From NCBI GenBank assembly GCA_965207065.1, contig OZ242260.1, positions 3,072,001 through 3,136,000 on the forward strand: a stretch of DNA of 64,000 nt, in the 5' to 3' direction. Position 1 is the stretch's first letter. Every line of letters starts with the position of its first letter. This DNA comes from a bacterium (GTDB lineage Bacteria; UBA8248). The notes under the pieces are model-generated. The model was not told the origin of the DNA and searched no databases. It was given only the letters and a program-made list of their open reading frames with translations. Positions 1 through 64,000 of this stretch are shown here, one piece after another. Made by a program: the position numbers and the translations under genes.

Positions 1-18
1 CGCCGCGCGGCTCTCCCG

Positions 19-456
19 TTATTCCCCGTGTCCGGGCGGGCGGCCCCGGTTCATCTCGTCGGGTTCTTCGGCGAATTCCATGCGGCTCTTGATGGCGTCT
101 ATCGTGAAATTCTCCTTGTCACCGGCCAGCTCGGGGTTCCACATCGGGTAGAACACCTCAAGCGCCATTCCCGGCTCATCACTCACGAGCTTCAACGTGT
201 GCATCGCGCCCGCCTTGACGTGCACCACGTCGCCCGGCCCGATGCGCCGCACATCGTCTTCGAGCGTGAACTCCCACTCGCCCGCCTGGATGTAGAAGAA
301 CTCCTCGTGATCGGGGTGGTTGTGCATTTTCGAGGGCGTGCCGCCCGGCTCGGTGATCAGGTGCTGCATCTGGATGTTGTCGCCGAAAATACGCCTGTGC
401 GCGACGCCGGGGCGGTCGTGGCTCAAGGGAAGCATGTCCCAGTTATAGAAACTCAT
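19..456 (-). CDS. Cupin-domain protein
   Basis: Cupin motifs MHNHPDHEEFFYIQAG and GDVVHVKAGAMHTL; start moved to ATG at 456, which follows an AAGGAA RBS. Confidence 0.8.
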   Translation of the reverse strand: MSFYNWDMLPLSHDRPGVAHRRIFGDNIQMQHLITEPGGTPSKMHNHPDHEEFFYIQAGEWEFTLEDDVRRIGPGDVVHVKAGAMHTLKLVSDEPGMALEVFYPMWNPELAGDKENFTIDAIKSRMEFAEEPDEMNRGRPPGHGE

Positions 457-705
457 GGTGTATTCCTTCGCGTGAGAGGTAAAAACTATCGTTTTTGAGC
501 GTGGGGCGCGGTGCGCCCGACTCGCTCTCATATGCCGACATTGCCGGGCATTCTAGGGGCAGGTTGCCGGGTAAGACAATCCGCGCGCTCATCCTCATGA
601 AAAAAAGGTGGGAGAGACCGATCCGCATAGCCGTGCGCGCCGCTCTGGGATACACTTTCCTCCATTCGCTTTCTATTTCAGGTGTTATCGGGAGAGGAGA
701 TGGTC

Positions 706-2229
706 ATGCGGTTCTCCGTTGTCGGCGGTGAAGGCTTCGACCAGGGGACGGACGCCCTGGTTTGCCTCATGGCGAAAGACGAAAAAAACGAACAGCTCGA
801 AAATATTCTGGGCGATGCCCTAGCTTCCTTGCGTGAGCGCAAGGTGTTTGAGGGGAAAGAGGGGCAAGTCTCCGTTCTGCCCGCGCCCGATGGCGGCGGA
901 GCGCCCAAATTCGTGATTCTTGCCGGCCTGGGCGATGAGGCGTCGCCCGAATCGGTCCGCTGCGCCAGCGCTCTGGCGGCCAGGCGCGCGCGGGCCGAGA
1001 GCTTAAAAAGCGTCGCAGTTTCGGCCACCACCACCGGAAATGGGTTCGAAGCACGAGAGGCGGCCCAGGCGATAGTCGAAGGCGTGGGTCTCGGGCTCTA
1101 CCGGATGGACAAGTATAAGAGCGCGGATAACGATGAGAAGAATGAGGTCTCGCGCGTCGTTTTGTGCGGCGGGCGAGGCAGGAACCTGAGCGCGATGCGG
1201 CGCGGCGTACGCTATGGGCGCGCGCTTTGCGAGGGAACGAACTATGCGCGCGACCTCATCAACACGCCCAGCAACGAGAAGCGCCCGCCCGCGCTGGCCG
1301 ATATGGCGCGCGCGATGGCGCGCCGCGAGGGCTTGAGGTGCCGCGTGCTGGACGAGAAGCAGATGGCGAGAATGAAGATGGGCGCGCTTCTCTCCGTGAG
1401 CCGGGGCAGCAGCGAGCCGGCGAGCATGGTCGTCCTCGAATACAGGCCAGAGGGCGCCAGAAGCCAGAAACCCATCGCCTTCGTCGGCAAGGGGGTGACG
1501 TTCGACACGGGCGGCATATCCATCAAGCCGAGCGGCGGTCTCGAACTGATGACGACCGACATGAGCGGCGCCGCCGCCGTGCTGGGCGCCATGCTGGCCG
1601 TCGCGCGCTCGAAGCCCCGCGTGCCGGTAATCGGCGTAACGGGCCTCGTGGAGAACATGGTGGACGGCGACGCCACGCGGCCTGGCGACATCGTGCGCTC
1701 CATGAAGGGAACGACGATTGAAATCCACAACACCGACGCCGAGGGCAGGCTCGTCCTCGCCGATGCGCTCCACTACACGCGCGAGAAATACAAGCCCCAG
1801 TGCATGATCGATCTCGCCACCTTGACGGGCGCCTGCATGGTGGCGCTGGGCCAGAAGGTGACGGGCATGTACGGCACGCACGATGAACTGCTGGGGCGGG
1901 TGCGCGACCTGGGCGAGCGCACGGGCGACCGCGTCTGGCACATGCCGCTGTTCCCGGAATACGGCGAGGCGATGAAGGGAAAGTTAGCCGATATGTGCAA
2001 CATCTCGGGCGCGCGCTGGGGGGGAGCGAACACCGCCGCCGCGTTTTTGCAGCATTTCGCCGACGAGACGCCCTGGGTGCACCTCGACATCGCGGGGCCT
2101 TCTCACACCGGAAAAGCCGATCCCTACCGCCCCGAGGGGGGCACCGGCGTTGGCGTGCGGGTCCTCGCGGAGCTTGCGATGGGCTGGAAGCGCCTCACAC
2201 CCCAGGAGGGCAAGGCATACGGGTGTTAG
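706..2229 (+). CDS. pepA: Leucyl aminopeptidase (M17)
   Basis: VGKGVTFDTGGISIK, DMSGAAAV and NTDAEGRLVLAD motifs; GAGAGGAG RBS before ATG 700/706. Confidence 0.95.
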   Translation: MRFSVVGGEGFDQGTDALVCLMAKDEKNEQLENILGDALASLRERKVFEGKEGQVSVLPAPDGGGAPKFVILAGLGDEASPESVRCASALAARRARAESLKSVAVSATTTGNGFEAREAAQAIVEGVGLGLYRMDKYKSADNDEKNEVSRVVLCGGRGRNLSAMRRGVRYGRALCEGTNYARDLINTPSNEKRPPALADMARAMARREGLRCRVLDEKQMARMKMGALLSVSRGSSEPASMVVLEYRPEGARSQKPIAFVGKGVTFDTGGISIKPSGGLELMTTDMSGAAAVLGAMLAVARSKPRVPVIGVTGLVENMVDGDATRPGDIVRSMKGTTIEIHNTDAEGRLVLADALHYTREKYKPQCMIDLATLTGACMVALGQKVTGMYGTHDELLGRVRDLGERTGDRVWHMPLFPEYGEAMKGKLADMCNISGARWGGANTAAAFLQHFADETPWVHLDIAGPSHTGKADPYRPEGGTGVGVRVLAELAMGWKRLTPQEGKAYGC

Positions 2230-2348
2230 GGGGGTGTTGAAAAAAAATCCAGGTTCCGTGATTTACATGCACCCGACCGTGGACGGGGAAGATATTATTC
2301 CTTCCTTGAGGGGTATTGCCGGTCAGGGCAGGGGAGTGTGATAGTTTG

Positions 2349-2418
2349 GTAGGGGCCGCATACATGCGGCCCATCCCCGAGAGGCGAAAAAGCAGGGACG
2401 CATGTATGCGTCCCCTAC
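2349..2418. repeat. Inverted pair of GTAG-type REP-like hairpins
   Basis: GTAGGGGCCGCATACATGCGGCCC ... AGGGACGCATGTATGCGTCCCCTAC. Confidence 0.7.
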
Positions 2419-2522
2419 ACCCCTTCGCATCATTTGGGGCTGAATTATATCGCCCGTAGCATGAACCGGGTTTTTCCAGCAACCTCTTGGGGGGCAGCGT
2501 GGCGCGTAAATGAGTTTTGCGG

Positions 2523-3548
2523 CTACTCCGCGGCGAACGCCTTCGAGACGGGCCGGTTGGTGTTGTTCCATCCCGGGATGATGAACGAAGAGGGGCCGGG
2601 CAGGCCGCCGGCTACCAGGAGGGTTATGTCTTCGGGTTTCCGGATCATGGGCGTCATGCAGGCGTCGTCGTCGTGATCCACCCATTCGGGCCACTCGCTC
2701 TTTTCTTTCCCCCGGTAGCGTCCGCCGCGCTTTAGCAGCCCCACGGGCAGGCGGGCGCGCTCGACGAGGCCTTGCTTGGCGTCGTCCCGGCTGAAGCCGT
2801 GGTCCGCGAGAAGCTGCGCGTGTTCCGGCCCCATGACCACCGTTAGGCCCACGGGCGAATAGGCGTGGCGCGTGCCCATGGTGGAGATGGTGCTCGCAAT
2901 CGTGGTGAGCACGCCGTCCGGGTGATCGCTCGAATCATCGAGCGCGACGCGCGGGCCTTCCCCCGCGCAGGCGGTGACGACGTTTTCCTCCTTGCCGAAT
3001 CCGCGCTCCTCGGCCAGCGAGGGCCAGGGGCTGATTTCCTCGTTCTCGCGCAGGCAGTAGGCGAATTTGCTCGGGCTTCCGAACGTGCTCATGTCCACCA
3101 CGCCGGGAATCCCCCCGCCCAGGTTCAGGAGCATGAGCCTGAGCGCGCGTCCGATGGTCGCATTGGCGCGAAAGCCCGGCCCCAGGCAGCCCGTACCGCC
3201 GTGTACGCCGATCTCGCGGGGGTAGGGGCCGTTCATGACGATGAGGGGGCCGGCGGGGTTCATGGTGGCCTGGATGCCGTTCATGTTGAAGCTGGGGTCC
3301 AGAATGCAGGAGAGCGTGCATAACAGCGCAGGGAAGTATAAGGGTTTGCAGCCCGCCATGACGGCGTGGAGCGCCACGGCCTCCACAGTCGCGGGATGGT
3401 TCGCGGGCGGCACGTGGCCGATGAGCGCATCGGGCGCGTGGTTCGCGAGCATTTTGGCTAAGCGCTCTTCCGTTGGGACGACGACGGGCAGGCCGTCGGA
3501 CCAGGGTTGCGCGAAGAAATACTCGACCGGGTCAGGAGCGTCTGTCAT
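2523..3548 (-). CDS. Conserved hypothetical protein of the 'W(S/T)DGLPVVxPT' family (often associated with UGSC/thioredoxin-like proteins)
   Basis: WSDGLPVVVPTEE, AVMAGCKP and GPGFRANATIGRALRL motifs; family assignment from memory. Confidence 0.7.
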   Translation of the reverse strand: MTDAPDPVEYFFAQPWSDGLPVVVPTEERLAKMLANHAPDALIGHVPPANHPATVEAVALHAVMAGCKPLYFPALLCTLSCILDPSFNMNGIQATMNPAGPLIVMNGPYPREIGVHGGTGCLGPGFRANATIGRALRLMLLNLGGGIPGVVDMSTFGSPSKFAYCLRENEEISPWPSLAEERGFGKEENVVTACAGEGPRVALDDSSDHPDGVLTTIASTISTMGTRHAYSPVGLTVVMGPEHAQLLADHGFSRDDAKQGLVERARLPVGLLKRGGRYRGKEKSEWPEWVDHDDDACMTPMIRKPEDITLLVAGGLPGPSSFIIPGWNNTNRPVSKAFAAE

Positions 3549-3554
3549 TTGCCC

Positions 3555-4469
3555 TTACGCTCTTTCGGCGATGGCGCGGGCGCGGGCGAGCACGTTATCC
3601 GCATGCTTCACCATGGCGATATCGATCATCTTCCCCTGAAAGGAGACTGCGCCCAATCCCTGCGCTTCGCCCTCGCGGTAGGCTTCGGCCATCTCGGTGT
3701 AGTAGGAGACTTCCTCTTCGCTCGGGGAGTAAACGTCGTTGAAGATCGGCACCTGTCTCGGGTGGATGGCCGCCTTGCCGGTATAGCCGAGTTTTTTGGC
3801 GAATTCCGCATCCGCCCGGCAGCCGTCGTCGTCCTGCAGTCGCATGTAGACGCCGTCGGTGGGGTGGGGCAGGGCTGCGGCCCGCGCCTCGACGAGCACC
3901 TTGCTCCGCGTGTAGAGGAGCGTCGTGCCGTCTTCGGTCCAGGTAGCGCCCAGGCTGCGGCACAGATCCGCATCCTCGGCACTGCCCAGGTTCACGCCCA
4001 CCACGCGGTCCGCCGCCTTGCAGATGTCGTAGCAATGCACGACGCCCGAGGCGCTCTCTATCTGCGCGATGATGCCCACCCCGCCTTCTTCCAGACCGCG
4101 CTCGCGCTCGTATTTCGACAGTAGCGCATCGGCGGTTCTCACGTCCGCAGCACTCTCCGGCTTGGGCAGAAATATACCGTCGAGCCCTTCGGTCATGATG
4201 GCGTCGATGTCCTCATCCAGCATGCCTGATTCCACGTCGTTCACGCGGACGAGGATGGTGGAGGGGCCGCCGGGCGCGCTGCTCGTCTCGGCGATGCCTG
4301 AGCGCACGAGTTCGCGCGCTGCTTCCTTCATCTGGGGGGCGACGGAATCCTCGAGATCGAACAGGGCGGCGTCCGCCTCGATGGTGGGGCCTTTCCCCAC
4401 CATCTTCTCGCTCGAACCGGGGATGAAGAGCATGGAGCGCAAGGGGGTATCGATGTCTGGTCTGGCCAT
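3555..4469 (-). CDS. CitE/HpcH-family CoA-ester lyase (citrate lyase beta / malyl-CoA lyase-like)
   Basis: RSMLFIPG, FDLEDSVAP, GYTGKAAIHPRQV and GKMIDIAMV motifs. Confidence 0.9.
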   Translation of the reverse strand: MARPDIDTPLRSMLFIPGSSEKMVGKGPTIEADAALFDLEDSVAPQMKEAARELVRSGIAETSSAPGGPSTILVRVNDVESGMLDEDIDAIMTEGLDGIFLPKPESAADVRTADALLSKYERERGLEEGGVGIIAQIESASGVVHCYDICKAADRVVGVNLGSAEDADLCRSLGATWTEDGTTLLYTRSKVLVEARAAALPHPTDGVYMRLQDDDGCRADAEFAKKLGYTGKAAIHPRQVPIFNDVYSPSEEEVSYYTEMAEAYREGEAQGLGAVSFQGKMIDIAMVKHADNVLARARAIAERA

Positions 4470-4551
4470 GGGATTTTTAATACTCCTTGTAGTCGTGTGG
4501 CCGCTCGCCGGACTTAAGGGAACGCAGGTTCCGGCTGCGGGGTTCCGGTTT

Positions 4552-5835
4552 TCAATAATCCAAAAGGGAAAAGTCCATGTTCTCGAGCGCATCGCGGACG
4601 TCGGAGACGAACCTGCCGGCCGCCATGCCGTCGTTCACGCGGTGGTCGAAGGTGATCGCCAGAATCATGACGGGCCGCACGGAGACTGAACCGTTCGGAA
4701 GGGCCACCGGGCGCGGCGCAATGGCGCCCGTGCCGATGATGGCCACCTCGGGCGGGTTGATGATGGGATTTCCGCCCAGCGTGCCCGAGGCGCCGAAATT
4801 GGTGAGCGTGAGCGTCCCGCCCCGGACGTCTTCGGGCGTGAGCGCGCCCTCTCTGGCCCTGGCGGCCAGATCATCGAGCCGGACGGAAAGCTCCACCAGG
4901 TTCATGGAATCCGCTGCTTTCAAGACGGGAACCACGAGGCCGCCCGGGGAGTCCACGGCAACGCCCAGGTTCAGGTAGCGTTTGACCGTGAGGGCGTCGT
5001 CTTCAAACGTGGCGCTGAAGCGCTCGTTGCCTTCGTTTCTGAGCGCGTGGACGAGCGCCATGATGAAAAATGGCGTGTAGGTGAGGTTTGCGCCGTGTTT
5101 TTCGCGAAACGCCTCTTTGTTCGCGTCCCGAAAGGCCGAAACGCCGCTCATATCCACCTCGAGCCAGCTTGTGACCTGGGGAATCTCGCGCACCGAGCGG
5201 GTGAGGTTTTCGGCGATCCGCTTCCTGACCCGGCTGAGGGGCTCCACGCGCTCATCCCGGTTCGCGCTGAGCGGTTTCGTCGACATCTCGATTCTGGGTG
5301 GCGCGCCGCCGCCCGCGATGAACGCCTCCACGTCGCGCGCGGTAACACGTCCGCCCGTTCCCGTGCCCTCTATCCCTGAGATTACGTCCAGGCCGACCCC
5401 GTGCGCAGCGGCAAGGCTCTGAACACGCGGAGAGAGCCAGGCTTTCCCCTCTCCTGAGGGACGGGGCGCTTTTTCCACCCGCACCGCCGGGATGACGGGT
5501 TTTACCCTCGGTTGCAACGGCGCGACTGGGGCCGCCCAGTCGCTCGCGTCCGAATCCGGTTTTTCGGGCTCGGGCGTCTCGTCGGCGACCTCGGTTTCTG
5601 TCTCCATGGTCGCCAGCACCTCGCCCACGTTCACGGTTTCTTCCGCTTCCGCCAGGATTTCCGTGATCACGCCGTCTGCGGGAGCCTCGACCTCGAACTC
5701 CACCTTGTCGCTCTCCGCCGAAAGCAGCACCTCGCCCTTCGCCACTGTGTCGCCCACCGTCTTCTTCCAGGCCACCACCGTGCTCTCGTGCACGCTGGTT
5801 CCCATGCGGGGCATTCTGATGCGCGCGGTGTACAT
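4552..5835 (-). CDS. 2-oxoacid dehydrogenase E2 (dihydrolipoamide acyltransferase)
   Basis: Lipoyl domain ESDKVEFEV, E3-binding GTGTGGRVTARDV, catalytic TFDHRVNDG. Confidence 0.95.
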   Translation of the reverse strand: MYTARIRMPRMGTSVHESTVVAWKKTVGDTVAKGEVLLSAESDKVEFEVEAPADGVITEILAEAEETVNVGEVLATMETETEVADETPEPEKPDSDASDWAAPVAPLQPRVKPVIPAVRVEKAPRPSGEGKAWLSPRVQSLAAAHGVGLDVISGIEGTGTGGRVTARDVEAFIAGGGAPPRIEMSTKPLSANRDERVEPLSRVRKRIAENLTRSVREIPQVTSWLEVDMSGVSAFRDANKEAFREKHGANLTYTPFFIMALVHALRNEGNERFSATFEDDALTVKRYLNLGVAVDSPGGLVVPVLKAADSMNLVELSVRLDDLAARAREGALTPEDVRGGTLTLTNFGASGTLGGNPIINPPEVAIIGTGAIAPRPVALPNGSVSVRPVMILAITFDHRVNDGMAAGRFVSDVRDALENMDFSLLDY

Positions 5836-5915
5836 GGGGCTCCCTCAAGCGTGATGAAGAAAATCGAAAATTTGTTTTACTCGAAAACTTAGGATTACGC
5901 CAGATGAGGCGGGGG

Positions 5916-6908
5916 TTAGAACGCGGCGAGATCGCGCAGTTCGTCTACGACCTTCTCGGTGCTGGGCAGGTAGGCTCGCTCGAGCGGGGGGCTGAGCGGC
6001 ACGTGGGCTTCGGGCGCACCGACCCGGCGCACGGGGGCGTCCAGATACTCAAAGACCTCCTCGCTCACGATGGCAGCCAGTTCGCCGCCCACGCCGCCTC
6101 GTTTTCTCGCCTCGTGCAGGAAGAGGATTTTCCCTGTTTTCCTGACACTTTCCAGGATCGCCTCTTTATCGAGCGGAACCAGGGTCCTGAGATCGATGAC
6201 CTCCACCGACACACCATCATTTTCGAGCACTTCCGCCGCTTCCAGGGCTTCGAGCACGGTGGTGCCGAAGGTGATGAGTGATATGTCGTCCCCCTCGCGC
6301 AGGGTTCTCGCTTCGCCGAAGGGCACAGTGTAGTCCTGCTCGGGGATTTCGGGCCTCAAGACCTCGGGCAGTTCGTTCACCGGGTAGTTATAGAACTTTT
6401 TGTATTCCATGAAGATGACGGGATTGGGGTCTCTTATCGCTCCCTTGAGCATCCCCTTGGCGTCATATGAGGTTGTGGGTGCGACGATCTTGAGGCCCGG
6501 CGTCCCGAAAAACCAGATTTCGGGGTTCTGGCTGTGGAACGGGCCGGCGCTGACGAGCGCGGCGGCCGGCAGGCGCAGGACGATGGGCACCGGCCCCATC
6601 TGCCGGTAATGGTTCCCGGCCGCGTAGTCCACGATCATCTTGTAGGATTCGGTGACGAAATCGGCGAACTGAAACTCCACTACGGGCCGCATGCCGCAAA
6701 GCGCCGCGCCGATGGCCGTACCCGTGAAGCCCGCCTCGCTCAGGGGAACGTCCACCACGCGGTCGCGCCCGAATTTCTCCATGAACCCTTTTGTGATGTT
6801 GAAGGCCCCGCCGCCCAGACCGATGTCTTCTCCCAGGAGAAAGACTTCCTCGTCTCGCTCCATCTCTTCCCACATAGCGGCGCTCAGCGCTTCGCGGTAG
6901 GTGATCAT
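5916..6908 (-). CDS. 2-oxoacid dehydrogenase E1 beta subunit
   Basis: LLGEDIG, DVPLSEAGF, EFQFADF, HSQ and EVIDLRTLVPLD motifs. Confidence 0.95.
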   Translation of the reverse strand: MITYREALSAAMWEEMERDEEVFLLGEDIGLGGGAFNITKGFMEKFGRDRVVDVPLSEAGFTGTAIGAALCGMRPVVEFQFADFVTESYKMIVDYAAGNHYRQMGPVPIVLRLPAAALVSAGPFHSQNPEIWFFGTPGLKIVAPTTSYDAKGMLKGAIRDPNPVIFMEYKKFYNYPVNELPEVLRPEIPEQDYTVPFGEARTLREGDDISLITFGTTVLEALEAAEVLENDGVSVEVIDLRTLVPLDKEAILESVRKTGKILFLHEARKRGGVGGELAAIVSEEVFEYLDAPVRRVGAPEAHVPLSPPLERAYLPSTEKVVDELRDLAAF

Positions 6909-8002
6909 TCGGCGAACACTCCTTCGGTCAGGTGCGCGGGGTCGGGCATCGGGCTTTTGAGCGCTTCATCGCGCGCGTCTTCCGCGTCCCTTCTCGCCTT
7001 ATCGTGGGAGGCGGCGACTTCTCCCGCCGTCATGACGCCGAACTCGATGAGCGCCTCATCGAGGCGTTTGATGGGGTCGCGCTCGCTGGTCCACTTCTCG
7101 AAATGCTCCATGTCCACGTAGTCGGAGAATTTGTCGTACACCGAATGGCCCGCGGCGCGCATGGTGATGCTCTCGATCAAGGTGGGGCCGCCGCCCTCCC
7201 TTGCTCGCGCAAGCGCCTGGCTGCACACGTGGTGCACGAGGGGCGCGTTCGTGCCGTCGATGAGGAAACCGGGAAGCCCGTAGCCGGGCGCCTTGAGCAC
7301 CAGGGCGTCGCAGGCGTACTGATCGCTCAGCAGCGTTTTGTAGGCGTACTGGTTGTTGTCGATGATGATGACGAGGGGGAGTTTTCTCACGGCGGCGAAG
7401 TTCACCGCCTCGTGGAAATCGCCCGCGCTCGTGCCGCCGTCGCCGATATAGTTGATGGTGGCCTCGCCCTTGCCGCGCGCCTTGGCCGCCCACGCCACGC
7501 CCGTCGCGATGGGCACCATGGTGCCGATGTGGCTGATGAGCTGGGTGATGCGCTTGGGCCGGTAGCCCATGTGGAAGTTCCCGTCGCGCCCGCCCGAGGG
7601 GCCGTCGGCGCGACCGAAGAAATGCGACATGATGCTCCTGGGTGGATGGCCCTTGGCGAGGTGCGCCCCGCAGTTCCGGTGCATGGGCACGAGCCATTCG
7701 TGATCTTCGAGACACATCGCGCTGGCGACGCTCGCCCCCTCGTTTCCCCTGCCGAAAAAGGCGGTGCCGGGGATGTGGCCTGAGCGGAATGCGGAATCGA
7801 GCGTCTCTTCTACCGCACGCGCGAGGGAGACGAGGTAGTGCATCCGCTCGGCGGTTTCCCTGTCGGGGAGGATCTCATTTTTAGTGAAGCTCACCCAGCG
7901 CGCCTCCAGGCCGTCCACGGCGAGGTAGCGATCGGCGAGATCGGTATAAAAATCGAGGCTGGCCAGCTCCTCGCGGGTGGCGAGGGGGTGATTCGCGTCC
8001 AT
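6905..8002 (-). CDS. 2-oxoacid dehydrogenase E1 alpha subunit
   Basis: TPP-binding GDGGTSAGDFHEAVN...DNNQY; RAAGHS; 4-bp overlap with E1 beta. Confidence 0.93.
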   Translation of the reverse strand: MDANHPLATREELASLDFYTDLADRYLAVDGLEARWVSFTKNEILPDRETAERMHYLVSLARAVEETLDSAFRSGHIPGTAFFGRGNEGASVASAMCLEDHEWLVPMHRNCGAHLAKGHPPRSIMSHFFGRADGPSGGRDGNFHMGYRPKRITQLISHIGTMVPIATGVAWAAKARGKGEATINYIGDGGTSAGDFHEAVNFAAVRKLPLVIIIDNNQYAYKTLLSDQYACDALVLKAPGYGLPGFLIDGTNAPLVHHVCSQALARAREGGGPTLIESITMRAAGHSVYDKFSDYVDMEHFEKWTSERDPIKRLDEALIEFGVMTAGEVAASHDKARRDAEDARDEALKSPMPDPAHLTEGVFAE

Positions 8003-8307
8003 GCGGCTCTCCTTGCGCGTGACCGGAGAAAACGACAGACGTCGTGATGCGTCTTCGGGGTCGTCTCCTGTTCTTTACGCGATTAAACCATATTTCGCCC
8101 CGGAATGGATACAGCCTTTGAAACGCGCGCGCTTTGAATATAGAGTTGGCCTCCTGAAGAATGAGTAGAGAATGGACGCGCCTTCACCCAGGTTTTCTTG
8201 AGCGGCGATGCGAATGATCTTTGCGGACCGCGTGTATTGCACGCGAGAGGCGTTGTTGAATTAAGGAGGCGGCGCAAGTCGGCCAGTATTAAAAAAGTGA
8301 GGGAAAG

Positions 8308-9216
8308 ATGAGTCTTCTGGTGGTCGGTTCCATGGCGATTGATTCGGTGAAGACGCCCTTCGGCGAGCGTGAAGAGGCGGTGGGCGGTTCGGCCACTTAT
8401 TTTTCAGTGGCGGCGAGTTATTTCACGGACGTGCGGCTCGTGGCCGTGGTGGGGGCGGATTTTCCCGATGACACGCTCGCGTTCCTGGAAGAGCGGAAAA
8501 TCGACATTTCGGGCATCGAGCGAAGCGACGGGGAGACCTTCCGCTGGCGCGGGGAGTACGGGTTCGACCTGAACACCGCCCACACGCTCGACACGCAGTT
8601 GAACGTATTCGAGCGTTTCTCGCCGAAGCTGCCGGATAATTTCAAAGGCACTGATTTCGTGTTTCTGGCGAACATCGACCCGGCGCTTCAGGCCGCCGTG
8701 CTGGGGCAGGCGAACTCGCCCCGGCTCGTGGCGTGCGACACCATGAACTTCTGGATTGAGGGCAAGCGCGATGAGTTGCTCAAAACGCTCTCGATGGTCG
8801 ATATGGTGGTCATCAACGACGCGGAGGCGCGCGCCCTCTCGGGCGAGGCGAACATCGCGCGCGCGGCGCGCAGAATCCGGGAGATCGGCCCCAAGACCCT
8901 GGTGGTGAAACAGGGTGAGTACGGCGCGCTGCTCTTTCACGAGGACGGCGTGTTCTCCGCTCCCGGGCTGCCGATCGAGGACGTCTGCGACCCCACGGGA
9001 GCGGGCGACAGCTTCGCGGGCGGCTTCATGGGCCATCTCGCCGCAACGGGTGACCTGAGCGAGGCGGGGATGCGCCGGGCGGTCGTTTTCGGCAGCGTCA
9101 TGGCGTCGTTCAACGTGGAATCGTTCAGCTACGACCGGATGCGCGCGCTATCGGCAGAAGAAATAGACGCGCGTTTCCGGTCGTTCAGCGAACTGGCCCA
9201 CTTCGAGCGCCTCTGA
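8308..9216 (+). CDS. PfkB/ribokinase-family sugar or nucleoside kinase
   Basis: GGSATY and DPTGAGDSFAGG motifs. Confidence 0.92.
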   Translation: MSLLVVGSMAIDSVKTPFGEREEAVGGSATYFSVAASYFTDVRLVAVVGADFPDDTLAFLEERKIDISGIERSDGETFRWRGEYGFDLNTAHTLDTQLNVFERFSPKLPDNFKGTDFVFLANIDPALQAAVLGQANSPRLVACDTMNFWIEGKRDELLKTLSMVDMVVINDAEARALSGEANIARAARRIREIGPKTLVVKQGEYGALLFHEDGVFSAPGLPIEDVCDPTGAGDSFAGGFMGHLAATGDLSEAGMRRAVVFGSVMASFNVESFSYDRMRALSAEEIDARFRSFSELAHFERL

Positions 9217-9225
9217 GGACATGCG

Positions 9226-9816
9226 GTGTCGCTCAGGATTATCGGCGGGGCGGCAAGAAGCCGGAGGATACCCTCGCCCGAAGAAACGGGCGTACGGCCC
9301 ACGGGGGAGCGGGTGCGGGAGGCGCTGTTCAACATCTGGGGGGGCGCGGTGGAAGGCGCGCGCGTGCTCGATCTGTGCGCGGGTTCGGGCGCGATATCAC
9401 TGGAGGCGCTCAGCCGGGGCGCGGCCGGTGTTCTTGCCTTAGAAAAAAATCCGCGTCTTTGCGAGGCGATGCGGCGTAACGCCGAGGCTCTTGGCCTGAC
9501 CGATGGCTTCGAGGTGCGCTGCGCGGACGTGCTCGCCGAGATCGGGCGAATTCAGGCGGAATCTTCGCACAGGTTCGATCTGGCCTTCGCCGATCCGCCC
9601 TGGCGCGAAGACGCACTGCGACGAGAGCTTCTAGAGGCCGTCTTTGCGCCCGAGCCGATATGCGCAAGCCTTGTGATGGAGGCTCCCCGGGGCGTCGCGG
9701 CGAGGAGTGAAGTTAGTGGGGCGAGGCTCGTGCGCGAGAGACGATACGGCGATACCTGTCTGCTCTTCTATGAGGTGGATGCGGTGGGTGAGAGTGCCAA
9801 AGATGATGAGTTATAA
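9226..9816 (+). CDS. rsmD: 16S rRNA m2G966 methyltransferase
   Basis: LRIIGG, VRPTGERVREALFNI, LDLCAGSGA, FADPPW and RRYGDT motifs. Confidence 0.9.
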   Translation: MSLRIIGGAARSRRIPSPEETGVRPTGERVREALFNIWGGAVEGARVLDLCAGSGAISLEALSRGAAGVLALEKNPRLCEAMRRNAEALGLTDGFEVRCADVLAEIGRIQAESSHRFDLAFADPPWREDALRRELLEAVFAPEPICASLVMEAPRGVAARSEVSGARLVRERRYGDTCLLFYEVDAVGESAKDDEL

Positions 9817-10028
9817 TGAAAATTCTTGAGCCTCGATGAGGGGTGAATTCAGGAATTCGTCCATGAAACTTGTGCAAAAACAATGCTTAAAACGAAAGTA
9901 CAAGGCCTGAAGAGGCGAAAATTTAGTGTATGTTATTGATATTGCATGAGTTAAAAGGTTTGCTCAAAAAAGTGTCAATATGGTTTAAGTGACGGAAAAT
10001 AGGGGATTTAGAGGCCCATTTAACATAC

Positions 10029-10062
10029 TTATCCACAAGTTATTCACGGATTCTGTGGGCAA
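10029..10062. promoter_or_regulatory. DnaA-box cluster in an AT-rich intergenic region
   Basis: Perfect TTATCCACA 10029-10037, TTATTCACG 10040-10048, inverted TGTGGGCAA 10054-10062. Confidence 0.6.
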
Positions 10063-10098
10063 AAAATTACAAAAACTTTATACTCAGGGGAAAGTCTA

Positions 10099-10860
10099 TT
10101 GCCACAACTATTTGATTTAAGCGGAAAGAGGGTTTTGGTCACAGGAGGCGGCACTGGCCTCGGGCGCGCGATGGCTCATGCGCTGGCCGAAGCGGGCGCG
10201 GACGTCGCCCTGGCGGCGAGGCGAAAAGAGAAGCTCGAGGAGGCAGCGGAGGAGATTCGCGCCCTGGGCCGCACGGCCCGCGTCGTCGCCTGCGATCTGA
10301 CGGATCCCGACTCGGTCCAAGAGGCGGCGCGAGAGGCGGAAGATGCGCTGGGGTCCATCGACGTTCTGGTGAACAACAGCGGCGTGAGCGGCGAGGGCTG
10401 GGCCACCGACCTGCCGCTCGAGCGCTGGAACCAGGTGCTGGAGACGAACCTGCGGGGCGCGTTCCTGATGTGCCAGGCCGTGGCGCCGGGCATGATAGAG
10501 CGCGGCGGCGGGGCTATCGTGAACGTGGCATCGGTCGCGGGCTTCATCGGCGTGAAGATGCTCTCCGCCTACTCGGCGAGCAAGGGCGGCCTGATCCAGC
10601 TCACCAAGACGCTCGCGCTCGAATGGGCGAAGACGGGCGTGCGCGTGAATGCGCTTGCGCCCGGGTATTTCCTCACCGACATCAACAGCAAGTTCTTCGC
10701 TTCCGATGCGGGGGAGCGGATGATCAAGGCCCACATCCCGATGGGAAGGGTCGGCAAGCCTGAGGAGCTCAAGGGCGCGATCCTCTTCCTGGCGAGCGAC
10801 GCTTCGAGCTTCATGACGGGTTCGTCTTTGGTTATCGACGGCGGGCAGTACGCGCAGTAG
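10099..10860 (+). CDS. Short-chain dehydrogenase/reductase (KduD/gluconate-5-DH-like)
   Basis: TGGGTGLG, NNSG and YSASK motifs; TTG start. Confidence 0.92.
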   Translation: MPQLFDLSGKRVLVTGGGTGLGRAMAHALAEAGADVALAARRKEKLEEAAEEIRALGRTARVVACDLTDPDSVQEAAREAEDALGSIDVLVNNSGVSGEGWATDLPLERWNQVLETNLRGAFLMCQAVAPGMIERGGGAIVNVASVAGFIGVKMLSAYSASKGGLIQLTKTLALEWAKTGVRVNALAPGYFLTDINSKFFASDAGERMIKAHIPMGRVGKPEELKGAILFLASDASSFMTGSSLVIDGGQYAQ

Positions 10861-11234
10861 GGGAGGGGGTTTGGGCCGGAGGCTACGGTGCGTTCGTCCC
10901 GGAAATCGAAAAAAACGAAAGAAGGGACTTGACCTCGGCGCGTGCTTGACCCATAAGATCGGTGTTGCTTTTGTGAGGACTTGCGTTATCTCCGCCCGTT
11001 GAGCCGCGCATCCTCGCGTTTGGTTGAGCGATATGGGGTATTGATTCGATGAGGCATCAGGATCGCAGGAGGTCCTGGGGCGTGTTCAAGACGCCCCGCC
11101 ATCCACTGGCTTCTTAGGAAACCAGCGCGTTCACCCGTCTTGCGCGCAAGCGCCCACTCACTCACGAAAACCCGGCGTTCCGCTCAAGGCGCACATTCAC
11201 GAAAACATGAAAATTCCTAAGGAGCCTTGAACCC

Positions 11235-12869
11235 ATGGCGAGACAAGCCACGGCAATACGAAAGAAACCATCCAGAGGCAGAGCCTCGAACAGAATCCGT
11301 ATTTTCGACACCACGCTCAGGGACGGGGAGCAGTCGCCCGGCTGCAGCATGGATCATTTCCAGAAGGTGCAGATGGCGCTTCAGCTCGAAAAACTGGGTG
11401 TGGACATCATCGAAGCCGGTTTTCCCATCGCGTCGAACGACGAGTTCGAATCGGTGCGCGACGTCGCCAAGGCGATTACGAAGACAAGCGTCGCCGGTCT
11501 CTCGCGCTCCGCGCGCGAGGACATCGACCGCTGCTGGGAGGCGGTGCGCCACGCGAAAAAACCTAGGATCCACACCTTCATCGCCACGTCGGACATTCAC
11601 CTGAAGCACAAGCTCAAGATGACGCGCGCGGCGCTTCTGAAGGAGATAGCCGCCTCGGTGCGCCACGCGCGAAAACTCTGCAAGGACGTGGAGTGGAGCG
11701 CGGAGGACGCCACGCGCTCGGACTGGGATTTCCTGGCCGAGACGGTCAAGATAGCCATCGAGGAGGGGGCGACGACCATCAACCTCCCCGATACGGTGGG
11801 CTACATCATCCCGAGCGAGTTCAAGCGCTTCTGGGAGCATATCTTCGAAAAGGTGCCGAGCTATGACGAAGTGGTCTTCAGCGCGCACTGCCACGACGAC
11901 CTCGGCCTCGCGGTGGCGAACAGCATCGTGGCGATTGAATCCGGCGTGCGGCAGGTGGAGTGCACCATCAACGGCATCGGTGAGCGGGCGGGCAACGCCT
12001 CGCTCGAGGAGTTCGTGATGGCCATCGCCACGCGGCGCGATGAGCTCAACTACAAATCGGGGATCAAGACGCGCGAGATCTACCCCACCAGCAGGCTCCT
12101 GACCTCCATGACGGGCGTTCCCGTACAGCCGAACAAGGCGGTGGTGGGCAAGAACGCCTTCGCGCACGAGGCGGGCATCCACCAGCACGGGGTGATATCG
12201 AAGGCAATCACGTATGAGATCATGACGCCCAAGTCCGTGGGCCGTCCCTCGAACACGCTCGTGCTCGGCAAGCACTCGGGCCGCGCAGGCCTCAGGAAGC
12301 GCTACGACCAGCTCGGCTTCAAGATGTCGCGCGAGGACATCACGGCTATTTACCCGCGCTTCATCGACCTGGCGGACAAGAAAAAAGAGGTTTATGACGA
12401 GGACCTGATTGCGCTCTTGCAGCAAAACCGCGCTGAGGGGGGCGAGAACTACTACAACCTCGAATTCCTGCAGGTCACGTCCTCCACCGGCACGCAACCG
12501 GCCTCCACGGCGACGGTGAAGATCAGGCAGGGCGAGGAGGAGTTCTCCGAGGTGAGCCAGGGCAACGGCCCCGTGGACGCGGCCATCAACGCCATCTGCC
12601 GTGTCGTGGGCATCGAATGCCGCCTGGCGGATTTTTCGGTGAACGCCGTCACCCGTGGGCGCGACGCGCTCGCCGAGGTGAACATGATGGTGGAGTTCGA
12701 GGGCGATCTGCAGATAGCGGGCCACGCCACGAGCCCCGACACCGTCGAGGCGGGCGCCAAAGCCTTCGTGAACGCGGTGAACAAGTTCAAGCTCAGCGAA
12801 GACATGCGTAAACCCGCAGTCAAGGGGCGCAAGGCGAAAGAACCCGGCGAGCGCCCGCGCGGCATTTGA
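11235..12869 (+). CDS. leuA: 2-isopropylmalate synthase
   Basis: FDTTLRDGEQSPG, HCHDDLG, GIGERAGN, HEAGIHQHG and regulatory-domain GNGPVDA. Confidence 0.96.
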   Translation: MARQATAIRKKPSRGRASNRIRIFDTTLRDGEQSPGCSMDHFQKVQMALQLEKLGVDIIEAGFPIASNDEFESVRDVAKAITKTSVAGLSRSAREDIDRCWEAVRHAKKPRIHTFIATSDIHLKHKLKMTRAALLKEIAASVRHARKLCKDVEWSAEDATRSDWDFLAETVKIAIEEGATTINLPDTVGYIIPSEFKRFWEHIFEKVPSYDEVVFSAHCHDDLGLAVANSIVAIESGVRQVECTINGIGERAGNASLEEFVMAIATRRDELNYKSGIKTREIYPTSRLLTSMTGVPVQPNKAVVGKNAFAHEAGIHQHGVISKAITYEIMTPKSVGRPSNTLVLGKHSGRAGLRKRYDQLGFKMSREDITAIYPRFIDLADKKKEVYDEDLIALLQQNRAEGGENYYNLEFLQVTSSTGTQPASTATVKIRQGEEEFSEVSQGNGPVDAAINAICRVVGIECRLADFSVNAVTRGRDALAEVNMMVEFEGDLQIAGHATSPDTVEAGAKAFVNAVNKFKLSEDMRKPAVKGRKAKEPGERPRGI

Positions 12870-12878
12870 CGTAAAATC

Positions 12879-12912
12879 AGGGGCGGCCCTGCTGGGGGTC
12901 GCCCCTTTTTTT
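12879..12912 (+). terminator. Rho-independent terminator of leuA
   Basis: AGGGGCGGCCC / GGGTCGCCCCT stem followed by a T-tract. Confidence 0.85.
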
Positions 12913-13024
12913 CGCGAACAAGCAGCAAGTTTAGTTCGGGGCAATACGAACCGGGCGAACACGCAGGTTCGCCCCTACTGAAGCATACACTCCCTCGTTC
13001 ACCCGTACGCAAGGAGATTCCTCC

Positions 13025-14425
13025 ATGACATATCCGGCCACCAGGGAACTGGCGAAGCGAATCGCGGCGGTTCACGCCTCAGACGTCGGCGAGGCGGCCC
13101 GCGCAGGGGCGCGAAACGCCGTTCTCGACACCTTGGGCGTGATTCTGGCGGGCCGGGACGATGATTGCGCGCGTCTGGCGCACCGGCTGGCTGTCTCGGA
13201 AGGCGGCGCTCCCGTCGCGCGGCTGATCGGCACGGAAGAGCGCACGAGCGCCTCCTGGGCCGCCTTCGTGAACGGGACGGCGGGCCATGCGCTCGACTAT
13301 GACGACGTGGATTTCGTGATGCTGGGCCACCCGAGCGTCACCCTCGTGCCGGCGCTCATCGCGCTGGCGGAAGAGCGGGGCATCGGGGGTGCGAGAGTTC
13401 TCGAGGCCTACACGGTCGGCTTCGAGTTGCTGCATGTCCTGGGACGCGCGGTGAACCCCGGACACTACCGCCGGGGCTTTCACGCCACGGCCACGCTCGG
13501 CTCGGTCGGCGTGGCGGGGGCCTGCGCGTATCTGCTGGGTCTGGACGAGGAGCAGACGCGAAACGCATTGAGCCTGGGGGCGAGTGGCTCGGCGGGGCTG
13601 GTGTCGAACTTCGGCACGATGACCAAGCCATTCCACGCGGGCCAGTCCGCACGGGCGGGCCTCGTGGCGGCGAAGCTGGCCGAGGACGGCTTCACGGCGG
13701 CGGAGGATACGCTGGAGACGGGCTTCACGTCGGCCATGGCGGCGGCGGAAATCGGACCCGCCGCGCATGAGTTCGCGGACTGGGAGAGCGCTGTCGCCCC
13801 CTGGGGGCTTCCCTGGGACATCGAAGAGGGCGTCTGCGTGAAGCTCCACCCCTGCTGCGCCATGACGCATCCGGGCATCGACGCCATGCTCGACCTGGTG
13901 AAAAGCGAGGACATCGCTGTCGCCGACGTGGCGGCCTTGGGCGCGCGCGCATCGACCATGACGCTCAAAGTGCTGCGCTACAAGGAGGCGACCACGGGCC
14001 TGGAAGGGAAATTCTCCATGCCGTTCTGCATCGCCTCCGCCCTCGTGGACCGCAAGGTCGGCATCCGCCAGTTCGAAGAGGACAGCGTGCAGCGGCCCGA
14101 AATCGCCGCCCTGCAGAAGCGCGTGGCGTTCGAACTCGATGAAGACATGGCGCGCGAGGACCCCGAAACCGAGGCGGCCGGGGTCTGGGTGAAACTGAAA
14201 GACGGCCGCGAACTCACCCGCTTTTTCCCCCGCGCGCGCGGCCACATCGAAAACCCGATCACCGATCTCGAACTCCGGGAAAAGTTCCTGGAATGCGCCG
14301 CCGGCCTCACCGAAGAGAAGGCCCAGGCCGCCTGGGACGCCTGGCGGCGGCTGGATGAGGTGGAGGACGTCGCCTCCCTGACATCCATGCTGACGGAACC
14401 TGTGCGGGAACCGAGTCCCGTCTAA
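13025..14425 (+). CDS. MmgE/PrpD-family protein
   Basis: NGTAGHALDYDD, GHPS, GFHAT, TMTKPFHAG and KLHPCC motifs. Confidence 0.92.
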   Translation: MTYPATRELAKRIAAVHASDVGEAARAGARNAVLDTLGVILAGRDDDCARLAHRLAVSEGGAPVARLIGTEERTSASWAAFVNGTAGHALDYDDVDFVMLGHPSVTLVPALIALAEERGIGGARVLEAYTVGFELLHVLGRAVNPGHYRRGFHATATLGSVGVAGACAYLLGLDEEQTRNALSLGASGSAGLVSNFGTMTKPFHAGQSARAGLVAAKLAEDGFTAAEDTLETGFTSAMAAAEIGPAAHEFADWESAVAPWGLPWDIEEGVCVKLHPCCAMTHPGIDAMLDLVKSEDIAVADVAALGARASTMTLKVLRYKEATTGLEGKFSMPFCIASALVDRKVGIRQFEEDSVQRPEIAALQKRVAFELDEDMAREDPETEAAGVWVKLKDGRELTRFFPRARGHIENPITDLELREKFLECAAGLTEEKAQAAWDAWRRLDEVEDVASLTSMLTEPVREPSPV

Positions 14426-14662
14426 GAATACAAGAGGCGAAGGGGCGACCCCTCCCCGGAGTCGTCCCACAGCCGCGACCACTATCCGCAACCGGGATTT
14501 TCCTTGACGAAGAGCAGGGACAGGTCGCGACCCGTCCCTACGGGCGCGTTTTCTCCTCTCGTAAGAGTCTTCATCCTCGTCCGGGTCGAATCCATTGCCG
14601 CCGCCTGGCGCGAGTAATAAAATCATCGCGCCGTGAGAGAACGCACACGTGGGAGACTAATC

Positions 14663-15979
14663 ATGAACCGAAGGGATTTTCTGCTGGCGTTGGCGGCGAC
14701 GGCGCTGACCCCCGCGACAGGGTGGACGGCGCCCTCGGGTTTCCGCCTCAGGGCCGAGCCCGTCACGGTCCGCCTCCTGCCGGACGGGCAAGGCGTGACG
14801 CGCATGCTCGGGTTCAACGGCTCATCTCCCGGTCCCGAGATACGCGCCCGACAAGGCGGCCGGGTCGCCGTCTCCTTCGAGAACGGGATCGACGGCGCCT
14901 CCGCCGTTCACTGGCACGGCATCCACATCGACAACGCGATGGACGGCGTTCCCGGCCTCACCCAGGCGGCGGTAAAGCCGGGCGGCGCGTTCGACTACGT
15001 TTTCGACGCGCCTCACCCCGGCACCTACTGGTACCACTCGCATGAACGTTCCTGGGAGCAGGTGGCGAAGGGACTCTACGGCCCACTGATCGTCGAGGAA
15101 CGCGACCCCCCGCGCGTCGACCACGACATCACGGTGGTGCTCGACGACTGGCGCCTGACGCGCAGCGGCGAGTTGGAGCCGAATTTCGGGAACCGGCACG
15201 ACTTCTCCCATGACGGGCGGCTCGGCAACTTCGCCCGGGCGCTCCTCTCCCGGGAGGCGGTGCGGCGCGGGGACCGGGTTCGCCTGCGGCTGATCAACAC
15301 GGCGACGGCGCGGATTTTCCGGGTGCGGATCGGCGGCGGCGCCGGCATTGTCGTGGCGCATGACGGGATGCCGCTGGCTAAGCCTGAGCCCCTGGGCGAG
15401 CTGGTGCTGGCGCCCGCACAGCGGACCGACGTCATCCTCGACGTCGCCGCGCCGGTCACCTTCGCCATGGCGACGCGGGGCGGAGCATATGAACTCGGCA
15501 AAATAGCGGCGCAAGGCGTCAACCCCGCGCCCATCGACGCTCCTATCGCGCCCCTGCCGACGGTGGACATCCCGCCGCCGGACCGCAGAAAGGCGCGGCG
15601 GCTCACGCTCGCCATGCAGGGCGGCGCGATGAGCGGGATGGGCATGATGGGCATGATGCGCGGCGGGGATTTCTGGGCCTTGAACGGCCACTCCGGCATG
15701 CCAAAGACGCCCTGGCGGCGCTTCGCCCGCGGGGAGACGGCGCTGATCACGATGAAGAACGATACCGCTTTCCCGCACGGCATCCACATCCACGGCCATC
15801 ACTTCTACGAGGTCGGCGAGGACGGCGCGCCCGGCCATTACCGCGACACCACCCTGGTCGATCCGCGCCGGAGCCGGGACGTCCTCTGCGTGTTCGACAA
15901 CCCCGGCAAATGGCTGATCCACTGCCACACCCTGGCCCATCAGGCGTCGGGCATGAAGACATGGGTCGAAGTCGTCTGA
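14663..15979 (+). CDS. Tat-exported multicopper oxidase
   Basis: NRRDFL Tat signal; HWHG, WYHSH, HGIHIHGH and HCHTLAHQASGM Cu ligands; Met-rich insert. Confidence 0.95.
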   Translation: MNRRDFLLALAATALTPATGWTAPSGFRLRAEPVTVRLLPDGQGVTRMLGFNGSSPGPEIRARQGGRVAVSFENGIDGASAVHWHGIHIDNAMDGVPGLTQAAVKPGGAFDYVFDAPHPGTYWYHSHERSWEQVAKGLYGPLIVEERDPPRVDHDITVVLDDWRLTRSGELEPNFGNRHDFSHDGRLGNFARALLSREAVRRGDRVRLRLINTATARIFRVRIGGGAGIVVAHDGMPLAKPEPLGELVLAPAQRTDVILDVAAPVTFAMATRGGAYELGKIAAQGVNPAPIDAPIAPLPTVDIPPPDRRKARRLTLAMQGGAMSGMGMMGMMRGGDFWALNGHSGMPKTPWRRFARGETALITMKNDTAFPHGIHIHGHHFYEVGEDGAPGHYRDTTLVDPRRSRDVLCVFDNPGKWLIHCHTLAHQASGMKTWVEVV

Positions 15980-16405
15980 CGTGCGAATCGCGTTTGCCGC
16001 GCAAGCGCGTCATCCCGCCATGCCGCCGGAATGACGGTGATTTTGCCGCACTGATCGGGATTAACACCAGATTGTCGACACAGACGAAGAGCGGGCGACC
16101 ACGGGGGGTCGCCCCTACAAAACATCAATAAATTGTGATGAAGACGAAGGGGTGCTGAGATCGCCCGAAGAGGAGTTCGGCTGGGCCCGCCCGAATCGGG
16201 AACCGCAAACATACTTTTTCTGTGGATTGCCTCGTCCGTGTGGTTGACCCAATCAGGACTGGCGTGGGAGCCGGACAGGTCGCAACTGTCGGGGTTGACC
16301 CCGCATTCTTGACACCATACCCGCTTGATACCTAGCATGGGGTATACGATTTTATCTCATGCCTGCGGGACGCCCGTCGTGCTCGCCCTAAACGGACAAA
16401 CTGAT

Positions 16406-17191
16406 ATGAATTCTTCTGAACTATTCGACGTAAGCGGACGCTCCGCGCTCATCACAGGCGCATCGGGCGCACTCGGCGCGGTGGCCGCGCGGACCCTGGC
16501 CGGGGCGGGCTGCCGCCTCACGCTGACCGCCGGCACCGCGGACGCGCTCGAAGCCGTCGCGGCCGAGTGCCGCGAACTCGGGGCCGAGGTCGCCACGGTG
16601 AACGCGCGCCCGGAATCAGAAGCCGCGGCCGACGCCATGGTGGAGAAAGCCGTCGAGACCCATGGCCGCCTCGACATTCTGGTGGTGGCGTCGGGCATCA
16701 ACAGGGTGGGGATGATCGAGGAGATGGCGCCCGATGCGTTCGCCGACGTGATGGACGCGAACGTCACGCAGTCCTGGCTATTGGCGCGCGCCGCGACGCG
16801 GCAGATGAAGGCGCAGGGCGAGGGGGGCAAGATAGTCCTCGTTTCCTCGACGCGCGGGATTCTCGGCCACCCGGCGGGCTATACCGCTTATTGCGCGTCG
16901 AAAGCGGCAGTGGACGGCATCACGAAGGCGCTGGCCTGCGAACTGGGGCCGACGGGCATCACCGTCAACGCGGTCGGGCCGACCGTCTTCCGCTCGGTGC
17001 TTACGGACTGGATGTTCACAGACGCGCCAAAGGCGGTGAAGACGCGCGAGAACATCGTGAGCCGGATCCCGAAGGGCAGGCTGGGCGAGCCCGAGGACCT
17101 GGCCGGGCCGCTCCTGTTCCTCGCGTCGCGGGCGTCTGACTTCTACACCGGCCACATCCTCTATGCCGACGGCGGCTACACCGCGGGGTAG
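16406..17191 (+). CDS. Short-chain dehydrogenase/reductase
   Basis: TGASGALG and YCASK motifs; start at ATG 16406. Confidence 0.9.
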   Translation: MNSSELFDVSGRSALITGASGALGAVAARTLAGAGCRLTLTAGTADALEAVAAECRELGAEVATVNARPESEAAADAMVEKAVETHGRLDILVVASGINRVGMIEEMAPDAFADVMDANVTQSWLLARAATRQMKAQGEGGKIVLVSSTRGILGHPAGYTAYCASKAAVDGITKALACELGPTGITVNAVGPTVFRSVLTDWMFTDAPKAVKTRENIVSRIPKGRLGEPEDLAGPLLFLASRASDFYTGHILYADGGYTAG

Positions 17192-17284
17192 GGCTATCCA
17201 GTCGACGGCAGGGATGGCGGCGGCGTTACATTTCGAGTACAAATTCCTGCGTAAACTTTCCTTGGTTCTCTTGGGGCGGGTGTT

Positions 17285-18703
17285 ATGACTGCGTATCTGC
17301 GCGCGGCGGCGAACGTTCTCGTGCATGTTCCCGATCTGGTCCGCTACGGCTCGAAGCCCTGGCGTGAGGCTGTAAGGAAGGAGCAGGCGCCGGGCGACTC
17401 GTTCAACGACCTGCGTTCTTTTGACGAGATAGTCGGCTACCCGCCGAACCAGACGTTCATCGGCAATCTACCGCCCGAAAAGCTGAATGAAACTCCAACT
17501 CCATGGCACGAGAATTCCCCCGCAGGCGCTTCGCCTGAGAGCCAATTCGGGGAAATCCTCCCCCAGGATGCTTTCTACGCCCTATTGGAAGCGGCGGATC
17601 AGTTCGGGTTGATCATGCTCGATGAGGAGCGCCGCCTTCCGGGCGTCATGGGTTCTGAATCCGCCGCCGCGCTTCTCGAAAAAGAAAATCCTCCGAAGGA
17701 TTACAAACAAGAAGACATTATTGAACGCATCGAGCGGGGAGAGGCCCTGCCGCTTTTTCAGGACGGGGACATGATCGGGTGCGTTCGCCGCGATCATGAC
17801 GCCGATGAGTCCCTGGACGCCCGCATTTTGCTGGAGAACCTCGCGGCCAAGGCCAGCGGCGCGTATGCGCTCAGCCGGCTTCTCGTGAGGGAGGGCATCG
17901 CGCCCGAACAGGTGGATTACGTCATCAGTTGTTCGGAAGAGGCGGTGGGAGATCGCTACAACCGCGGCGGGGGCAATCTCGCAAAGGCTATCGCCGAGAT
18001 GGCGGGCTGCGCCAATGCGGCCGGCGTGGACGTGAAGTCTTTCTGCGCGGCGCCGGTCTACGCGCTCGTTCACGCGGCGGCGCTGATTCAGGCGGGCGTC
18101 GTTGAGAACGCCGTCGTCGTGGGAGGCGGTTCGATGGCGAAGCTCGGTATGAAGGCGTATTTCCATCTGGAAAAGGGGATGCCCGTCCTAGAAGACGTAT
18201 TGGGCGGGGTGGCGTTCTTTCTCACGAAAAATTCGGACGACGGCCCACGGGTGAATCTTAAGATCGCCGGACGCCACGCGGCGGGAAAACCCTCCACGCC
18301 GCAAGGACTGGCCGAGGCGCTCGTGCGCGACCCGCTGGCCCGGGCCGGACGCAAGATAAGCAGTGTCGATAAGTACGCCGTCGAACTGCACAATCCGGAA
18401 ATCATGCTGCCCGCGGGGGCGGGAGACGTGGCGGCTGCGAATTACAAGATGCTGGCCGCCCTGGCGGTGATGGGCGGAGAAATCGCACGCGAGGAGATTC
18501 CGGATTTCATCGAGGCGCACGGAATGCCCGGATTCGCGCCCACGCAGGGGCACATTCCCGCAGGGGTTCCCTTTCTCGGACACGCCCTCGAGAGGATGCG
18601 GGCGGGAAGCCTTGCGAGTACAATGATCCTCGCCAAAGGGAGTTTGTTTCTGGGCCGGATGTCCCAGCAGGCCGACGGGGCTTCGGTGCTGATAGAAGCG
18701 TGA
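17285..18703 (+). CDS. grdC: Glycine/sarcosine/betaine reductase component C, beta subunit
   Basis: [60 protein letters not shown] and KGSLFLGRM motifs. Confidence 0.9.
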
Positions 18704-18740
18704 TTCGTTCGTTTTTTTGCAGGCAAGTGGGAGGGGGTTC

Positions 18741-19193
18741 ATGTTCAATGGCAAGAAGGTGATCGCGCTGGGCGAGCGCGACGGCGTTCCCGGTCCGCTG
18801 ATCGCCGAGTGTATTGAGGCGGCGGGTGCGGAGGTCGTGTTCCAGAAGACGGAGTGCTTCGTCTGAACCTCCGCGGGCGCCATGGACCTGGAGAACCAGG
18901 CCGCCATCAAATCGATTGCCGATGAAGTCGGGTCGGAGAACCTGATGGTGGTGTTGGGAATGCCCGGTGAAGGCCTTCGGCTCGCCGTCGAAACGCTGAC
19001 CACCGGGGACCCAAGCTGGGCCGGGCCCCTGGCGGGAGTCTCGTTGGGACTCCCCGTTTTTCATATTCTGGAAGAGAAGGTGCGCGCCCAGGTTCCAGAG
19101 AATCTGTACGCCGATAAGCTCCTCATGATGGAAATGGTGCTCGATCTGGAGCAGATAGAAAGCGACCTGGCCTCTATGCGCGCGGCCGGGTAG
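18741..19193 (+). CDS. grdA: Glycine-reductase selenoprotein A (Sec encoded by TGA 18864-18866)
   Basis: Read-through translation: [18 protein letters not shown]...[17 protein letters not shown]...[21 protein letters not shown]; CxxU motif; RBS GGAGGGGG. Confidence 0.93.
18887..18900 (+). promoter_or_regulatory. Candidate SECIS apical hairpin of grdA
   Basis: CCTGG-AGAA-CCAGG, about 20 nt downstream of the TGA. Confidence 0.55.
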
Positions 19194-19201
19194 GGGAGGC
19201 G

Positions 19202-20488
19202 ATGATGTCCATGCGACTGGAGATGGGGTTATTCCCCGTATCGAAAATCATCATCGGTGCGCGCTTCGAGTACAAAGAAGGTACGCTCACCGTTGACGCG
19301 GACGAGCTCCGTGAACTGGCGCTCGAAGACGGCGGCCTCAAGAACGTGCGCTTTGACGCCGCGGCGCCGGGCGATTCCGTGCGGATCACCAACGTGCTCG
19401 ATGCAGTGGAGCCTCTCTACAAGGTGAGCGGGCGCTCATGCGCATTTCCGGGGTTCCTGGGACCTGCGAAAACGGCCGGCCAGGGCCGCACCCACAAGCT
19501 GGCCGGGATGTGCGTGATCAGCACCACCCATTTCCTGGGGCCCATGACGGGCATCATGAGCTTTCGCGAGGGCATCATCGACATGTCCGGTCCCGGTGCG
19601 ATGCACTGCACGAATTCGGAGACTGCGAACCTCGTCGCCTGCTACGAGCCGCTGGATGGCGCCTCGAACGAAGCGCATGACGACGCCGTGCGCCTGGCGA
19701 CGCTGAAAGTAGCCTCCCGGCTGGCTGCGAACACGGCGGACCTCGAACCCGTGAGCGTCGAGACGTTCGAGATTGGAGATGTGGACCCTGAATTGCCCCG
19801 TGTGGTTTACGTCGATCAGGTCATGCACCAGGCGTCCATGGTCCAGACCTTCATGTACGGCAAGAACCTGGGCGATTCGCTGCCCACCCTCATTCACCCG
19901 AACGAGATGCTCGACGGCGCGGTCGTGGGGGCGAACTACAAGACGCAGCAGAAGGCGCCGACCTACCTCCACTGCAACAAGCCGCTCATATACGAGCTCT
20001 ACCGCCGCCACGGTGTGGACCTCAACTTCGCCGGCATGGTCATCACGCGGGGCCACCACGACAATCAGGCGCTCAAGGAGCGCTCGGCGCAATACGTGGC
20101 CAAGCTGGCCACGCTACTCAAGGCCGACGGCGCGGTGCTCGCCTTCGAGGGCGGCGGCAACTCCACGGTGGACTACTGGCTCACTGTCCAGGCGCTCGAG
20201 CAGATGGGCGTGAGCGCCGTCCCGATCATCTACGAGGTGGGCCGGCCGGGGTCGGGCGAGTTCCCGCTCGTCTTTCACGTGCCCGAGGCCGACGCCATCG
20301 TATCCAAGGGGATGCAGGGGGAGCGCATCGCCGCCCCGGCGGTGGAGCGGGTCATCGGCTCCGAAATCGTCGAATTCTACAACGGCAAGAGACACAACGT
20401 CCGCGAGGCCTTTACCCTGGCCGACAGCGACTACTACGCCAGCGAGTGGGCGAAGGACATCAACAACATGGTGGGCAAGGATTATTGA
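19202..20488 (+). CDS. Glycine/sarcosine/betaine reductase component B proprotein (GrdE/GrdG/GrdI family)
   Basis: PGDSVRITNVLDAVEP, GQGRTHKL, EGIIDMSGPGA, LPTLIHPNEMLDGAVV, ELYRRHG and KERSAQ motifs. Confidence 0.88.
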   Translation: MMSMRLEMGLFPVSKIIIGARFEYKEGTLTVDADELRELALEDGGLKNVRFDAAAPGDSVRITNVLDAVEPLYKVSGRSCAFPGFLGPAKTAGQGRTHKLAGMCVISTTHFLGPMTGIMSFREGIIDMSGPGAMHCTNSETANLVACYEPLDGASNEAHDDAVRLATLKVASRLAANTADLEPVSVETFEIGDVDPELPRVVYVDQVMHQASMVQTFMYGKNLGDSLPTLIHPNEMLDGAVVGANYKTQQKAPTYLHCNKPLIYELYRRHGVDLNFAGMVITRGHHDNQALKERSAQYVAKLATLLKADGAVLAFEGGGNSTVDYWLTVQALEQMGVSAVPIIYEVGRPGSGEFPLVFHVPEADAIVSKGMQGERIAAPAVERVIGSEIVEFYNGKRHNVREAFTLADSDYYASEWAKDINNMVGKDY

Positions 20489-20652
20489 GGTCGGGGGCCT
20501 GTGAAGGAGATATTCGCCCCAAATGGTGTTCGCCATGGGACAGAACATGCCGAAGGCCGAGCGTGAGAAGGTGGAAGTCCAGAAATCGTTGACATAGAAA
20601 CCAAAGATAGTGTAAAAAATACGAAAATAAACAATTCAAGGTCTATATGTTA

Positions 20653-20920
20653 GAAACGACCGACAAGGGTATTTTGCAAGGGTTCATTCAAGATCAAGTT
20701 TAGGGTGGGGACGGGGTGTAAATGAGAGAGCATATTCCAAGACAGAATATGCGCGGATAGTATGAGACCTATAACAAAATGAGCTGCAAAATTTGAGCCG
20801 TTACATGGCAGAATATTCAGGCTGTCAAATTCTTCGGCCTATGGACACCATCGACCAAATGATTCCATGGTTTTGGGAATTAGCAGCAAGAGGCTCCTCT
20901 ACAAAGACTTGATTTCATAA
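20653..20920 (+). pseudogene. Degenerate IS1595-family transposase fragment
   Basis: Broken frames give ETTDKGILQGFIQDQV, G*YETYNKMSCK..LSRYMAEYSG..RPMDTIDQM and MVLGISSKRLLYKDLIS*, resembling the IS1595 C-terminus (GTYHKMSxKHLxRYxxEF..KRLxYxDLI). Confidence 0.7.
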
Positions 20921-20987
20921 TATTATCTGGCCGAAACTAAAGAGGTTAGAGGTTGGTGTAGATTCATATCAGAGAGGACTAAGAAAT

Positions 20988-21731
20988 ATGGCTAGGCCGG
21001 AGCAAATACCCACTGACCTTACCATTGACCTAGGGGACGACTTGTCTCCCAGCGAATTTATTTCAGCAATTCGCAATTTCTTAGGTTATGTCGCCGAGAT
21101 TACCGATTCGCAAAAAGGCGATGGAGCTGACATTACATGGATTGTACGCGTTCACGAAGGCAGTGCATTGGTTGGAGTAGAACCGGATCCATCTGCGCCA
21201 AAATCTAGGCTGGCAATGATCTATAAGAAGGCAAAACATGGACCAATAGCACTAGCTAACGGCAACGTTGAGGATGCGGGTTTATCTGAAAAGGCGATAG
21301 ACCACTTGAAGAACCTATCTAACTTGGTTGGAAAGCATCAGAATGGCAAGGGTGTGAATCTTTGGGTTGAGAAGAAACCGATAAACATAAGCTCTGGAAT
21401 CGCGAAAGTTATCAGAGAGGATTGGAGAAGCGATTATTACGACTTTGGTACAGTTGAAGGCAGGTTGGAGGCCATTCTAGACGCGGCCGGGGGATTAAAG
21501 ATTAGAGTCAAAGACTTCCTCTATCCGCGAGCAATTAATTGTGTTGTACCAGAGAGTTTGATCAACAAAGTACTTGACAACTTCCGGCGTCGCGTCGAGA
21601 TCGAGGGGCGTATTCACTATCGTCGTAACGGCACTCCAATAAGTATTGCAGTCGAAGCGATCCAGAAATTACCGGAAGACGATGAATTGCCTACAGCGGA
21701 TGATGTTCGCGGGATAATGGCAGGCACATAA
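20988..21731 (+). CDS. Hypothetical protein, putative partner/antitoxin of the PIN protein
   Basis: 247-aa low-GC ORF with GAGAGGA RBS; its stop overlaps the PIN gene start (TAATG). Confidence 0.75.
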   Translation: MARPEQIPTDLTIDLGDDLSPSEFISAIRNFLGYVAEITDSQKGDGADITWIVRVHEGSALVGVEPDPSAPKSRLAMIYKKAKHGPIALANGNVEDAGLSEKAIDHLKNLSNLVGKHQNGKGVNLWVEKKPINISSGIAKVIREDWRSDYYDFGTVEGRLEAILDAAGGLKIRVKDFLYPRAINCVVPESLINKVLDNFRRRVEIEGRIHYRRNGTPISIAVEAIQKLPEDDELPTADDVRGIMAGT

Positions 21732-22210
21732 TGGTGGAAAAGATTTATTGGGACAGTGATTGCTTTCTTGGCCACTTTCAAAACGAAGAAGGGAAAGTCG
21801 AGAAATGCGACGGAGTATTGCAAAGGGCTGACAGAGGAGACGTGATTATTGTCACATCGACTCTTACGATTGCCGAAGTCTTGTGGATGCGTGGTGCTCC
21901 ACGGATCACGAAGGACAAGGCTGAGATAGTTCAAAAATTCTTCCGACGTAGCTACATACGTGTTTACAACGTTACGAGGAAAATCGCTGAGTCGGCACAA
22001 GACCTCGTTTGGGACCACTCCATCAAACCAAAAGATGCCATTCATGTGGCGACAGCTATTAATCTCACCGTAGATGTACTTGAAACCTTTGACGAGGACC
22101 TAATTGGAAAGAGCGGTACTGTTGGCACGCCGCTCCTTCTAATCAGAGAACCGCAACCATCAGAACAAGGTAGGCTTAATTTCCCAAGGCCGGGAGAAAC
22201 GCCAACTTGA
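21731..22210 (+). CDS. PIN-domain (VapC-like) ribonuclease
   Basis: IYWDSDCFL, TSTLTIAEV, KPKDAIHVATA and ETFDEDL acidic PIN motifs. Confidence 0.88.
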   Translation: MVEKIYWDSDCFLGHFQNEEGKVEKCDGVLQRADRGDVIIVTSTLTIAEVLWMRGAPRITKDKAEIVQKFFRRSYIRVYNVTRKIAESAQDLVWDHSIKPKDAIHVATAINLTVDVLETFDEDLIGKSGTVGTPLLLIREPQPSEQGRLNFPRPGETPT

Positions 22211-22369
22211 GCCAGGAAAAAGAAAATGACCGAAAAGAAGCTCAAGGGTCATCCAGTCAATAATTATATGCCTCCTCAGATACAGGACACCCCCGATAAC
22301 GTTGCCCGCTAGCTCAGAAATGATTCGCCGAAAAAGCAGTTGAGCTATCCTAATAATCCCGTTAGATAA

Positions 22370-22932
22370 GGCCGTTGAATAAGTCCTCCTCGGTCGGAAG
22401 AATTCCTTCTTCCCCAGACGGATTTCGCCACCGCCGTCATTCCGGCGAAAGCCGGAATCCAGGGACTTTGCTTTTGAATTTGTCTATTCGCTTTATCGTT
22501 TTTCATGGTCATCCTGCGATTCGATATCCTAGTCTGTTCTGGATTCCGGCTTTCGCCGGAATGACGAGCAAAATCGTATTCGCTCGTAGCCGGACGCGTC
22601 CCTTCGCATGTCCGGGGTTCGCGAACTGTGGGACAACCCCGAGGAGGGGTTGTCACTACAATCCCATCACGTCAAACGCTCGTTCATCAATCGCGTCAGG
22701 CCCTCTCTCTCCGGCAGTGTCGAACCTTCATTCAGGGCTTTTTCAACATCCCATCCTTGGTCGGCTCTGACACCGGAATGACGAACAAAGCCGCTAGGGG
22801 TGTAGGGACAGGCCCCCGTGCCTGTCCGATGTCCTGTTCTGCAAGGGACAACCACAGGGGATTGTCCCTACTGCCTCCCTCCTTGGTCGACTTCATATGC
22901 CGGATCGCGAAACCAGGACTTTTTCAACAACC
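22370..22932. repeat. Nested palindrome cluster (CGTC-type and GTAG-type REPs) between imperfect terminal inverted repeats
   Basis: Perfect 28-bp inverted repeat CGTCATTCCGGCGAAAGCCGGAATCCAG (22435-22462 / 22539-22566); GTAG hairpins at 22628, 22802 and 22844; ends GGCCGTTGAATAAGTCC / GGACTTTTTCAACAACC (14/17). Confidence 0.75.
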
Positions 22933-23010
22933 CCGGGTAAGACGGCTTGGATAAAATCGTATATAATTCCAAAATATTTGTTTGAATGAATTCATACAGG
23001 AGGCCAGGCC

Positions 23011-24327
23011 ATGAGCGGTAAACTTCGGGTCGTTCACTACTTGAACCAGTTCTTCGCAGGTCTAGGGGGCGAGGAGAAAAGCGACTATCCCGTATCCGCC
23101 CGGACAGGCCCGGTCGGCCCCGGCGTGTTGCTCGACAAGATCCTGGGTGAAGATGCCGAAGTCGTCGCCACGGTCTTTGCGGGGGATGGCCTTTTCGCCG
23201 AAAACGAGGAAACTTGCGCCGCAGAGGCCATCGCGCGGATCAAGGAGTATTCTCCCGATCTCGTTCTCGCAGGCCCCGCCTTTAACGCCGGGCGCTTCGG
23301 GCTGGCCTGCGCCGCCGTCTGCCGCGCAGCGCAGGAAGCGGGGGTTTCAGCAATTACCGCCATGCACCCCGAGAATCCGGGCTTTCCCGCTGCGGGCGCG
23401 AGCGTTCACACCGTCCCCGCCGCAGATTCCGCCGTCGGGATGGAGGAAGCCCTGGAAGCCGCCGCCCGCCTGGGACTCAAACTCGCCCGGGGCGAGGAGA
23501 TCGGCAATGCGGCCGAGGAGGGCTACCTGCCGCGCGGGGTCCGCTACAACGAAGTCGCCGAGCTACCGACATCACGCCGCGCCGTCGACATGGTGTTACG
23601 GAAAATCAAGGGCGAGCCCTACGAGACGGAACTCGACGTTCCTGTCCTTGAAGAGATAGCGCCGCCCGAGGCGATCGCCGATCTCAAAAAAGCGCGCATC
23701 GCCATCGTATCCGAAGGCGGCATGGTGCCCCCCGGCAACCCGGACCGCTTCGCCGGTTCGAGAAACGAGAACTGGGCCACGTATTCCTTCGAAGGGAAAG
23801 ACGCGCTGCCGGGCGGGACGTTCATCTCGATTCACGGGGGCTTCAACACCGTGTTCGTGAACGAGGAGCCGGACCGCATGCTCGCCGTGGACGCCTTCCG
23901 GCGGCTTGCGGAGGAGGGCGAGATCGCCGAACTCCACGATGATTTCCACAGCACCTGCGGGAACGGCGGCGCCTTCAAGGAGATGGACGGCATCGGCCGC
24001 GCCTGGGCCGCGGAGCTCAAAAAGACAGGCGTGGAGGGCGTCGTCCTCCCCGCCACGTGAGGGACCGGCACGCGCAGCGGGGCTGCGCTGGCGAGAGCGC
24101 TCGAGCGGGAGGGCATCCCCACCGTCATCGTCACCTGCCTGCCCGACGTGGCGCGCGACATCGGGGTCAACCGCATCGTCAACAACCGCGCCGGGCATTT
24201 CCACCACCCATTCGGCGACCCCTCCCGGACGCCTGAGGCCGAGCGCGAATGGCGCCTGGGCGCCGCCCGCGCCGCCGCCGCCGCGCTCACCGAAAAAGTG
24301 GACGGCCCCACGGTGTTCGAGTACTAG
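23011..24327 (+). CDS. grdB: Glycine/betaine/sarcosine reductase selenoprotein B (Sec encoded by TGA 24058-24060, codon 350)
   Basis: VVHYLNQFFAGLGGEE, AGPAFNAGRFG, AMHPENPG and HGGF motifs; read-through gives PAT-U-GTGTRSGAALARALEREGIPTV...GVNRIV...HPFGDP...TVFEY*. Confidence 0.9.
24072..24088 (+). promoter_or_regulatory. Candidate SECIS hairpin of grdB
   Basis: GCGCAGC-GGG-GCTGCGC, starting 11 nt after the TGA; G-rich loop. Confidence 0.6.
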
Positions 24328-25166
24328 AAGGGGAAACGTCACGCCTCTCCGCCCGTTTCGCCTGGGGCGGGGCATGGCGCGCCTCGCGCCGCGCGTAAAT
24401 GAGAAAATCCCTCGCGCGCGCATTTCCCCGCATTTGGCGTACTCCCTGAAACCACGGGTTCCGGTATCTTGCGCGCTGCGCGGGAGAGCAGATTCCTGCT
24501 TCCCGGGCGGTCGATTTCATTTACCCCGGTCGGAATCGGGACACGGGAGCGGAGGCTTTCTCAAGGAATCAGGCGAAGGGGCGAGAGCGAAAACGGGGAA
24601 CCTATCCGCAGGCCGTCAATTCCTTCCTCATGGGCCGGAATCGACGCTCGCTTCTCACTCGCGTCAGTCGCTCCCGCATGGGCCGGAATCGACCGCAGTT
24701 CATCGCCGGGGTTCGGCCGCCGCGAGGAGTGGAACGGCGCTCATGGATACAAGGACGGCGGGTGAAATGAAAATAATCATATTTCCCGTAAATATAGATA
24801 AATTCACGGGGTTTTTCGATAAATACCCGGAAACGAACGAGCAGGGTACAAGGGAAAAAATCGATATGATTTCAGATGGTTATGGAGATATCATAAAGAG
24901 GATAATGAATATTCTATCGAGATTTGCCAAACAAAAAAAAGCTATTCGCCTCCCCCGCATCTGCCCGCAACCGCCCGCATTTCCTCTCGCACCGGATCAC
25001 ATCAGCAAGCTCTCCCTCCCCGGTCGGGTTTGACCCCCGCATTTTCCGCAACTGTCCGCATTTCCCCTCCCGAAGCGCCGCCGCTCCCCCTGCGCCCTGT
25101 GGCCTCAGAGGAAGCGGGTGGTGTATAACGTGGCCGGTATTTGAGCGACATCCTCTGGAGGCGGTG

Positions 25167-26228
25167 ATGGCGAAGCGCGTTGTGGTGGCGATGAGCGGCG
25201 GGGTGGACTCTTCGGTGGCCGCGGCCCTCATGGTGGAGGCCGGCCATGAGACCATCGGCGTGGGGCTTCGCCTCGCCGACAGGCCCGCGCAGGAATCGTT
25301 CCACAGAGGCTGCTGCGCGCCGCGCGACCTGGCCGACGCGCGCGCCGTGGCGGCCCAGCTCGACATTCCCTTCTACGTGATGGACGTGCGCGAATCCTTC
25401 AAAGAGAGCGTGATCGAGGACTTCATCTCCGAGTACGAAAACGGCAGAACGCCCGTGCCCTGCGTCAAGTGCAACCAGGTGGTGAAGTTCGACTATCTGG
25501 CCGAGCGCGCCATGGCGTTCGGCGCGGAACTGCTCGTCACGGGCCATTACGCCAGAAGGGTGGAAGTCGATGGTTGCCAGAGCGTCGCCAGGAGCCTGGA
25601 CAGGGAGAAGGACCAGACCTATTTCCTATTCGGGATGACGCAGGAGCAACTCGCCCGCACCGCCTTTCCCCTGGGGGAGTTCACGAAGGAGCAAACGAGG
25701 GAATACGCCAGAAAACTGGGCCTCCCCACCGCGGAGAAGCCTGAGAGCCAGGAGATTTGCTTCGTCCCCAAGGATGATTACCGCGCTTTCCTCAAGGCCG
25801 AAAAACCCGGCATCGACAGGCCGGGAGACATCGTGGACCTGGCGGGAAACGTGCTCGGCAGGCACGGAGGTGTGACCAACTTCACCGTGGGGCAAAGACG
25901 GGGCCTGGATTTGGGTGGCGGACCGTCGCGCTATGTGGTGGAACTCGAATCGGATTCGGCTACTATCGTGGTGGGCGAACGCGAGGCCCTCGCGCGTGAG
26001 GTTTTCTTCGCGAGGGACGTGCATTGGTCGATTCCCCCGGCATCCGCAAGCTTGCAGGTGCAGGTGAGACACCGGGGCCGCGCGGCCGCCTGCGCCGTGA
26101 CCCCCAAGGGGGATGGAGCCGTCGAAATCAGGCCCCATGACCCCGCATATCTGGGCGCCGTGGCGCCGGGGCAGGCGGCCGTTTTCTACTCCGGCGACGT
26201 GCTCTGCGGCGGCGGCTGGGTGGCCTAG
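25167..26228 (+). CDS. mnmA: tRNA-specific 2-thiouridylase
   Basis: AMSGGVDSS, GRTPVPCVKCN, TGHYAR, KDQTYFL, ESQEICF and APGQAAVFY motifs. Confidence 0.96.
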   Translation: MAKRVVVAMSGGVDSSVAAALMVEAGHETIGVGLRLADRPAQESFHRGCCAPRDLADARAVAAQLDIPFYVMDVRESFKESVIEDFISEYENGRTPVPCVKCNQVVKFDYLAERAMAFGAELLVTGHYARRVEVDGCQSVARSLDREKDQTYFLFGMTQEQLARTAFPLGEFTKEQTREYARKLGLPTAEKPESQEICFVPKDDYRAFLKAEKPGIDRPGDIVDLAGNVLGRHGGVTNFTVGQRRGLDLGGGPSRYVVELESDSATIVVGEREALAREVFFARDVHWSIPPASASLQVQVRHRGRAAACAVTPKGDGAVEIRPHDPAYLGAVAPGQAAVFYSGDVLCGGGWVA

Positions 26229-26852
26229 ATGAAACGAACCCTACTCGCTGCGATGGTGTTGATATTCGCTGTCACCGCCTCAGCCCAGGAGCAGGACAAG
26301 AACCCGGAGGGGCCGTACCTTCCGCTGCTTGGCTCTCATCAGGGTGAACTGCTGGTCGCGCGCCCGGGCATGCCGGATGTCCGGTTTCGCCAGAGCGTCA
26401 TTCTGTTGGTGGATCACAGCGAAAAGGGTGCATTCGGGTTGATAGTAAACCGTGTGGCGCAGAGAATACCGCTCTCCGCTCTCTTCAGAAGTTTCGGCAT
26501 AAGAGCGCCCCGAGAGATGAGCCAGGTGAATATCCACTACGGTGGCCCCGTGTCACCCGATACCGGCTTCGTGCTCCATACAAATGAACATAAACTCAAT
26601 GTGATACATGACTTGGGAAAGAATATAGCGGTAAGCCCGGTGGATGAGGTGCTCCGGGCCATGGCCCGAGGCAAGCGGCCCAAGAAAATCGTAATCGTGG
26701 TCGGCTACGCCGGTTGGGGGGCCGGACAACTGGAAAGCGAGATGAGGCGGGGTGACTGGTATACGGCGCCTGCGGAGCCAGATATTTTGTTCGGTGATGA
26801 TCAGGAGAGCAAATGGAGCCGGGCCATGAAGCGGCGATTCCGGTTGATGTAG
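26229..26852 (+). CDS. YqgE/AlgH (DUF179) protein with N-terminal signal peptide
   Basis: LLVARPGMPD.RF, GAFGLIVNR, YGGPV and GYAGWGAGQLESE motifs. Confidence 0.88.
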   Translation: MKRTLLAAMVLIFAVTASAQEQDKNPEGPYLPLLGSHQGELLVARPGMPDVRFRQSVILLVDHSEKGAFGLIVNRVAQRIPLSALFRSFGIRAPREMSQVNIHYGGPVSPDTGFVLHTNEHKLNVIHDLGKNIAVSPVDEVLRAMARGKRPKKIVIVVGYAGWGAGQLESEMRRGDWYTAPAEPDILFGDDQESKWSRAMKRRFRLM

Positions 26853-26931
26853 GTTCTAAGAGGGCGGCAATTCTCAGGTGAGTTCTATGGCAGTTCAGTC
26901 GACGCAAGCTATTATACGCACGACGCACCTG

Positions 26932-27276
26932 CTAGCCCGGCGGCCATTGCATCTGGCGTCCGCCCAAGAGGTGAAAGTGGATGTGAAAGACCGTCTGGCC
27001 CCCGTTTTCTCCGCAATTCGCGACGATTCGAAAACCCTCCTGCGCGATTCCCTGCTTACGGGCAATTTCATTCGCCGCAACGAATATCGAGCCAATCAGT
27101 TCCTTGTCCGCATCCTGTATTTCATGGAGCGTCTCCATGTGTTTTTTCGGGATGATCAGAATATGCGTGGGGGCCGCAGGGTTGACGTCTTCGAATGCAA
27201 ACAATGCGTCACTTTCATACACTTTTTTGCAGGGGATCTCGCCTGCTACGATTTTGCAAAAGACGCAAGATTGCAT
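26932..27276 (-). CDS. hinT: Histidine triad nucleotide-binding protein
   Basis: CVFCKIVAGEIP and GQTVFHIHFHLLGGR motifs. Confidence 0.93.
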   Translation of the reverse strand: MQSCVFCKIVAGEIPCKKVYESDALFAFEDVNPAAPTHILIIPKKHMETLHEIQDADKELIGSIFVAANEIARKQGIAQEGFRIVANCGENGGQTVFHIHFHLLGGRQMQWPPG

Positions 27277-27509
27277 GTTTTGGCTCCAATATGATGAAAG
27301 CGTACAAGAGATGGAGAATTGTATCTTCAAGCAATACCTTATGACAAACTCATCCTTGCCCCAAAGGCTTTGAGTGGTTTATCCACTCTTGCGCTGAGGC
27401 AGAATACAGTAAGTTCTGGTATCATTGCTTGCAGTGTAAAAATGCCTGGTAAGTGGTGAGCTAAAGTCTCAAAATTACAAACTGGCTTCTAGTGGAAGGA
27501 GAAGTTCGA

Positions 27510-28901
27510 ATGAATATCAGCCGAATGCTTGTCGAGCACGTTCACGCCATTACTTATGATTCTCTGCCCGATGAAGCCAGAGATCGCGCAAAATATTTTT
27601 TGCTTGATCACATTGGCGTTACATTGCGAGCGGTGGAAGCGGCCAGTTCCCGGGTATTTCACAATTACGCCCAAAAGCGCGCTCCCAAGGGTGGGCCATG
27701 CACAATTATAGGCTCGGCATTGAAAACGGATGCCCCTCATGCCGCGTTGGTGAACGGGGGCGTGAGCCACGCTACAGAAATGGATGATGTGACTACACGC
27801 TCGAGTCTGCATCCTGCAGTCAGCGTCATGCCGAGCACGTTAGCCGTAGCCGAGGCACATCAACCTGATCCGAAGCAAGTAATTGCAGCTATTGTGGCGG
27901 GTTATGAAGTGACAAATCGCATCGGTAATGCAGTGAATCCAACGAGCCACTATGAGCGTGGATTCCATCCCACGGGCACATGCGGCACTTTTGCCTCCGC
28001 GATTACGGCATCGAAGCTTTTGAGGCTTTCGGTCGAGGCCACTTCCCATGCCATGGGCATCGCGGGCAGTCAAGCGGCCGGTTCGATGCAATATCTCGAT
28101 AACGGAGCTTGGACGAAGAGGTTTCACCCGGGATGGGCTGCACATAGCGGTATCATCGCCGCCTATTTGGCCCAGGAGGGTTATTCGGGACCGGAAGATA
28201 TCCTGGGCGGGAAAACAGGATTTTTGCATGGTCATAGTGATGACTATACGCCTGAGTATGTGGTGGAGCATTTTGGTGAATATTGGGAAATCAGCGAGAG
28301 CGCGATAAAACCCTACGCATGTTGTCGTTACAACCACGCTTCGATTGACGCCACCATCGAAGTTTGCAAAACGCATGATATTCAGCCAGAGGAAATAAGA
28401 CGAGTGAAAGTTCGGGTTCCAGAGACGAGCGTGATGGTTGTCATCGAACCCTATGATATGAAAACGAACCCGCAAAATATCGTTGACGCGCAGTTCAGCC
28501 TGCAATATGCCGTAGCTGTAGCAATTCTCAGACGCGCCGCGGGATTGGATGAGTATGCCGACGATTTCCTCCGCTCTCAGGTTTACTCTTCCATCATTAA
28601 GAAAATTGAATGCTACGGTGATGCCGAGATGGAAAAGGAATTTCCGGATAAATGGCAAGCGCATGTCGAAATCGATACCGATCGCGGCGTTTTCGAAGCG
28701 CATCAGGATTATCCCAAGGGGGATTCACGAAATCCGTTGACATGGGATGAGTTAATCGAACGATTCTATGTGATGACTGCCCCAGTACTCGAGAAGGAAA
28801 CGGGTGATTTGCTCATTGAGCGGGTGAGGAATTTAGAAAGTCTGAGCAGCATGTCCGAAGTAATGGAACTTGCGTCCAAGGTGCAGGGAGTTCCAGTCTG
28901 A
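27510..28901 (+). CDS. MmgE/PrpD-family protein (second paralogue)
   Basis: NGGVSHATEMDD, LHP, GFHPTG, WTKRFHPG and KPYACC motifs. Confidence 0.92.
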   Translation: MNISRMLVEHVHAITYDSLPDEARDRAKYFLLDHIGVTLRAVEAASSRVFHNYAQKRAPKGGPCTIIGSALKTDAPHAALVNGGVSHATEMDDVTTRSSLHPAVSVMPSTLAVAEAHQPDPKQVIAAIVAGYEVTNRIGNAVNPTSHYERGFHPTGTCGTFASAITASKLLRLSVEATSHAMGIAGSQAAGSMQYLDNGAWTKRFHPGWAAHSGIIAAYLAQEGYSGPEDILGGKTGFLHGHSDDYTPEYVVEHFGEYWEISESAIKPYACCRYNHASIDATIEVCKTHDIQPEEIRRVKVRVPETSVMVVIEPYDMKTNPQNIVDAQFSLQYAVAVAILRRAAGLDEYADDFLRSQVYSSIIKKIECYGDAEMEKEFPDKWQAHVEIDTDRGVFEAHQDYPKGDSRNPLTWDELIERFYVMTAPVLEKETGDLLIERVRNLESLSSMSEVMELASKVQGVPV

Positions 28902-28948
28902 TGATTCATTCGCGGGAAACGGGACCATTTTAAATGGAGCACTTAGTT

Positions 28949-29674
28949 TCAAAGACTCGTTGGTACCGTTTTTCCATTGTTGAATCGCTGAAAGATTGAA
29001 ATTCCCAAAGCCAAACGCATTGCAAGACGCCTGAGGAGGTGGGTCGCCATCCCCTCGTGGTAACGTTCGGGGTCTTCAGAACCCAATATTAAAAAACCTA
29101 TTTTTTTTTCATGAATTTCTAAACTGACAATAGCAGTCGATTGGATACTTCTGCTTATAGTATCCGGAAATAGGGGGCCACCACCGCCTTCTAGTTTGCC
29201 TTTAAGCACAACTCCCCCATCCATAGGGACGATTTCTTCTTCTATTTTGCCAAGTGGGCGGATTCGGAATGATTCGTCAGATTTTGCCGCAATCACTGGA
29301 ATGCCGTCGATGGGCTCTAAAAGCAAAAAACCTGCGTATTCAATTCCGAAGCGCGATTCGATTTGTTTTGCAATTCCTGTAAGGCTCACCAATGAGGGTT
29401 CTTGTTCGAATAGAAGTTGTTCAATGGCGATAAAGTCTTTTTCGATCTGCTCATTTTGACGAACGATGTCTATGGTTTCATCGAGAAGTCGTATCAAATC
29501 CTCTCTTTCACCTTTTAGGCGGTCGAAAAGTTTATCTCGCAAGTTCAGGACTTTTGCCGAAGTGCTGACTTGTGTCAGCAGGCCACTTTGGCGAAGTGAC
29601 TCCGGATGTTCGATGAAAAAACCAGGATTTTCTTCCAAATAACTTACAACATCATCCGCCGAAATCGGCGCCAT
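28949..29674 (-). CDS. DUF484 (YigA-like) GAF-domain protein
   Basis: VVSYLEENPGFFIEHP and LILGSEDPERYHEGMATHLL motifs. Confidence 0.8.
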   Translation of the reverse strand: MAPISADDVVSYLEENPGFFIEHPESLRQSGLLTQVSTSAKVLNLRDKLFDRLKGEREDLIRLLDETIDIVRQNEQIEKDFIAIEQLLFEQEPSLVSLTGIAKQIESRFGIEYAGFLLLEPIDGIPVIAAKSDESFRIRPLGKIEEEIVPMDGGVVLKGKLEGGGGPLFPDTISRSIQSTAIVSLEIHEKKIGFLILGSEDPERYHEGMATHLLRRLAMRLALGISIFQRFNNGKTVPTSL

Positions 29675-29843
29675 TTCGATTCTCCTTGCACGGCATATGG
29701 ATAAAAAAAAGGGCGGATTGATGACAAAAGCTTGAAATTTCCATCAAGCTTATCACTCCCGTTGGGGATTGACAAAAACCTCAGAGCGAATCAAAAACAT
29801 CTAAACGATTTATAGTGTCTTCTGTCCAGATAGTGAGGAAATT

Positions 29844-30767
29844 ATGAAAACTTTAGAACCAGGAAGCGTTACTATTGGTTTTGTCGGAATCGGGAAGATG
29901 GGAACGCCCATGTCGAAAAATCTGAGGCGTGGTGACTACGCGGTCGTGGCCTTTGACACAAGGCCGGAAAATGTCGAGGCCTTGAGGAACGATGGTGTGC
30001 AAGGGGCTGAGAGCTTGGCCGATCTGGCAAGGCGCGCCGATGTTGTCATCACGATGTTACCCGATAGCGATATCGTGGATGCCGTAGTCGATGGACCGGA
30101 TGGAATTTCTGCGCATCTGGAAAAGGGGAAATTGATAATTGATATGAGTTCCTCCTATCCCACGAGAACCAGTACGCTTGCATCCCGCGTAGAAGAAAAA
30201 GGCTTGCACCTGATTGGTGCGCCGGTCTCGGGCGGTGTCGTTGGAGCGGAAGCCGCCACTCTGGCGATCATGCCGGGCGGCCCCAAAGAGATTGTGAATG
30301 CGGCGATGCCTATTTTCGAGACAATGGGCAAAACCATTGTACATATTGATGAAACACCAGAATCCGGACACGCAATGAAATGTGTTAACAATTTCCTCTC
30401 AGCCACGAGCCTGCTCGCATCTATGGAGGCCATGGTCTTGGCATCGAAGTTAGGCTTGGACCCTGAAAAAGCGCTTCAAGTCTTCAACGGTGGTTCAGGC
30501 ATGAACAGCGCCACGAAAGATAAATGGCCCCGCTTTCTCCTACCGAGAGACTTTACCTGTGGTTTTTCCACGGGATTGATGCACAAGGACCTCTCGATGG
30601 GGAGTGATTTGGCGCGCGAAAACGGCGTGTCGGCATTTTATTTGAATCATGCCCGGCAGATTTACGGTCTTGGTCTGCAAAAATATGGGCCGGATTCGGA
30701 CCAGACGGAATTGCTGCAAATGTTTGAAGAATGGTCGAAACAGCAGGTGGGCGAACCACCAGCGTAG
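29844..30767 (+). CDS. 3-hydroxyisobutyrate/6-phosphogluconate dehydrogenase-family oxidoreductase
   Basis: GFVGIGKMGTPM, IDMSS, APVSGG and MKCVNN motifs. Confidence 0.9.
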   Translation: MKTLEPGSVTIGFVGIGKMGTPMSKNLRRGDYAVVAFDTRPENVEALRNDGVQGAESLADLARRADVVITMLPDSDIVDAVVDGPDGISAHLEKGKLIIDMSSSYPTRTSTLASRVEEKGLHLIGAPVSGGVVGAEAATLAIMPGGPKEIVNAAMPIFETMGKTIVHIDETPESGHAMKCVNNFLSATSLLASMEAMVLASKLGLDPEKALQVFNGGSGMNSATKDKWPRFLLPRDFTCGFSTGLMHKDLSMGSDLARENGVSAFYLNHARQIYGLGLQKYGPDSDQTELLQMFEEWSKQQVGEPPA

Positions 30768-30871
30768 TTTGTTGCTGCTATCAAAACGGATGCGGACTCA
30801 TGATGAGGTGTTTCTCCTCATAAGGTTTTCAGTGTAAGCTAATGACATGAATAGCTTTAAGTGTTCACGTA

Positions 30872-31306
30872 ATGCTCGATTTTCAAAAGGTTCTGATTAT
30901 GACTCGAAAATCGAATCAAGGAAATGTGTTTAAGCCTCCATTACAACTTATAGTTGTCTTCAGTATTTTGCTCTTGCTTCTTCCAGGCATGACGGGATGC
31001 GCCAAAACCAGGAGGCAAATGGGTAAATGGTGGGAGAGGAGCATTGCAGACCCAGTTAAAGGGTTTAAGGATCGTCAGCTAATCGTTACGTCGAATCCGC
31101 CACAGGCTGAAGTTTTCATCAATGATGTATACCAAGGTAAAACACCCTTACGCCTAAATTTCAAGGTGGGTATGTCAGATGTCTTTAAGGGTTTTACCGT
31201 ATCGGTTCAGAAAAAGGGATATTTGCCTGTAAGACGAACCATATCCTATCGGACCGAACGGGTGACATTCAGTTTGATCAAGAAAAAAAGAAAACAAGAC
31301 CAATGA
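30872..31306 (+). CDS. PEGA-domain lipoprotein
   Basis: Hydrophobic stretch plus MTGC lipobox-like site; VTSNPPQAEVFIND..GKTP; exact start uncertain. Confidence 0.75.
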   Translation: MLDFQKVLIMTRKSNQGNVFKPPLQLIVVFSILLLLLPGMTGCAKTRRQMGKWWERSIADPVKGFKDRQLIVTSNPPQAEVFINDVYQGKTPLRLNFKVGMSDVFKGFTVSVQKKGYLPVRRTISYRTERVTFSLIKKKRKQDQ

Positions 31307-31448
31307 CAAAGATAATCAGATTATAATGAATTTGAATTGACTTTTAAGGGCTGGATTGATAGATATCCTCTTCATTATGCCCGAAAGTTAGGGAAATGGT
31401 TGATTTTTTAAGACCAAAGCATATTTGAGCGTCAAGGAGATTTTTTGA

Positions 31449-31766
31449 ATGTACGCAGTAGTGGAAACCGGTGGCAAGCAAATGCGCATCGAAACGGGAG
31501 ATCAAATCCTGGTCGAGCGCTTGTCCGGTAATGTTGGAGAGAGTGTAGAGTTCGAGGATGTTCGGCTCATTGTAGATGGAGAAGAAGTTGTTGCTGATAA
31601 AGAGGTGTTGGGTAGTGCCAAAGTAAGAGCGGTGATTCGTGGACACGGACGAGGGAAAAAAGTCATCGCTTTTCGCTTCAAGCGCCGTAAAAAAGTTCGA
31701 ACCAAACGGGGGCACAGGCAGCCTTACACTCAAATTGAAGTGACTGACATCCTCGCATCTGGATGA
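31449..31766 (+). CDS. rplU: 50S ribosomal protein L21
   Basis: MYAVVETGGKQ and KRGHRQPYT motifs. Confidence 0.97.
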   Translation: MYAVVETGGKQMRIETGDQILVERLSGNVGESVEFEDVRLIVDGEEVVADKEVLGSAKVRAVIRGHGRGKKVIAFRFKRRKKVRTKRGHRQPYTQIEVTDILASG

Positions 31767-31778
31767 AAGGATTAGAAT

Positions 31779-34242
<2,464 letters not shown>

Positions 34243-34253
<11 letters not shown>

Positions 34254-34950
34254 CTGGAAGAACCAAGGAGAGCGATTGCGTATCGGGATTCTGGGAGGGA
34301 CATTTAACCCGATTCATTATGGGCACCTCCGCTCCGCCGAAGAGGTGCGTAAAGCGCTGATGCTTGATGAAATCAGGTTTGTTCCGTCTGCTTTACCTCC
34401 GCATAAGCCGCAAGATGATGTTGCCTCCGCGGCTGATAGACTTGATATGGTTCGGATTGCATTGGAAGGTTACCCCCCGTATGTATGTGATCCCGTTGAA
34501 ATAGAGCGGGGAGGGTCATCTTATACTCTTGATACCTTGAATGAACTGACGAGTAAGAAACTCGATAATGATCATCTGTTTTTTATCATTGGTGCGGATG
34601 CGTTTCTTGAGCTGGGTACATGGTACAAGCCAAAAGATGTGTTACACGCCGTCAATTTTGCTGTTACTTTGCGAGGAAACCAAAAAACTTCAGAGTATTT
34701 TCAAGCGCTTCTCCGCGTAATCCAAGAAATTGAACCAAAGTATTGCATGGTTGAGCCCATGAAAGAAGCTGAATTAATTGACCAAAAGCGAGTCATAAAA
34801 TTTATTCCGATTACTGAAGTTGATATTTCGGCAACCCGGATCAGGCAGTGCATAAAAGATTCATCTTCCATAGAGCATTTATTGCCACGCGAAGTCGAAC
34901 TATTTATAATTCGCCGCCGATTATATGGGCATTCGGGAAATCTGACCTGA
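34243..34950 (+). CDS. nadD: Nicotinate-nucleotide adenylyltransferase
   Basis: GGTFNPIHYGH, PPHK, IIGAD and ISATRIR motifs; start approximate. Confidence 0.93.
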
Positions 34951-34972
34951 AGATTGAGGAGGATCGAGACCC

Positions 34973-35329
34973 ATTAAGAAACTAGAGGATCGGCTTCATG
35001 CTCTTCAGGAGTCATTGGAAGCGAAGAAAGCGATGGATGTAGTGCTTTTAGACCTTAGGCCTTTATCTGTCGAGGTTGATGCATTTTTGATTTGTCATGG
35101 AACGAGCCTTCGGCATGTGAAAGCGCTTTGTGAAGCGGCAAGGGAAAAACTGAAGAAAATCGGTGATTCTGTATTTTTGACGGAAGGGTTAGAAGAGGGA
35201 AATTGGGTGTTGATGGATTGTGGCGATTTTCTTGTCCACATATTCAACGAAAAGAGTCGAGAATTTTATCGGCTGGAAGATTTATGGTCACACGCATCCG
35301 TCATCAAGCCAATGGCACCTAGCGCTTAA
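34973..35329 (+). CDS. rsfS: Ribosomal silencing factor (start either ATT 34973 or TTG 35015)
   Basis: KKAMDVVLLDL and WVLMDCGDFLVHIF..RE.YRLEDLW motifs; follows nadD. Confidence 0.9.
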   Translation: MKKLEDRLHALQESLEAKKAMDVVLLDLRPLSVEVDAFLICHGTSLRHVKALCEAAREKLKKIGDSVFLTEGLEEGNWVLMDCGDFLVHIFNEKSREFYRLEDLWSHASVIKPMAPSA

Positions 35330-35345
35330 GTCATCTGAATGAAAG

Positions 35346-35723
35346 TTGAGGTTCAAATTGAAGCATTTGACGAAAAAACAGTTGGAAGATTTAGAAGTAA
35401 GATTGAATGAAGTTCGCCGTGAAATATTGGGAGATGTGGAGAAAAGTAAGATACACACCAAAGAAATTGGTGATGATGGGACTCAAGATATTGCGGATAT
35501 GGCCGCCGACACATATTCTCGTCAGGTATTAATGGATTTAGGAGAAAGGGAGCGAGAACGTTTGCGAGAAGTTGAAGCGGCATTCCAGAGGATGGAAGAT
35601 GGACTTTATGGTATTTGTGAGGACTCGGATGAGCCGATTCCTTTTTCCCGCCTGGAAGCGATCCCTTATGCGCGTTATACAGTGGCGGCTCAGAACGCAA
35701 TTGAAAGGCGCGGCGGTAGTTAG
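35346..35723 (+). CDS. DksA/TraR-family transcription factor, single-Cys (zinc-independent-type)
   Basis: DIADMA coiled-coil tip; YGICEDS-x17-TVAA; RLEAIP. Confidence 0.85.
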   Translation: MRFKLKHLTKKQLEDLEVRLNEVRREILGDVEKSKIHTKEIGDDGTQDIADMAADTYSRQVLMDLGERERERLREVEAAFQRMEDGLYGICEDSDEPIPFSRLEAIPYARYTVAAQNAIERRGGS

Positions 35724-35744
35724 ATACCGGACGGTGAGTTACGA

Positions 35745-37016
35745 ATGAAAATTCGGACTCTCCTCATTTTGGCAGCTCCGGTTGCGGCTGCTGTCTATTT
35801 TCTGCACTTCAATCGAGAAATCATTGACCTGCGTCTCACCGAAGCCTGGTCTGTGCGAGTTCCATTAGCTCTTGTGGTAATCGGAGCGGCTCTCATTGGT
35901 TCGTTTTTGGCTTCTGTTCTTGGGTGGGGCGACGCTGCACTCGGTTGGATATCGCGTAAGAAGATCTCCAAGAAACAAAAACGTTTACATCGCGCCCAGG
36001 AGCGATTTACCAGGGCTCAAAGCCTCGGAATTCAAGGTAAAAGAAGGCGCGCTCGAAGAGAAGTCAAGCGTGCACTCAAGGACGATCCTTCTTTTATGCC
36101 AGCCTTGAGGCTAGCTGCCGATTTGGCGATAGATTCTGGAAACCCCAATGACGCTATTCAATGGAATGAACGCCTTCGTGCTGTGACGAACAACTCGCCT
36201 GATTCTATTATCCGATTGTCTGAGACTCTCGATCATTCCGGCCAGGCAAAAGAAGCTCTCGAGCTACTTGCGCGAAACAGTAGAGGGAGAGGCGCGAGCC
36301 CTCAGGTGTTGCGAAAACTCCGGGATATGTACCTGGAAAACGGCCGTCTCGAAGCTGCTGTCGAAATTTGCGAGAAACTCTCACAGACGGGAGTATCGGA
36401 TTTGGTTCGACAAGAAGATACCCTAATCGCTGGTCGCGCGTATCTGGCGATTGGTGAGGCGAAATTAAATGGTTCTGACCCAGAGACGGCCATTCCGTCT
36501 TTAGAACGGGCTCTACGCCATCTGGCCAACGAGAAAAACGCATATCTTTTGTTGGGTGATGCGCAGTTAGCAGCAGGTCGTGAACGACGAGCTCTACGTA
36601 CTTGGGAAAATGGCTATCAGACTTTGGGTGGTTTAGAGTTTCTACAAAGGCTAGCGTCATCAGTTGGGCCTTTGGAGTCACAGAGCGCGAAAAAAAAAGC
36701 TGCTGCAAATATTCAATCAGCAGGGAAGCGCAGGGAGAAGGATATATATCATAACGTGTTACATGCAGCGTTAATGCTCGAAACAGGTCAAATCGAGAAA
36801 GTCGAAAAAAGTTTGGAACAGGCATCTGCGAAGACCATGTCCATAGAGGGTGAGGATTCTTGGGTACGCCTGGCTCTTCATTTGATTGAAGCGCGATGTT
36901 TACAGGAAAAAGGCGAGAGGCTGGCAGCAGAAAATGAATTCAAAAAAACAGCGCAAGAGGCATCAAGAATTCTTTTGGGCAAATCAATTTCTGGAACGGA
37001 GTTGAAGCCATATTGA
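35745..37016 (+). CDS. Membrane-anchored TPR protein (LapA/LapB-like architecture)
   Basis: Two N-terminal hydrophobic helices followed by TPR-like helices. Confidence 0.7.
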   Translation: MKIRTLLILAAPVAAAVYFLHFNREIIDLRLTEAWSVRVPLALVVIGAALIGSFLASVLGWGDAALGWISRKKISKKQKRLHRAQERFTRAQSLGIQGKRRRARREVKRALKDDPSFMPALRLAADLAIDSGNPNDAIQWNERLRAVTNNSPDSIIRLSETLDHSGQAKEALELLARNSRGRGASPQVLRKLRDMYLENGRLEAAVEICEKLSQTGVSDLVRQEDTLIAGRAYLAIGEAKLNGSDPETAIPSLERALRHLANEKNAYLLLGDAQLAAGRERRALRTWENGYQTLGGLEFLQRLASSVGPLESQSAKKKAAANIQSAGKRREKDIYHNVLHAALMLETGQIEKVEKSLEQASAKTMSIEGEDSWVRLALHLIEARCLQEKGERLAAENEFKKTAQEASRILLGKSISGTELKPY

Positions 37017-37219
37017 TGCGTTTCGCAGAATATTGTTGTGATTGCACGAGCAAAATGATTGGTATTGATGGTAATGGCTGCAACTTAGGTTCTCTTTTTT
37101 GCAGGATTTCAAAGATTTTGGAATGGCAATGTAAATGCGTGATACCTTGACTTATGGTTTGCTACAGCCTAGTTTGGAAAGGTTGTATCCTTCCAACGCA
37201 TATCGCCCGGAGAATCCCG

Positions 37220-37678
37220 ATGAATCAAATCGCTCTTGCAGCTGATCATGGAGGATACGAACTCAAAGAGGCGGTCAAACAACTGCTCGATGAGAGAGCG
37301 ATTACGTACCGTGATTTTGGGACGAACTCGGATGAATCTTGCGATTACCCGGATTATGCGGTGCCGGCCGCGCGTTCGGTGAGCGAAGGTATATCCGAGC
37401 GGGGAATTTTCTGTTGTGGATCGGCCGCTGGTATGGTTATCGTGGCGAATAAATTTCCGGGTGTTCGCGCCGTTGCCTGTCAAAATGAATGGGCTGCTCG
37501 TATGAGCCGCTTGCACAACGATGCCAATATTTTGGCTATGGGTGGCCGGGTGGTAAGCCTCGAGGAGGCGAAAAGAATTGTAACTATTTGGCTGGAAACA
37601 GAGTTTGAAGGCGGGCGGCACGCCCGTCGTTTGGATAAGATTACCGATATAGAAGATGCGCCCCAACCAGCATCTTGA
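37220..37678 (+). CDS. rpiB: Ribose-5-phosphate isomerase B
   Basis: IALAADHGG, DYPD, ANKFPGVRA, HNDANIL and FEGGRHARR motifs. Confidence 0.93.
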   Translation: MNQIALAADHGGYELKEAVKQLLDERAITYRDFGTNSDESCDYPDYAVPAARSVSEGISERGIFCCGSAAGMVIVANKFPGVRAVACQNEWAARMSRLHNDANILAMGGRVVSLEEAKRIVTIWLETEFEGGRHARRLDKITDIEDAPQPAS

Positions 37679-37705
37679 TAATCCTACTGCCCGGACTAAA
37701 TTCTT

Positions 37706-38170
37706 ATGAAATGTCCGATTTGTAGTCACTCTGAAAGCAAGGTGGTCGACAGCCGGACGACCAAGGTAGGAAATGCGATTCGCAGAAGACGGGAATGCGA
37801 GAAATGCGCACACCGTTTTACGACTTACGAAAGGGCGGAAGTTTCTTGGCCGCTCATCGTTAAGAAAGATGGCACACGCGTTAATTACCTCCGTGACAAA
37901 ATCAGCATAGGTATCGAGAAGGCGCTGGAGAAGAGACCTGTATCCGCTGAAGATCAAGAGGCGATTGTCGACCGGGTTGAGCGCTATATTCTTGATAGTG
38001 GCGAGAAAGAGATTTCGACAGAAGCGATAGGTGCAAAACTGATGGACGAGTTGAGGGAAGTGGATGAAGTCGCCTATGTACGTTTCGCATCGGTCTATCG
38101 CTCATTTGGAACCCTCAAAGATTTCGAAGCTGAATTGGAAAAATTGGAAGAACGCAGCAATAGGGAATAA
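37706..38170 (+). CDS. nrdR: Transcriptional repressor NrdR
   Basis: MKCPIC..VVDSR, IRRRRECEKC..RFTTYE and VAYVRFASVY motifs. Confidence 0.97.
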   Translation: MKCPICSHSESKVVDSRTTKVGNAIRRRRECEKCAHRFTTYERAEVSWPLIVKKDGTRVNYLRDKISIGIEKALEKRPVSAEDQEAIVDRVERYILDSGEKEISTEAIGAKLMDELREVDEVAYVRFASVYRSFGTLKDFEAELEKLEERSNRE

Positions 38171-38273
38171 AGAATCATTTATTTCAACAAACTATTTTGG
38201 TCCGCTCTACCACGGTCCTGCCAGATGAATACCAAGTCATGTACGTTGTATGGATTCTTCCATCGGTGCAGCT

Positions 38274-39485
38274 TCATTCACTGATGGTTTCACCCGCGGG
38301 GTCAGCACCCCTGTGGGAAGCGCCGGATGCCAGCAAACTCTCGATTTCTTCATCTTGAAACCCATGTTCCATTAGTATTTCAACTGAATGTTCTCCCAAT
38401 CGGGGTGGCGGGAGAGAGTCTCTTATAGGCAGGTTAGAGAATTTTGGCGCCGGCCGCGTGCCGGGATAAGTACCTATGACAGGATGTTGATAATCCCTAA
38501 CGAGTCCACTTGATTGTACCTGTGTGTGTCCGAAGCTTTCGTGCATATTTAGTGCTGGACTCACGCATACATCTGCGCCATCAAAATGCGCAATCCACTC
38601 CTCGAGTGTCTTCGATTGAAATGTATTATTGAGTGTTTGAATCACTTCCAGTCGGCGCTCGCCTCTGGCTCCATAATCGTCATAAAAATCTTCGTGCCCG
38701 ATAAGTTTGCACAAATTCACCCAAAATTTCGGCTCCGAGCACGCGACGGAAAGCATCCGACCGTCTTTGGTTGGGTAGAGACGATAACATGGCCTCCGGC
38801 CATTATGTCGCATTTCTTCACGCCCTGGACTCTGGCCCGTCGAGAGATATGTTTGTCCATGAATGGATAGAAAACTCATCACGGCATCAAGCATCGACAT
38901 GTCGATAAATTGTCCAACGCCCGTCCGCTCAGAGAGGCGCAATGCTGCAAGTATGGCGAAAGCCGCCCACATTCCGGCGCCCACATCCCCGATGAGTACT
39001 CCGGGTACATACGGAGGACTCCCAGCGGCGCCAGTGAGTTCTACGACGCCTCCCAGGGCCTGGAAGTTCAAATCGTGTCCCGGGGCTCGAGCCAGCGGGC
39101 CATCTTGTCCATATCCCGTGATAGAGCAATGGACGAGGGCTGGGTTTTCTTTTTTGAGTCTTTGATAGCCAATGCCAAGGCGCTCCATCACCCCGGGCCT
39201 AAAGCTATCGACGAGCACGTCTGTATTTTTCACCAAATCAAGAAGAACGGATACACCGTCTTGATTTTTAAGGTCCAGAGCCAAGGAGCGTTTGTTACGG
39301 TTGTAACAGAGGTGAAGAGGAGAAACGCCATGTTCATCGAAAGGAGATGCGAGGCGGATATAATCACCACGCATCGGTTCTTCTACTTTGATGACATCCG
39401 CTCCCATATCGGCGAGCATCAAAGTGCATTGCCCGCCGGGAAGCAGGCGGCTTAAGTCTAGAACACGTACATCAGTTAGCGGCAT
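38274..39485 (-). CDS. CaiB/BaiF family III CoA-transferase (AMACR-like)
   Basis: VLDLSRLLPG, NRNKRS, FRPGVMERLG and GHDLNF motifs. Confidence 0.92.
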   Translation of the reverse strand: MPLTDVRVLDLSRLLPGGQCTLMLADMGADVIKVEEPMRGDYIRLASPFDEHGVSPLHLCYNRNKRSLALDLKNQDGVSVLLDLVKNTDVLVDSFRPGVMERLGIGYQRLKKENPALVHCSITGYGQDGPLARAPGHDLNFQALGGVVELTGAAGSPPYVPGVLIGDVGAGMWAAFAILAALRLSERTGVGQFIDMSMLDAVMSFLSIHGQTYLSTGQSPGREEMRHNGRRPCYRLYPTKDGRMLSVACSEPKFWVNLCKLIGHEDFYDDYGARGERRLEVIQTLNNTFQSKTLEEWIAHFDGADVCVSPALNMHESFGHTQVQSSGLVRDYQHPVIGTYPGTRPAPKFSNLPIRDSLPPPRLGEHSVEILMEHGFQDEEIESLLASGASHRGADPAGETISE

Positions 39486-39663
39486 CCCTCAATATTCCTT
39501 TTGATTATTGGAAGTTAGTAGAGTTTCCAATCCGATATCATTCGACGTTTTAAAGATCAAATTGAGTGAGAGCGCAAAAGTTCTTTTTTTAACCTTTTAT
39601 CCTTTCGCAAAGATGGGCTACTCTAACCGACTCTGCAGGACAGGGCGATTGGAATGGTTTTGA

Positions 39664-40974
<1,311 letters not shown>

Positions 40975-41064
40975 AGTGCCTTGCAACATTCTGTATTATT
41001 AAGCTTTAGGGATTACAGTGCATCATGTAGTTCGAATCGAATTCCAGATTGAATCGATAAGATT

Positions 41065-42420
41065 TTACTTCGACAGATAGATATGCACCAGGCCGGATTG
41101 ATCGACAAAAGCGATGTCGTCTTTCGTATCTTGGTTGAAATCTGCAGCGAGTATGTTGGAGCGAACGGGTGAGGGAATAGGCCGCGACCATCTAAAAGAC
41201 CAGCGATTTCCGAATAGTGCGAGCCCGCTCAAATGCTGCCGACTGGCTTCTTGCGCTACGACTTCCACAACGCCTCTTCTCCTCAGTAATGTGAATTCCC
41301 AAAGGTTTCGAGAACCAACCGAATGTGTAGTGACACCAGCGATTCGGGCTCGCTCGCGGAGTCGCTTGCCGCTAAGCCGCAACGCCAGTAAAAAACCTGA
41401 CAGGTGGGGAGTTTCAACGGCCAGAATTTTCGGAGCGTTGCCATCTATGTAAAATACGCCCAAAAGATGCGACCAGCGATTTCCGGTCCCGATTGCGCTG
41501 CTTCGTGCTTTCAGCGTGAATTTCCCCTCCTTCATTCCCAAAACGAGATGAGCTGCCCCACTGTCGGAATCACTCTGAGTGACTAGAATTTCCTGTTTCC
41601 CATCCTTGTCCAAGTCAGAGGTAAGGGTGCCAATTGTTTCGAAAACACCACTCTTGGTGGCGCTGTATTTGGCCATGAATTTTAGAGATTTATTGTTGAA
41701 TCGATATGCGTGAATTTCCGTAGGTTCGATGTCATCGCCGAGGACGGCGTGCTTGTAACGTCTGGATGGTACAGCAGGTACGATGAGTTCTTTTCTTCCA
41801 TCTCCATCCAGATCAGCTGTAGTTAGAATAGCATCTGGTAATACTCTTGCAATTTTCGCTTCAATGAGTTGAGTTTGGAGCCATCTGCCCTCTTTTTTTT
41901 TGAATAAAAGTAAGGAGCCATCTACTCCGACCATTGCTACATCATCACTGTCCAAAACAACCGGTTTCGATAGAATTGAAGGGCGAATGCTAGGCCAGAC
42001 GAACAACCAACGCCGTTCTATAGTGTCGACATTGATGAACATTCCACTTTTACCTGCGCCGACAAAGCTCCCGTCGGGCAATTGCGTGGGTGGGACATTT
42101 GCAGCCAGGTCGGAGGGTGTGGGGTGGTCTTGTACATGCGCCCGAAATTGGCCGCCTGATTTTTTAAAGGTGATGGGATGAAAATCGCCATCCATTGTAA
42201 AGGCCAGGAGGAGAGGATTTGCTTTTGAGGAACCTTTTTTGGCTGGTGCTGTCAATAACCACTTCGTTCTGCTCGATACCATTGCGGTGAGTGTCTGGTG
42301 TGTGTCTAGGGTTGTTTCGCCATGTATGTAGTTTTGATATGGGTAAAATGTGAAGGTGCAGACTAGAGCAACCAGAAATGTAAACTTCTTTATCGAAATT
42401 CTCAACATCACATTGTGCAT
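41065..42420 (-). CDS. Secreted FG-GAP/VCBS-repeat beta-propeller protein
   Basis: Signal-like N-terminus; DLDGDGRKEL, DLDKDGKQEI and DFNQDTKDD repeats. Confidence 0.8.
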   Translation of the reverse strand: MHNVMLRISIKKFTFLVALVCTFTFYPYQNYIHGETTLDTHQTLTAMVSSRTKWLLTAPAKKGSSKANPLLLAFTMDGDFHPITFKKSGGQFRAHVQDHPTPSDLAANVPPTQLPDGSFVGAGKSGMFINVDTIERRWLFVWPSIRPSILSKPVVLDSDDVAMVGVDGSLLLFKKKEGRWLQTQLIEAKIARVLPDAILTTADLDGDGRKELIVPAVPSRRYKHAVLGDDIEPTEIHAYRFNNKSLKFMAKYSATKSGVFETIGTLTSDLDKDGKQEILVTQSDSDSGAAHLVLGMKEGKFTLKARSSAIGTGNRWSHLLGVFYIDGNAPKILAVETPHLSGFLLALRLSGKRLRERARIAGVTTHSVGSRNLWEFTLLRRRGVVEVVAQEASRQHLSGLALFGNRWSFRWSRPIPSPVRSNILAADFNQDTKDDIAFVDQSGLVHIYLSK

Positions 42421-42425
42421 GGTTT

Positions 42426-43190
42426 CTACCCTGCTGTTACGCCCCCATCAGAAAGCACAATCGAGCCATTCATGAATTCATTTCCAGGAGAGACCAGAAA
42501 CAGAGCGGTGACCGCCATATTTTCGACCGTTCCGAGTTGATGAAGTGGTATGCCCTCCAGCCTGGACTTAAGATATTCAGGTTTTGCATCGAGCCTCGCT
42601 TTAACGCGCGGGCTTGCAACCAGGCCTGGCGCAAGGCAGTTCACGCGAATTCCCAGAGGCCCTAATTCCAGGGCCAAGCATTTCGTAAGGTGGTGAAGCA
42701 CAGATTTGGTCACTGAATAGAGGCTCGTATCGGCTCGGCCCCGATGGCCTGCCGATGAGCCAATCATCAGGATACAGCCGCTTCTTTGAGGAATCATCAC
42801 CTTGGCCGCTTCGCGGGATGCAATATAGGCGGCTTTTGCATTGACTTCGAATAAGAGGTCGACTTCATCATCCGTTATTTCGACAATGGGTTTGAAGGCA
42901 CGTGTTCCCGCGCAAATGACCAAAATATCAAGACCGCCCAGAAAGTCGACGCCATCATGAATCAGTTGAGACGTACGCTGCGCTATAGATAAATCATAAC
43001 ATTTTCCACCGGCGTTTACGCCATAGTTTTTACACGCATCAATGGTGTTTTGCAGTCCTTGCAGGTCGCTGCCTCCTGCGCCCCATATATGCGCCCCTTC
43101 TTCGGCGTATTTATGGGCGATAGCGGCTCCAATGCCAGTTGATGATCCTGTGATAATGACACGCTTATCCGCCAATAGTTTCGTAGACAT
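42426..43190 (-). CDS. Short-chain dehydrogenase/reductase
   Basis: TGSSTGIG, YSVTK and RVNCLAPG motifs. Confidence 0.9.
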   Translation of the reverse strand: MSTKLLADKRVIITGSSTGIGAAIAHKYAEEGAHIWGAGGSDLQGLQNTIDACKNYGVNAGGKCYDLSIAQRTSQLIHDGVDFLGGLDILVICAGTRAFKPIVEITDDEVDLLFEVNAKAAYIASREAAKVMIPQRSGCILMIGSSAGHRGRADTSLYSVTKSVLHHLTKCLALELGPLGIRVNCLAPGLVASPRVKARLDAKPEYLKSRLEGIPLHQLGTVENMAVTALFLVSPGNEFMNGSIVLSDGGVTAG

Positions 43191-43490
43191 GGATTATCCT
43201 TATACGATGAAGAAAAAACTACGGGTGATGATTATCGAATAGATTGTGATGATGGTAAATACTTTCGATGGTACATGGAGTTAAATTATAGCATGGATAC
43301 GAGCGTCTCGCGGTTGGAATTCGAAGGGGATTGTTCGGGGGTTTTTCTGATTGCTGGTGATTTAACGTAAAACTGAATCCATAAAATATTGAAAAAGATA
43401 CTTTATCTTATTACCCATATGAATTGCTTGGAAGTGCAATAGTGATATCAGGGTTCGATGAATATTTTTGGAATCAGGGTTGTTTGACAT

Positions 43491-43934
43491 ATGAAAGGAA
43501 AGAAAATGAACAAAAAAGTAGAGCATCTCCATTGGCCGGATGCACCTGATCTGTGGATGCCTTATGCGCCGGTTATCAAAGTAACTGGGGGTAGCCTTGT
43601 ATTTCTGGCCGGAGTAACCGCTGCACCCGTATATCATCATCATCCGCATCGACCGGAAGAATTTGACGCCATGCCTCGAGATATGGAGAGGCAGGCACGG
43701 GCGGCTCTAGAGAATTTGAAAAAAAGTCTAGAAGCAGTGGACGCCGATTTTAGCGATGTCGTTTCCGCCAACCGATTCGTAACTGACTTGGCAGACCAAG
43801 ATTCTCTGAATAAGGTTTGGGCGGAATATTTTGGGGAAAACAAACCAACCACCACGACTGTTCAGGTGGTTCAACTGGCTACAGATCCGCGTTGTCTCAT
43901 CGAGGTGAATGCCTTGGTCGTAGTCGATTCATGA
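43491..43934 (+). CDS. Rid (RidA/YjgF/UK114) family protein
   Basis: VFLAG, QARAALENL, VWAEYFG..KP and IEVNA motifs; start may be 43506. Confidence 0.88.
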   Translation: MKGKKMNKKVEHLHWPDAPDLWMPYAPVIKVTGGSLVFLAGVTAAPVYHHHPHRPEEFDAMPRDMERQARAALENLKKSLEAVDADFSDVVSANRFVTDLADQDSLNKVWAEYFGENKPTTTTVQVVQLATDPRCLIEVNALVVVDS

Positions 43935-44075
43935 TGAGAGATCTGAACCCATAACTCATACTTGGAAGATAACTTGGGCGAAAGCAGGAGATTTTGGCTC
44001 TTGTCAGAGCGAGTCACCCTTTGCTAGCATTAATTTATACAAGAGTATGCGCCCTATTTCCCCACCGAGATTTAG

Positions 44076-45260
44076 ATGTCGATTATACGTCGCTTAAGTA
44101 ATCCAGGAGCCCGAATTAAAGCTTTGGAAGGACGCTTGCAACAATATCCCTCCTCGGCTGCTTTTTTCCCTTTGGCGTCTCTATTGTGGGAGAAAGGCGA
44201 AGCAGACCAAGCCGAAAATCTCCTGAAAAGTGGACTTTCTACTTATCCTAACTACGCAGCCGCGGGTGTTCTGCTTGGAGAAATACTCATCTCGAAAGAT
44301 GACCACGAACAGGCAGCCCGCTTTATCGCAAAAGCGCTGGAAATAGCACCATGGAATATTTCGGGTCAGCGTCTTTTGGCTGAATGTTATCAGAAAGAGG
44401 GCGATGGGGAGGCCGAGCAAATCGCGCTTAAAGCAGCCAATATGTTCGAGGCCGATAAAGCAGTTTCCCAAGATGTGGTGGCCGATAGCAATGTTGATAA
44501 AGCTTCAGTTGTTGATCCTGAGGATGAATTGGGTGAAGTGGTCACGCCGGCTCTTGCTGAACTTTATCAGGCTCAGGGGCATCTGGATAATGCCCGGGAT
44601 GTCTACGAACGTCTTTTAGAGTCAGATCCTGCTAATATCCAATGGAATGAGAGATTAGCTGCTATTCGTAAGGAACTATCGCAGCACGAGGATGTTGATA
44701 CACCCACGGGATACCCCGGAACGGAAGCAAATCTCGATTTGATAGCAGGTGAAGTTAAATGCGAAGCAGAATTACCCGATGAGGCAAAGTCGGGTGCTGT
44801 TACGCCTGATGAAATCGAACAAGATGAAGTTGGTGCCGAAACATCGTCAGCCGAATCTCAAGAATCAAGCGAGGACTTAAGCCCGACGGGTATAGCATCG
44901 GAAGTCGATGTGGAGGGACCGGAGTACAGAGTCAGCCCAGAAGATGATGTTGTTAGCGAAGAAGCTGTCGACCCTATTTTGCAAAAAATGATAGAACTTT
45001 ATATCCAAGAGGAAAACGACTCCCAGGCACTGGATTTGTGTCGAAAGGCGCAATTCCTGGGAGAAAACACCCCATGGATATTGGAAAAAAAATCGACGCT
45101 TGAGCAAAAAGTGGAAGAATCAACTGCGTCGCTGTTGCGTAATATGGTGGAGGAAGATAAAGACCGGTCGACACCGATTCTCTCTCTCGCTGACAAAAAA
45201 GTTGTGGAAACCTTGGAATGCTGGCTCGAAACGCTGCATCGGCGCAGAGCTAATGTATAA
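44076..45260 (+). CDS. TPR protein with acidic linker
   Basis: TPR helices, VTPALAELYQAQGH motif, C-terminal LECWLETL. Confidence 0.75.
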   Translation: MSIIRRLSNPGARIKALEGRLQQYPSSAAFFPLASLLWEKGEADQAENLLKSGLSTYPNYAAAGVLLGEILISKDDHEQAARFIAKALEIAPWNISGQRLLAECYQKEGDGEAEQIALKAANMFEADKAVSQDVVADSNVDKASVVDPEDELGEVVTPALAELYQAQGHLDNARDVYERLLESDPANIQWNERLAAIRKELSQHEDVDTPTGYPGTEANLDLIAGEVKCEAELPDEAKSGAVTPDEIEQDEVGAETSSAESQESSEDLSPTGIASEVDVEGPEYRVSPEDDVVSEEAVDPILQKMIELYIQEENDSQALDLCRKAQFLGENTPWILEKKSTLEQKVEESTASLLRNMVEEDKDRSTPILSLADKKVVETLECWLETLHRRRANV

Positions 45261-45371
45261 ACCAGTCTGCGCATATTGAATGAATAACTTGACATATCGG
45301 GATGAGATGGCTGGATGATATACATGACCCGGGTCTATTAATTTCTTCACAAGAAAGCGAGCATATCAGGC

Positions 45372-47414
45372 ATGACGAAATTCTCGACAGAGAAAGAGCG
45401 GTTCTCCGGCATGAGCATCTCCGAACAATCGATTCACACTATACGCACACTTTCGATGGATGCGGTGCAAGAGGCGAACAGTGGCCATCCGGGTACGCCA
45501 ATGGCTCTGGCGCCGCTGGCGTATGAGTTGTGGATGAACCACCTGCGCTATAATCCCCGAAATCCAGACTGGTTTGATCGGGACCGCTTCGTGCTTTCTT
45601 GTGGTCATGCCTCCATGCTTCTTTACGCGATTCTCCATCTGAGCGGCTATGAGCTTCCTCTCCATGAGATTGTCCGTTTTCGTCAATGGGGGAGCAAGAC
45701 GCCAGGGCATCCCGAATACGGGCTTACGCCGGGTGTCGAGACTACGACAGGCCCATTGGGACAGGGGTTCATGAATGCACTGGGCATGGCGATGGCGGAG
45801 GCGCATTTGGCGAGCGTTTTCAATCAGCCAGGCCACTCGGTAGTGGACCACCGTACGTACGTGTTCATGAGCGACGGCGATATCATGGAAGGCGCCTCCC
45901 ATGAAGCAGCATCCCTCGCTGGACATCTGGGTCTTGGTAAATTGATTTGTGTGTATGACGATAACCGCATCACCATCGATGGCGAAACGTCGTTAAGTTA
46001 TTCCGATGACGTAGTGAAGCGCTTCGAGGGGTACAACTGGCATGTACAAAATCTGGGTGATAAGGCGGAGGATTTAACCAAAATATCCAGTGTGCTCAAT
46101 CTGGCGAAGGCGGAGGCTGAGCGTCCGTCTTTGATCGTCGTTCGCTCGCACATTGGGTATGGCTCGCCTCGATATCAGGATACCGCGCGCGCGCATGGCG
46201 CTCCCTTGGGGCATGAAGAAATCGAGGCTACAAAAAGGAACTATGGCTGGCCTGAGAGTGAAACGTTTTTGGTGCCGGATGAGGTATCCACCCACATGGG
46301 AGAGGTGGTTTCCCGCGGCGCGGCGCTCGAAGAGGATTGGAATCGCCGTTTTGCGAAATATGAATCGGAGAATCCGGAACTGGCCGCGAAGTTTCAGGCA
46401 GCACTTGGAGGTGAGCCGCCAGCCGGTTGGGAGAAGCGTATTCCCCGGTTCCAGGCAGACGATGGGGCGCTCGCTACGCGGGCGGCATCTGGCAAAGTAT
46501 TGAATGAAATCGCCTCCGCCATCCCCTGGCTGATTGGCGGAAGCGCGGACTTGGCGGCTTCGAACAACTCGCTCATCAAAAAATCGGGAAATTTCGCCCG
46601 GGGAGACTACGTCAGTCGCAACATCAACTGGGGGATCAGGGAACACGTCATGGGGGCCGCCAGTTCGGGGATGGTCCTGCATGGAGGTGTTCGTCCGTAT
46701 GCGGCCACTTTTTTCACATTCACCGATTATGCCCGCCCGGCGATACGCCTGGCGGCGCTGATGGAATTGCCCGTCATTTATGTGATGACGCACGACTCTA
46801 TTGGCCTGGGCGAGGATGGCCCCACTCACCAGCCGGTTGAGCACCTCGCATCGCTTCGCGCCATGCCGGGCCTCACCATTATTCGTCCATGCGACGCGAA
46901 CGAAACCGCTGTCGCTTGGCGAGTGGCGATCGAGCGTCTCGAAGGGCCGACCATGCTCGTGTTGACTCGCCAGGGCTTGCCTGTTCTGGAGCGGTCGGAG
47001 AAAAACGGAGCGGAGGCGCTGGCGCGGGGAGCCTATGTCATCTCACCCGAGAGCGGGAATTCCCCCCAAGCCGTATTGATTGCGACTGGCTCGGAGGTGA
47101 TTCTCGCGATGGAGGCGCAAAGCGCGTTGGCGGTAGATGGAATCGATGCCCGGGTTGTGAGTATGCCGAGTTGGGAACTTTTTCGGGAACAATCTTCTTC
47201 CTATCAGGACTCCGTTCTTCCGGCGGGAGTCAATGCCAAAGTGGCGATTGAGGCGGGCGCCTCCATGGGCTGGCGCGAGTGGGTAGGAGATAGTGGCGCC
47301 GTGATTGGAATTGATCGTTTTGGGGCGAGCGCGCCGTACAAGGAGATTTACGCCCATTTCGGCCTCACGCCGGAGAACGTCGCCGCGCAGACGAAGCGCA
47401 TTCTCGGCGCGTGA
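45372..47414 (+). CDS. tkt: Transketolase
   Basis: [34 protein letters not shown] and GEDGPTHQP motifs; start may be 45411. Confidence 0.98.
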
Positions 47415-48169
47415 TATCCACCCCCTGCCGCATGAGAAATATGCCGAATCCCTGAAATACCCGAAAACCAACAGATTATTCCCCTGTATTTGTGGCGAAA
47501 TCCCTTTCACCATCCTGAATGGACGCGAATTTATCCCGTAATTCCCCTTGAGACGCCGTCCGTATTTCCCCGCGGATGCCCGCATTTGCCGTTGCGCCGC
47601 TCCTCCCTGAGACGTGTATCCTCACGATTGTTTCCGGCGGCGGGGGAGTTGCGCCACCGCGCAGAGCAAAAAATTTATTGAAATACCTCGTGAATTTATC
47701 GGATTTTATTTGAATTTATCGAATTTTTCGGAAATTCCCCCGCTCGAATAGGGCGCGAATCGCTCCGGTTCAGGCATGAACACCCGGCTTCCTTGGAAAG
47801 CGCCGCCTTTTCCGATTCAGCCCACTCGTCCGGCCCGAGCCCGGATTCTCCGTAAATCGGACCGAAACCGTATATAGCGTTGGTATAAAAACAAGGAATT
47901 TATAACCAACAACATATGGCCTGCATCGCAGGTCGGCCCCTAGGATGAAGATAGCAAAATCCAAATAGGGGATTGACCACGATGATTCGCGTTCAAATCG
48001 CATCCACGCTGTGCCTGCCGGGTAGAGCCGTGCCCGTTCCGCTCTCTTTGGGCGACGGCGCCCAGGCAGACGACCGCGATGAATGTCGGCGCGGTTTTCG
48101 GAGCGGCTTCATCAGAATCCCGGTTGATTCATCCGGTCCTGGTTGATCACGATGCGCGGAGCAAAACCA

Positions 48170-51016
48170 ATGGCAAGAACAATTCTCTCTGAAATTTCAC
48201 TTTTGGCCATATTATTTTACTTCGTCTTGGCTTTCGGCGTAATGGACAAAGACGTCGCGTTCGCTGGTAAATGGGGAGACGAGTTTTCCAGCACCATCCA
48301 TTCCACCGACCATCCGGATCCGATAACAGGTATCTTCGGAGCCAAAAGAGAGACCAGTACAAAGGATAGTCTCCAAAGTATCATCGTTGCTTTTGGAGTT
48401 CAGGCCATGTCGGATGACGACGACGATGGTGACGATGACGACGGTGACAACGACAGCGATGACGATGACGACGATGAAAACAGGTCTATAGTCACAACTA
48501 CCAACAAGGAAAGCACCACGCCCATCAGTCAGCAAAGCACCACGTCCACCAGCACGCAAGATAGTGACGATGATGACGACGACAATGATGACAACGACAG
48601 CGATGATGACGACGATGATGGAAGCAGTTCGTCTACTTCGCCCACCAGCACGCAAGATAGTGACGATGATGACGACGACAATGATGACAACGACAGCGAT
48701 GATGACGACGATGATGGAAGCAGTTCGTCTACTTCGCCCACCAGCACGCAAGATAGTGACGATGATGACGACGACAATGATGACAACGACAACGATGATG
48801 ACGACGATGATGGAAGCAGTTCGTCCACTTCGTCCACCAGCACGCAAGATAGTGACGATGACGATGATGACGGCGATGACGACGACAACGACAGCGACGA
48901 CGATAACGACAATGATGACGATGATGATGGCAGAATCGGCAATTTGGTATCATCGGTTCGCAAAGGGTCCTTGTTGAAGGAAGTCAAGGCAAACCCGGCG
49001 CTGGCGAAGGGCGTTGCGGGGAACATCAAGCGGGCGGGGGGCGCGCGGCCTCTGGGGTCAACGCCCACGACCACGTCGGAGGAGACGAGCAGCACGACAC
49101 AATCGTCTTACCTCTCCGGCGGTCGCGCCTCGAAGACGAGCAGCACGACGCAATCGTCCTATATTTTCATCACGTCTTACCTCTCCGCCGATCCTGCCTC
49201 GAAGATGAGCAGCACGACGCAATCATCCTCTCTCTCCGGCGGTCGCGTCTCGGACCCCTCGTACTTCCTCGCCGAGCGTGACGCGAACGGGGACGTGCAG
49301 TTCACCTTCAAACGCAAAACCGGCTCCACAGTCTCGACCCTGAGCACGACGGATCTGGACGTATCGTCGAGAAGGGTGGACGATCTGGCGTCGGGCTGGA
49401 GTGGTGTCGAGACCCACAAGGATGCGACGAACGGCATTTTCAACTGGGACGCCTACGTCGACAGCCAGGGCAATGCGGACGCGGACTATCTCTCGCTGGG
49501 TACGTGGCTGTACATCTACAAGGACCCCGAAGACGGCAGCTTCACCGGATCGTACGATCTGGGCGTCGCCGCAGGTGGCAACGATCCCTTCGAGAACGAG
49601 AATCTCGCCGGACTTACGGGCGCGGCGACCTACAGCGGGCCCGCGACCGGTCTGTACATGATGAAGACGGATGCAGACGCGGATCCCGCATTCGATTACT
49701 TCGACGCGCGAGCGGATCTGGCGGTCGATTTTGGGGATGCGACTGCACTGGGAACCCTCTCGGGGTCGATTACGGGGGGCAGTACGGATGGAGGTGTGTC
49801 CCTGCCCGCGTTGACCCTGGGTTCCGCCGACATTACCGGTGCGGTCCTCGGGGGGAACTTCGATGGCGATACCAGCGGGGAGACGGTTGACGGCGTCACT
49901 CTCTCGGGCAAGTGGGGGGGTAAGTTCTTCGGAAACCGTGCCAGTTCGACGGGTCATCCCGGCTCAGTGGCGGGCACCTTCGGAGCTAACGCGGCGGACG
50001 GCCTCCAGAGCATCATCGGTGCCTTCGGGGCAAAACGTACACCTTCCCCGGTTCGCTACGGATCCTTGCTGAAGGAAGTCAATGAGAATCCGACCCTGGC
50101 TAGGGGTGCCGCAGTGCGCATCCTGAGGGCCGGGGGCGCGCGGCCTCTGGGGTATACGCCCGCCTCGGAGGAGATGAGCAGCACGACGCAATCATCCTCT
50201 CTCTCCGGCGGTCGCGCCTCGGACCCGTCGTACTTCCTCGCCGAGCGTGACGCGGACGGAGACCTGCAGTTCACCTTCAAGCGCAAAACCGGATCCACCG
50301 TCTCGACCTTGAGTACGACGGATCAGGACGTATCGTCGAGAGGGGTGGACGATCTGGCGTCGGGCTGGAGTGGTGTCGAGACCCACAGGGATGCGCCGGG
50401 CGGCATTTTCAACTGGGACGCCTACTCCGACAGCCAGGGAAATTCGGATGCGGACTATCTCTCGCTGGGTTCGTGGCTGTACATCTACAAGGACCCCGAA
50501 GACGAGAGTTTCACCGGCTCCTACGCCCTGGGCGTTGCGGCCGGCGGGAACGATCCTTTCGATAACGACAACCTCGCCGGGCTGACGGGCACGGCAAGCT
50601 ACAGGGGGCCTGCGACCGGCCTGCACATGATGAGGGCGGATACGAACGCGGACCCCGTATTCGACTATTTCGACGCGCGAGCGAATCTGAGTGTCGATTT
50701 TGGGGACGCGACCGCGCTGGGAACCGTCTCGGGGACGATAACCGGGGGCAGGACGGATAGAGGCGTGTCCCTGCCTGCGTTGACCCTGGATTCTGCGGAC
50801 ATCACCGGCAGCGCCCTCGGGGGGAACTTCGATGGCGACACCAGCGGCGTGACGGGCGATGGCAACGCGCTCTCGGGTAAATGGGGGGGTAAGTTCTTCG
50901 GAAACCGCGCCAATTCGGACGATCATCCCGGTTCGGTGGCGGGCGCCTTCGGGGCCAACACGGCGGACAACCTCCAGAGCATCATCGGCGCCTTCGGCGC
51001 CAAACGAACGCCGTAA
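48170..51016 (+). CDS. Secreted protein with poly-Asp/Ser-Thr repeat tract and two transferrin-binding-protein-like (TbpB/HphA-type) beta-barrel domains
   Basis: Signal peptide ending AFA; poly-D 48407-48928; duplicated domain with YLSLGxW, GxAxYxGPATG and GKWGGKFFG..PGSVAGxFGA...IGAFGA; fold inferred from motif pattern. Confidence 0.75.
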   Translation: MARTILSEISLLAILFYFVLAFGVMDKDVAFAGKWGDEFSSTIHSTDHPDPITGIFGAKRETSTKDSLQSIIVAFGVQAMSDDDDDGDDDDGDNDSDDDDDDENRSIVTTTNKESTTPISQQSTTSTSTQDSDDDDDDNDDNDSDDDDDDGSSSSTSPTSTQDSDDDDDDNDDNDSDDDDDDGSSSSTSPTSTQDSDDDDDDNDDNDNDDDDDDGSSSSTSSTSTQDSDDDDDDGDDDDNDSDDDNDNDDDDDGRIGNLVSSVRKGSLLKEVKANPALAKGVAGNIKRAGGARPLGSTPTTTSEETSSTTQSSYLSGGRASKTSSTTQSSYIFITSYLSADPASKMSSTTQSSSLSGGRVSDPSYFLAERDANGDVQFTFKRKTGSTVSTLSTTDLDVSSRRVDDLASGWSGVETHKDATNGIFNWDAYVDSQGNADADYLSLGTWLYIYKDPEDGSFTGSYDLGVAAGGNDPFENENLAGLTGAATYSGPATGLYMMKTDADADPAFDYFDARADLAVDFGDATALGTLSGSITGGSTDGGVSLPALTLGSADITGAVLGGNFDGDTSGETVDGVTLSGKWGGKFFGNRASSTGHPGSVAGTFGANAADGLQSIIGAFGAKRTPSPVRYGSLLKEVNENPTLARGAAVRILRAGGARPLGYTPASEEMSSTTQSSSLSGGRASDPSYFLAERDADGDLQFTFKRKTGSTVSTLSTTDQDVSSRGVDDLASGWSGVETHRDAPGGIFNWDAYSDSQGNSDADYLSLGSWLYIYKDPEDESFTGSYALGVAAGGNDPFDNDNLAGLTGTASYRGPATGLHMMRADTNADPVFDYFDARANLSVDFGDATALGTVSGTITGGRTDRGVSLPALTLDSADITGSALGGNFDGDTSGVTGDGNALSGKWGGKFFGNRANSDDHPGSVAGAFGANTADNLQSIIGAFGAKRTP
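48546..48860 (+). repeat. 96-bp coding tandem repeat (3 copies + partial)
   Basis: CCACCAGCACGCAAGATAGTGACGATGA starts at 48546, 48642, 48738 and 48834. Confidence 0.95.
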
Positions 51017-51078
51017 ATTCGGATGCTCCTTCAGGAGGCCGAGCAGAAAATCCCTGGAGCTTTGTTGAGGAACGCTGA

Positions 51079-52446
51079 ATGAGCGCCAGGAAAGTTGTCG
51101 GGCATTTGCGTGAAAGGCTTTCCGAACCGATTGACATCGCTTCGCTGGTAATGGTCCGGATTTTTTTCGGGCTGATCATGCTGTGGGAAGTCGCGCGGTA
51201 TTTCAAGAAGGGCTGGATTCATAAATACTGGATCGCGCCGGATTTCCATTTTCACTACTTCGGGTTTGACTGGGTCGCGCCCTGGCCCGGCGACGGAATG
51301 TATTGGCATTTCCTGGGACTGGGTTTTCTGGCCCTGCTCATCACCATCGGCTTGTTTTATCGCGTGGCCGCCGCACTTTTCTTCGTCGGTTTCAGCTATA
51401 TCTTCCTGCTCGAGCAGGCGCGCTACCTGAACCACTTCTATCTCGTGTGCCTGGTGAGCTTCCTGATGGCGATCATTCCGGCGGACCGGGCCGTGTCGCT
51501 GGACGCGAAGCTCGGCTTCTGCGAGGGAGCGGATACCGTCCCCGCTTGGAGCCTGTGGATTCTGCGCTTCCAGGTGGGCGTCGTCTATTTCTACGGCGGC
51601 ATCGCCAAGCTGAATGCAGACTGGCTGGCCGGGGAGCCGCTTAGAAGCTGGCTGCACAAACGCATGGATTTTCCGTTGATCGGCCCCCTTTTCGGGCAGG
51701 AGCCGGTCGTCATGCTCATGAACTACGGCGCTCTGTTCTTCGACCTGCTCATTGTGCCGCTCCTGATGTGGAGAAGAACCAGGGGCGTGGCGTTCGCTGG
51801 CGTGCTGTTTTTCAACCTCACCAACGCCGTCATCTTTCACATCGGCATTTTCCCCTGGTTCGCCATTGCCCTCTCCACGGTGTTCTTCGCTCCCGACTGG
51901 CCTAGGCGATATCTGATCCTAGAAGAAAATGAGGCGGCGACACCACCCGGCCCAAGCCTTTGTTCCCGCGTCTTGCTCGCATTCCTCGCGGTTTATGTGT
52001 GCTGGCAACTGTTGTTGCCTCTGAGGCACTGGCTCTATCCCGGGAATGTGAACTGGACCGAAGAGGGGCATCTCTACGCCTGGCACATGAAGCTTCGCAG
52101 CAAATCCGGGCGGGCGAGATTCATCGTCACCGACAATGCGGGAAACGAGTATAAAATATCCCCCACCCGCTACATCAAAAAGTGGCAGGCGAGGAAAATG
52201 GCCGCCAGGCCGGACATGATTCATCAATTCGCCTACTATCTGGGCGATCGGTTGCGGGCGGAAGGAATGAGGGTGTCCTCGATCCGAGTCGACGCCAGGG
52301 TATCCCTGAACGGCCGGAGGCGGCAGCGCTTGATCGCCCCGGACGTCAACCTCTTGAATGAGCCGCGCTCGATTTGGCCGAAACATTGGATCAATCCCCT
52401 GGAGGTGCCTCTTCATGAGCGTCGCCGGAAGGGGAGGAAAAAATGA
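51079..52446 (+). CDS. HTTM-domain / vitamin K-dependent gamma-carboxylase homologue
   Basis: FHFHYFGFDWV.P, YLNHFYL, VYFYGGIAKLNADWLAGEP, IGIFPW, NWTEEGHLYAWHMKLRSK, PDMIHQFA and SLNGR..QRLI.PDV motifs align with GGCX. Confidence 0.92.
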   Translation: MSARKVVGHLRERLSEPIDIASLVMVRIFFGLIMLWEVARYFKKGWIHKYWIAPDFHFHYFGFDWVAPWPGDGMYWHFLGLGFLALLITIGLFYRVAAALFFVGFSYIFLLEQARYLNHFYLVCLVSFLMAIIPADRAVSLDAKLGFCEGADTVPAWSLWILRFQVGVVYFYGGIAKLNADWLAGEPLRSWLHKRMDFPLIGPLFGQEPVVMLMNYGALFFDLLIVPLLMWRRTRGVAFAGVLFFNLTNAVIFHIGIFPWFAIALSTVFFAPDWPRRYLILEENEAATPPGPSLCSRVLLAFLAVYVCWQLLLPLRHWLYPGNVNWTEEGHLYAWHMKLRSKSGRARFIVTDNAGNEYKISPTRYIKKWQARKMAARPDMIHQFAYYLGDRLRAEGMRVSSIRVDARVSLNGRRRQRLIAPDVNLLNEPRSIWPKHWINPLEVPLHERRRKGRKK

Positions 52447-52648
52447 ATTCAGCCATGAATAGTTATAACCTTCAACAGGAGTCGGGATTGCTTCGCTCTC
52501 GTCGAAACGGTTCGGCCAGTTTGATCATTCCCATTACGGGTGGCGCTGGCTCAGTTCTCTTGATGAAATTCATGTTTCGTGGAAGTGAACGCTGGATTCG
52601 AAACGCTTTGGCAAGGAGAATTTGGATCTGGAACCGAAGGAGGCGGGC

Positions 52649-53083
52649 ATGACTTCACATAAGGCCGAACGCATTGAACCCGCCGATATATCCTCGCAGG
52701 ACGCTTTTCTTCTCTATGACGGCGAGTGCCCGTTTTGCAGCTTTTACGCGCGAAAATCGCGGTTCGAGACGCAAACGGGGCGGTCCTTGAAACTTATCGA
52801 CGCAAGCCGGGCGCCCGTGCTCGTCGATAAGCTGCGGCGCGAGGGATGCGACATCGAGGCGGGGATGATTCTCATCCTGGATGACCGGCGCTACCAGGGC
52901 GCGGCGGCGATGACCGCGCTCGAGGCGATGACGAGTGGAGACGACTGGTTTAACCGGCTCATGAGGTGGTTTTCTTCGAATCCACGACGCGCACGCATCC
53001 TCTACCCATGGCTCCGAATGCTGCGCCGTGCGGCCCTTTGGGTGAGGGGCAAAGGCAGGTTCACCATTTCCGGTCGGGACTGA
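52649..53083 (+). CDS. DCC1-like thiol-disulfide oxidoreductase (DUF393)
   Basis: LLYDGECPFC motif; AAGGAGG RBS. Confidence 0.88.
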   Translation: MTSHKAERIEPADISSQDAFLLYDGECPFCSFYARKSRFETQTGRSLKLIDASRAPVLVDKLRREGCDIEAGMILILDDRRYQGAAAMTALEAMTSGDDWFNRLMRWFSSNPRRARILYPWLRMLRRAALWVRGKGRFTISGRD

Positions 53084-53126
53084 TTCGCCTCAGTCGGGCT
53101 TCCCGAGGGGAAACCCCATAAAAGCA

Positions 53127-53268
53127 ACCCCCCCTACCCCCCCTTGTCAGGGGTCAAACGCGAGTGAGGAACGAGCGTTTGCATAAGCCATTGGCGGGAA
53201 ACGCATCGGTTTGCAATTCCTCCCTCCTCGGTCGGCATTGACCCCTGACAAGAGGGGGTAGGGGGGGT
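53127..53268. repeat. 31-bp inverted repeat (30/31), REP/MITE-like
   Basis: ACCCCCCCTACCCCCCCTTGTCAGGGGTCAA ... TTGACCCCTGACAAGAGGGGGTAGGGGGGGT. Confidence 0.85.
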
Positions 53269-53487
53269 GCTTCTGACGAGGACTCTTTCATCGGGCATTC
53301 CCCTCGGGATGCCCGACCCCACTAGCGGAAGTGAATTGCTCTCTCGCCGGATGGTAAAAACTCTCAAGAGGGGAGTCGTTTCATAAGAATATGTTGATTG
53401 GAGAAGTCCATTGCCAGACAGGAAGGCATTCCAACAACTCCCCAGGGGGCGTTGTTCTCTGGTTTCGGCATGCCCACCGACTCGGAA

Positions 53488-54021
53488 TTACTCTCGTCCG
53501 GCGGGGTGAACCACGTCGGACGAAGAGTCTTCCAGGACGGGAGCCAGCAGGTGATGGATGATCTCGGCGACGAATTCGCCGCGCCCGTGCACGCCGGCCT
53601 TTGCGTAGAGAGCAGTGGCTTGCAGCCGCGTGGTGTTTTCCTTCACTTGGCGCAGTTCGGCGATTTCGGCGAAGCGGTAACCTTTGATAATCATCCACGC
53701 AATTTCTCTTTCACTGGGAGTCAGTTTCCACCCATCCATCTGTACTTCGATGCCGGCGGCAAGCTCGCCTGCGAGCGCCTTGTTTCGGGTCCTCTCCCGT
53801 TGAAGGCGCGTTCGCAAGTCGGCGAGATCACGCAAACTGATAATAAGGACCACCAATACGAAGAGGAATACAATTGCTTCGATAATAAAATGCGTGGAGG
53901 CGAACTCCCCCTCCAAAGCTGCGTCGGTGATGAGGTCGTAAACCAGAAATAACGCAGCCGGAAGTAGGATGCCGATTCTGAGAATTACTTGTGAATTGTA
54001 ATTTTTTAGTATGCTTCTCAC
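53488..54021 (-). CDS. Membrane-anchored (2 TM) LuxR/CsgD-type HTH regulator
   Basis: Two hydrophobic helices, a coiled coil, then WKLTPSEREIAWMIIKGYRFAEIAELRQVKENTTR..ALYAKAGV. Confidence 0.85.
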   Translation of the reverse strand: MRSILKNYNSQVILRIGILLPAALFLVYDLITDAALEGEFASTHFIIEAIVFLFVLVVLIISLRDLADLRTRLQRERTRNKALAGELAAGIEVQMDGWKLTPSEREIAWMIIKGYRFAEIAELRQVKENTTRLQATALYAKAGVHGRGEFVAEIIHHLLAPVLEDSSSDVVHPAGRE

Positions 54022-54271
54022 ATCAGATTGTCCTGTTTGCGGACTTGACTTGCCCCGATTTTCGTTGTGTCGACAGATAAGAACTATATCAAAAGGATAA
54101 CTTTATTTCACAGCCGTTGAAAATGGATTGATTTATCGGAATTCACCCGCCCCCGGTGCGCGTCCGCGCCGACTCTCTTCTCTCGAATCGGGGTCGACGC
54201 TTTCATGTGGCGTTCTCCCGCCTCGTGGAGTAGAATTACTTCTTTATGCCGCACTGTCTGAGGAGTGAGAG

Positions 54272-55591
54272 ATGTCGAAAAAATATCGATTGTCCGGGTG
54301 GATGATATGGGCCGGCGCTCTGGCGCTGCTCGTCGCGGGGGTGGCGGTGGGCCCCGTCACGAATCCGGCGGCGAGCGAGACGAGCGCGTATTCGGAGCTG
54401 AGGGCCTTCAGCGAGGTCCTGAGCCTCGTCGAGGAGAACTACGTCAACAAGGTGGACGCCAAAAAACTGATTCGCGGCGCCATCCGCGGCATGCTTCGCA
54501 CGCTGGACCCCCATACGACTTATCTGAATCCCGAATTCTTCAAAGAGATGCAGGTGGAAACCACCGGCCGCTTCGGCGGTCTGGGGGTGGAGATTTCGAT
54601 CCGCGACGGCGTGCTGACGGTGGTGACGCCAATCGAGGATACCCCGGCGCACAAGGTCGGCGTGCAGGCGGGCGATCAAATCGTCTTCATCGAGAAAGAC
54701 CCGACGAAGGACATGCCGCTTCAGGAGGTCGTCAAGAAGCTTCGGGGCAAGCCCGGCACGAAGGTGAAGATCACCGTGAGGCGCAAAGATGTGAAAGAAC
54801 TGCTCGACTTCACCATCACGCGCCAGATCATCCGCATCAAGAGCGTGCGAAGCCGGATGCTGGCGGACGATATCGCCTATATACGGGTCCGCAGCTTCCA
54901 GAACGGCACGGGTCGGGAAGTCAAGGATGCGCTTTCCTCGCTCATGGGTGAGGGCGCCAGGGCCCTCGTGCTCGATTTGCGGAACAATCCCGGCGGTCTC
55001 CTCTCCCAGGCGGTTTCGGTGTCCGACGTTTTCCTGGAGGCGGGCAGCCTGATCGTCTACACCAAGGGCCGCATGACCGATCAGGAGCATCGCTTCACCT
55101 CCACGCACGAGGTGCCGGGCGGGAAGATTCCCATGGCGGTGCTCGTGAACGCGGGCAGCGCGAGTGCTTCGGAGATTGTGGCGGGCGCGCTCCAGGATCT
55201 GGGAAGGGCCAAGCTCATCGGCGTCAAGACGTTCGGTAAGGGCTCGGTGCAGACCGTCGTTCCGCTCTCGGACGGCTCGGGGCTCAGGCTGACCACAGCG
55301 CTTTATTTCACGCCCAAGGGAAGGCGCATCCAGGGCGAGGGAATCGAACCCGACATCGTCAGCGAGGTGGAGAGAAGCACCGGCGTCGCGCGCATGATGC
55401 GCGAGAAGGACCTGCCGGGGCATCTGCCGAGTGATGCGGAGAAAAAAGGGGAGGGCAAAGAAGACGCTCCGGGCGGTGAGCAAGCCGGCCAGTCTCAAAC
55501 CCCCGCCGAAGAAGAGAGAAAAGACACGCAACTCGAGCGCGCCGTCAAATACCTCAAGGATTCATTCTTGAGCAAGAAGATGGGCGCCTGA
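54272..55591 (+). CDS. ctpA: C-terminal processing protease (S41)
   Basis: LDPHT, GRFGGLG (PDZ), LDLRNNPGG, SASASEI and TFGKGSVQ motifs. Confidence 0.95.
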   Translation: MSKKYRLSGWMIWAGALALLVAGVAVGPVTNPAASETSAYSELRAFSEVLSLVEENYVNKVDAKKLIRGAIRGMLRTLDPHTTYLNPEFFKEMQVETTGRFGGLGVEISIRDGVLTVVTPIEDTPAHKVGVQAGDQIVFIEKDPTKDMPLQEVVKKLRGKPGTKVKITVRRKDVKELLDFTITRQIIRIKSVRSRMLADDIAYIRVRSFQNGTGREVKDALSSLMGEGARALVLDLRNNPGGLLSQAVSVSDVFLEAGSLIVYTKGRMTDQEHRFTSTHEVPGGKIPMAVLVNAGSASASEIVAGALQDLGRAKLIGVKTFGKGSVQTVVPLSDGSGLRLTTALYFTPKGRRIQGEGIEPDIVSEVERSTGVARMMREKDLPGHLPSDAEKKGEGKEDAPGGEQAGQSQTPAEEERKDTQLERAVKYLKDSFLSKKMGA

Positions 55592-55699
55592 TCGGCCACA
55601 TGCGGGCACGGCATCGCCATCTTGGATTCACACTGTAGCCGGCCAGGTTCCTGCGCCTGTCTTCACGAAAAGAGTTTTCTGTCGGGCTCCCCCAAACGA

Positions 55700-55910
55700 G
55701 CGGGCACAGGGGCCCGCTCCTACGGGTTCGTTGAGTAACGCGAGAGGTTCGTAGGGGCGGACCGGTGTGTCCGTCCTTGGGTGTTCGATCTCATCAGATG
55801 CCTCATCAAATCGTAGGGACAGGCCCCCGTGCCTGTCCGCTAAGGGCCTGCGATACCACCGTGTTTTCGTTTCTTTCGTAGGGGTTGCATATGGGGTTGT
55901 TGGAAAACCC
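55700..55910. repeat. GTAG-type REP cluster downstream of ctpA
   Basis: GTAGGGACAGGCCCCCGTGCCTGTCCG at 55813-55839 is identical to 22802-22828; further GTAGGGG hairpins. Confidence 0.75.
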
Positions 55911-56235
55911 TGTTTCGAAACCGAGCGCCTTTGACGCTCCCTCATCGGTCACATCAAACTCACGACTTGCTTGGCCGCCGTATTGTCCTCACCCTGAGTA
56001 GCCGCCGAAGGTAAAACGCGACTGAGAAAGGAGCAATGACATTGTAATTAATCCGTCTATTTGTCAGTCGCACGCATGAACGCCTCATAATACGATAACT
56101 ATTTGATTATATTCAGTTATTTATCATACTGTCGCTTCAGTTCCCCCTTGTGTTTTCGCCATACGTATGCTTTAATACATCCCGTATTGATGCCATACGT
56201 ATGCGTTTTGATTACATGTTTCACCGGGAGGGACC

Positions 56236-57432
56236 ATGCCCAGAAGAAGCGAACTCAAAATTACCAAGCGCACGGTCGACGCGCTGAACGTCGAGGCGGG
56301 GGACGCCCTCTTCTGGGACCGGGAGCTGGCCGGCTTCGGGGTGCGGGTCCACGCCACGGGCAGGAAAGTCTACGTGGTGCAGTCCCGTGGACCTGGAGGG
56401 CCGAAGAGGGTCACCCTGGGCCGGCACGGCGAGATGCCGGCGGATGAGGCGAGGAGGCGCGCAGCCCTCGTCATCGACCGGATCAAGCGGGGCGAGGACC
56501 TTGAGCCAAGGCCACCCGTGGCGGAACTCACGGTAGCCGGCCTGGCCGAGCGCTTCATGCGGGTCCACGTCGGCGTGCACTGCAAGCCGGGCACCGCGGC
56601 GGGGTACCGCTCCGTGCTCGATGGACACATTCTGCCGGCGCTGGGAGAAATGCCGGCGGCTGCGGTCGGGCGGGGGGAAGTCTCGGCGCTGCACCACCGG
56701 CTCCGGAGCACGCCCATCCGGGCGAACGCGGCGGTGGACCTTCTGTCCGAGATGTTCTCGCTGGCCGGGGCGTGGGAACTGACTCCGCCCGGACGCAACC
56801 CGTGCCGGGGGTTGAGACGCTACAGGACGCGTCCGCGCGAGCGGTTCTTGAGCGATGAGGAGTTCCGTCGTCTGGGCCGTGCGCTCAAGGACGCGGAGGG
56901 GACGACCTGGCCGCCCGCGCTCGCGGCGATCAGGTTGTTGATCCTGACCGGGTGCCGGAGGGGCGAGATACTCGGGCTGCGCTGGGAGGACGTGGACCGC
57001 ACGGCCGGCGAGTTGAGGTTGCGCGACGCAAAGACGGGCCCGCGCATGGTTCCCCTGACGACGCCCGTGCTGGAGGTGCTGGACGGCATCCCCCGCTCGC
57101 CTGAGAACCCGTGGGTGATCGCGGGACAGAAGGCAGGGAGTCGCCTGTCGAACCTCTACCACTACTGGGAGCCTATCCGGGAGCGGGCCGGGCTCGGTGA
57201 CGTGCGGATTCATGACCTGCGCCACTCGTATGCCAGCCGCGCCCTGGCGCTGGGCGAGGGTCTGCCCGCGATCGGCAGGCTGCTCGGACACTCGAAGGTG
57301 TCGACCACGGCGCGTTACGCGCACCTGATGAGGGACGCCGAGAAGACGGCGGCCGCCCGCGTGGGCGAGAGCATCGGGGCCCACATCGTCTCGCGCAAAG
57401 GCGTAAAAGAAGGAATGAACGGAGATGGCTAG
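56236..57432 (+). CDS. Tyrosine integrase with N-terminal arm-binding domain
   Basis: WDRELAGFGVRV, TGCRRGEI, K (DAKTG), HDLRHS and LGH..TTARY catalytic set. Confidence 0.93.
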   Translation: MPRRSELKITKRTVDALNVEAGDALFWDRELAGFGVRVHATGRKVYVVQSRGPGGPKRVTLGRHGEMPADEARRRAALVIDRIKRGEDLEPRPPVAELTVAGLAERFMRVHVGVHCKPGTAAGYRSVLDGHILPALGEMPAAAVGRGEVSALHHRLRSTPIRANAAVDLLSEMFSLAGAWELTPPGRNPCRGLRRYRTRPRERFLSDEEFRRLGRALKDAEGTTWPPALAAIRLLILTGCRRGEILGLRWEDVDRTAGELRLRDAKTGPRMVPLTTPVLEVLDGIPRSPENPWVIAGQKAGSRLSNLYHYWEPIRERAGLGDVRIHDLRHSYASRALALGEGLPAIGRLLGHSKVSTTARYAHLMRDAEKTAAARVGESIGAHIVSRKGVKEGMNGDG

Positions 57433-58594
57433 ACCGAAGTATCGAACGCTCTCGAGCCGGGCGGTCGGGAAGCTTGAGGTGGAAAAGGACACGGTGTTCT
57501 GGGATGGGGAACTCACCGGCTTCGGCGTCAGGGTCTATCCCACCGGAGCCAGGGTGTATATCGCCCAGGCCCGGGGACCGGAGGGTCCCAAACGTGTAGC
57601 GGTTGGCCGGCACGGGGTGATCAATGCGGAGCAGGCCAGGCGGCGCGCGGCTTTGATCATCGCCCGGGTCAAGGCCGGCGAGGAGCCGGCGCCCGAGCAG
57701 ATGAGAGCGAAGGACGGGCCGAGTGTGGCCGAGCTCGCGAAACGCTACTCCGAAGAACACCTCGCGGTGCGGTGCAAGCCGGGGACGGAGGCGCTGGTCC
57801 GCTCGGTGGTCGACAAGCACATCGTGCCGGCTTTCGGGAAGCTGCCGCTCGCGGAGGTCGAGCGTGCGCAGGTGGTGGAACTGCACCAGCGGCTGTACGA
57901 GACGCCCTCGACGGCGAACCTGGCGGTCCGCACCCTGTCCTCGATGTACCGCCTGGCGGGGGCGTGGGGACTCGTTCCCGAGGGATTGAACCCCTGCCGC
58001 TCCATCGCCAGGTATCCCGGGCGCAGGCGCGAGCGCTTCCTGACGGATGAAGAGTTCGTCCGCCTGGGAGAGACCCTCGATGAATTCGAGACGGCGGGCG
58101 GCGCGTCGGCGCCCGCGGTGGCGGCCATCCGTCTCCTGATGCTGACCGGGTGCCGGAAGAGCGAGATACTGAAATTAAGTTGGGAGGACGTGGCCCTGGG
58201 TGAGAGCGAACTGAGGCTGCCCGACACGAAGACGGGGGCAAGGGTGGTTCCGCTCTCCCCGCCTGCGGCCGCGCTCCTCGCCGGCCTGCCGCGCCTGCCC
58301 GGCAATCCCTGGGTCATACCCGGCAGGAAGCCGGGCGCGCATCTGAAGAACCTCGACGAGGCCTGGCGGGCCGTCCGGGCGCGCGCGGGTCTCCACGACG
58401 TCCGCATTCATGACTTGCGTCATTCCTACGCCAGCCGGGCGCTGGCCCTGGGCGAGGGACTGCCCATGATTGCGAAACTGTTGGGCCACGCCCACGTCGA
58501 GACCACGGCTCGCTACGCGCATCTGGCGCGCGATTCGGTGCGCGAGACAGCGGAGCGCATAGCCGTGAGCATCGCGGCCGATATAAGGGCCTGA
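57425..58594 (+). CDS. Second tandem tyrosine integrase (paralogue)
   Basis: Same motifs: TGCRKSEI, DTKTG, HDLRHS and LGH..TTARY; overlaps the first gene by 8 bp. Confidence 0.93.
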   Translation: MARPKYRTLSSRAVGKLEVEKDTVFWDGELTGFGVRVYPTGARVYIAQARGPEGPKRVAVGRHGVINAEQARRRAALIIARVKAGEEPAPEQMRAKDGPSVAELAKRYSEEHLAVRCKPGTEALVRSVVDKHIVPAFGKLPLAEVERAQVVELHQRLYETPSTANLAVRTLSSMYRLAGAWGLVPEGLNPCRSIARYPGRRRERFLTDEEFVRLGETLDEFETAGGASAPAVAAIRLLMLTGCRKSEILKLSWEDVALGESELRLPDTKTGARVVPLSPPAAALLAGLPRLPGNPWVIPGRKPGAHLKNLDEAWRAVRARAGLHDVRIHDLRHSYASRALALGEGLPMIAKLLGHAHVETTARYAHLARDSVRETAERIAVSIAADIRA

Positions 58595-58649
58595 GGCTTG
58601 TGGACGGCGCACTCCGTCGTGGCCACAAGCTTGCGAACACCGCCTCCGC

Positions 58650-58841
58650 CTGCGGCTTCATGACCTGCGCCACTCCTTCGCGTCCAGGGCGCTGGCGCTG
58701 GGAGAGAGTCTACCCATGATCGGGAAGCTGCTCGGGCACAACCAAGTCGAGACCACGGCGCGCTACGCCCACCTGTCGCGCGAATCGGTCCGCGAGACGG
58801 CGGAACGGATCGCCGCAAGTATCGCCGAGGACATCCTGTAG
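58650..58841 (+). pseudogene. C-terminal relic of a third integrase
   Basis: LRLHDLRHSFASRALALGESLPMIGKLLGHNQVETTARYAHLSRESVRETAERIAASIAEDIL*; N-terminal part missing. Confidence 0.88.
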
Positions 58842-59126
58842 GGGTATTGGGAGGCGTCGCTGCAAGCTCGCGCCGGAAGCACCAGTCGGTCGGCACAAAA
58901 TTCCCCTCCCCGGTCGTGTTTGACCCTGCACCTCCACCTAATCAGGATGATGTGGATATCACATTTTTTCGCGAGGAGATCGTTTATATAACTAGTTGAC
59001 AGACAGTAGGTTATATCTAATTAACGACGATACGAAAAAGCGCTTTCCTTTACTTGTCAACACGAGCATTGATCCGTAACGACTCGCATCTAAGACTTCG
59101 CGGGATAGCGCCAGTCGGGTCATGCG

Positions 59127-60002
59127 TCAGCGCCGAAACCTTACAGCCCATGACGCTTCAATATCTTCCTCGTCGTCTTCAATCTCATCCGGCGGCTCCA
59201 TGCCAGTGAGGACGGTGAGTGTCTTGCCGTAACGGCCCAAGCCAACTACTTCTTCGACAACCTCCTGTCGGTACGGCCCACTGAACCAGTCCTGAAGGTC
59301 GGACGTGCCACTGGCACGTACCGCACACTCGACATTGCTTCTGTCGGCGTTGAAGGTGGCCGTAATGCTGCCAGTGGGCAGCGGTGTGCCTTTGCTTATC
59401 CAGTCTAGGTCGGGAAAGTCCATCAGGGGCTCAGACATGAAGGCGTAGTCGACGATTCGGCCTTCGCTTCTGATTACCGCCACCGGGTCACGGTTGATTT
59501 GAGCGCAGCGGATCGCTGTTGCCTCCAGAGATGTCCCGCAAACATCGGCCAGCGTCTCGATTGCTTCCAGGCCATCGCCCGCACGCCTCGCTGCAGCCGT
59601 GAATAACTTCGTCGGCATTAGCAGCGCCGCCGCGAATTGGTCGGCTTCTTGCTCATAGCGTTCGGAACTCTGGAAGCCGGCATGGGATACATGCTGGCCG
59701 CGTTTATCAAAGACCGAATCCAGATGCCCGGGTAGCCAATAGTGGCCGATCTCATGTCCGATCGAAAAGTTTATAAAGCCTTCGCTGTCCACGTGTGTCG
59801 GGTAGCAGATGCCGAATTGGCCACTAACGTGCACCAGCATGCCGGATGCCCCACCGGAATTGGCCGGTAACGGCCGTAACTCAATGTCGAGTCGACGGGC
59901 GATTTCGAACGGGTTGATAGGGAGCGCGTCAATTTCCAACTCCTTAAGGAGCCGCGCTGCCTCCCAGTGAACCTTGATAAACGGGTCTGACCGGCGTGAC
60001 AT
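59127..60002 (-). CDS. ImmA/IrrE-family metallopeptidase (CapP-like)
   Basis: NFSIGHEIGH (HExxH) and EQEADQFAAALLMP; divergent from CBASS. Confidence 0.88.
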   Translation of the reverse strand: MSRRSDPFIKVHWEAARLLKELEIDALPINPFEIARRLDIELRPLPANSGGASGMLVHVSGQFGICYPTHVDSEGFINFSIGHEIGHYWLPGHLDSVFDKRGQHVSHAGFQSSERYEQEADQFAAALLMPTKLFTAAARRAGDGLEAIETLADVCGTSLEATAIRCAQINRDPVAVIRSEGRIVDYAFMSEPLMDFPDLDWISKGTPLPTGSITATFNADRSNVECAVRASGTSDLQDWFSGPYRQEVVEEVVGLGRYGKTLTVLTGMEPPDEIEDDEEDIEASWAVRFRR

Positions 60003-60365
60003 TTACTCCCCTTTCGGCTTCTTTTTCTTCGCCTTACTTGCCAGCATCTGAATAAAACTGTCGGCCATCTCTTGATATTCGGTGGACAGGCCAGCGTAGT
60101 GCCGATGGAGTTGGTCGGCGCTGACAGCTGAGCCATCGATCTCGTTGGTACGTCCAAGCAGATAGTCCGTCGTTACACGCAGCGCATCGGCAATGCGCTT
60201 CAGATTGTCGAAGGACGGCTTGCGCGTTCCTGTCTCAAAGTGGGAGATGGCCGAAGCCTGAAGATCCGCACGCTTCGCTAGTTCGCCCTGGCTGAGTTCC
60301 CTGAACTCCCGCGCCGCGCGTAGCCGCTTTTTGAATATATCGGTTGGTCTGGTTGACTTGTCCAT
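60003..60365 (-). CDS. XRE-family HTH repressor (CapH-like)
   Basis: LSQGELAKRADLQASAISHFETGTRKPS..TTDYLLG; abuts the peptidase gene. Confidence 0.9.
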   Translation of the reverse strand: MDKSTRPTDIFKKRLRAAREFRELSQGELAKRADLQASAISHFETGTRKPSFDNLKRIADALRVTTDYLLGRTNEIDGSAVSADQLHRHYAGLSTEYQEMADSFIQMLASKAKKKKPKGE

Positions 60366-60434
60366 TACGATTCCGTATACTATTATATGACGTATTCGAT
60401 ATTACTGTTGGATGCTTTCTTTCAGCAAGTTCAG

Positions 60435-60448
60435 TGACGAATTCGTCA
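60435..60448. promoter_or_regulatory. Perfect 14-bp palindrome, candidate operator
   Basis: TGACGAATTCGTCA; degenerate copies at 60388-60401 and 60365-60378. Confidence 0.65.
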
Positions 60449-60489
60449 TAGTATGAAATACATTTTCAATAAACACAAGGAGACAACAC

Positions 60490-60723
60490 ATGAGCAAGAG
60501 ACCCAAGACCCACCATGTCGTTCCGAACACTAGTGGGGGCTGGGACGTGAAACGCGGCGGTGCCAGTCGCGCCAGTAGCCACCATGACACAAAGCGGGAG
60601 GCCATCGATCGCGGTCGCGAGATCAGCCGTAATCAGGGGTCCGAGTTCCGTATCCACAACAAGGATGGGCGGATCGCCAGGAGTGACAGCCACGGTGGCG
60701 ACCCTTACCCGCCCAAGGGCTAG
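60490..60723 (+). CDS. DUF2188-family small protein
   Basis: HVVPN..GGWDVKR.GA.RAS..HDTK.EAI..GR and IHNKDGRI..SDSHG.DP.PPKG motifs; AAGGAG RBS. Confidence 0.85.
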   Translation: MSKRPKTHHVVPNTSGGWDVKRGGASRASSHHDTKREAIDRGREISRNQGSEFRIHNKDGRIARSDSHGGDPYPPKG

Positions 60724-60742
60724 GGAAGGAGAGCATCTACCG

Positions 60743-62281
60743 ATGAGGGTACCAAAACACATCGAAGAGCTGCTAGAAGACTTAGCGGAATCCCTTCAAA
60801 TTCCGCCAAGCCGTTATGAAGCGGCGGAGCGCAGTTACAAATCAGTGGGTGACTGGCTGCAGAGGGAGACTTCCACCCTACGCAGTGCCAATCCTCAAGT
60901 ATATATCCAGGGCTCTTTCCAACTTGGCACAGCGATCCGTCCCATTTCGGACGCCGAGGATTACGACGTGGACCTCGTCTGCGAGGTGTCCGCATCAAAG
61001 GCCCTACAGACTCAAGCGCAGCTAAAGGCCGACTTGGGTTACGAACTCGCGGCGTATGCCGAAGCCCACAAGCTGGACGAACCCGAAGAAGGTCGGCGAT
61101 GCTGGACGCTGAACTACGCCGACAGCGCGCAATTCCACTTGGATACCCTCGTCGCGATTCCAGACGCCGTCCGCAAGCGGCTTTTGCTCGAACAAAGCGG
61201 GCTTTCAACGCAGTGGTCGGAGACGGCCATCGCGATTACCGACCGAGAACATCCAATGTACCGCCAGATTTCGGAGGATTGGCCGCACAGCAACCCGAAG
61301 GGCTACAGCAACTGGTTCCATTCGCGTATGGCCGAAGTGTTTAACGCGCGCCGTCAGATGCTTGCAATGGAGGCGCGTGCGAGCGTCGAGGACATACCCG
61401 AATACGAAGTGCGGACACCGCTCCAGTACGCCATTCAGATCCTAAAACGGCACCGCGATATGATGTTTGTGGATCATCCTGACGATAAACCGATCTCAAT
61501 CATCCTGACCACGTTGGCGGCGAATGCGTATCAGCAGGAAACGTCCCTCGTCGGCACGCTCTACAACATCCTGCAACATATGGACAGCTTCATTGAAGAC
61601 CGCGACGGTGTGGCGTGGATCGCAAATCCGGCGGACCCCGCCGAAAACTTTGCGGACAGGTGGCAGCAGTACCCCGAGCGCAAACGTGCCTTCTATGACT
61701 GGCTCGAACAGGTGCGCACTGACTTCGCCAATGCGGCTGCAGCTATGAGCCGCGACTCCGCTCTCGCAGGCCTCCAGCCGCACTTCGGCAAACGCCTGAT
61801 TGAAGCTGCTCAGGCGCACCGACAGAGCATCAGGGGTGGTGCGCTCAAGACGCTGTTTTCCAGTCTAGGATCGGCAGCGAAGAGCATTCTTAACCCGTCA
61901 CATCGGCAACGTCCACCATGGGATCTAGTGACACAAGGGGATGTACAGATTAAGCGCGCAATTGTTGATCGCAACGGGTTTCGACCGCATGAATTTGCTA
62001 GTAATGGATCGGCGCTGACCAAGCACGCAAACCTTAGGTTCGAAGCGGACACGAACGTGCCGAAGCCATACAAGGTTTACTGGCAGGTGGTGAACACCGG
62101 ACGGGAGGCTGAAAGCGCAGGCGGACTTCGTGGCGGGTTCGACGAGACCATCATTACAGCTGGCAAGCTGATGCGGAAGGAGAATACTTTATATACTGGC
62201 CAGCACAGCATCGAGTGCTTTATCGTCAAGAACAACCTCCTCGCCGCCCGCAGTGGTCAGTTCATCGTTAACATCCAATAG
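60743..62281 (+). CDS. CBASS cGAS/DncV-like nucleotidyltransferase (SMODS) with C-terminal AGS-C domain
   Basis: QGSFQLGTAIRP..DYDVD, RRCWTLNY, FHLD, SNPKGY, LKRHRD, PISIILTT and ENFADRW motifs; C-terminal YWQVVNTG..E.TLYTGQH.IECF. Confidence 0.93.
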   Translation: MRVPKHIEELLEDLAESLQIPPSRYEAAERSYKSVGDWLQRETSTLRSANPQVYIQGSFQLGTAIRPISDAEDYDVDLVCEVSASKALQTQAQLKADLGYELAAYAEAHKLDEPEEGRRCWTLNYADSAQFHLDTLVAIPDAVRKRLLLEQSGLSTQWSETAIAITDREHPMYRQISEDWPHSNPKGYSNWFHSRMAEVFNARRQMLAMEARASVEDIPEYEVRTPLQYAIQILKRHRDMMFVDHPDDKPISIILTTLAANAYQQETSLVGTLYNILQHMDSFIEDRDGVAWIANPADPAENFADRWQQYPERKRAFYDWLEQVRTDFANAAAAMSRDSALAGLQPHFGKRLIEAAQAHRQSIRGGALKTLFSSLGSAAKSILNPSHRQRPPWDLVTQGDVQIKRAIVDRNGFRPHEFASNGSALTKHANLRFEADTNVPKPYKVYWQVVNTGREAESAGGLRGGFDETIITAGKLMRKENTLYTGQHSIECFIVKNNLLAARSGQFIVNIQ

Positions 62282-62293
62282 GGATGCGCACAC

Positions 62294-63373
62294 ATGAAGA
62301 ACCATGCCAACCATTTCATCCGGTCTTTTACCGACTGGCTGTTTCGTCCACGTCATCCAGCCGTGTATCTAGTGAGGGGCGGTATAGCCCTCCTATTCCT
62401 ACTGATCGCCGGATGGGCATTCTCGGTTTCGATTCCGACTCAGTATGGCCCGTTCTCGATACGCTTCGACAGCGAAGGTGGTACTCCGACCCTGATCAGT
62501 TACTGCCTGTTGCTACTTGCTATTGGCCTCTTTGTTTTCGCCTTCGTCTGGTACAGAACTGACCAAAAGCGAATCTTACGGAAGAAAGTCATTGTCGTTG
62601 AGGCCCGTGGACTGAGAGATACAGGTGGCACTCCGCTCCATGAGGCCCTGCCAGAGAAGCTGGAAGGCCACCGTGACCAAGTGCCATTAGACCTGCGACA
62701 GCAGGTGAAGGACGGCGTTATCATCGATCCTCGCGCTGCGCTCGACAAGCTCATTTCTCTCCCCAACGATCTTAAACGCCGGGAGAGCGACCATGACCGG
62801 CGCGATATCACCTACGTCTACGGAGGATTGGCATCCGTTCCTTTCACATTCCTTACGGGTGTACTCATGGACGACGAAGGCCCAATCGTCGTGATGGACT
62901 GGGATCGGCATACAGAAAAGTGGCGAGTGCTGGATGGCGACGACGACGGCGAGCGTTTCACGATTATTGGCAATGATGCTGTTCAGTCATGTCCGATGGA
63001 AATTGCACTGGCAGTCTCGGTGTCCTATCGCGTTGATATCTCTGGCGTGAGAGAGAAAGTCGTCGATATGCCAGTCGTGGAAATGGTGTTGGCATCCGGC
63101 TCACCTGACTGCCATTGGTCCGAAGATAAGCAGAAAGCATTGGGGCAACAGTTTCTGGACTTGGTCATTGCGTTTGGCAATCACGGCGTCAAGCACGTCC
63201 ATCTCTTTCTGGCAGCACAGAACAGCGTGGTGTTCCGGTTTGGGAGGCTTTACGATAGGCGCAACTTACCGGAAATAACCGCTTACCAATACCAACGCGA
63301 GGAAACGCCACCATACCCGTGGGGCATCAGAATGCCCGTGAGTGGCATCGAAAAACCAGAACTTGTCCAGTAG
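62294..63373 (+). CDS. CBASS effector: 2TM + SAVED domain (Cap14-like)
   Basis: Two TM segments, then YGGLASVPFTFLTG, AVSVSY, VHLFLAAQNSVVFRFGR and YPWG motifs. Confidence 0.88.
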   Translation: MKNHANHFIRSFTDWLFRPRHPAVYLVRGGIALLFLLIAGWAFSVSIPTQYGPFSIRFDSEGGTPTLISYCLLLLAIGLFVFAFVWYRTDQKRILRKKVIVVEARGLRDTGGTPLHEALPEKLEGHRDQVPLDLRQQVKDGVIIDPRAALDKLISLPNDLKRRESDHDRRDITYVYGGLASVPFTFLTGVLMDDEGPIVVMDWDRHTEKWRVLDGDDDGERFTIIGNDAVQSCPMEIALAVSVSYRVDISGVREKVVDMPVVEMVLASGSPDCHWSEDKQKALGQQFLDLVIAFGNHGVKHVHLFLAAQNSVVFRFGRLYDRRNLPEITAYQYQREETPPYPWGIRMPVSGIEKPELVQ

Positions 63374-64000
63374 CCCATGACTCCTATCAAAGCATCTGAG
63401 TGAGTATTTTGTTGAAAGACAGATATTGAGGTCCTGCATCAATGGACACTCAATAGCGACGCAAATACGCTACTCTCCCCGCCAAATCACCATACCACTC
63501 ATCGACCATCCCCTGCAGAGGATGTCGGAACGATCATATCTTCACCCAAAAGTCATAGATGGATTAGTGGTCGATGCCGCTGGGGCGACAACCCTTAAGG
63601 AGACTGAATTTTGCCATCAGAACTCCTCCTACGAACAACCAGAAGATGTTCACCGAAACATGTCAACTCTATGCCGAAAGTAGCGCTGAGGATGCTGGAC
63701 ATGTCATCAGGACCGAGTTTTGTGAGCCGTTTCGATTCTGATAGACATTATCTGTGGACTCGCCGGTAGCGACTGAAACCCCACAGCGTATTAGAACGTA
63801 CGACTTAGTTATTTGTCTCGGGGCCGTCGCCCTCAATCAAGTCGAGCAACAAGTTCCTCTATCCAATCTGATCGGGCGCAGACACCATCGCAGCTCTCAA
63901 CATGAGTCCAACCGGCTAAGAAGGTGGCGAGAAGGTATACCGGCCCGCACTACTATTCGTAAGCCTTCACCCCTCGATGAACCTCACCGACAACGAAGGA

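Follow-up and report, generated by a model that had tools for sequence, protein, structure and literature searches.

Selenoprotein B subunits of glycine-reductase-type complexes are characterized by a UxxCxxC motif, in which U is selenocysteine (Sec) (Wagner et al. 1999, as cited in the available text of PMC6778437 and PMC13188914), and a B component lacking this motif is labelled a likely pseudogene in the accessible section of PMC6778437. A Cys-less, Sec-containing homologue of GrdB has already been published: according to the available part of PMC10838667, FarB of the Cloacibacillus porcorum fluoroacetate reductase contains Sec without CxxC, and its partner FarE, homologous to GrdE, lacks the processing cysteines. 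This is the sole published case that we found. A figure legend of the same paper presents the Synergistota as anaerobes with GrdD-containing systems.

The openly accessible literature on GrdB, selenocysteine and UxxCxxC, and on selenoprotein B in aerobic bacteria, Chloroflexi and Deltaproteobacteria, yielded no description of the UxxGxxS and UxxSxxS branches reported here (subscription-journal papers were outside our reach), and neither branch is described in the available portions of PMC1794560 and PMC1976440. Likewise, nothing was found joining Nitrospina with glycine reductase, and among the matches listed for glycine, sarcosine and betaine reductases there was no mention of SAR202, Binatia or Entotheonella.

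Here we describe a grdB-like gene in a 64,000-nt stretch of a Nitrospinota genome, which we call the window. The gene probably encodes a functional, Sec-containing protein B subunit of a glycine-reductase-type complex, and belongs to a deep, conserved UxxGxxS branch that lacks both cysteines of UxxCxxC.

A grdB-like gene with a UxxGxxS motif

The grdB-like open reading frame begins with the ATG at 23011, meets a TGA at codon 350 (24058–24060) and, when read through, continues in frame for 88 sense codons to a TAG stop at 24325–24327. With this TGA translated as U the motif reads L-P-A-T-U-G-T-G-T-R-S-G. Both cysteines are replaced, by GGC at codon 353 (24067–24069) and AGC at codon 356 (24076–24078), each one base away from TGC, while the named records of P. 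acidaminophilum GrdF and E. gilvus GrdH carry the canonical LTST-U-GTCTRCG. The preliminary description had claimed the read-through, the motif and both replacements, and all of these hold. Its assignment of the post-UGA part to the GrdB C terminus is also correct: the NCBIfam model TIGR01918 ('various_sel_PB') aligns residues 6–437 to profile positions 1–431 and scores 416.4 bits (cut-off 65.45). Pfam GRDB (PF07355) covers residues 4–349 with 399.3 bits (cut-off 22). Membership of the GrdB superfamily is indicated by the full-length TIGR01918 score above a curated cut-off, and by an in-frame UGA at the conserved position that is followed by a SECIS hairpin, in a genome with Sec machinery (tRNA-Sec; SelA, 517 bits); in place of the UxxCxxC of the superfamily, the protein has UGTGTRSG.

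GrdB, GrdF and GrdH have the same length and fold family as the grdB-like protein, which is 43% identical to GrdF and 37% to GrdH. Shared with all three are the position of Sec within T-U-G-T-x-T-R-x-G, the position of the SECIS, a GrdE-family partner and the encoding of GrdA and GrdC together. The differences are Gly353 and Ser356, the group-specific Cys376 and His398, a two-residue insert (GHFHHPFG, as against IPYPLG in named GrdF and GrdH) and the lack of GrdD in the genome.

Table 1 Features of the grd locus (positions in the window)
Feature	Position	Strand	Evidence
grdC-like (component C beta subunit), 472 aa	17285..18703	+	NF040746, 585 bits (cut-off 450), full length
grdA (selenoprotein A); in-frame TGA at 18864–18866, motif C-F-V-U	18741..19193	+	Translation with TGA as U
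grdE-like (protein B partner subunit), 428 aa, Asn245-Tyr246	19202..20488	+	Pfam Gly_reductase, 361 bits
2.5-kb insertion between grdE-like and grdB-like	20489..23010	.	GC 0.50, ~0.63 in the flanks
grdB-like selenoprotein gene, 438 aa including Sec350	23011..24327	+	TIGR01918 and PF07355 matches
UGA, codon 350, predicted to be decoded as Sec	24058..24060	+	Conserved position; post-UGA purifying selection
Codons 353–356, G-T-R-S (GGC for Cys353, AGC for Cys356)	24067..24078	+	Ortholog codon counts
SECIS hairpin, 6-bp stem CGCAGC/GCUGCG, possible extra G-C 24071/24089, apical GGG	24072..24088	+	Covariation
Cys376 (TGC), specific to the UxxGxxS group, right after strand 371–375	24136..24138	+	Alignment rows; AlphaFold2 secondary structure

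The SECIS-like hairpin reported earlier is confirmed, with 24072–24077 pairing with 24083–24088 and a start 14 nt after the U of the UGA. Since the single-sequence folding energy of the region is no better than that of shuffled sequence (z 0.62), we relied on covariation. All 47 aligned family members have the same element; pair 19–27 is A-U 36 times and U-A 11 times and is never broken, and pair 18–28 is U-A in 26, C-G in 17, U-G in 3 and A-U in 1. The change of Cys356 (UGC) to Ser356 (AGC) is itself compensated by a change of codon 358 from GCA to GCU, which turns a U-A pair into A-U. An Rfam search of 18700–24400 at E values up to 1 recovered no SECIS family.

The grdC-like product is 42% identical to E. 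gilvus GrdC (tblastn). The grdA gene has an ATG start with GGAGGGGG upstream, and its post-UGA part matches Pfam GRDA with 115 bits; the protein is 54% identical to E. gilvus GrdA across 150 residues, in an alignment that crosses the TGA, and retains the CxxU motif. As in the rest of the GrdB superfamily, grdA lies in the cluster and a GrdE-family partner lies next to the grdB-like gene, here split from it by a 2.5-kb insertion. The four grd genes are contiguous in five of six orthologous loci examined, and one orthologous locus (G030) also has an insert, of ~1.8 kb. The insertion in the window contains a 247-aa ORF and a PIN-domain ORF (20988–22210; PIN E 2.9e-13), together with an inverted-repeat element at 22435–22566. 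It also contains the sole Rfam match within 18700–24400, a sub-threshold sRNA. No consistent substrate signal emerged from the neighbours in the window and four related loci. These encode PrpD/MmgE-like, SDR, multicopper oxidase, CoA transferase, acyl-CoA dehydrogenase and TctABC proteins, none of them conserved past the genus.

The motif and the post-UGA frame are under selection

PATUGTGTRSG recurs in 28 of 29 orthologous loci of other Nitrospinota genomes (57–95% identity), so that one motif is kept from genus to genus. The exception, locus L034, leaves the frame right past UGTG, and its match stops at residue 357. Each of the 50 complete or nearly complete family matches in Nitrospinota has a lone TGA, at the codon-350 position. 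Over 29 ortholog sequences Gly353 varies synonymously (GGC 23, GGA 4, GGT 2) and codon 356 is AGC in every case (29/29), and all 29 sequences share the C-terminal end TVFE/DY followed by a stop. By the Nei-Gojobori method, median dN/dS is 0.134 for the post-UGA part (306 pairs) and 0.158 for the pre-UGA part (305 pairs), so the frame beyond the UGA is under purifying selection.

Bases 24067 and 24076, singled out earlier as those to be checked, are unchanged in an independent assembly. A 1272-nt contig from run X4, whose source study is not that of the near-identical X1, spans 23521–24500 with five differences, none of them at either base; the sole difference within the motif, 24063 G>C, is synonymous. 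Contigs from the RNA libraries X16 and X17, apparently a single data set deposited twice, span only 22993–23145 and 23796–23998, with the UGA outside, and are no proof of transcription.

UxxGxxS marks a widespread branch

Collecting homologues with UGA read-through and tabulating their motifs placed UxxGxxS in a deep, widespread branch. A scan of species genomes, which demanded AGY at codon 356 and whose counts are therefore no frequencies, found at least 78 GrdB genes among the 80 matches listed, with the motifs UGTSTRSG (38), UGTGTRSG (29), UGSGTRSG (4), UGSCTRSG (3), UGTCTRSG (2) and UGTDTRSG (1). Hosts among the matches listed are Dehalococcoidia/SAR202, Binatia, delta-proteobacterial lineages, Entotheonella and Nitrospinota.

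In a tree built by a quick method, the motif classes take nine changes, the minimum possible being seven. The UxxSxxS sequences form one clade with 100% support; the main UxxGxxS group has an SH-aLRT of 91, which is not a starred value, and three Dehalococcoidia UxxGxxS rows fall outside it. Like the UxxGxxS group, the UxxSxxS branch belongs to the GrdB family and has lost CxxC, but its members are only ~40% identical to the grdB-like protein, stand separate from the UxxGxxS group and lack Cys376. Gly353 and Ser356 are invariant across the UxxGxxS group. Curated models for the characterized subunits all score the grdB-like protein below their cut-offs: GrdB (TIGR01917) 404.2 against 602.2, GrdF 414 against 800 and GrdH (NF040795) 350.4 against 775. 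Together with the separate clade, these scores support a distinct subfamily, which had previously been raised as a possibility. The earlier interpretation stands in so far as the Sec codon, the hairpin and the post-UGA frame are kept under purifying selection with both cysteines gone; UxxGxxS is, however, a widespread branch and not a peculiarity of this gene.

The partner lacks a pyruvoyl site and GrdD is absent

The Asn-Cys of GrdG is the cleavage site that gives rise to the pyruvoyl group. In the partner alignment the GrdE-like protein reads GANY-KTQ, compared with SGNCVAPC in named GrdG and SGSFMPC in the GrdI-like protein of E. gilvus. Judged from its sequence, the GrdE-like partner cannot form a pyruvoyl group because Asn-Tyr replaces Asn-Cys; it is not the Asn-Cys proprotein of glycine and sarcosine reductases (GrdBE/GrdFG), and scores 263 on the NCBIfam GrdG model, for which the cut-off is 780. 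Across 33 UxxGxxS-group loci among the scan matches listed, the partner site is N-[YF] in 24, another Cys-free sequence in 2 and N-C in none, and in the remaining 7 it does not fall inside the locus.

A textbook A+B+C complex includes both GrdC and the acetyl-phosphate-forming subunit GrdD. GrdC is encoded here (585 bits), and GrdD has no match in the complete genome. GrdD is likewise missing from 51 Nitrospinota genomes (GrdD 0/51, GrdC 36/51) and from five chromosomes of other phyla with a Cys-less GrdB (GrdD 0/5, GrdC 5/5), in a search whose positive control detected GrdD in three of four named records. In these comparisons, the changed motif goes with a GrdE-like partner that has lost the Cys needed for the pyruvoyl group, and with the absence of GrdD.

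Relation to betaine and haloacetate reductases

One alternative is a GrdH/GrdI orthologue acting as an ordinary betaine reductase, its dispensable cysteines lost neutrally and its chemistry and substrate unchanged. GrdI, the unprocessed partner in betaine reductase, is without Asn-Cys and pyruvoyl, and the GrdE-like protein resembles it and the E. gilvus GrdI-like protein in having no pyruvoyl Cys. Moreover, Nitrospinota GrdBs that retain UxxCxxC also have non-Cys partners (GF[CS]RP), which therefore puts the whole phylum on the non-Schiff-base side, and glycine betaine is an abundant marine osmolyte. Still, the resemblance to the E. gilvus protein amounts to only 35% identity, with GANY facing SGSF and a later Cys. 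The GrdH model stays far below its cut-off (350 of 775), named GrdH falls in another clade (96% support), and GrdD is absent. No BCCT transporter was found beside the operon in the window and four related loci, whereas the named GrdF and GrdH loci both have one. The loss of CxxC may be functionally neutral; the invariant Gly353 and Ser356 across the group are unlike what neutral loss would lead one to expect, and we consider the betaine reductase reading improbable. As suggested earlier, the UxxGxxS protein may have an altered redox protection or chemistry.

A dehalogenating haloacetate reductase of the FarB/FarE type is a very unlikely identity, even though the pair shares both FarEB hallmarks given in the available part of PMC10838667, the missing CxxC and the missing processing cysteines of the partner. 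The GrdE-like protein does match the FarE model (NF053623), but weakly, at 134.5 bits with a cut-off of 675, and a Pfam search of tested neighbours, in the window and four related loci, detected no gene for FarA (oxalate/formate antiporter) or FarC (radical-SAM).

That the gene is decaying, or that sequencing or assembly produced the motif in error, with the UGA a true stop, is scarcely credible, although gene callers end the protein of every close database entry after 349 aa, the insertion parts the grdB-like from the grdE-like gene and the hairpin energy is unremarkable, because 28 of 29 orthologous loci share the motif exactly, the changes at codon 353 are synonymous, dN/dS beyond the UGA is 0.13, SECIS pairs change in compensation, all 29 sequences share one C-terminal end and an independent assembly agrees. 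On these comparisons the UxxGxxS motif of the grdB-like gene is neither a sequencing or assembly error nor a feature of a pseudogene.

A candidate chemistry for the UxxGxxS branch

An AlphaFold2 model of the grdB-like protein (mean pLDDT 88.8) has a strand at 343–347, Sec350, a helix at 351–366 and a strand at 371–375 that is followed by Cys376. This cysteine is present in 24 of 31 non-redundant UxxGxxS/UGSG rows and in none of the 28 UxxSxxS, 16 UxxCxxC and 5 UxxCxxS/UxxDxxS rows. We hypothesize that Cys376 may replace the lost thiol. A PDB sequence search with the protein gave 0 matches at E ≤ 0.01, and a Foldseek search of the model against the PDB retrieved nothing beyond generic two-lobed alpha/beta proteins (periplasmic binding proteins, SIS-type), uninformative matches with TM ≤ 0.25.

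In a possible reaction cycle, the enzyme would resemble betaine reductase (GrdHI) and fluoroacetate reductase (FarEB) in forming no Schiff base. The selenolate of Sec350, at the N terminus of the helix, would attack the alpha-carbon of a substrate of the type X-CH2-COO(-), X being a good leaving group, and the resulting Se-carboxymethyl (or related acyl-methyl) group would be handed on to the Sec of GrdA. GrdA would be resolved by its own Cys and then re-reduced by thioredoxin, and GrdC would take the C2 unit. Because the PlsX-like GrdD is missing, acetyl phosphate is probably not the end product by the textbook route; a thioester, CoA ester or free acid would be more likely. Without Cys353 and Cys356, Sec could not be parked in an intra-helix selenenylsulfide, a role that Cys376 at the end of the neighbouring strand may have assumed.

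Extended to the whole branch, this yields a proposal that we regard as doubtful. UxxGxxS would mark a selenium-dependent system for reductive C–X cleavage in uncultured, for the most part aerobic lineages (Nitrospinota, Dehalococcoidia/SAR202, Binatia, Entotheonella), set apart from the textbook enzyme by three linked differences. Lack of a pyruvoyl group would suggest a new class of substrates with a built-in leaving group, the resolving thiol would have moved out of the Sec helix to Cys376 at the end of the adjacent strand, and lack of GrdD would mean that GrdC releases the C2 unit as a thioester or CoA ester to be assimilated, instead of as acetyl phosphate for ATP.

Implications

UxxCxxC has been treated as a required feature of selenoprotein B, and the UxxGxxS branch is the opposite case: Sec is kept under purifying selection with both cysteines gone, across several phyla and, for the most part, in lineages that are considered aerobic. 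It thereby offers a clean natural experiment on the role of CxxC. As every close database entry is truncated at 349 aa, annotation pipelines and motif-based selenoprotein filters miss or discard such genes. The loss of the pyruvoyl site and of GrdD in the same branch points towards a so far unstudied enzyme whose substrate and product differ, in hosts that include groups abundant worldwide, among them marine nitrite oxidisers and SAR202. If the proposed chemistry is true, nitrite-oxidising autotrophs would gain an uptake route for an abundant marine or sponge-derived organic compound.

A grdB-like gene with a UxxGxxS active site

The window's genome is a single 4.48-Mb contig whose close protein relatives are labelled Nitrospinae or Nitrospinota by their sources, and both tRNA-Sec and SelA were found in it. 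Translation of the grdB-like frame passes from an ATG through an in-frame TGA at codon 350 and 88 further codons to a TAG; taking TGA as selenocysteine (U) gives a 438-residue protein whose site is L-P-A-T-U-G-T-G-T-R-S-G. Pfam GRDB matches residues 4–349 (399 bits) and NCBIfam TIGR01918 residues 6–437 (416 bits, cut-off 65); because the latter match spans the TGA, the post-UGA part is a family member, as the preliminary description had claimed. Its reading of GGC and AGC at the two Cys positions is correct, and the canonical motif to which it compared them, TST-U-GTCTRCG, is present in named records of both GrdF (Peptoclostridium acidaminophilum) and GrdH (Enterococcus gilvus), each reading LTST-U-GTCTRCG. 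The protein falls below the cut-offs of the curated GrdB (404 vs 602), GrdF (414 vs 800) and GrdH (350 vs 775) models.

Upstream lie three further grd genes and an insertion of lower GC. The four grd genes are contiguous in five of the six orthologous loci enlarged, and the orthologous locus in genome G030 carries a different insert of ~1.8 kb at the same grdE-like/grdB-like junction. Two ORFs in the window's insertion, one of 247 aa with no Pfam match and one encoding a PIN domain, overlap by one base and are likely a toxin–antitoxin pair. The insertion also contains an inverted-repeat element whose two 28-nt arms match perfectly across a 76-nt spacer and which scores a sub-threshold 42 bits (65.3 required) against Rfam WsnRNA46; both its strands yield 'SGESRNP / IPAFAGMT'-type peptides, which are typical of small repeated palindromic elements. 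GC content is ~0.63 at 1–26 kb of the window, drops to ~0.47–0.50 at 28–46 kb and then rises again. The grd cluster sits in the GC-rich part with PrpD/MmgE-like genes, a multicopper oxidase and SDR genes, and PrpD/MmgE paralogues recur near relatives' grd clusters. Genes neighbouring the cluster in the window and in relatives gave no clue identifying a substrate. The same genome has, elsewhere, three small PrdB-like genes, each containing a TGA in frame; the two that were read (YPV-U-PLCNRS and IPV-U-PLCMRS) retain UxxC and have Ser for the second Cys.

Features of the grd cluster and related loci (window positions unless stated)
Feature	Position	Remarks
GrdC-type gene	17285–18703	Upstream of grdB-like; 585 bits vs cut-off 450
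grdA	18741–19193	Upstream of grdB-like; own in-frame TGA, C-F-V-U motif intact
GrdE-like gene	19202–20488	Upstream of grdB-like; Pfam and NCBIfam profiles
2.5-kb insertion	20489–23010	GC 0.50; between GrdE-like and grdB-like genes
247-aa ORF	20988–21731	In insertion
PIN-domain ORF	21731–22210	In insertion
Inverted-repeat element	22435–22566	In insertion
grdB-like gene (+)	23011–24327	ATG 23011, TGA 24058–24060, TAG 24325–24327
Codon 353	24067–24069	GGC
Codon 356	24076–24078	AGC
Conserved stem	24072–24088	Alignment columns 15–20 and 26–31
PrdB-like gene (L002)	~832000–832700 of own contig (C1)	
PrdB-like gene (L003)	1874200–1874800 of own contig (C1)	
PrdB-like gene	1074570–1075290 of own contig (C1)	
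Second GrdB-like gene, Desulfobaccales (−)	727–771 of locus L109	UGTGTRCG
CoA-transferase subunit genes, genome G042	9388–11101 of locus L193	Directly after grdB-like gene

The motif is conserved and under selection

The grdB-like gene is real and under selection. Searching the read-through protein against 51 Nitrospinota genomes gave 52 match rows in 36 genomes, and the 29 best loci in other genomes are orthologues (57–95% identity). The motif PATUGTGTRSG is exact in 28 of them; in the last (L034) the frame is lost directly after UGTG and the match stops at residue 357. Among the 29 complete sequences (the window's own and 28 orthologues), codon 353 is GGC in 23, GGA in four and GGT in two, a synonymous variation which argues that glycine is under selection rather than a single frozen codon; all 29 have AGC at codon 356 and share the C-terminus TVFE/DY-stop. 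Median dN/dS (Nei–Gojobori) is 0.134 over the 88 post-UGA codons (306 pairs), revealing purifying selection on this frame; for the codons preceding the UGA the median is 0.158 (305 pairs). A contig from sequencing run X4, which belongs to another study than that of the near-identical run X1, spans 23521–24500 with five differences from the window; the only one inside the motif, 24063 G>C, is synonymous, and at 24067 and 24076, the bases checked for TGC codons, it is identical to the window. Neither of the two refuting outcomes named in the preliminary description occurred: sequencing data show no TGC codons, and purifying selection acts on the frame after the UGA. The remaining family matches in the 51 genomes comprise three UGSGTRSG, five UGTSTRSG and 12 canonical sites (11 UGTCTRCG and one UGTCNRCG), with two further short matches lacking the site.

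The preliminary description had also proposed a SECIS-like hairpin. In isolation the region folds with no greater stability than shuffled sequences (z 0.62), and an Rfam search gave no model for it. Support for the hairpin comes from a 6-bp stem that recurs, with compensatory pairs, in 47 family members of an alignment starting at the UGA. Pair 19–27 is A-U in 36, U-A in 11 and broken in none; pair 18–28 is U-A in 26, C-G in 17, U-G in three and A-U in one. Pair 19–27 joins the opening base of codon 356 to the closing base of codon 358, which accounts for the invariable use of AGC, and not TCN, for Ser356; where Cys UGC has become Ser AGC, the Ala358 codon has gone from GCA to GCU. Such a coupled change is compensatory evidence for a functional hairpin.

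Spread of the Cys-less motifs

Far from being an isolated case, the gene exemplifies a new variant within an already known enzyme family. We scanned GTDB, one genome per species, with the degenerate pattern T-U-G-[ST]-x-T-R-S(AGY)-G-A, which leaves residue 353 free. At least 120 stretches matched; motifs were read in 80, of which 78 are GrdB-family genes. The 78 include 38 UGTSTRSG, 29 UGTGTRSG, four UGSGTRSG, three UGSCTRSG, two UGTCTRSG and one UGTDTRSG loci, counts that are presences and not frequencies since only sites with Ser(AGY) at 356 could match. Source lineages among the matches listed are Dehalococcoidia/SAR202, Binatia, 'delta proteobacteria', Thermodesulfobacteriota/Desulfobaccales, Entotheonella, Nitrospirota and Nitrospinota.

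In a quick IQ-TREE analysis of 80 non-redundant rows (<88% identity; 125 sequences before filtering), UxxSxxS rows form one clade (support 100), and the named GrdF and GrdH form a separate clade with Acetoanaerobium and Photobacterium proteins (support 96). One group holds 28 UxxG/xxS rows (SH-aLRT 91), with three Dehalococcoidia rows outside it; over the whole tree the motif classes need nine changes (minimum seven). A second GrdB-like gene in Desulfobaccales keeps only the second Cys (UxxGxxC), an intermediate form that shares the U-A SECIS pair of canonical genes. The database protein P0053, a full-length homologue of 441 aa (44% identity) with Cys for Sec and the site C-G-T-S-Q-R-C, represents a rare Cys-containing version of the family and shows yet another motif variant.

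The partner lacks the processing cysteine and GrdD is absent

In named GrdG (...DGAITSGN-C-VAPC...), Asn-Cys is the proprotein cut site and the Cys becomes the pyruvoyl group; the account of C. difficile GrdE in PMC9908766 places the start of the pyruvoyl peptide at residue 242. At the aligned position the window's GrdE-like protein has no Cys (...DGAVVGAN-Y-KTQ...), and the betaine-type partner of E. gilvus reads SGSF. Among the scan matches listed, the 33 UxxGxxS-group loci have N-[YF] in 24, another Cys-free site in two and N-C in none, the site lying outside the locus in seven. UxxSxxS-group partners, within the same matches, have no Cys at the site in 28 cases, a Cys a few residues away in an ambiguous alignment in eight and no site in three loci. 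Dehalococcoidia GrdE-like partners of UxxSxxS genes (L059, L073, L081, L111, L115, L120) read DGAVV-C-SYW; in an ambiguous alignment with a three-residue gap, this Cys could correspond to the pyruvoyl Cys of GrdG, in which case processing may persist in some UxxSxxS systems. Nitrospinota UxxCxxC GrdBs are likewise paired with Cys-less partners.

GrdD, reportedly (after Kohlstock et al. 2001) a PlsX-like subunit held to make acetyl phosphate, was sought throughout. In the window's genome no hit to the curated model exceeded 20 bits, and E. gilvus GrdD as a tblastn query drew no match with E ≤ 1e-3. With the threshold at E 1e-10, GrdD occurs in none of the 51 Nitrospinota genomes (GrdC in 36), and the 3 kb around each of the 80 scan loci, read from the at least 120 matches, contain none either. 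Five chromosome-level genomes from other phyla with Cys-less GrdBs gave GrdD in none and GrdC in all. As a positive control, the same searches found GrdD adjoining GrdC in three of four named records. Its absence suggests a different exit for the C2 unit from GrdC. Genes for two CoA-transferase subunits come immediately after the grdB-like gene in another Nitrospinota genus; together with the missing GrdD, they may hint at a CoA-ester product.

A candidate relocated thiol

In an AlphaFold2 model that used 24 diverse read-through sequences as input (mean pLDDT 88.8), Sec350 sits at the N terminus of helix 351–366, directly after strand 343–347; strand 371–375 and helix 378–384 follow. The canonical motif residues i, i+3 and i+6 would share one face of helix 351–366. 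Position 376, the first residue after strand 371–375, is Cys in 24 of 31 UxxG/xxS rows among the 80 non-redundant rows, and in none of the 28 UxxSxxS, 16 canonical or five UxxCxxS/UxxDxxS rows. Because neighbouring strand ends lie close in a parallel beta-alpha-beta unit, we hypothesize that Cys376 is a reasonable candidate for a relocated partner thiol. Two other features are specific to this group: an insert of two residues (GHFHHPFG), and His398 in 26 of 31 rows, a position at which 15 of 16 canonical rows have Pro.

Proposed mechanism and relation to known systems

In this gene set the B subunit contains Sec and its partner is unprocessed; GrdA has CxxU, and GrdC is present but GrdD is not. 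Lacking a pyruvoyl group, the enzyme would form no Schiff base, and therefore the substrate should bring its own leaving group on the alpha-carbon, by likeness to trimethylamine in betaine reductase or fluoride in FarEB. The Sec350 selenolate would displace it, and a carboxymethyl-type group would pass to the Sec of GrdA; GrdA's Cys would resolve the selenoether and thioredoxin would re-reduce GrdA, the textbook steps outlined in portions of PMC13188914 and PMC10298544.

As described in parts of PMC10838667, the fluoroacetate reductase pair FarB/FarE resembles the window's in lacking CxxC and the partner's processing cysteines. However, the window's partner scores 134.5 against a cut-off of 675 on the FarE model, and no farA or farC lies among the neighbours of its grd genes; by these sequence comparisons, the pair is not an orthologue of FarB/FarE. 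Literature searches did not link glycine-type reductases with Nitrospina, and none of the matches listed named SAR202, Binatia or Entotheonella. Passages of PMC6778437 and PMC13188914 give UxxCxxC as the GrdB/F/H motif, protecting Sec or contacting GrdA, and a passage of the former calls a B component without it a likely pseudogene. A Sec-containing GrdB homologue lacking CxxC has a published precedent in FarB, from what PMC10838667 describes of it. The UxxGxxS gene contradicts the stated 'requirement' for UxxCxxC and makes the role of CxxC testable.

Follow-up and report, generated by a model that had tools for sequence, protein, structure and literature searches.

A mobile bacterial gene block pairs a VKGC-type membrane enzyme with an exported poly-aspartate protein, a candidate carboxylation system

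The window, the 64,000-nt stretch of bacterial DNA analysed here, contains an accessory block in which the gene of a VKGC-type HTTM membrane enzyme follows that of an exported poly-Asp protein, and Asp-rich tracts are likewise concentrated beside HTTM genes in many phyla. Vitamin K-dependent carboxylation of Asp in the exported partner proteins is the best reading of these sequences, though a tentative one.

The accessory block and its genes

The features of the block are listed by window position.

47415..54271, whole accessory block, about 6.8 kb, between the transketolase gene (end 47414) and the S41 peptidase gene (start 54272)
47872..47920, + strand, conserved imperfect palindrome, GTTGGTAT ... 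ATAACCAAC, 5' of the poly-Asp gene
48170..51016, + strand, exported poly-Asp protein, 948 aa (ATG 48170 to stop 51016; from ORF and sequence)
48413..48925, + strand, Asp tract (aa 82-252, 171 aa), defined by composition; candidate modification site
51079..52446, + strand, VKGC-type HTTM membrane enzyme, 455 aa (Pfam, phmmer and AlphaFold2 model)
52649..53083, + strand, DCC1-like thiol-disulfide oxidoreductase with a CPFC motif, 144 aa from the likely start (Pfam PF04134)
53093..53317, nested inverted repeat with 25-nt and 57-nt arms, just 3' of the DCC1 gene (repeat search)
53488..54021, - strand, divergent membrane-anchored LuxR/GerE-type regulator, 177 aa (weak profile matches)

The three co-oriented genes (signal-peptide poly-Asp, HTTM/VKGC and DCC1-like) lie where the initial annotation had placed them, with coordinates and Pfam in agreement, and the HTTM gene starts 62 bp past the stop of the poly-Asp gene. 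The poly-Asp gene is read from ATG 48170, as opposed to the TTG at 48143 that opens the mechanical ORF, and its product has a hydrophobic, signal-like N-terminus (aa 1-32) ending in AFA. This is followed by a short remnant of the last strands of a barrel, the Asp tract, an S/T-rich linker and two repeats of ~285-315 aa that align almost end to end and are each closed by a TbpB-type beta-barrel. The Pfam TbpB_B_D domain is matched on repeat 2 taken by itself (E 1.1e-7; 32.9 bits vs a cut-off of 26). Unlike TbpB-type surface lipoproteins, the protein has no cysteine and hence no lipobox Cys, and is therefore not a lipoprotein. The tract, annotated as ~170 aa and Asp-dominated, indeed spans 171 aa with 50% Asp, 19% Ser, 11% Thr and 2 Glu. 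It includes twelve D4-D6 runs, most with G or N next in sequence, and is encoded by a 96-bp tandem unit (x3.6, 96% identity). No Gla or related Pfam domain and no propeptide was matched in the protein.

The DCC1-like ORF opens at TTG 52622 and its stop ends at 53083, with the likely start at ATG 52649, downstream of GAAGGAGG. The protein includes the motif YDGECPFC and matches PF04134 at 36.9 bits (cut-off 27.8), and D24, C27 and C30 are invariant among 11 HTTM-adjacent DCC1-like homologues. No signal peptide is found in this protein, which is probably cytoplasmic or on the membrane surface. Its structure was modelled with low confidence (pLDDT 66.8), and the model gives weak matches to glutaredoxin, NrdH and thioredoxin (best E 0.01). 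The suggested linkage of DCC1-like genes to HTTM is real, always directly adjacent and extended by an N-terminal DCC1-like fusion (P0080), but it is a minority arrangement, noted in 7 of 157 HTTM loci outside the genus. A genus-DCC1 seed (phmmer/HMM) recovered genus copies only; the other DCC1-like genes were found with a mixed seed. A 69-aa ORF (52443-52652) lying between HTTM and DCC1 is conserved in the 95%-identical locus L092 alone and is absent from the other genus loci; thus, it is not counted as a gene.

The block is mobile as a whole: 4 of the 23 genus genomes carry it, inserted at three different places in the chromosome, and among the genus genomes examined only that of the window (G000) and G015 have it between the transketolase (tkt) and S41 genes. 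Of the 19 others examined that lack the block at this site, 15 have the S41 gene directly after tkt; these include G010 and G012, in which the block is located elsewhere. Stray D6 matches occur in 4 of the 19 genus genomes without HTTM. The regulator lies beside the block in all 4 genus genomes that have it; both of its profile matches are under the cut-off (GerE, E 6.5e-4; NCBIfam LIC13292 family, E 5.6e-14), and a literature search on LIC13292 and its neighbours found nothing useful. The inverted repeat is one copy of a palindromic repeat that is dispersed in the genome (171 genome matches by blastn, many at 86-97% identity over ~150 nt), and it may act as a terminator or delimit the block on this side. 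The palindrome is found 5' of the poly-Asp gene both in the window and in loci L009, L007 and L008, with differing flanking DNA, and may be an operator or 5' element. A promoter and terminator scan between the genes gave nothing above shuffled expectation. DNA near-identical to the window is found in sequencing runs labelled, among others, as sponge metagenome.

Enzyme fold and residues compared with human GGCX

The enzyme combines in one chain an HTTM core (aa 16-274; PF05090, E 4.5e-89) and a lumenal-type domain (aa 297-442; VKGC_lumenal_dom, PF22777, E 6.4e-45), both far over the cut-off, and matches human GGCX chains by phmmer (E 9e-43). Its AlphaFold2 model (pLDDT 79.3) has 16 GGCX chains as its only structure matches at E <=0.001, with TM-scores of 0.77-0.80 for the ten best of the 16 and 0.62-0.80 over the full range. 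Bacterial VKGC homologues number at least 5499 at E 1e-10 or better. Eight proteins are longer fused HTTM forms, none of which has an Asp tract or a Pfam domain that explains the extension.

The accessible parts of PMC12589487 and PMC12647623 assign to GGCX residues roles in deprotonating vitamin K, binding the quinone and trapping CO2. GGCX K218, H160, N159, D263 and N290 align with K177, H119, N118, D222 and N249 of the enzyme, and F286, F294 and F299 (the CO2 stack), W223 and M401 align with F245, F253, F258, W182 and M337. Each of these catalytic, quinone and CO2 residues is kept in 81-82 of 82 orthologues. The GGCX motif matches of the initial annotation are borne out, with H119 paired to H160 and K177 to K218 in the alignment to human chains. 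By contrast, the GGCX residues of Glu binding and substrate coupling (Y395, N158, K217, L394, H404 and R436) are replaced by H331, L117, A176, G330, R340 and K373. Of these, His331 is shared by all 82 orthologues and, together with the other replacements in the Glu pocket, argues for a different substrate pocket.

The alignment stops at residue 450 of the enzyme, equivalent to human residue 514 (455 vs 758 aa in total); thus, ~240 C-terminal GGCX residues are missing, and the propeptide-binding region past residue ~514 is absent by this alignment. The label 'full-length' is, therefore, apt for the bacterial family but not in comparison to GGCX. With Y395, N158 and K217 replaced and the C-terminal residues missing, substrate handling must differ and carboxylation cannot be assumed. 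The enzyme retains GGCX region 374-418, which is missing in giant-virus 'epoxidase-only' homologues according to the accessible text of PMC13486548. On this basis the enzyme is a proposed vitamin K-dependent carboxylase. When the enzyme was modelled in complex with 60 aa from the Asp tract, the prediction scored 0.01; it was run without controls and counts neither way.

The replaced residues (Y395 to His, N158 to Leu, H404 to Arg) would also suit a different chemistry, in which the pair is functionally linked but vitamin K oxygenation drives some other change on the partner, such as epimerisation, hydroxylation, cross-linking or the carboxylation of residues other than Asp, and the Asp runs are a docking element for the basic outer domain and a counterpart of the propeptide. 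The missing propeptide-binding part, which calls for another mode of recognition, is in keeping with such docking. This alternative is nonetheless unlikely, as the invariance of the CO2-trapping F258 and of the full deprotonation set is hard to explain without carboxylation.

Supply of the quinone was to be judged from the menaquinone pathway, and futalosine-pathway genes are indeed present in the genome (MqnA/D, 2 matches; MqnC, 484.6 bits vs a cut-off of 428.1). Classical MenA has no match in the genome, nor does VKOR (PF07884) in the complete 4.48-Mb sequence.

Linkage of HTTM genes to poly-Asp tracts across phyla

The survey set includes 162 HTTM-orthologue loci of many phyla, 82 from a genome collection and 80 from metagenomes. 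Within 3.5 kb of HTTM, 29 Asp tracts were found in 822 kb, compared to 2 in 777 kb farther out, equivalent to ~35 vs ~2.6 tracts per Mb at the same loci, a 14-fold difference. The genome collection has 20 near tracts (in 15 of 82 loci, 490 kb) vs 1 in 647 kb beyond, and the metagenome collection 9 (in 8 of 80 loci, 332 kb) vs 1 in 130 kb beyond. The ORF-based count is 14 near vs 1 far (Poisson p 4e-18). The near tracts come from at least nine named phyla; 26 of the 29 share the strand of HTTM, and the partner genes are mostly separated from HTTM by 63-364 bp. The initial annotation had asked if secreted D/E-rich neighbours are enriched; this is so for Asp-rich neighbours, but Glu-rich neighbours in the same survey were 0 near HTTM, with 2 weak cases >2 kb away.

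Individual genomes give a similar picture. In G000, only 1 of 28,745 ORFs (>=50 aa) reaches 10 Asp per 20-aa window (16 Asp, vs 9 in the runners-up), and this single strong poly-Asp ORF adjoins the single HTTM gene of the genome. All 4 D6 codon runs of the 3.4-Mb genome G041 are ~3 kb upstream of HTTM. Both of these complete genomes have their sole strong poly-Asp tract within ~3 kb of their sole HTTM gene. Chance adjacency, or hitch-hiking on a mobile island with Asp tracts merely frequent near secreted proteins, might be entertained as the block is mobile and tandem repeats generate Asp tracts easily; the 14-fold density, the Poisson value and the two whole genomes with the only strong tract beside or ~3 kb from the only HTTM gene leave this explanation close to refuted.

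The partner proteins are mutually unrelated and have in common export signals and D4-6[G/N] runs. Their domains include the TbpB barrel, PKD plus a T9SS tail, Kazal, SLH, PepSY-like, DUF5666, Tad, a pilin N-methylation motif and Ig/MBG, and one partner is an 81-aa LPDTG protein. On the HTTM tree (162 rows) the poly-Asp-linked state requires at least 9-13 changes; thus, the linkage is not the quirk of one clade. The mean net charge of the outer domain is +6.0 in linked (n=23) and +0.4 in unlinked loci (n=139; p 1e-4), and +4.75 in linked loci with close kin collapsed (n=16; p 0.003), both values being uncorrected for phylogeny. The basic outer domain suits docking as well as catalysis, and the linkage itself fits the different chemistry outlined above equally to carboxylation of Asp. 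Yet the partners at L052, L087 and L076/L157 are a signal peptide followed by almost only an Asp run, and so offer few other residues to modify.

A poly-Asp tract is within 3.5 kb in 23 of the 162 HTTM loci. The other 139 are in favour of a further explanation, in which HTTM acts on the quinone pool, a lipid or a small molecule, a role suggested for the giant-virus and Leptospira homologues, and the poly-Asp protein is a co-regulated Ca2+/metal-buffering surface protein of the same envelope process, with no enzyme-substrate relation. Poly-Asp proteins plainly exist without the HTTM enzyme, as is common in cyanobacteria: of 201 sampled genomes, 114 have D6 codon runs and 5 have a VKGC lumenal domain. 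The numbers of runs in these 5 are 27, 2, 1, 1 and 0, and thus there is no genome-wide co-occurrence; in three of the 5 the D6 run and HTTM are on separate contigs. MloH (see below) has a small-molecule substrate, and lipids are the proposed targets of the giant-virus homologues (PMC13486548), as far as the accessible texts go. This explanation is, however, doubtful given the tight adjacency and shared strand, the rebuilding of the adjacency with unrelated partners in many phyla, the lack of NRPS/PKS and desaturase genes in the block, and the carboxylation region that the window's enzyme keeps and the virus enzymes do not. Neighbour clustering at the HTTM loci revealed no further widely shared neighbour; two-component regulators, a generic family, are found in 20 loci. 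Literature searches found no report of an HTTM/poly-Asp linkage, and the literature reached names no ribosomal protein substrate for bacterial VKGC homologues.

Proposed mechanism and related systems

In the preferred reading, carboxylation of Asp, the block would encode an enzyme together with its own substrate. As in GGCX, the HTTM/VKGC enzyme is predicted to be a protein of the cytoplasmic membrane whose active-site cavity and basic C-terminal domain face outward. With reduced menaquinone, O2 and CO2/bicarbonate as reactants, it would generate a strong base that strips a side-chain proton, after which CO2 is added. Its targets would be the exported partner's Asp runs (D4-6 with G or N next), modified as the partner emerges from the Sec channel, and the product would be beta-carboxy-Asp, whose side chain is of the malonate type, as in Gla. 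The carboxylated tract may then form a dense stretch on the surface protein that binds divalent cations or mineral. The DCC1-like CxxC protein may be a redox helper on the cytoplasmic side (e.g., in re-reducing quinone), and the membrane LuxR-type regulator may control the block.

More speculatively, VKGC-type enzymes of many phyla could turn exported oligo-Asp runs into beta-carboxy-aspartate runs that form dense Ca2+, metal or mineral surfaces. If so, S-layer-anchored, T9SS-secreted, pilin-like and barrel proteins would be carriers of malonate-type surfaces, a ribosomal-protein modification established in no organism so far. Bacterial vitamin K-dependent carboxylases would gain in them their first natural protein substrates, and vitamin K biochemistry would extend to bacterial cell surfaces, with a bearing on calcium and mineral handling. 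A Leptospira VKC orthologue, to our knowledge the one bacterial orthologue assayed, reportedly (Rishavy and co-workers, 2005) has vitamin K epoxidase activity but no Glu-carboxylase activity; Asp as the substrate, in place of Glu, would explain why Glu peptides were not carboxylated. The linkage to D4-6[G/N] proteins provides a concrete and cheap hypothesis on the substrates of bacterial VKGC homologues and, even if carboxylation fails, marks the poly-Asp proteins as functional partners of the enzyme family.

The system resembles GGCX in its fold over the whole bacterial protein, catalytic Lys, quinone pocket, CO2-stacking Phe, exported candidate substrate with clustered acidic residues and, by homology, non-cytoplasmic active site. 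It differs in having acidic runs of Asp instead of Glu, a partner without a Gla domain or propeptide, the replacements of Y395, N158, K217 and H404, the missing C-terminal residues, and a co-encoded DCC1-like CxxC protein in a genome with no VKOR match.

MloH of the Streptomyces malonomycin pathway (Law et al. 2018, as cited) is, in the accessible account, a bacterial VKGC relative that carboxylates an aspartyl unit, which shows that the family is able to carboxylate at Asp. While MloH belongs to an NRPS/PKS-type cluster, the HTTM gene of the window has transketolase, poly-Asp protein, DCC1, regulator and S41 peptidase genes as neighbours, and the protein proposed as its substrate is large, ribosomal and exported. 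A Firmicutes HTTM-DCC1-like fusion with a DUF5819 partner has been interpreted as a bacterial complex akin to vitamin K-dependent carboxylase (bioRxiv 10.64898/2026.08.19.745780) and, as far as the accessible text goes, supports the HTTM-DCC1 link. In that system DUF5819 replaces the lumenal domain and the accessible text names no substrate, whereas in the window the enzyme includes the lumenal domain, DCC1 has its own gene and the neighbouring gene provides a candidate protein substrate. Giant viruses are described, in the accessible text of PMC13486548, as having VKOR and truncated gamma-carboxylase-like epoxidase-desaturase modules, read as lipid-modifying. These share with the window an HTTM-type enzyme, the conserved K218 and a redox module, but from what is accessible the virus proteins are desaturase-fused and the enzyme of the window is protein-linked.

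A further likeness is to sdpABC of Bacillus subtilis, a single operon in which the HTTM-type SdpB, which is not known to have a lumenal domain, and the small SdpA are needed to mature the secreted SdpC. As in the proposed system, an HTTM-family protein and a partner act on a secreted protein of the same operon; we know of no carboxylation of SDP. The B. subtilis control genome has both HTTM and DCC1-like matches.

The gene pair in the window and across phyla

An HTTM gene paired with a poly-Asp gene recurs across phyla, and this is the main result of the analysis. In the window, the initial annotation had described a signal-peptide protein with an Asp-dominated tract of about 170 aa, an HTTM/VKGC homologue 62 bp after it and a DCC1-like oxidoreductase (DGECPFC) third in the row, all of which are borne out by the following features:

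47872-47920: imperfect palindrome GTTGGTAT ... ATAACCAAC, upstream of the poly-Asp gene
48170 (ATG) to 51016 (stop): poly-Asp protein gene, 948 aa, with a hydrophobic signal-like N-terminus that has AFA at its end
48413-48925: Asp tract, 171 aa (aa 82-252), 50% Asp and only 2 Glu
51079-52446: HTTM gene, first base 62 bp past the poly-Asp stop, with both Pfam domains (HTTM, E 4.5e-89; VKGC lumenal domain, E 6.4e-45)
52649 (most likely start ATG, preceded by GAAGGAGG, 202 bp past the HTTM gene): DCC1-like gene, motif YDGECPFC

Terminator-like sites above the shuffled expectation are absent between the three genes. Twelve stretches of D4-D6 occur in the Asp tract, in most cases with G or N next; its DNA contains a 96-bp unit repeated in tandem (3.6 copies, 96% identity). 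C-terminal to the tract are two repeats of ~285-315 aa, which align almost end to end and each terminate in a TbpB-type beta-barrel (Pfam TbpB_B_D on repeat 2 scanned alone, E 1.1e-7, 32.9 bits, cut-off 26). The protein is not a lipoprotein, as its sequence has zero Cys. The window's own genome (G000) encodes three or more paralogues of this TbpB-like protein (E 2.5e-74 to 2e-21); the three listed (L088-L090; contig C1, 1613362-1614768, 1502613-1503941 and 3989838-3991574) have no Asp tract, which is found only in the HTTM-adjacent copy. Between the signal peptide and the tract, 48263-48430 (aa 32-87) is similar to the part of the C-terminal repeat that holds its final strands (E 2.8e-5 for the phmmer domain), and the tract seems to have originated within a third, truncated repeat or behind it. 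In G000 as a whole, 1 of 28,745 ORFs reaches 16 Asp in 20 aa, with runners-up at 9.

The neighbourhood survey included HTTM orthologue loci (47-86% identity) from a one-genome-per-species collection (80 of >592 candidate stretches) and from metagenome contigs (80 of >550). The genome set as counted comprises the first 80 loci, the window and the locus of its congener G012 (82 loci, 7353 ORFs of at least 50 aa). Sixteen of these ORFs have at least 11 Asp in a 20-aa window: 14 share the strand of HTTM and lie no more than 1.2 kb from it, one is 8.5 kb off, and one, which runs antisense across part of HTTM, is probably spurious. The initial annotation had asked whether acidic neighbours are enriched; for Asp they are, as the 297.5 kb up to 2 kb from HTTM contain 14 ORFs and the 839 kb beyond contain 1 (Poisson p 4e-18), and for Glu they are not, the 82 loci having no Glu-rich ORF near HTTM and just two that reach 9 Glu in 20 aa, both more than 2 kb off. 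ORF-based linkage is noted in 13/82 loci; of the 59 where at least 2 kb is available on both sides, 11 show it. Among the metagenome loci, on shorter contigs, six Asp-rich ORFs are near (225.8 kb) versus two far (236.3 kb), in 6/80 loci. A six-frame scan, which is independent of ORF calls, finds 20 tracts within 3.5 kb in 15/82 genome loci versus one beyond, and nine near tracts in 8/80 metagenome loci versus one beyond; 26 of these 29 near tracts are on the HTTM strand. Of the 162 HTTM rows from both sets, 21 have a neighbour called as an ORF, and their placement on a FastTree phylogeny requires 13 changes, at least nine forced by well-supported branches; thus, the linkage is dispersed on the tree, though enriched in the window's clade. 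The whole-genome counts of G000 (above) and of G041 agree with this. G041 (3.4 Mb) is the nearest relative beyond the genus, and its four codon runs for six Asp (D6 runs) are all found ~3 kb upstream of the HTTM gene, where a DUF5666 lipoprotein gene, which reads with a frameshift, ends; this gene is separated from HTTM by a PepSY_TM-like gene and a two-component pair. Immediately upstream of HTTM and on the same strand, L010, L062, L070 and L083 carry genes for an OmpR-type response regulator and histidine kinase, an arrangement that hints at signal-controlled HTTM expression in those lineages.

The partner proteins are unrelated, their common element being D4-6 followed by G or N. Export features (signal peptide, lipobox or pilin-type N-terminus) are seen in almost all partners, as judged by eye rather than by a predictor.

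Partner proteins of HTTM and what accompanies their Asp runs, by locus
Window: TbpB barrel
L015: PKD and T9SS sorting tail
L039: Kazal repeats
L043, L131: SLH
L082, L047, L134: PepSY-like
L010, L078: DUF5666
L125: Tad/TadG-like
L093: pilin N-methylation motif
L162: Ig/MBG
L087 (4251-4496): 81-aa protein with signal peptide and LPDTG anchor
L076, L157: nearly pure Asp-rich lipoproteins
L052 (8542-9144): Tat-like signal, then ~22 residues

The mature products of the L052 and L087 partners would be very short, hardly more than Asp runs, and convenient as minimal assay substrates. The L010 DUF5666 gene requires a frame change ahead of its Asp tail.

The HTTM enzyme and its cofactor supply

The HTTM enzyme matches human GGCX chains over both domains (phmmer E 9e-43). 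Its AlphaFold2 model (mean pLDDT 79.3) matches 16 GGCX chains with TM-scores of 0.62-0.80 (ten best, 0.77-0.80), and the structure search returned no non-GGCX matches at E <=0.001. Residue numbers are taken from the alignment, in which one query range corresponds to 23-288 in a truncated construct and 54-319 in the full-length chain. PMC12589487 and PMC12647623 assign roles in deprotonating vitamin K, binding the quinone and trapping CO2 to GGCX K218, D263, H160, N159, F286, F294, F299, W223, M401 and N290, which align to K177, D222, H119, N118, F245, F253, F258, W182, M337 and N249 of the window enzyme; each of the ten positions is conserved in 81 or 82 of the 82 orthologues of the first locus set. 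Segment 374-418 (GGCX numbering) is retained in the window enzyme; giant-virus homologues are without it and are therefore termed epoxidases only (PMC13486548). By contrast, GGCX residues that hold the substrate differ (Y395 to His331, N158 to Leu, K217 to Ala, L394 to Gly and H404 to Arg), with His331 found in 82/82 orthologues, and the window chain ends level with human residue 514.

The family has a strikingly basic motif of its own, WTEEGHx[FY]AWHMKLRxK, and the outer (lumenal-type) domain of the window enzyme has 30 K+R versus 12 D+E. Mean net charge of this domain is +6.0 in loci with a near Asp tract (n=23) versus +0.4 in those without (n=139; Mann-Whitney p 1e-4, without phylogenetic correction). 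Minus five near-identical genus rows, the linked mean is +3.8 (n=18, p 0.010), and with the rows merged into 16 lineages it comes to +4.75 (p 0.003), both again uncorrected for phylogeny. The basic outer domain of linked loci is a hint in support of an enzyme-poly-Asp relation.

All 14 DCC1-like ORFs of both locus sets immediately adjoin HTTM on the same strand (two of them come from loci that are present twice), and seven DCC1-bearing loci belong to other genera or beyond (L039, L064, L082, L103, L108, L113 and L159). One protein (P0080) is a DCC1-HTTM fusion with DCC1 N-terminal; a C-terminal DCC1 fusion is described from a firmicute in a 2026 preprint (10.64898/2026.08.19.745780). Judged by GGCX topology, both fusion points would be on the cytoplasmic side, and the window DCC1-like protein has no signal peptide. 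G000 encodes two MqnA/D matches and MqnC (484.6 bits, cut-off 428.1), and menaquinone, whose pathway genes the initial annotation had proposed to check, is therefore plausible; no match to classical MenA or to VKOR was found in this genome, which has a second DCC1-like gene at another site. The lack of the usual epoxide reductase leaves room for DCC1 without proving such a role.

Poly-Asp proteins without HTTM and the proposed mechanism

At most HTTM loci (139/162) the nearest 3.5 kb are free of Asp tracts, and in many genomes the enzyme may act on something else. Five HTTM genomes are without a called adjacent poly-Asp ORF yet have D6 runs, ~3 kb away in G041 and elsewhere in the other four. 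Regions fetched from three of the five encode exported poly-Asp proteins, one an Anabaena SLH protein orthologous to the HTTM-adjacent L043 protein, and have no HTTM or DCC1 gene beside these genes. L043 is from Almyronema epifaneia S1, in which HTTM immediately precedes the SLH poly-Asp gene, whereas Anabaena sp. UHCC 0204 has HTTM and the SLH gene on separate contigs (L029, L200). D6 runs are present in 114 of 201 cyanobacterial genomes and the VKGC lumenal domain in only five, whose D6 run counts are 27, 2, 1, 1 and 0. Stray D6 matches also occur in 4/19 genus genomes without HTTM, one a contaminated 8-Mb assembly rich in simple repeats. D6 runs are thus not specific to HTTM carriers and are widespread without HTTM, so the enzyme is dispensable for poly-Asp proteins.

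The neighbourhood survey nonetheless supports a real functional link between the HTTM enzyme and its poly-Asp partners. The leading mechanism, to which we give somewhat less than an even chance, is that the enzyme would catalyze vitamin K-dependent carboxylation of Asp runs in the co-encoded exported proteins. The product, beta-carboxy-Asp, would be expected to lose CO2 in acid, like Gla. In older reports, Asp peptides are said to be carboxylated by liver carboxylase, and the Leptospira orthologue was reportedly the subject of one earlier study. The sdpABC system serves as a comparison for the HTTM block. A full-text literature search, with subscription journals largely outside it, found no papers linking HTTM/VKGC homologues to Asp-rich proteins; the comparison literature comprised PMC12589487, PMC12647623, PMC13486548, PMC12186529 and preprint 10.64898/2026.08.19.745780.

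An accessory block in the genus

HTTM is carried by 4 of the 23 genus genomes (G000, G010, G012 and G015), with one copy on the single 4.48-Mb contig of G000. The order poly-Asp, HTTM and DCC1-like gene, with a divergent gene for a membrane LuxR-type regulator, is kept in all four. In G010, a frameshift or an error in the assembly leaves the poly-Asp gene as two overlapping ORFs (296 and 200 aa; L006/L008, about 10488-11764 in L006). The ~6.8-kb block is between the transketolase and S41 peptidase genes in G000 and G015. The comparison covered 19 other genus genomes whose copy of the window's site is free of the block; in 15 of them the two genes are directly consecutive, and these 15 include G010 and G012, which carry the block at other sites. 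The block thus travels as one unit, with its four genes together at three or more sites.

The palindrome (47872-47920 in the window) is conserved in 4/4 genus loci despite differing flanks, ~250-300 bp ahead of the poly-Asp gene, and may be the site for the LuxR-type regulator of the block. Near it, a direct repeat (GAATTTATCG at 47692 and 47712) is partly conserved; the 10-mer occurs 68 times in the genome. Past the DCC1 gene, 53093-53317 is a nested palindromic element (arms of 25 nt and 57 nt) and a copy of a dispersed repeat (171 genome matches by blastn, many 86-97% identical over ~150 nt), which looks like a MITE or REP-type element. Just past the S41 peptidase gene are tandem tyrosine integrase genes (56236-57432 and 57425-58594; Phage_integrase and Arm-DNA-binding; G+C 64-69%), which may border another mobile element; tRNA genes are absent from 53000-60000. 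The sequencing runs listed for window 48170-53083 include no RNA runs; near-identical DNA is present in runs of 10 studies, with five runs labelled 'sponge metagenome'.
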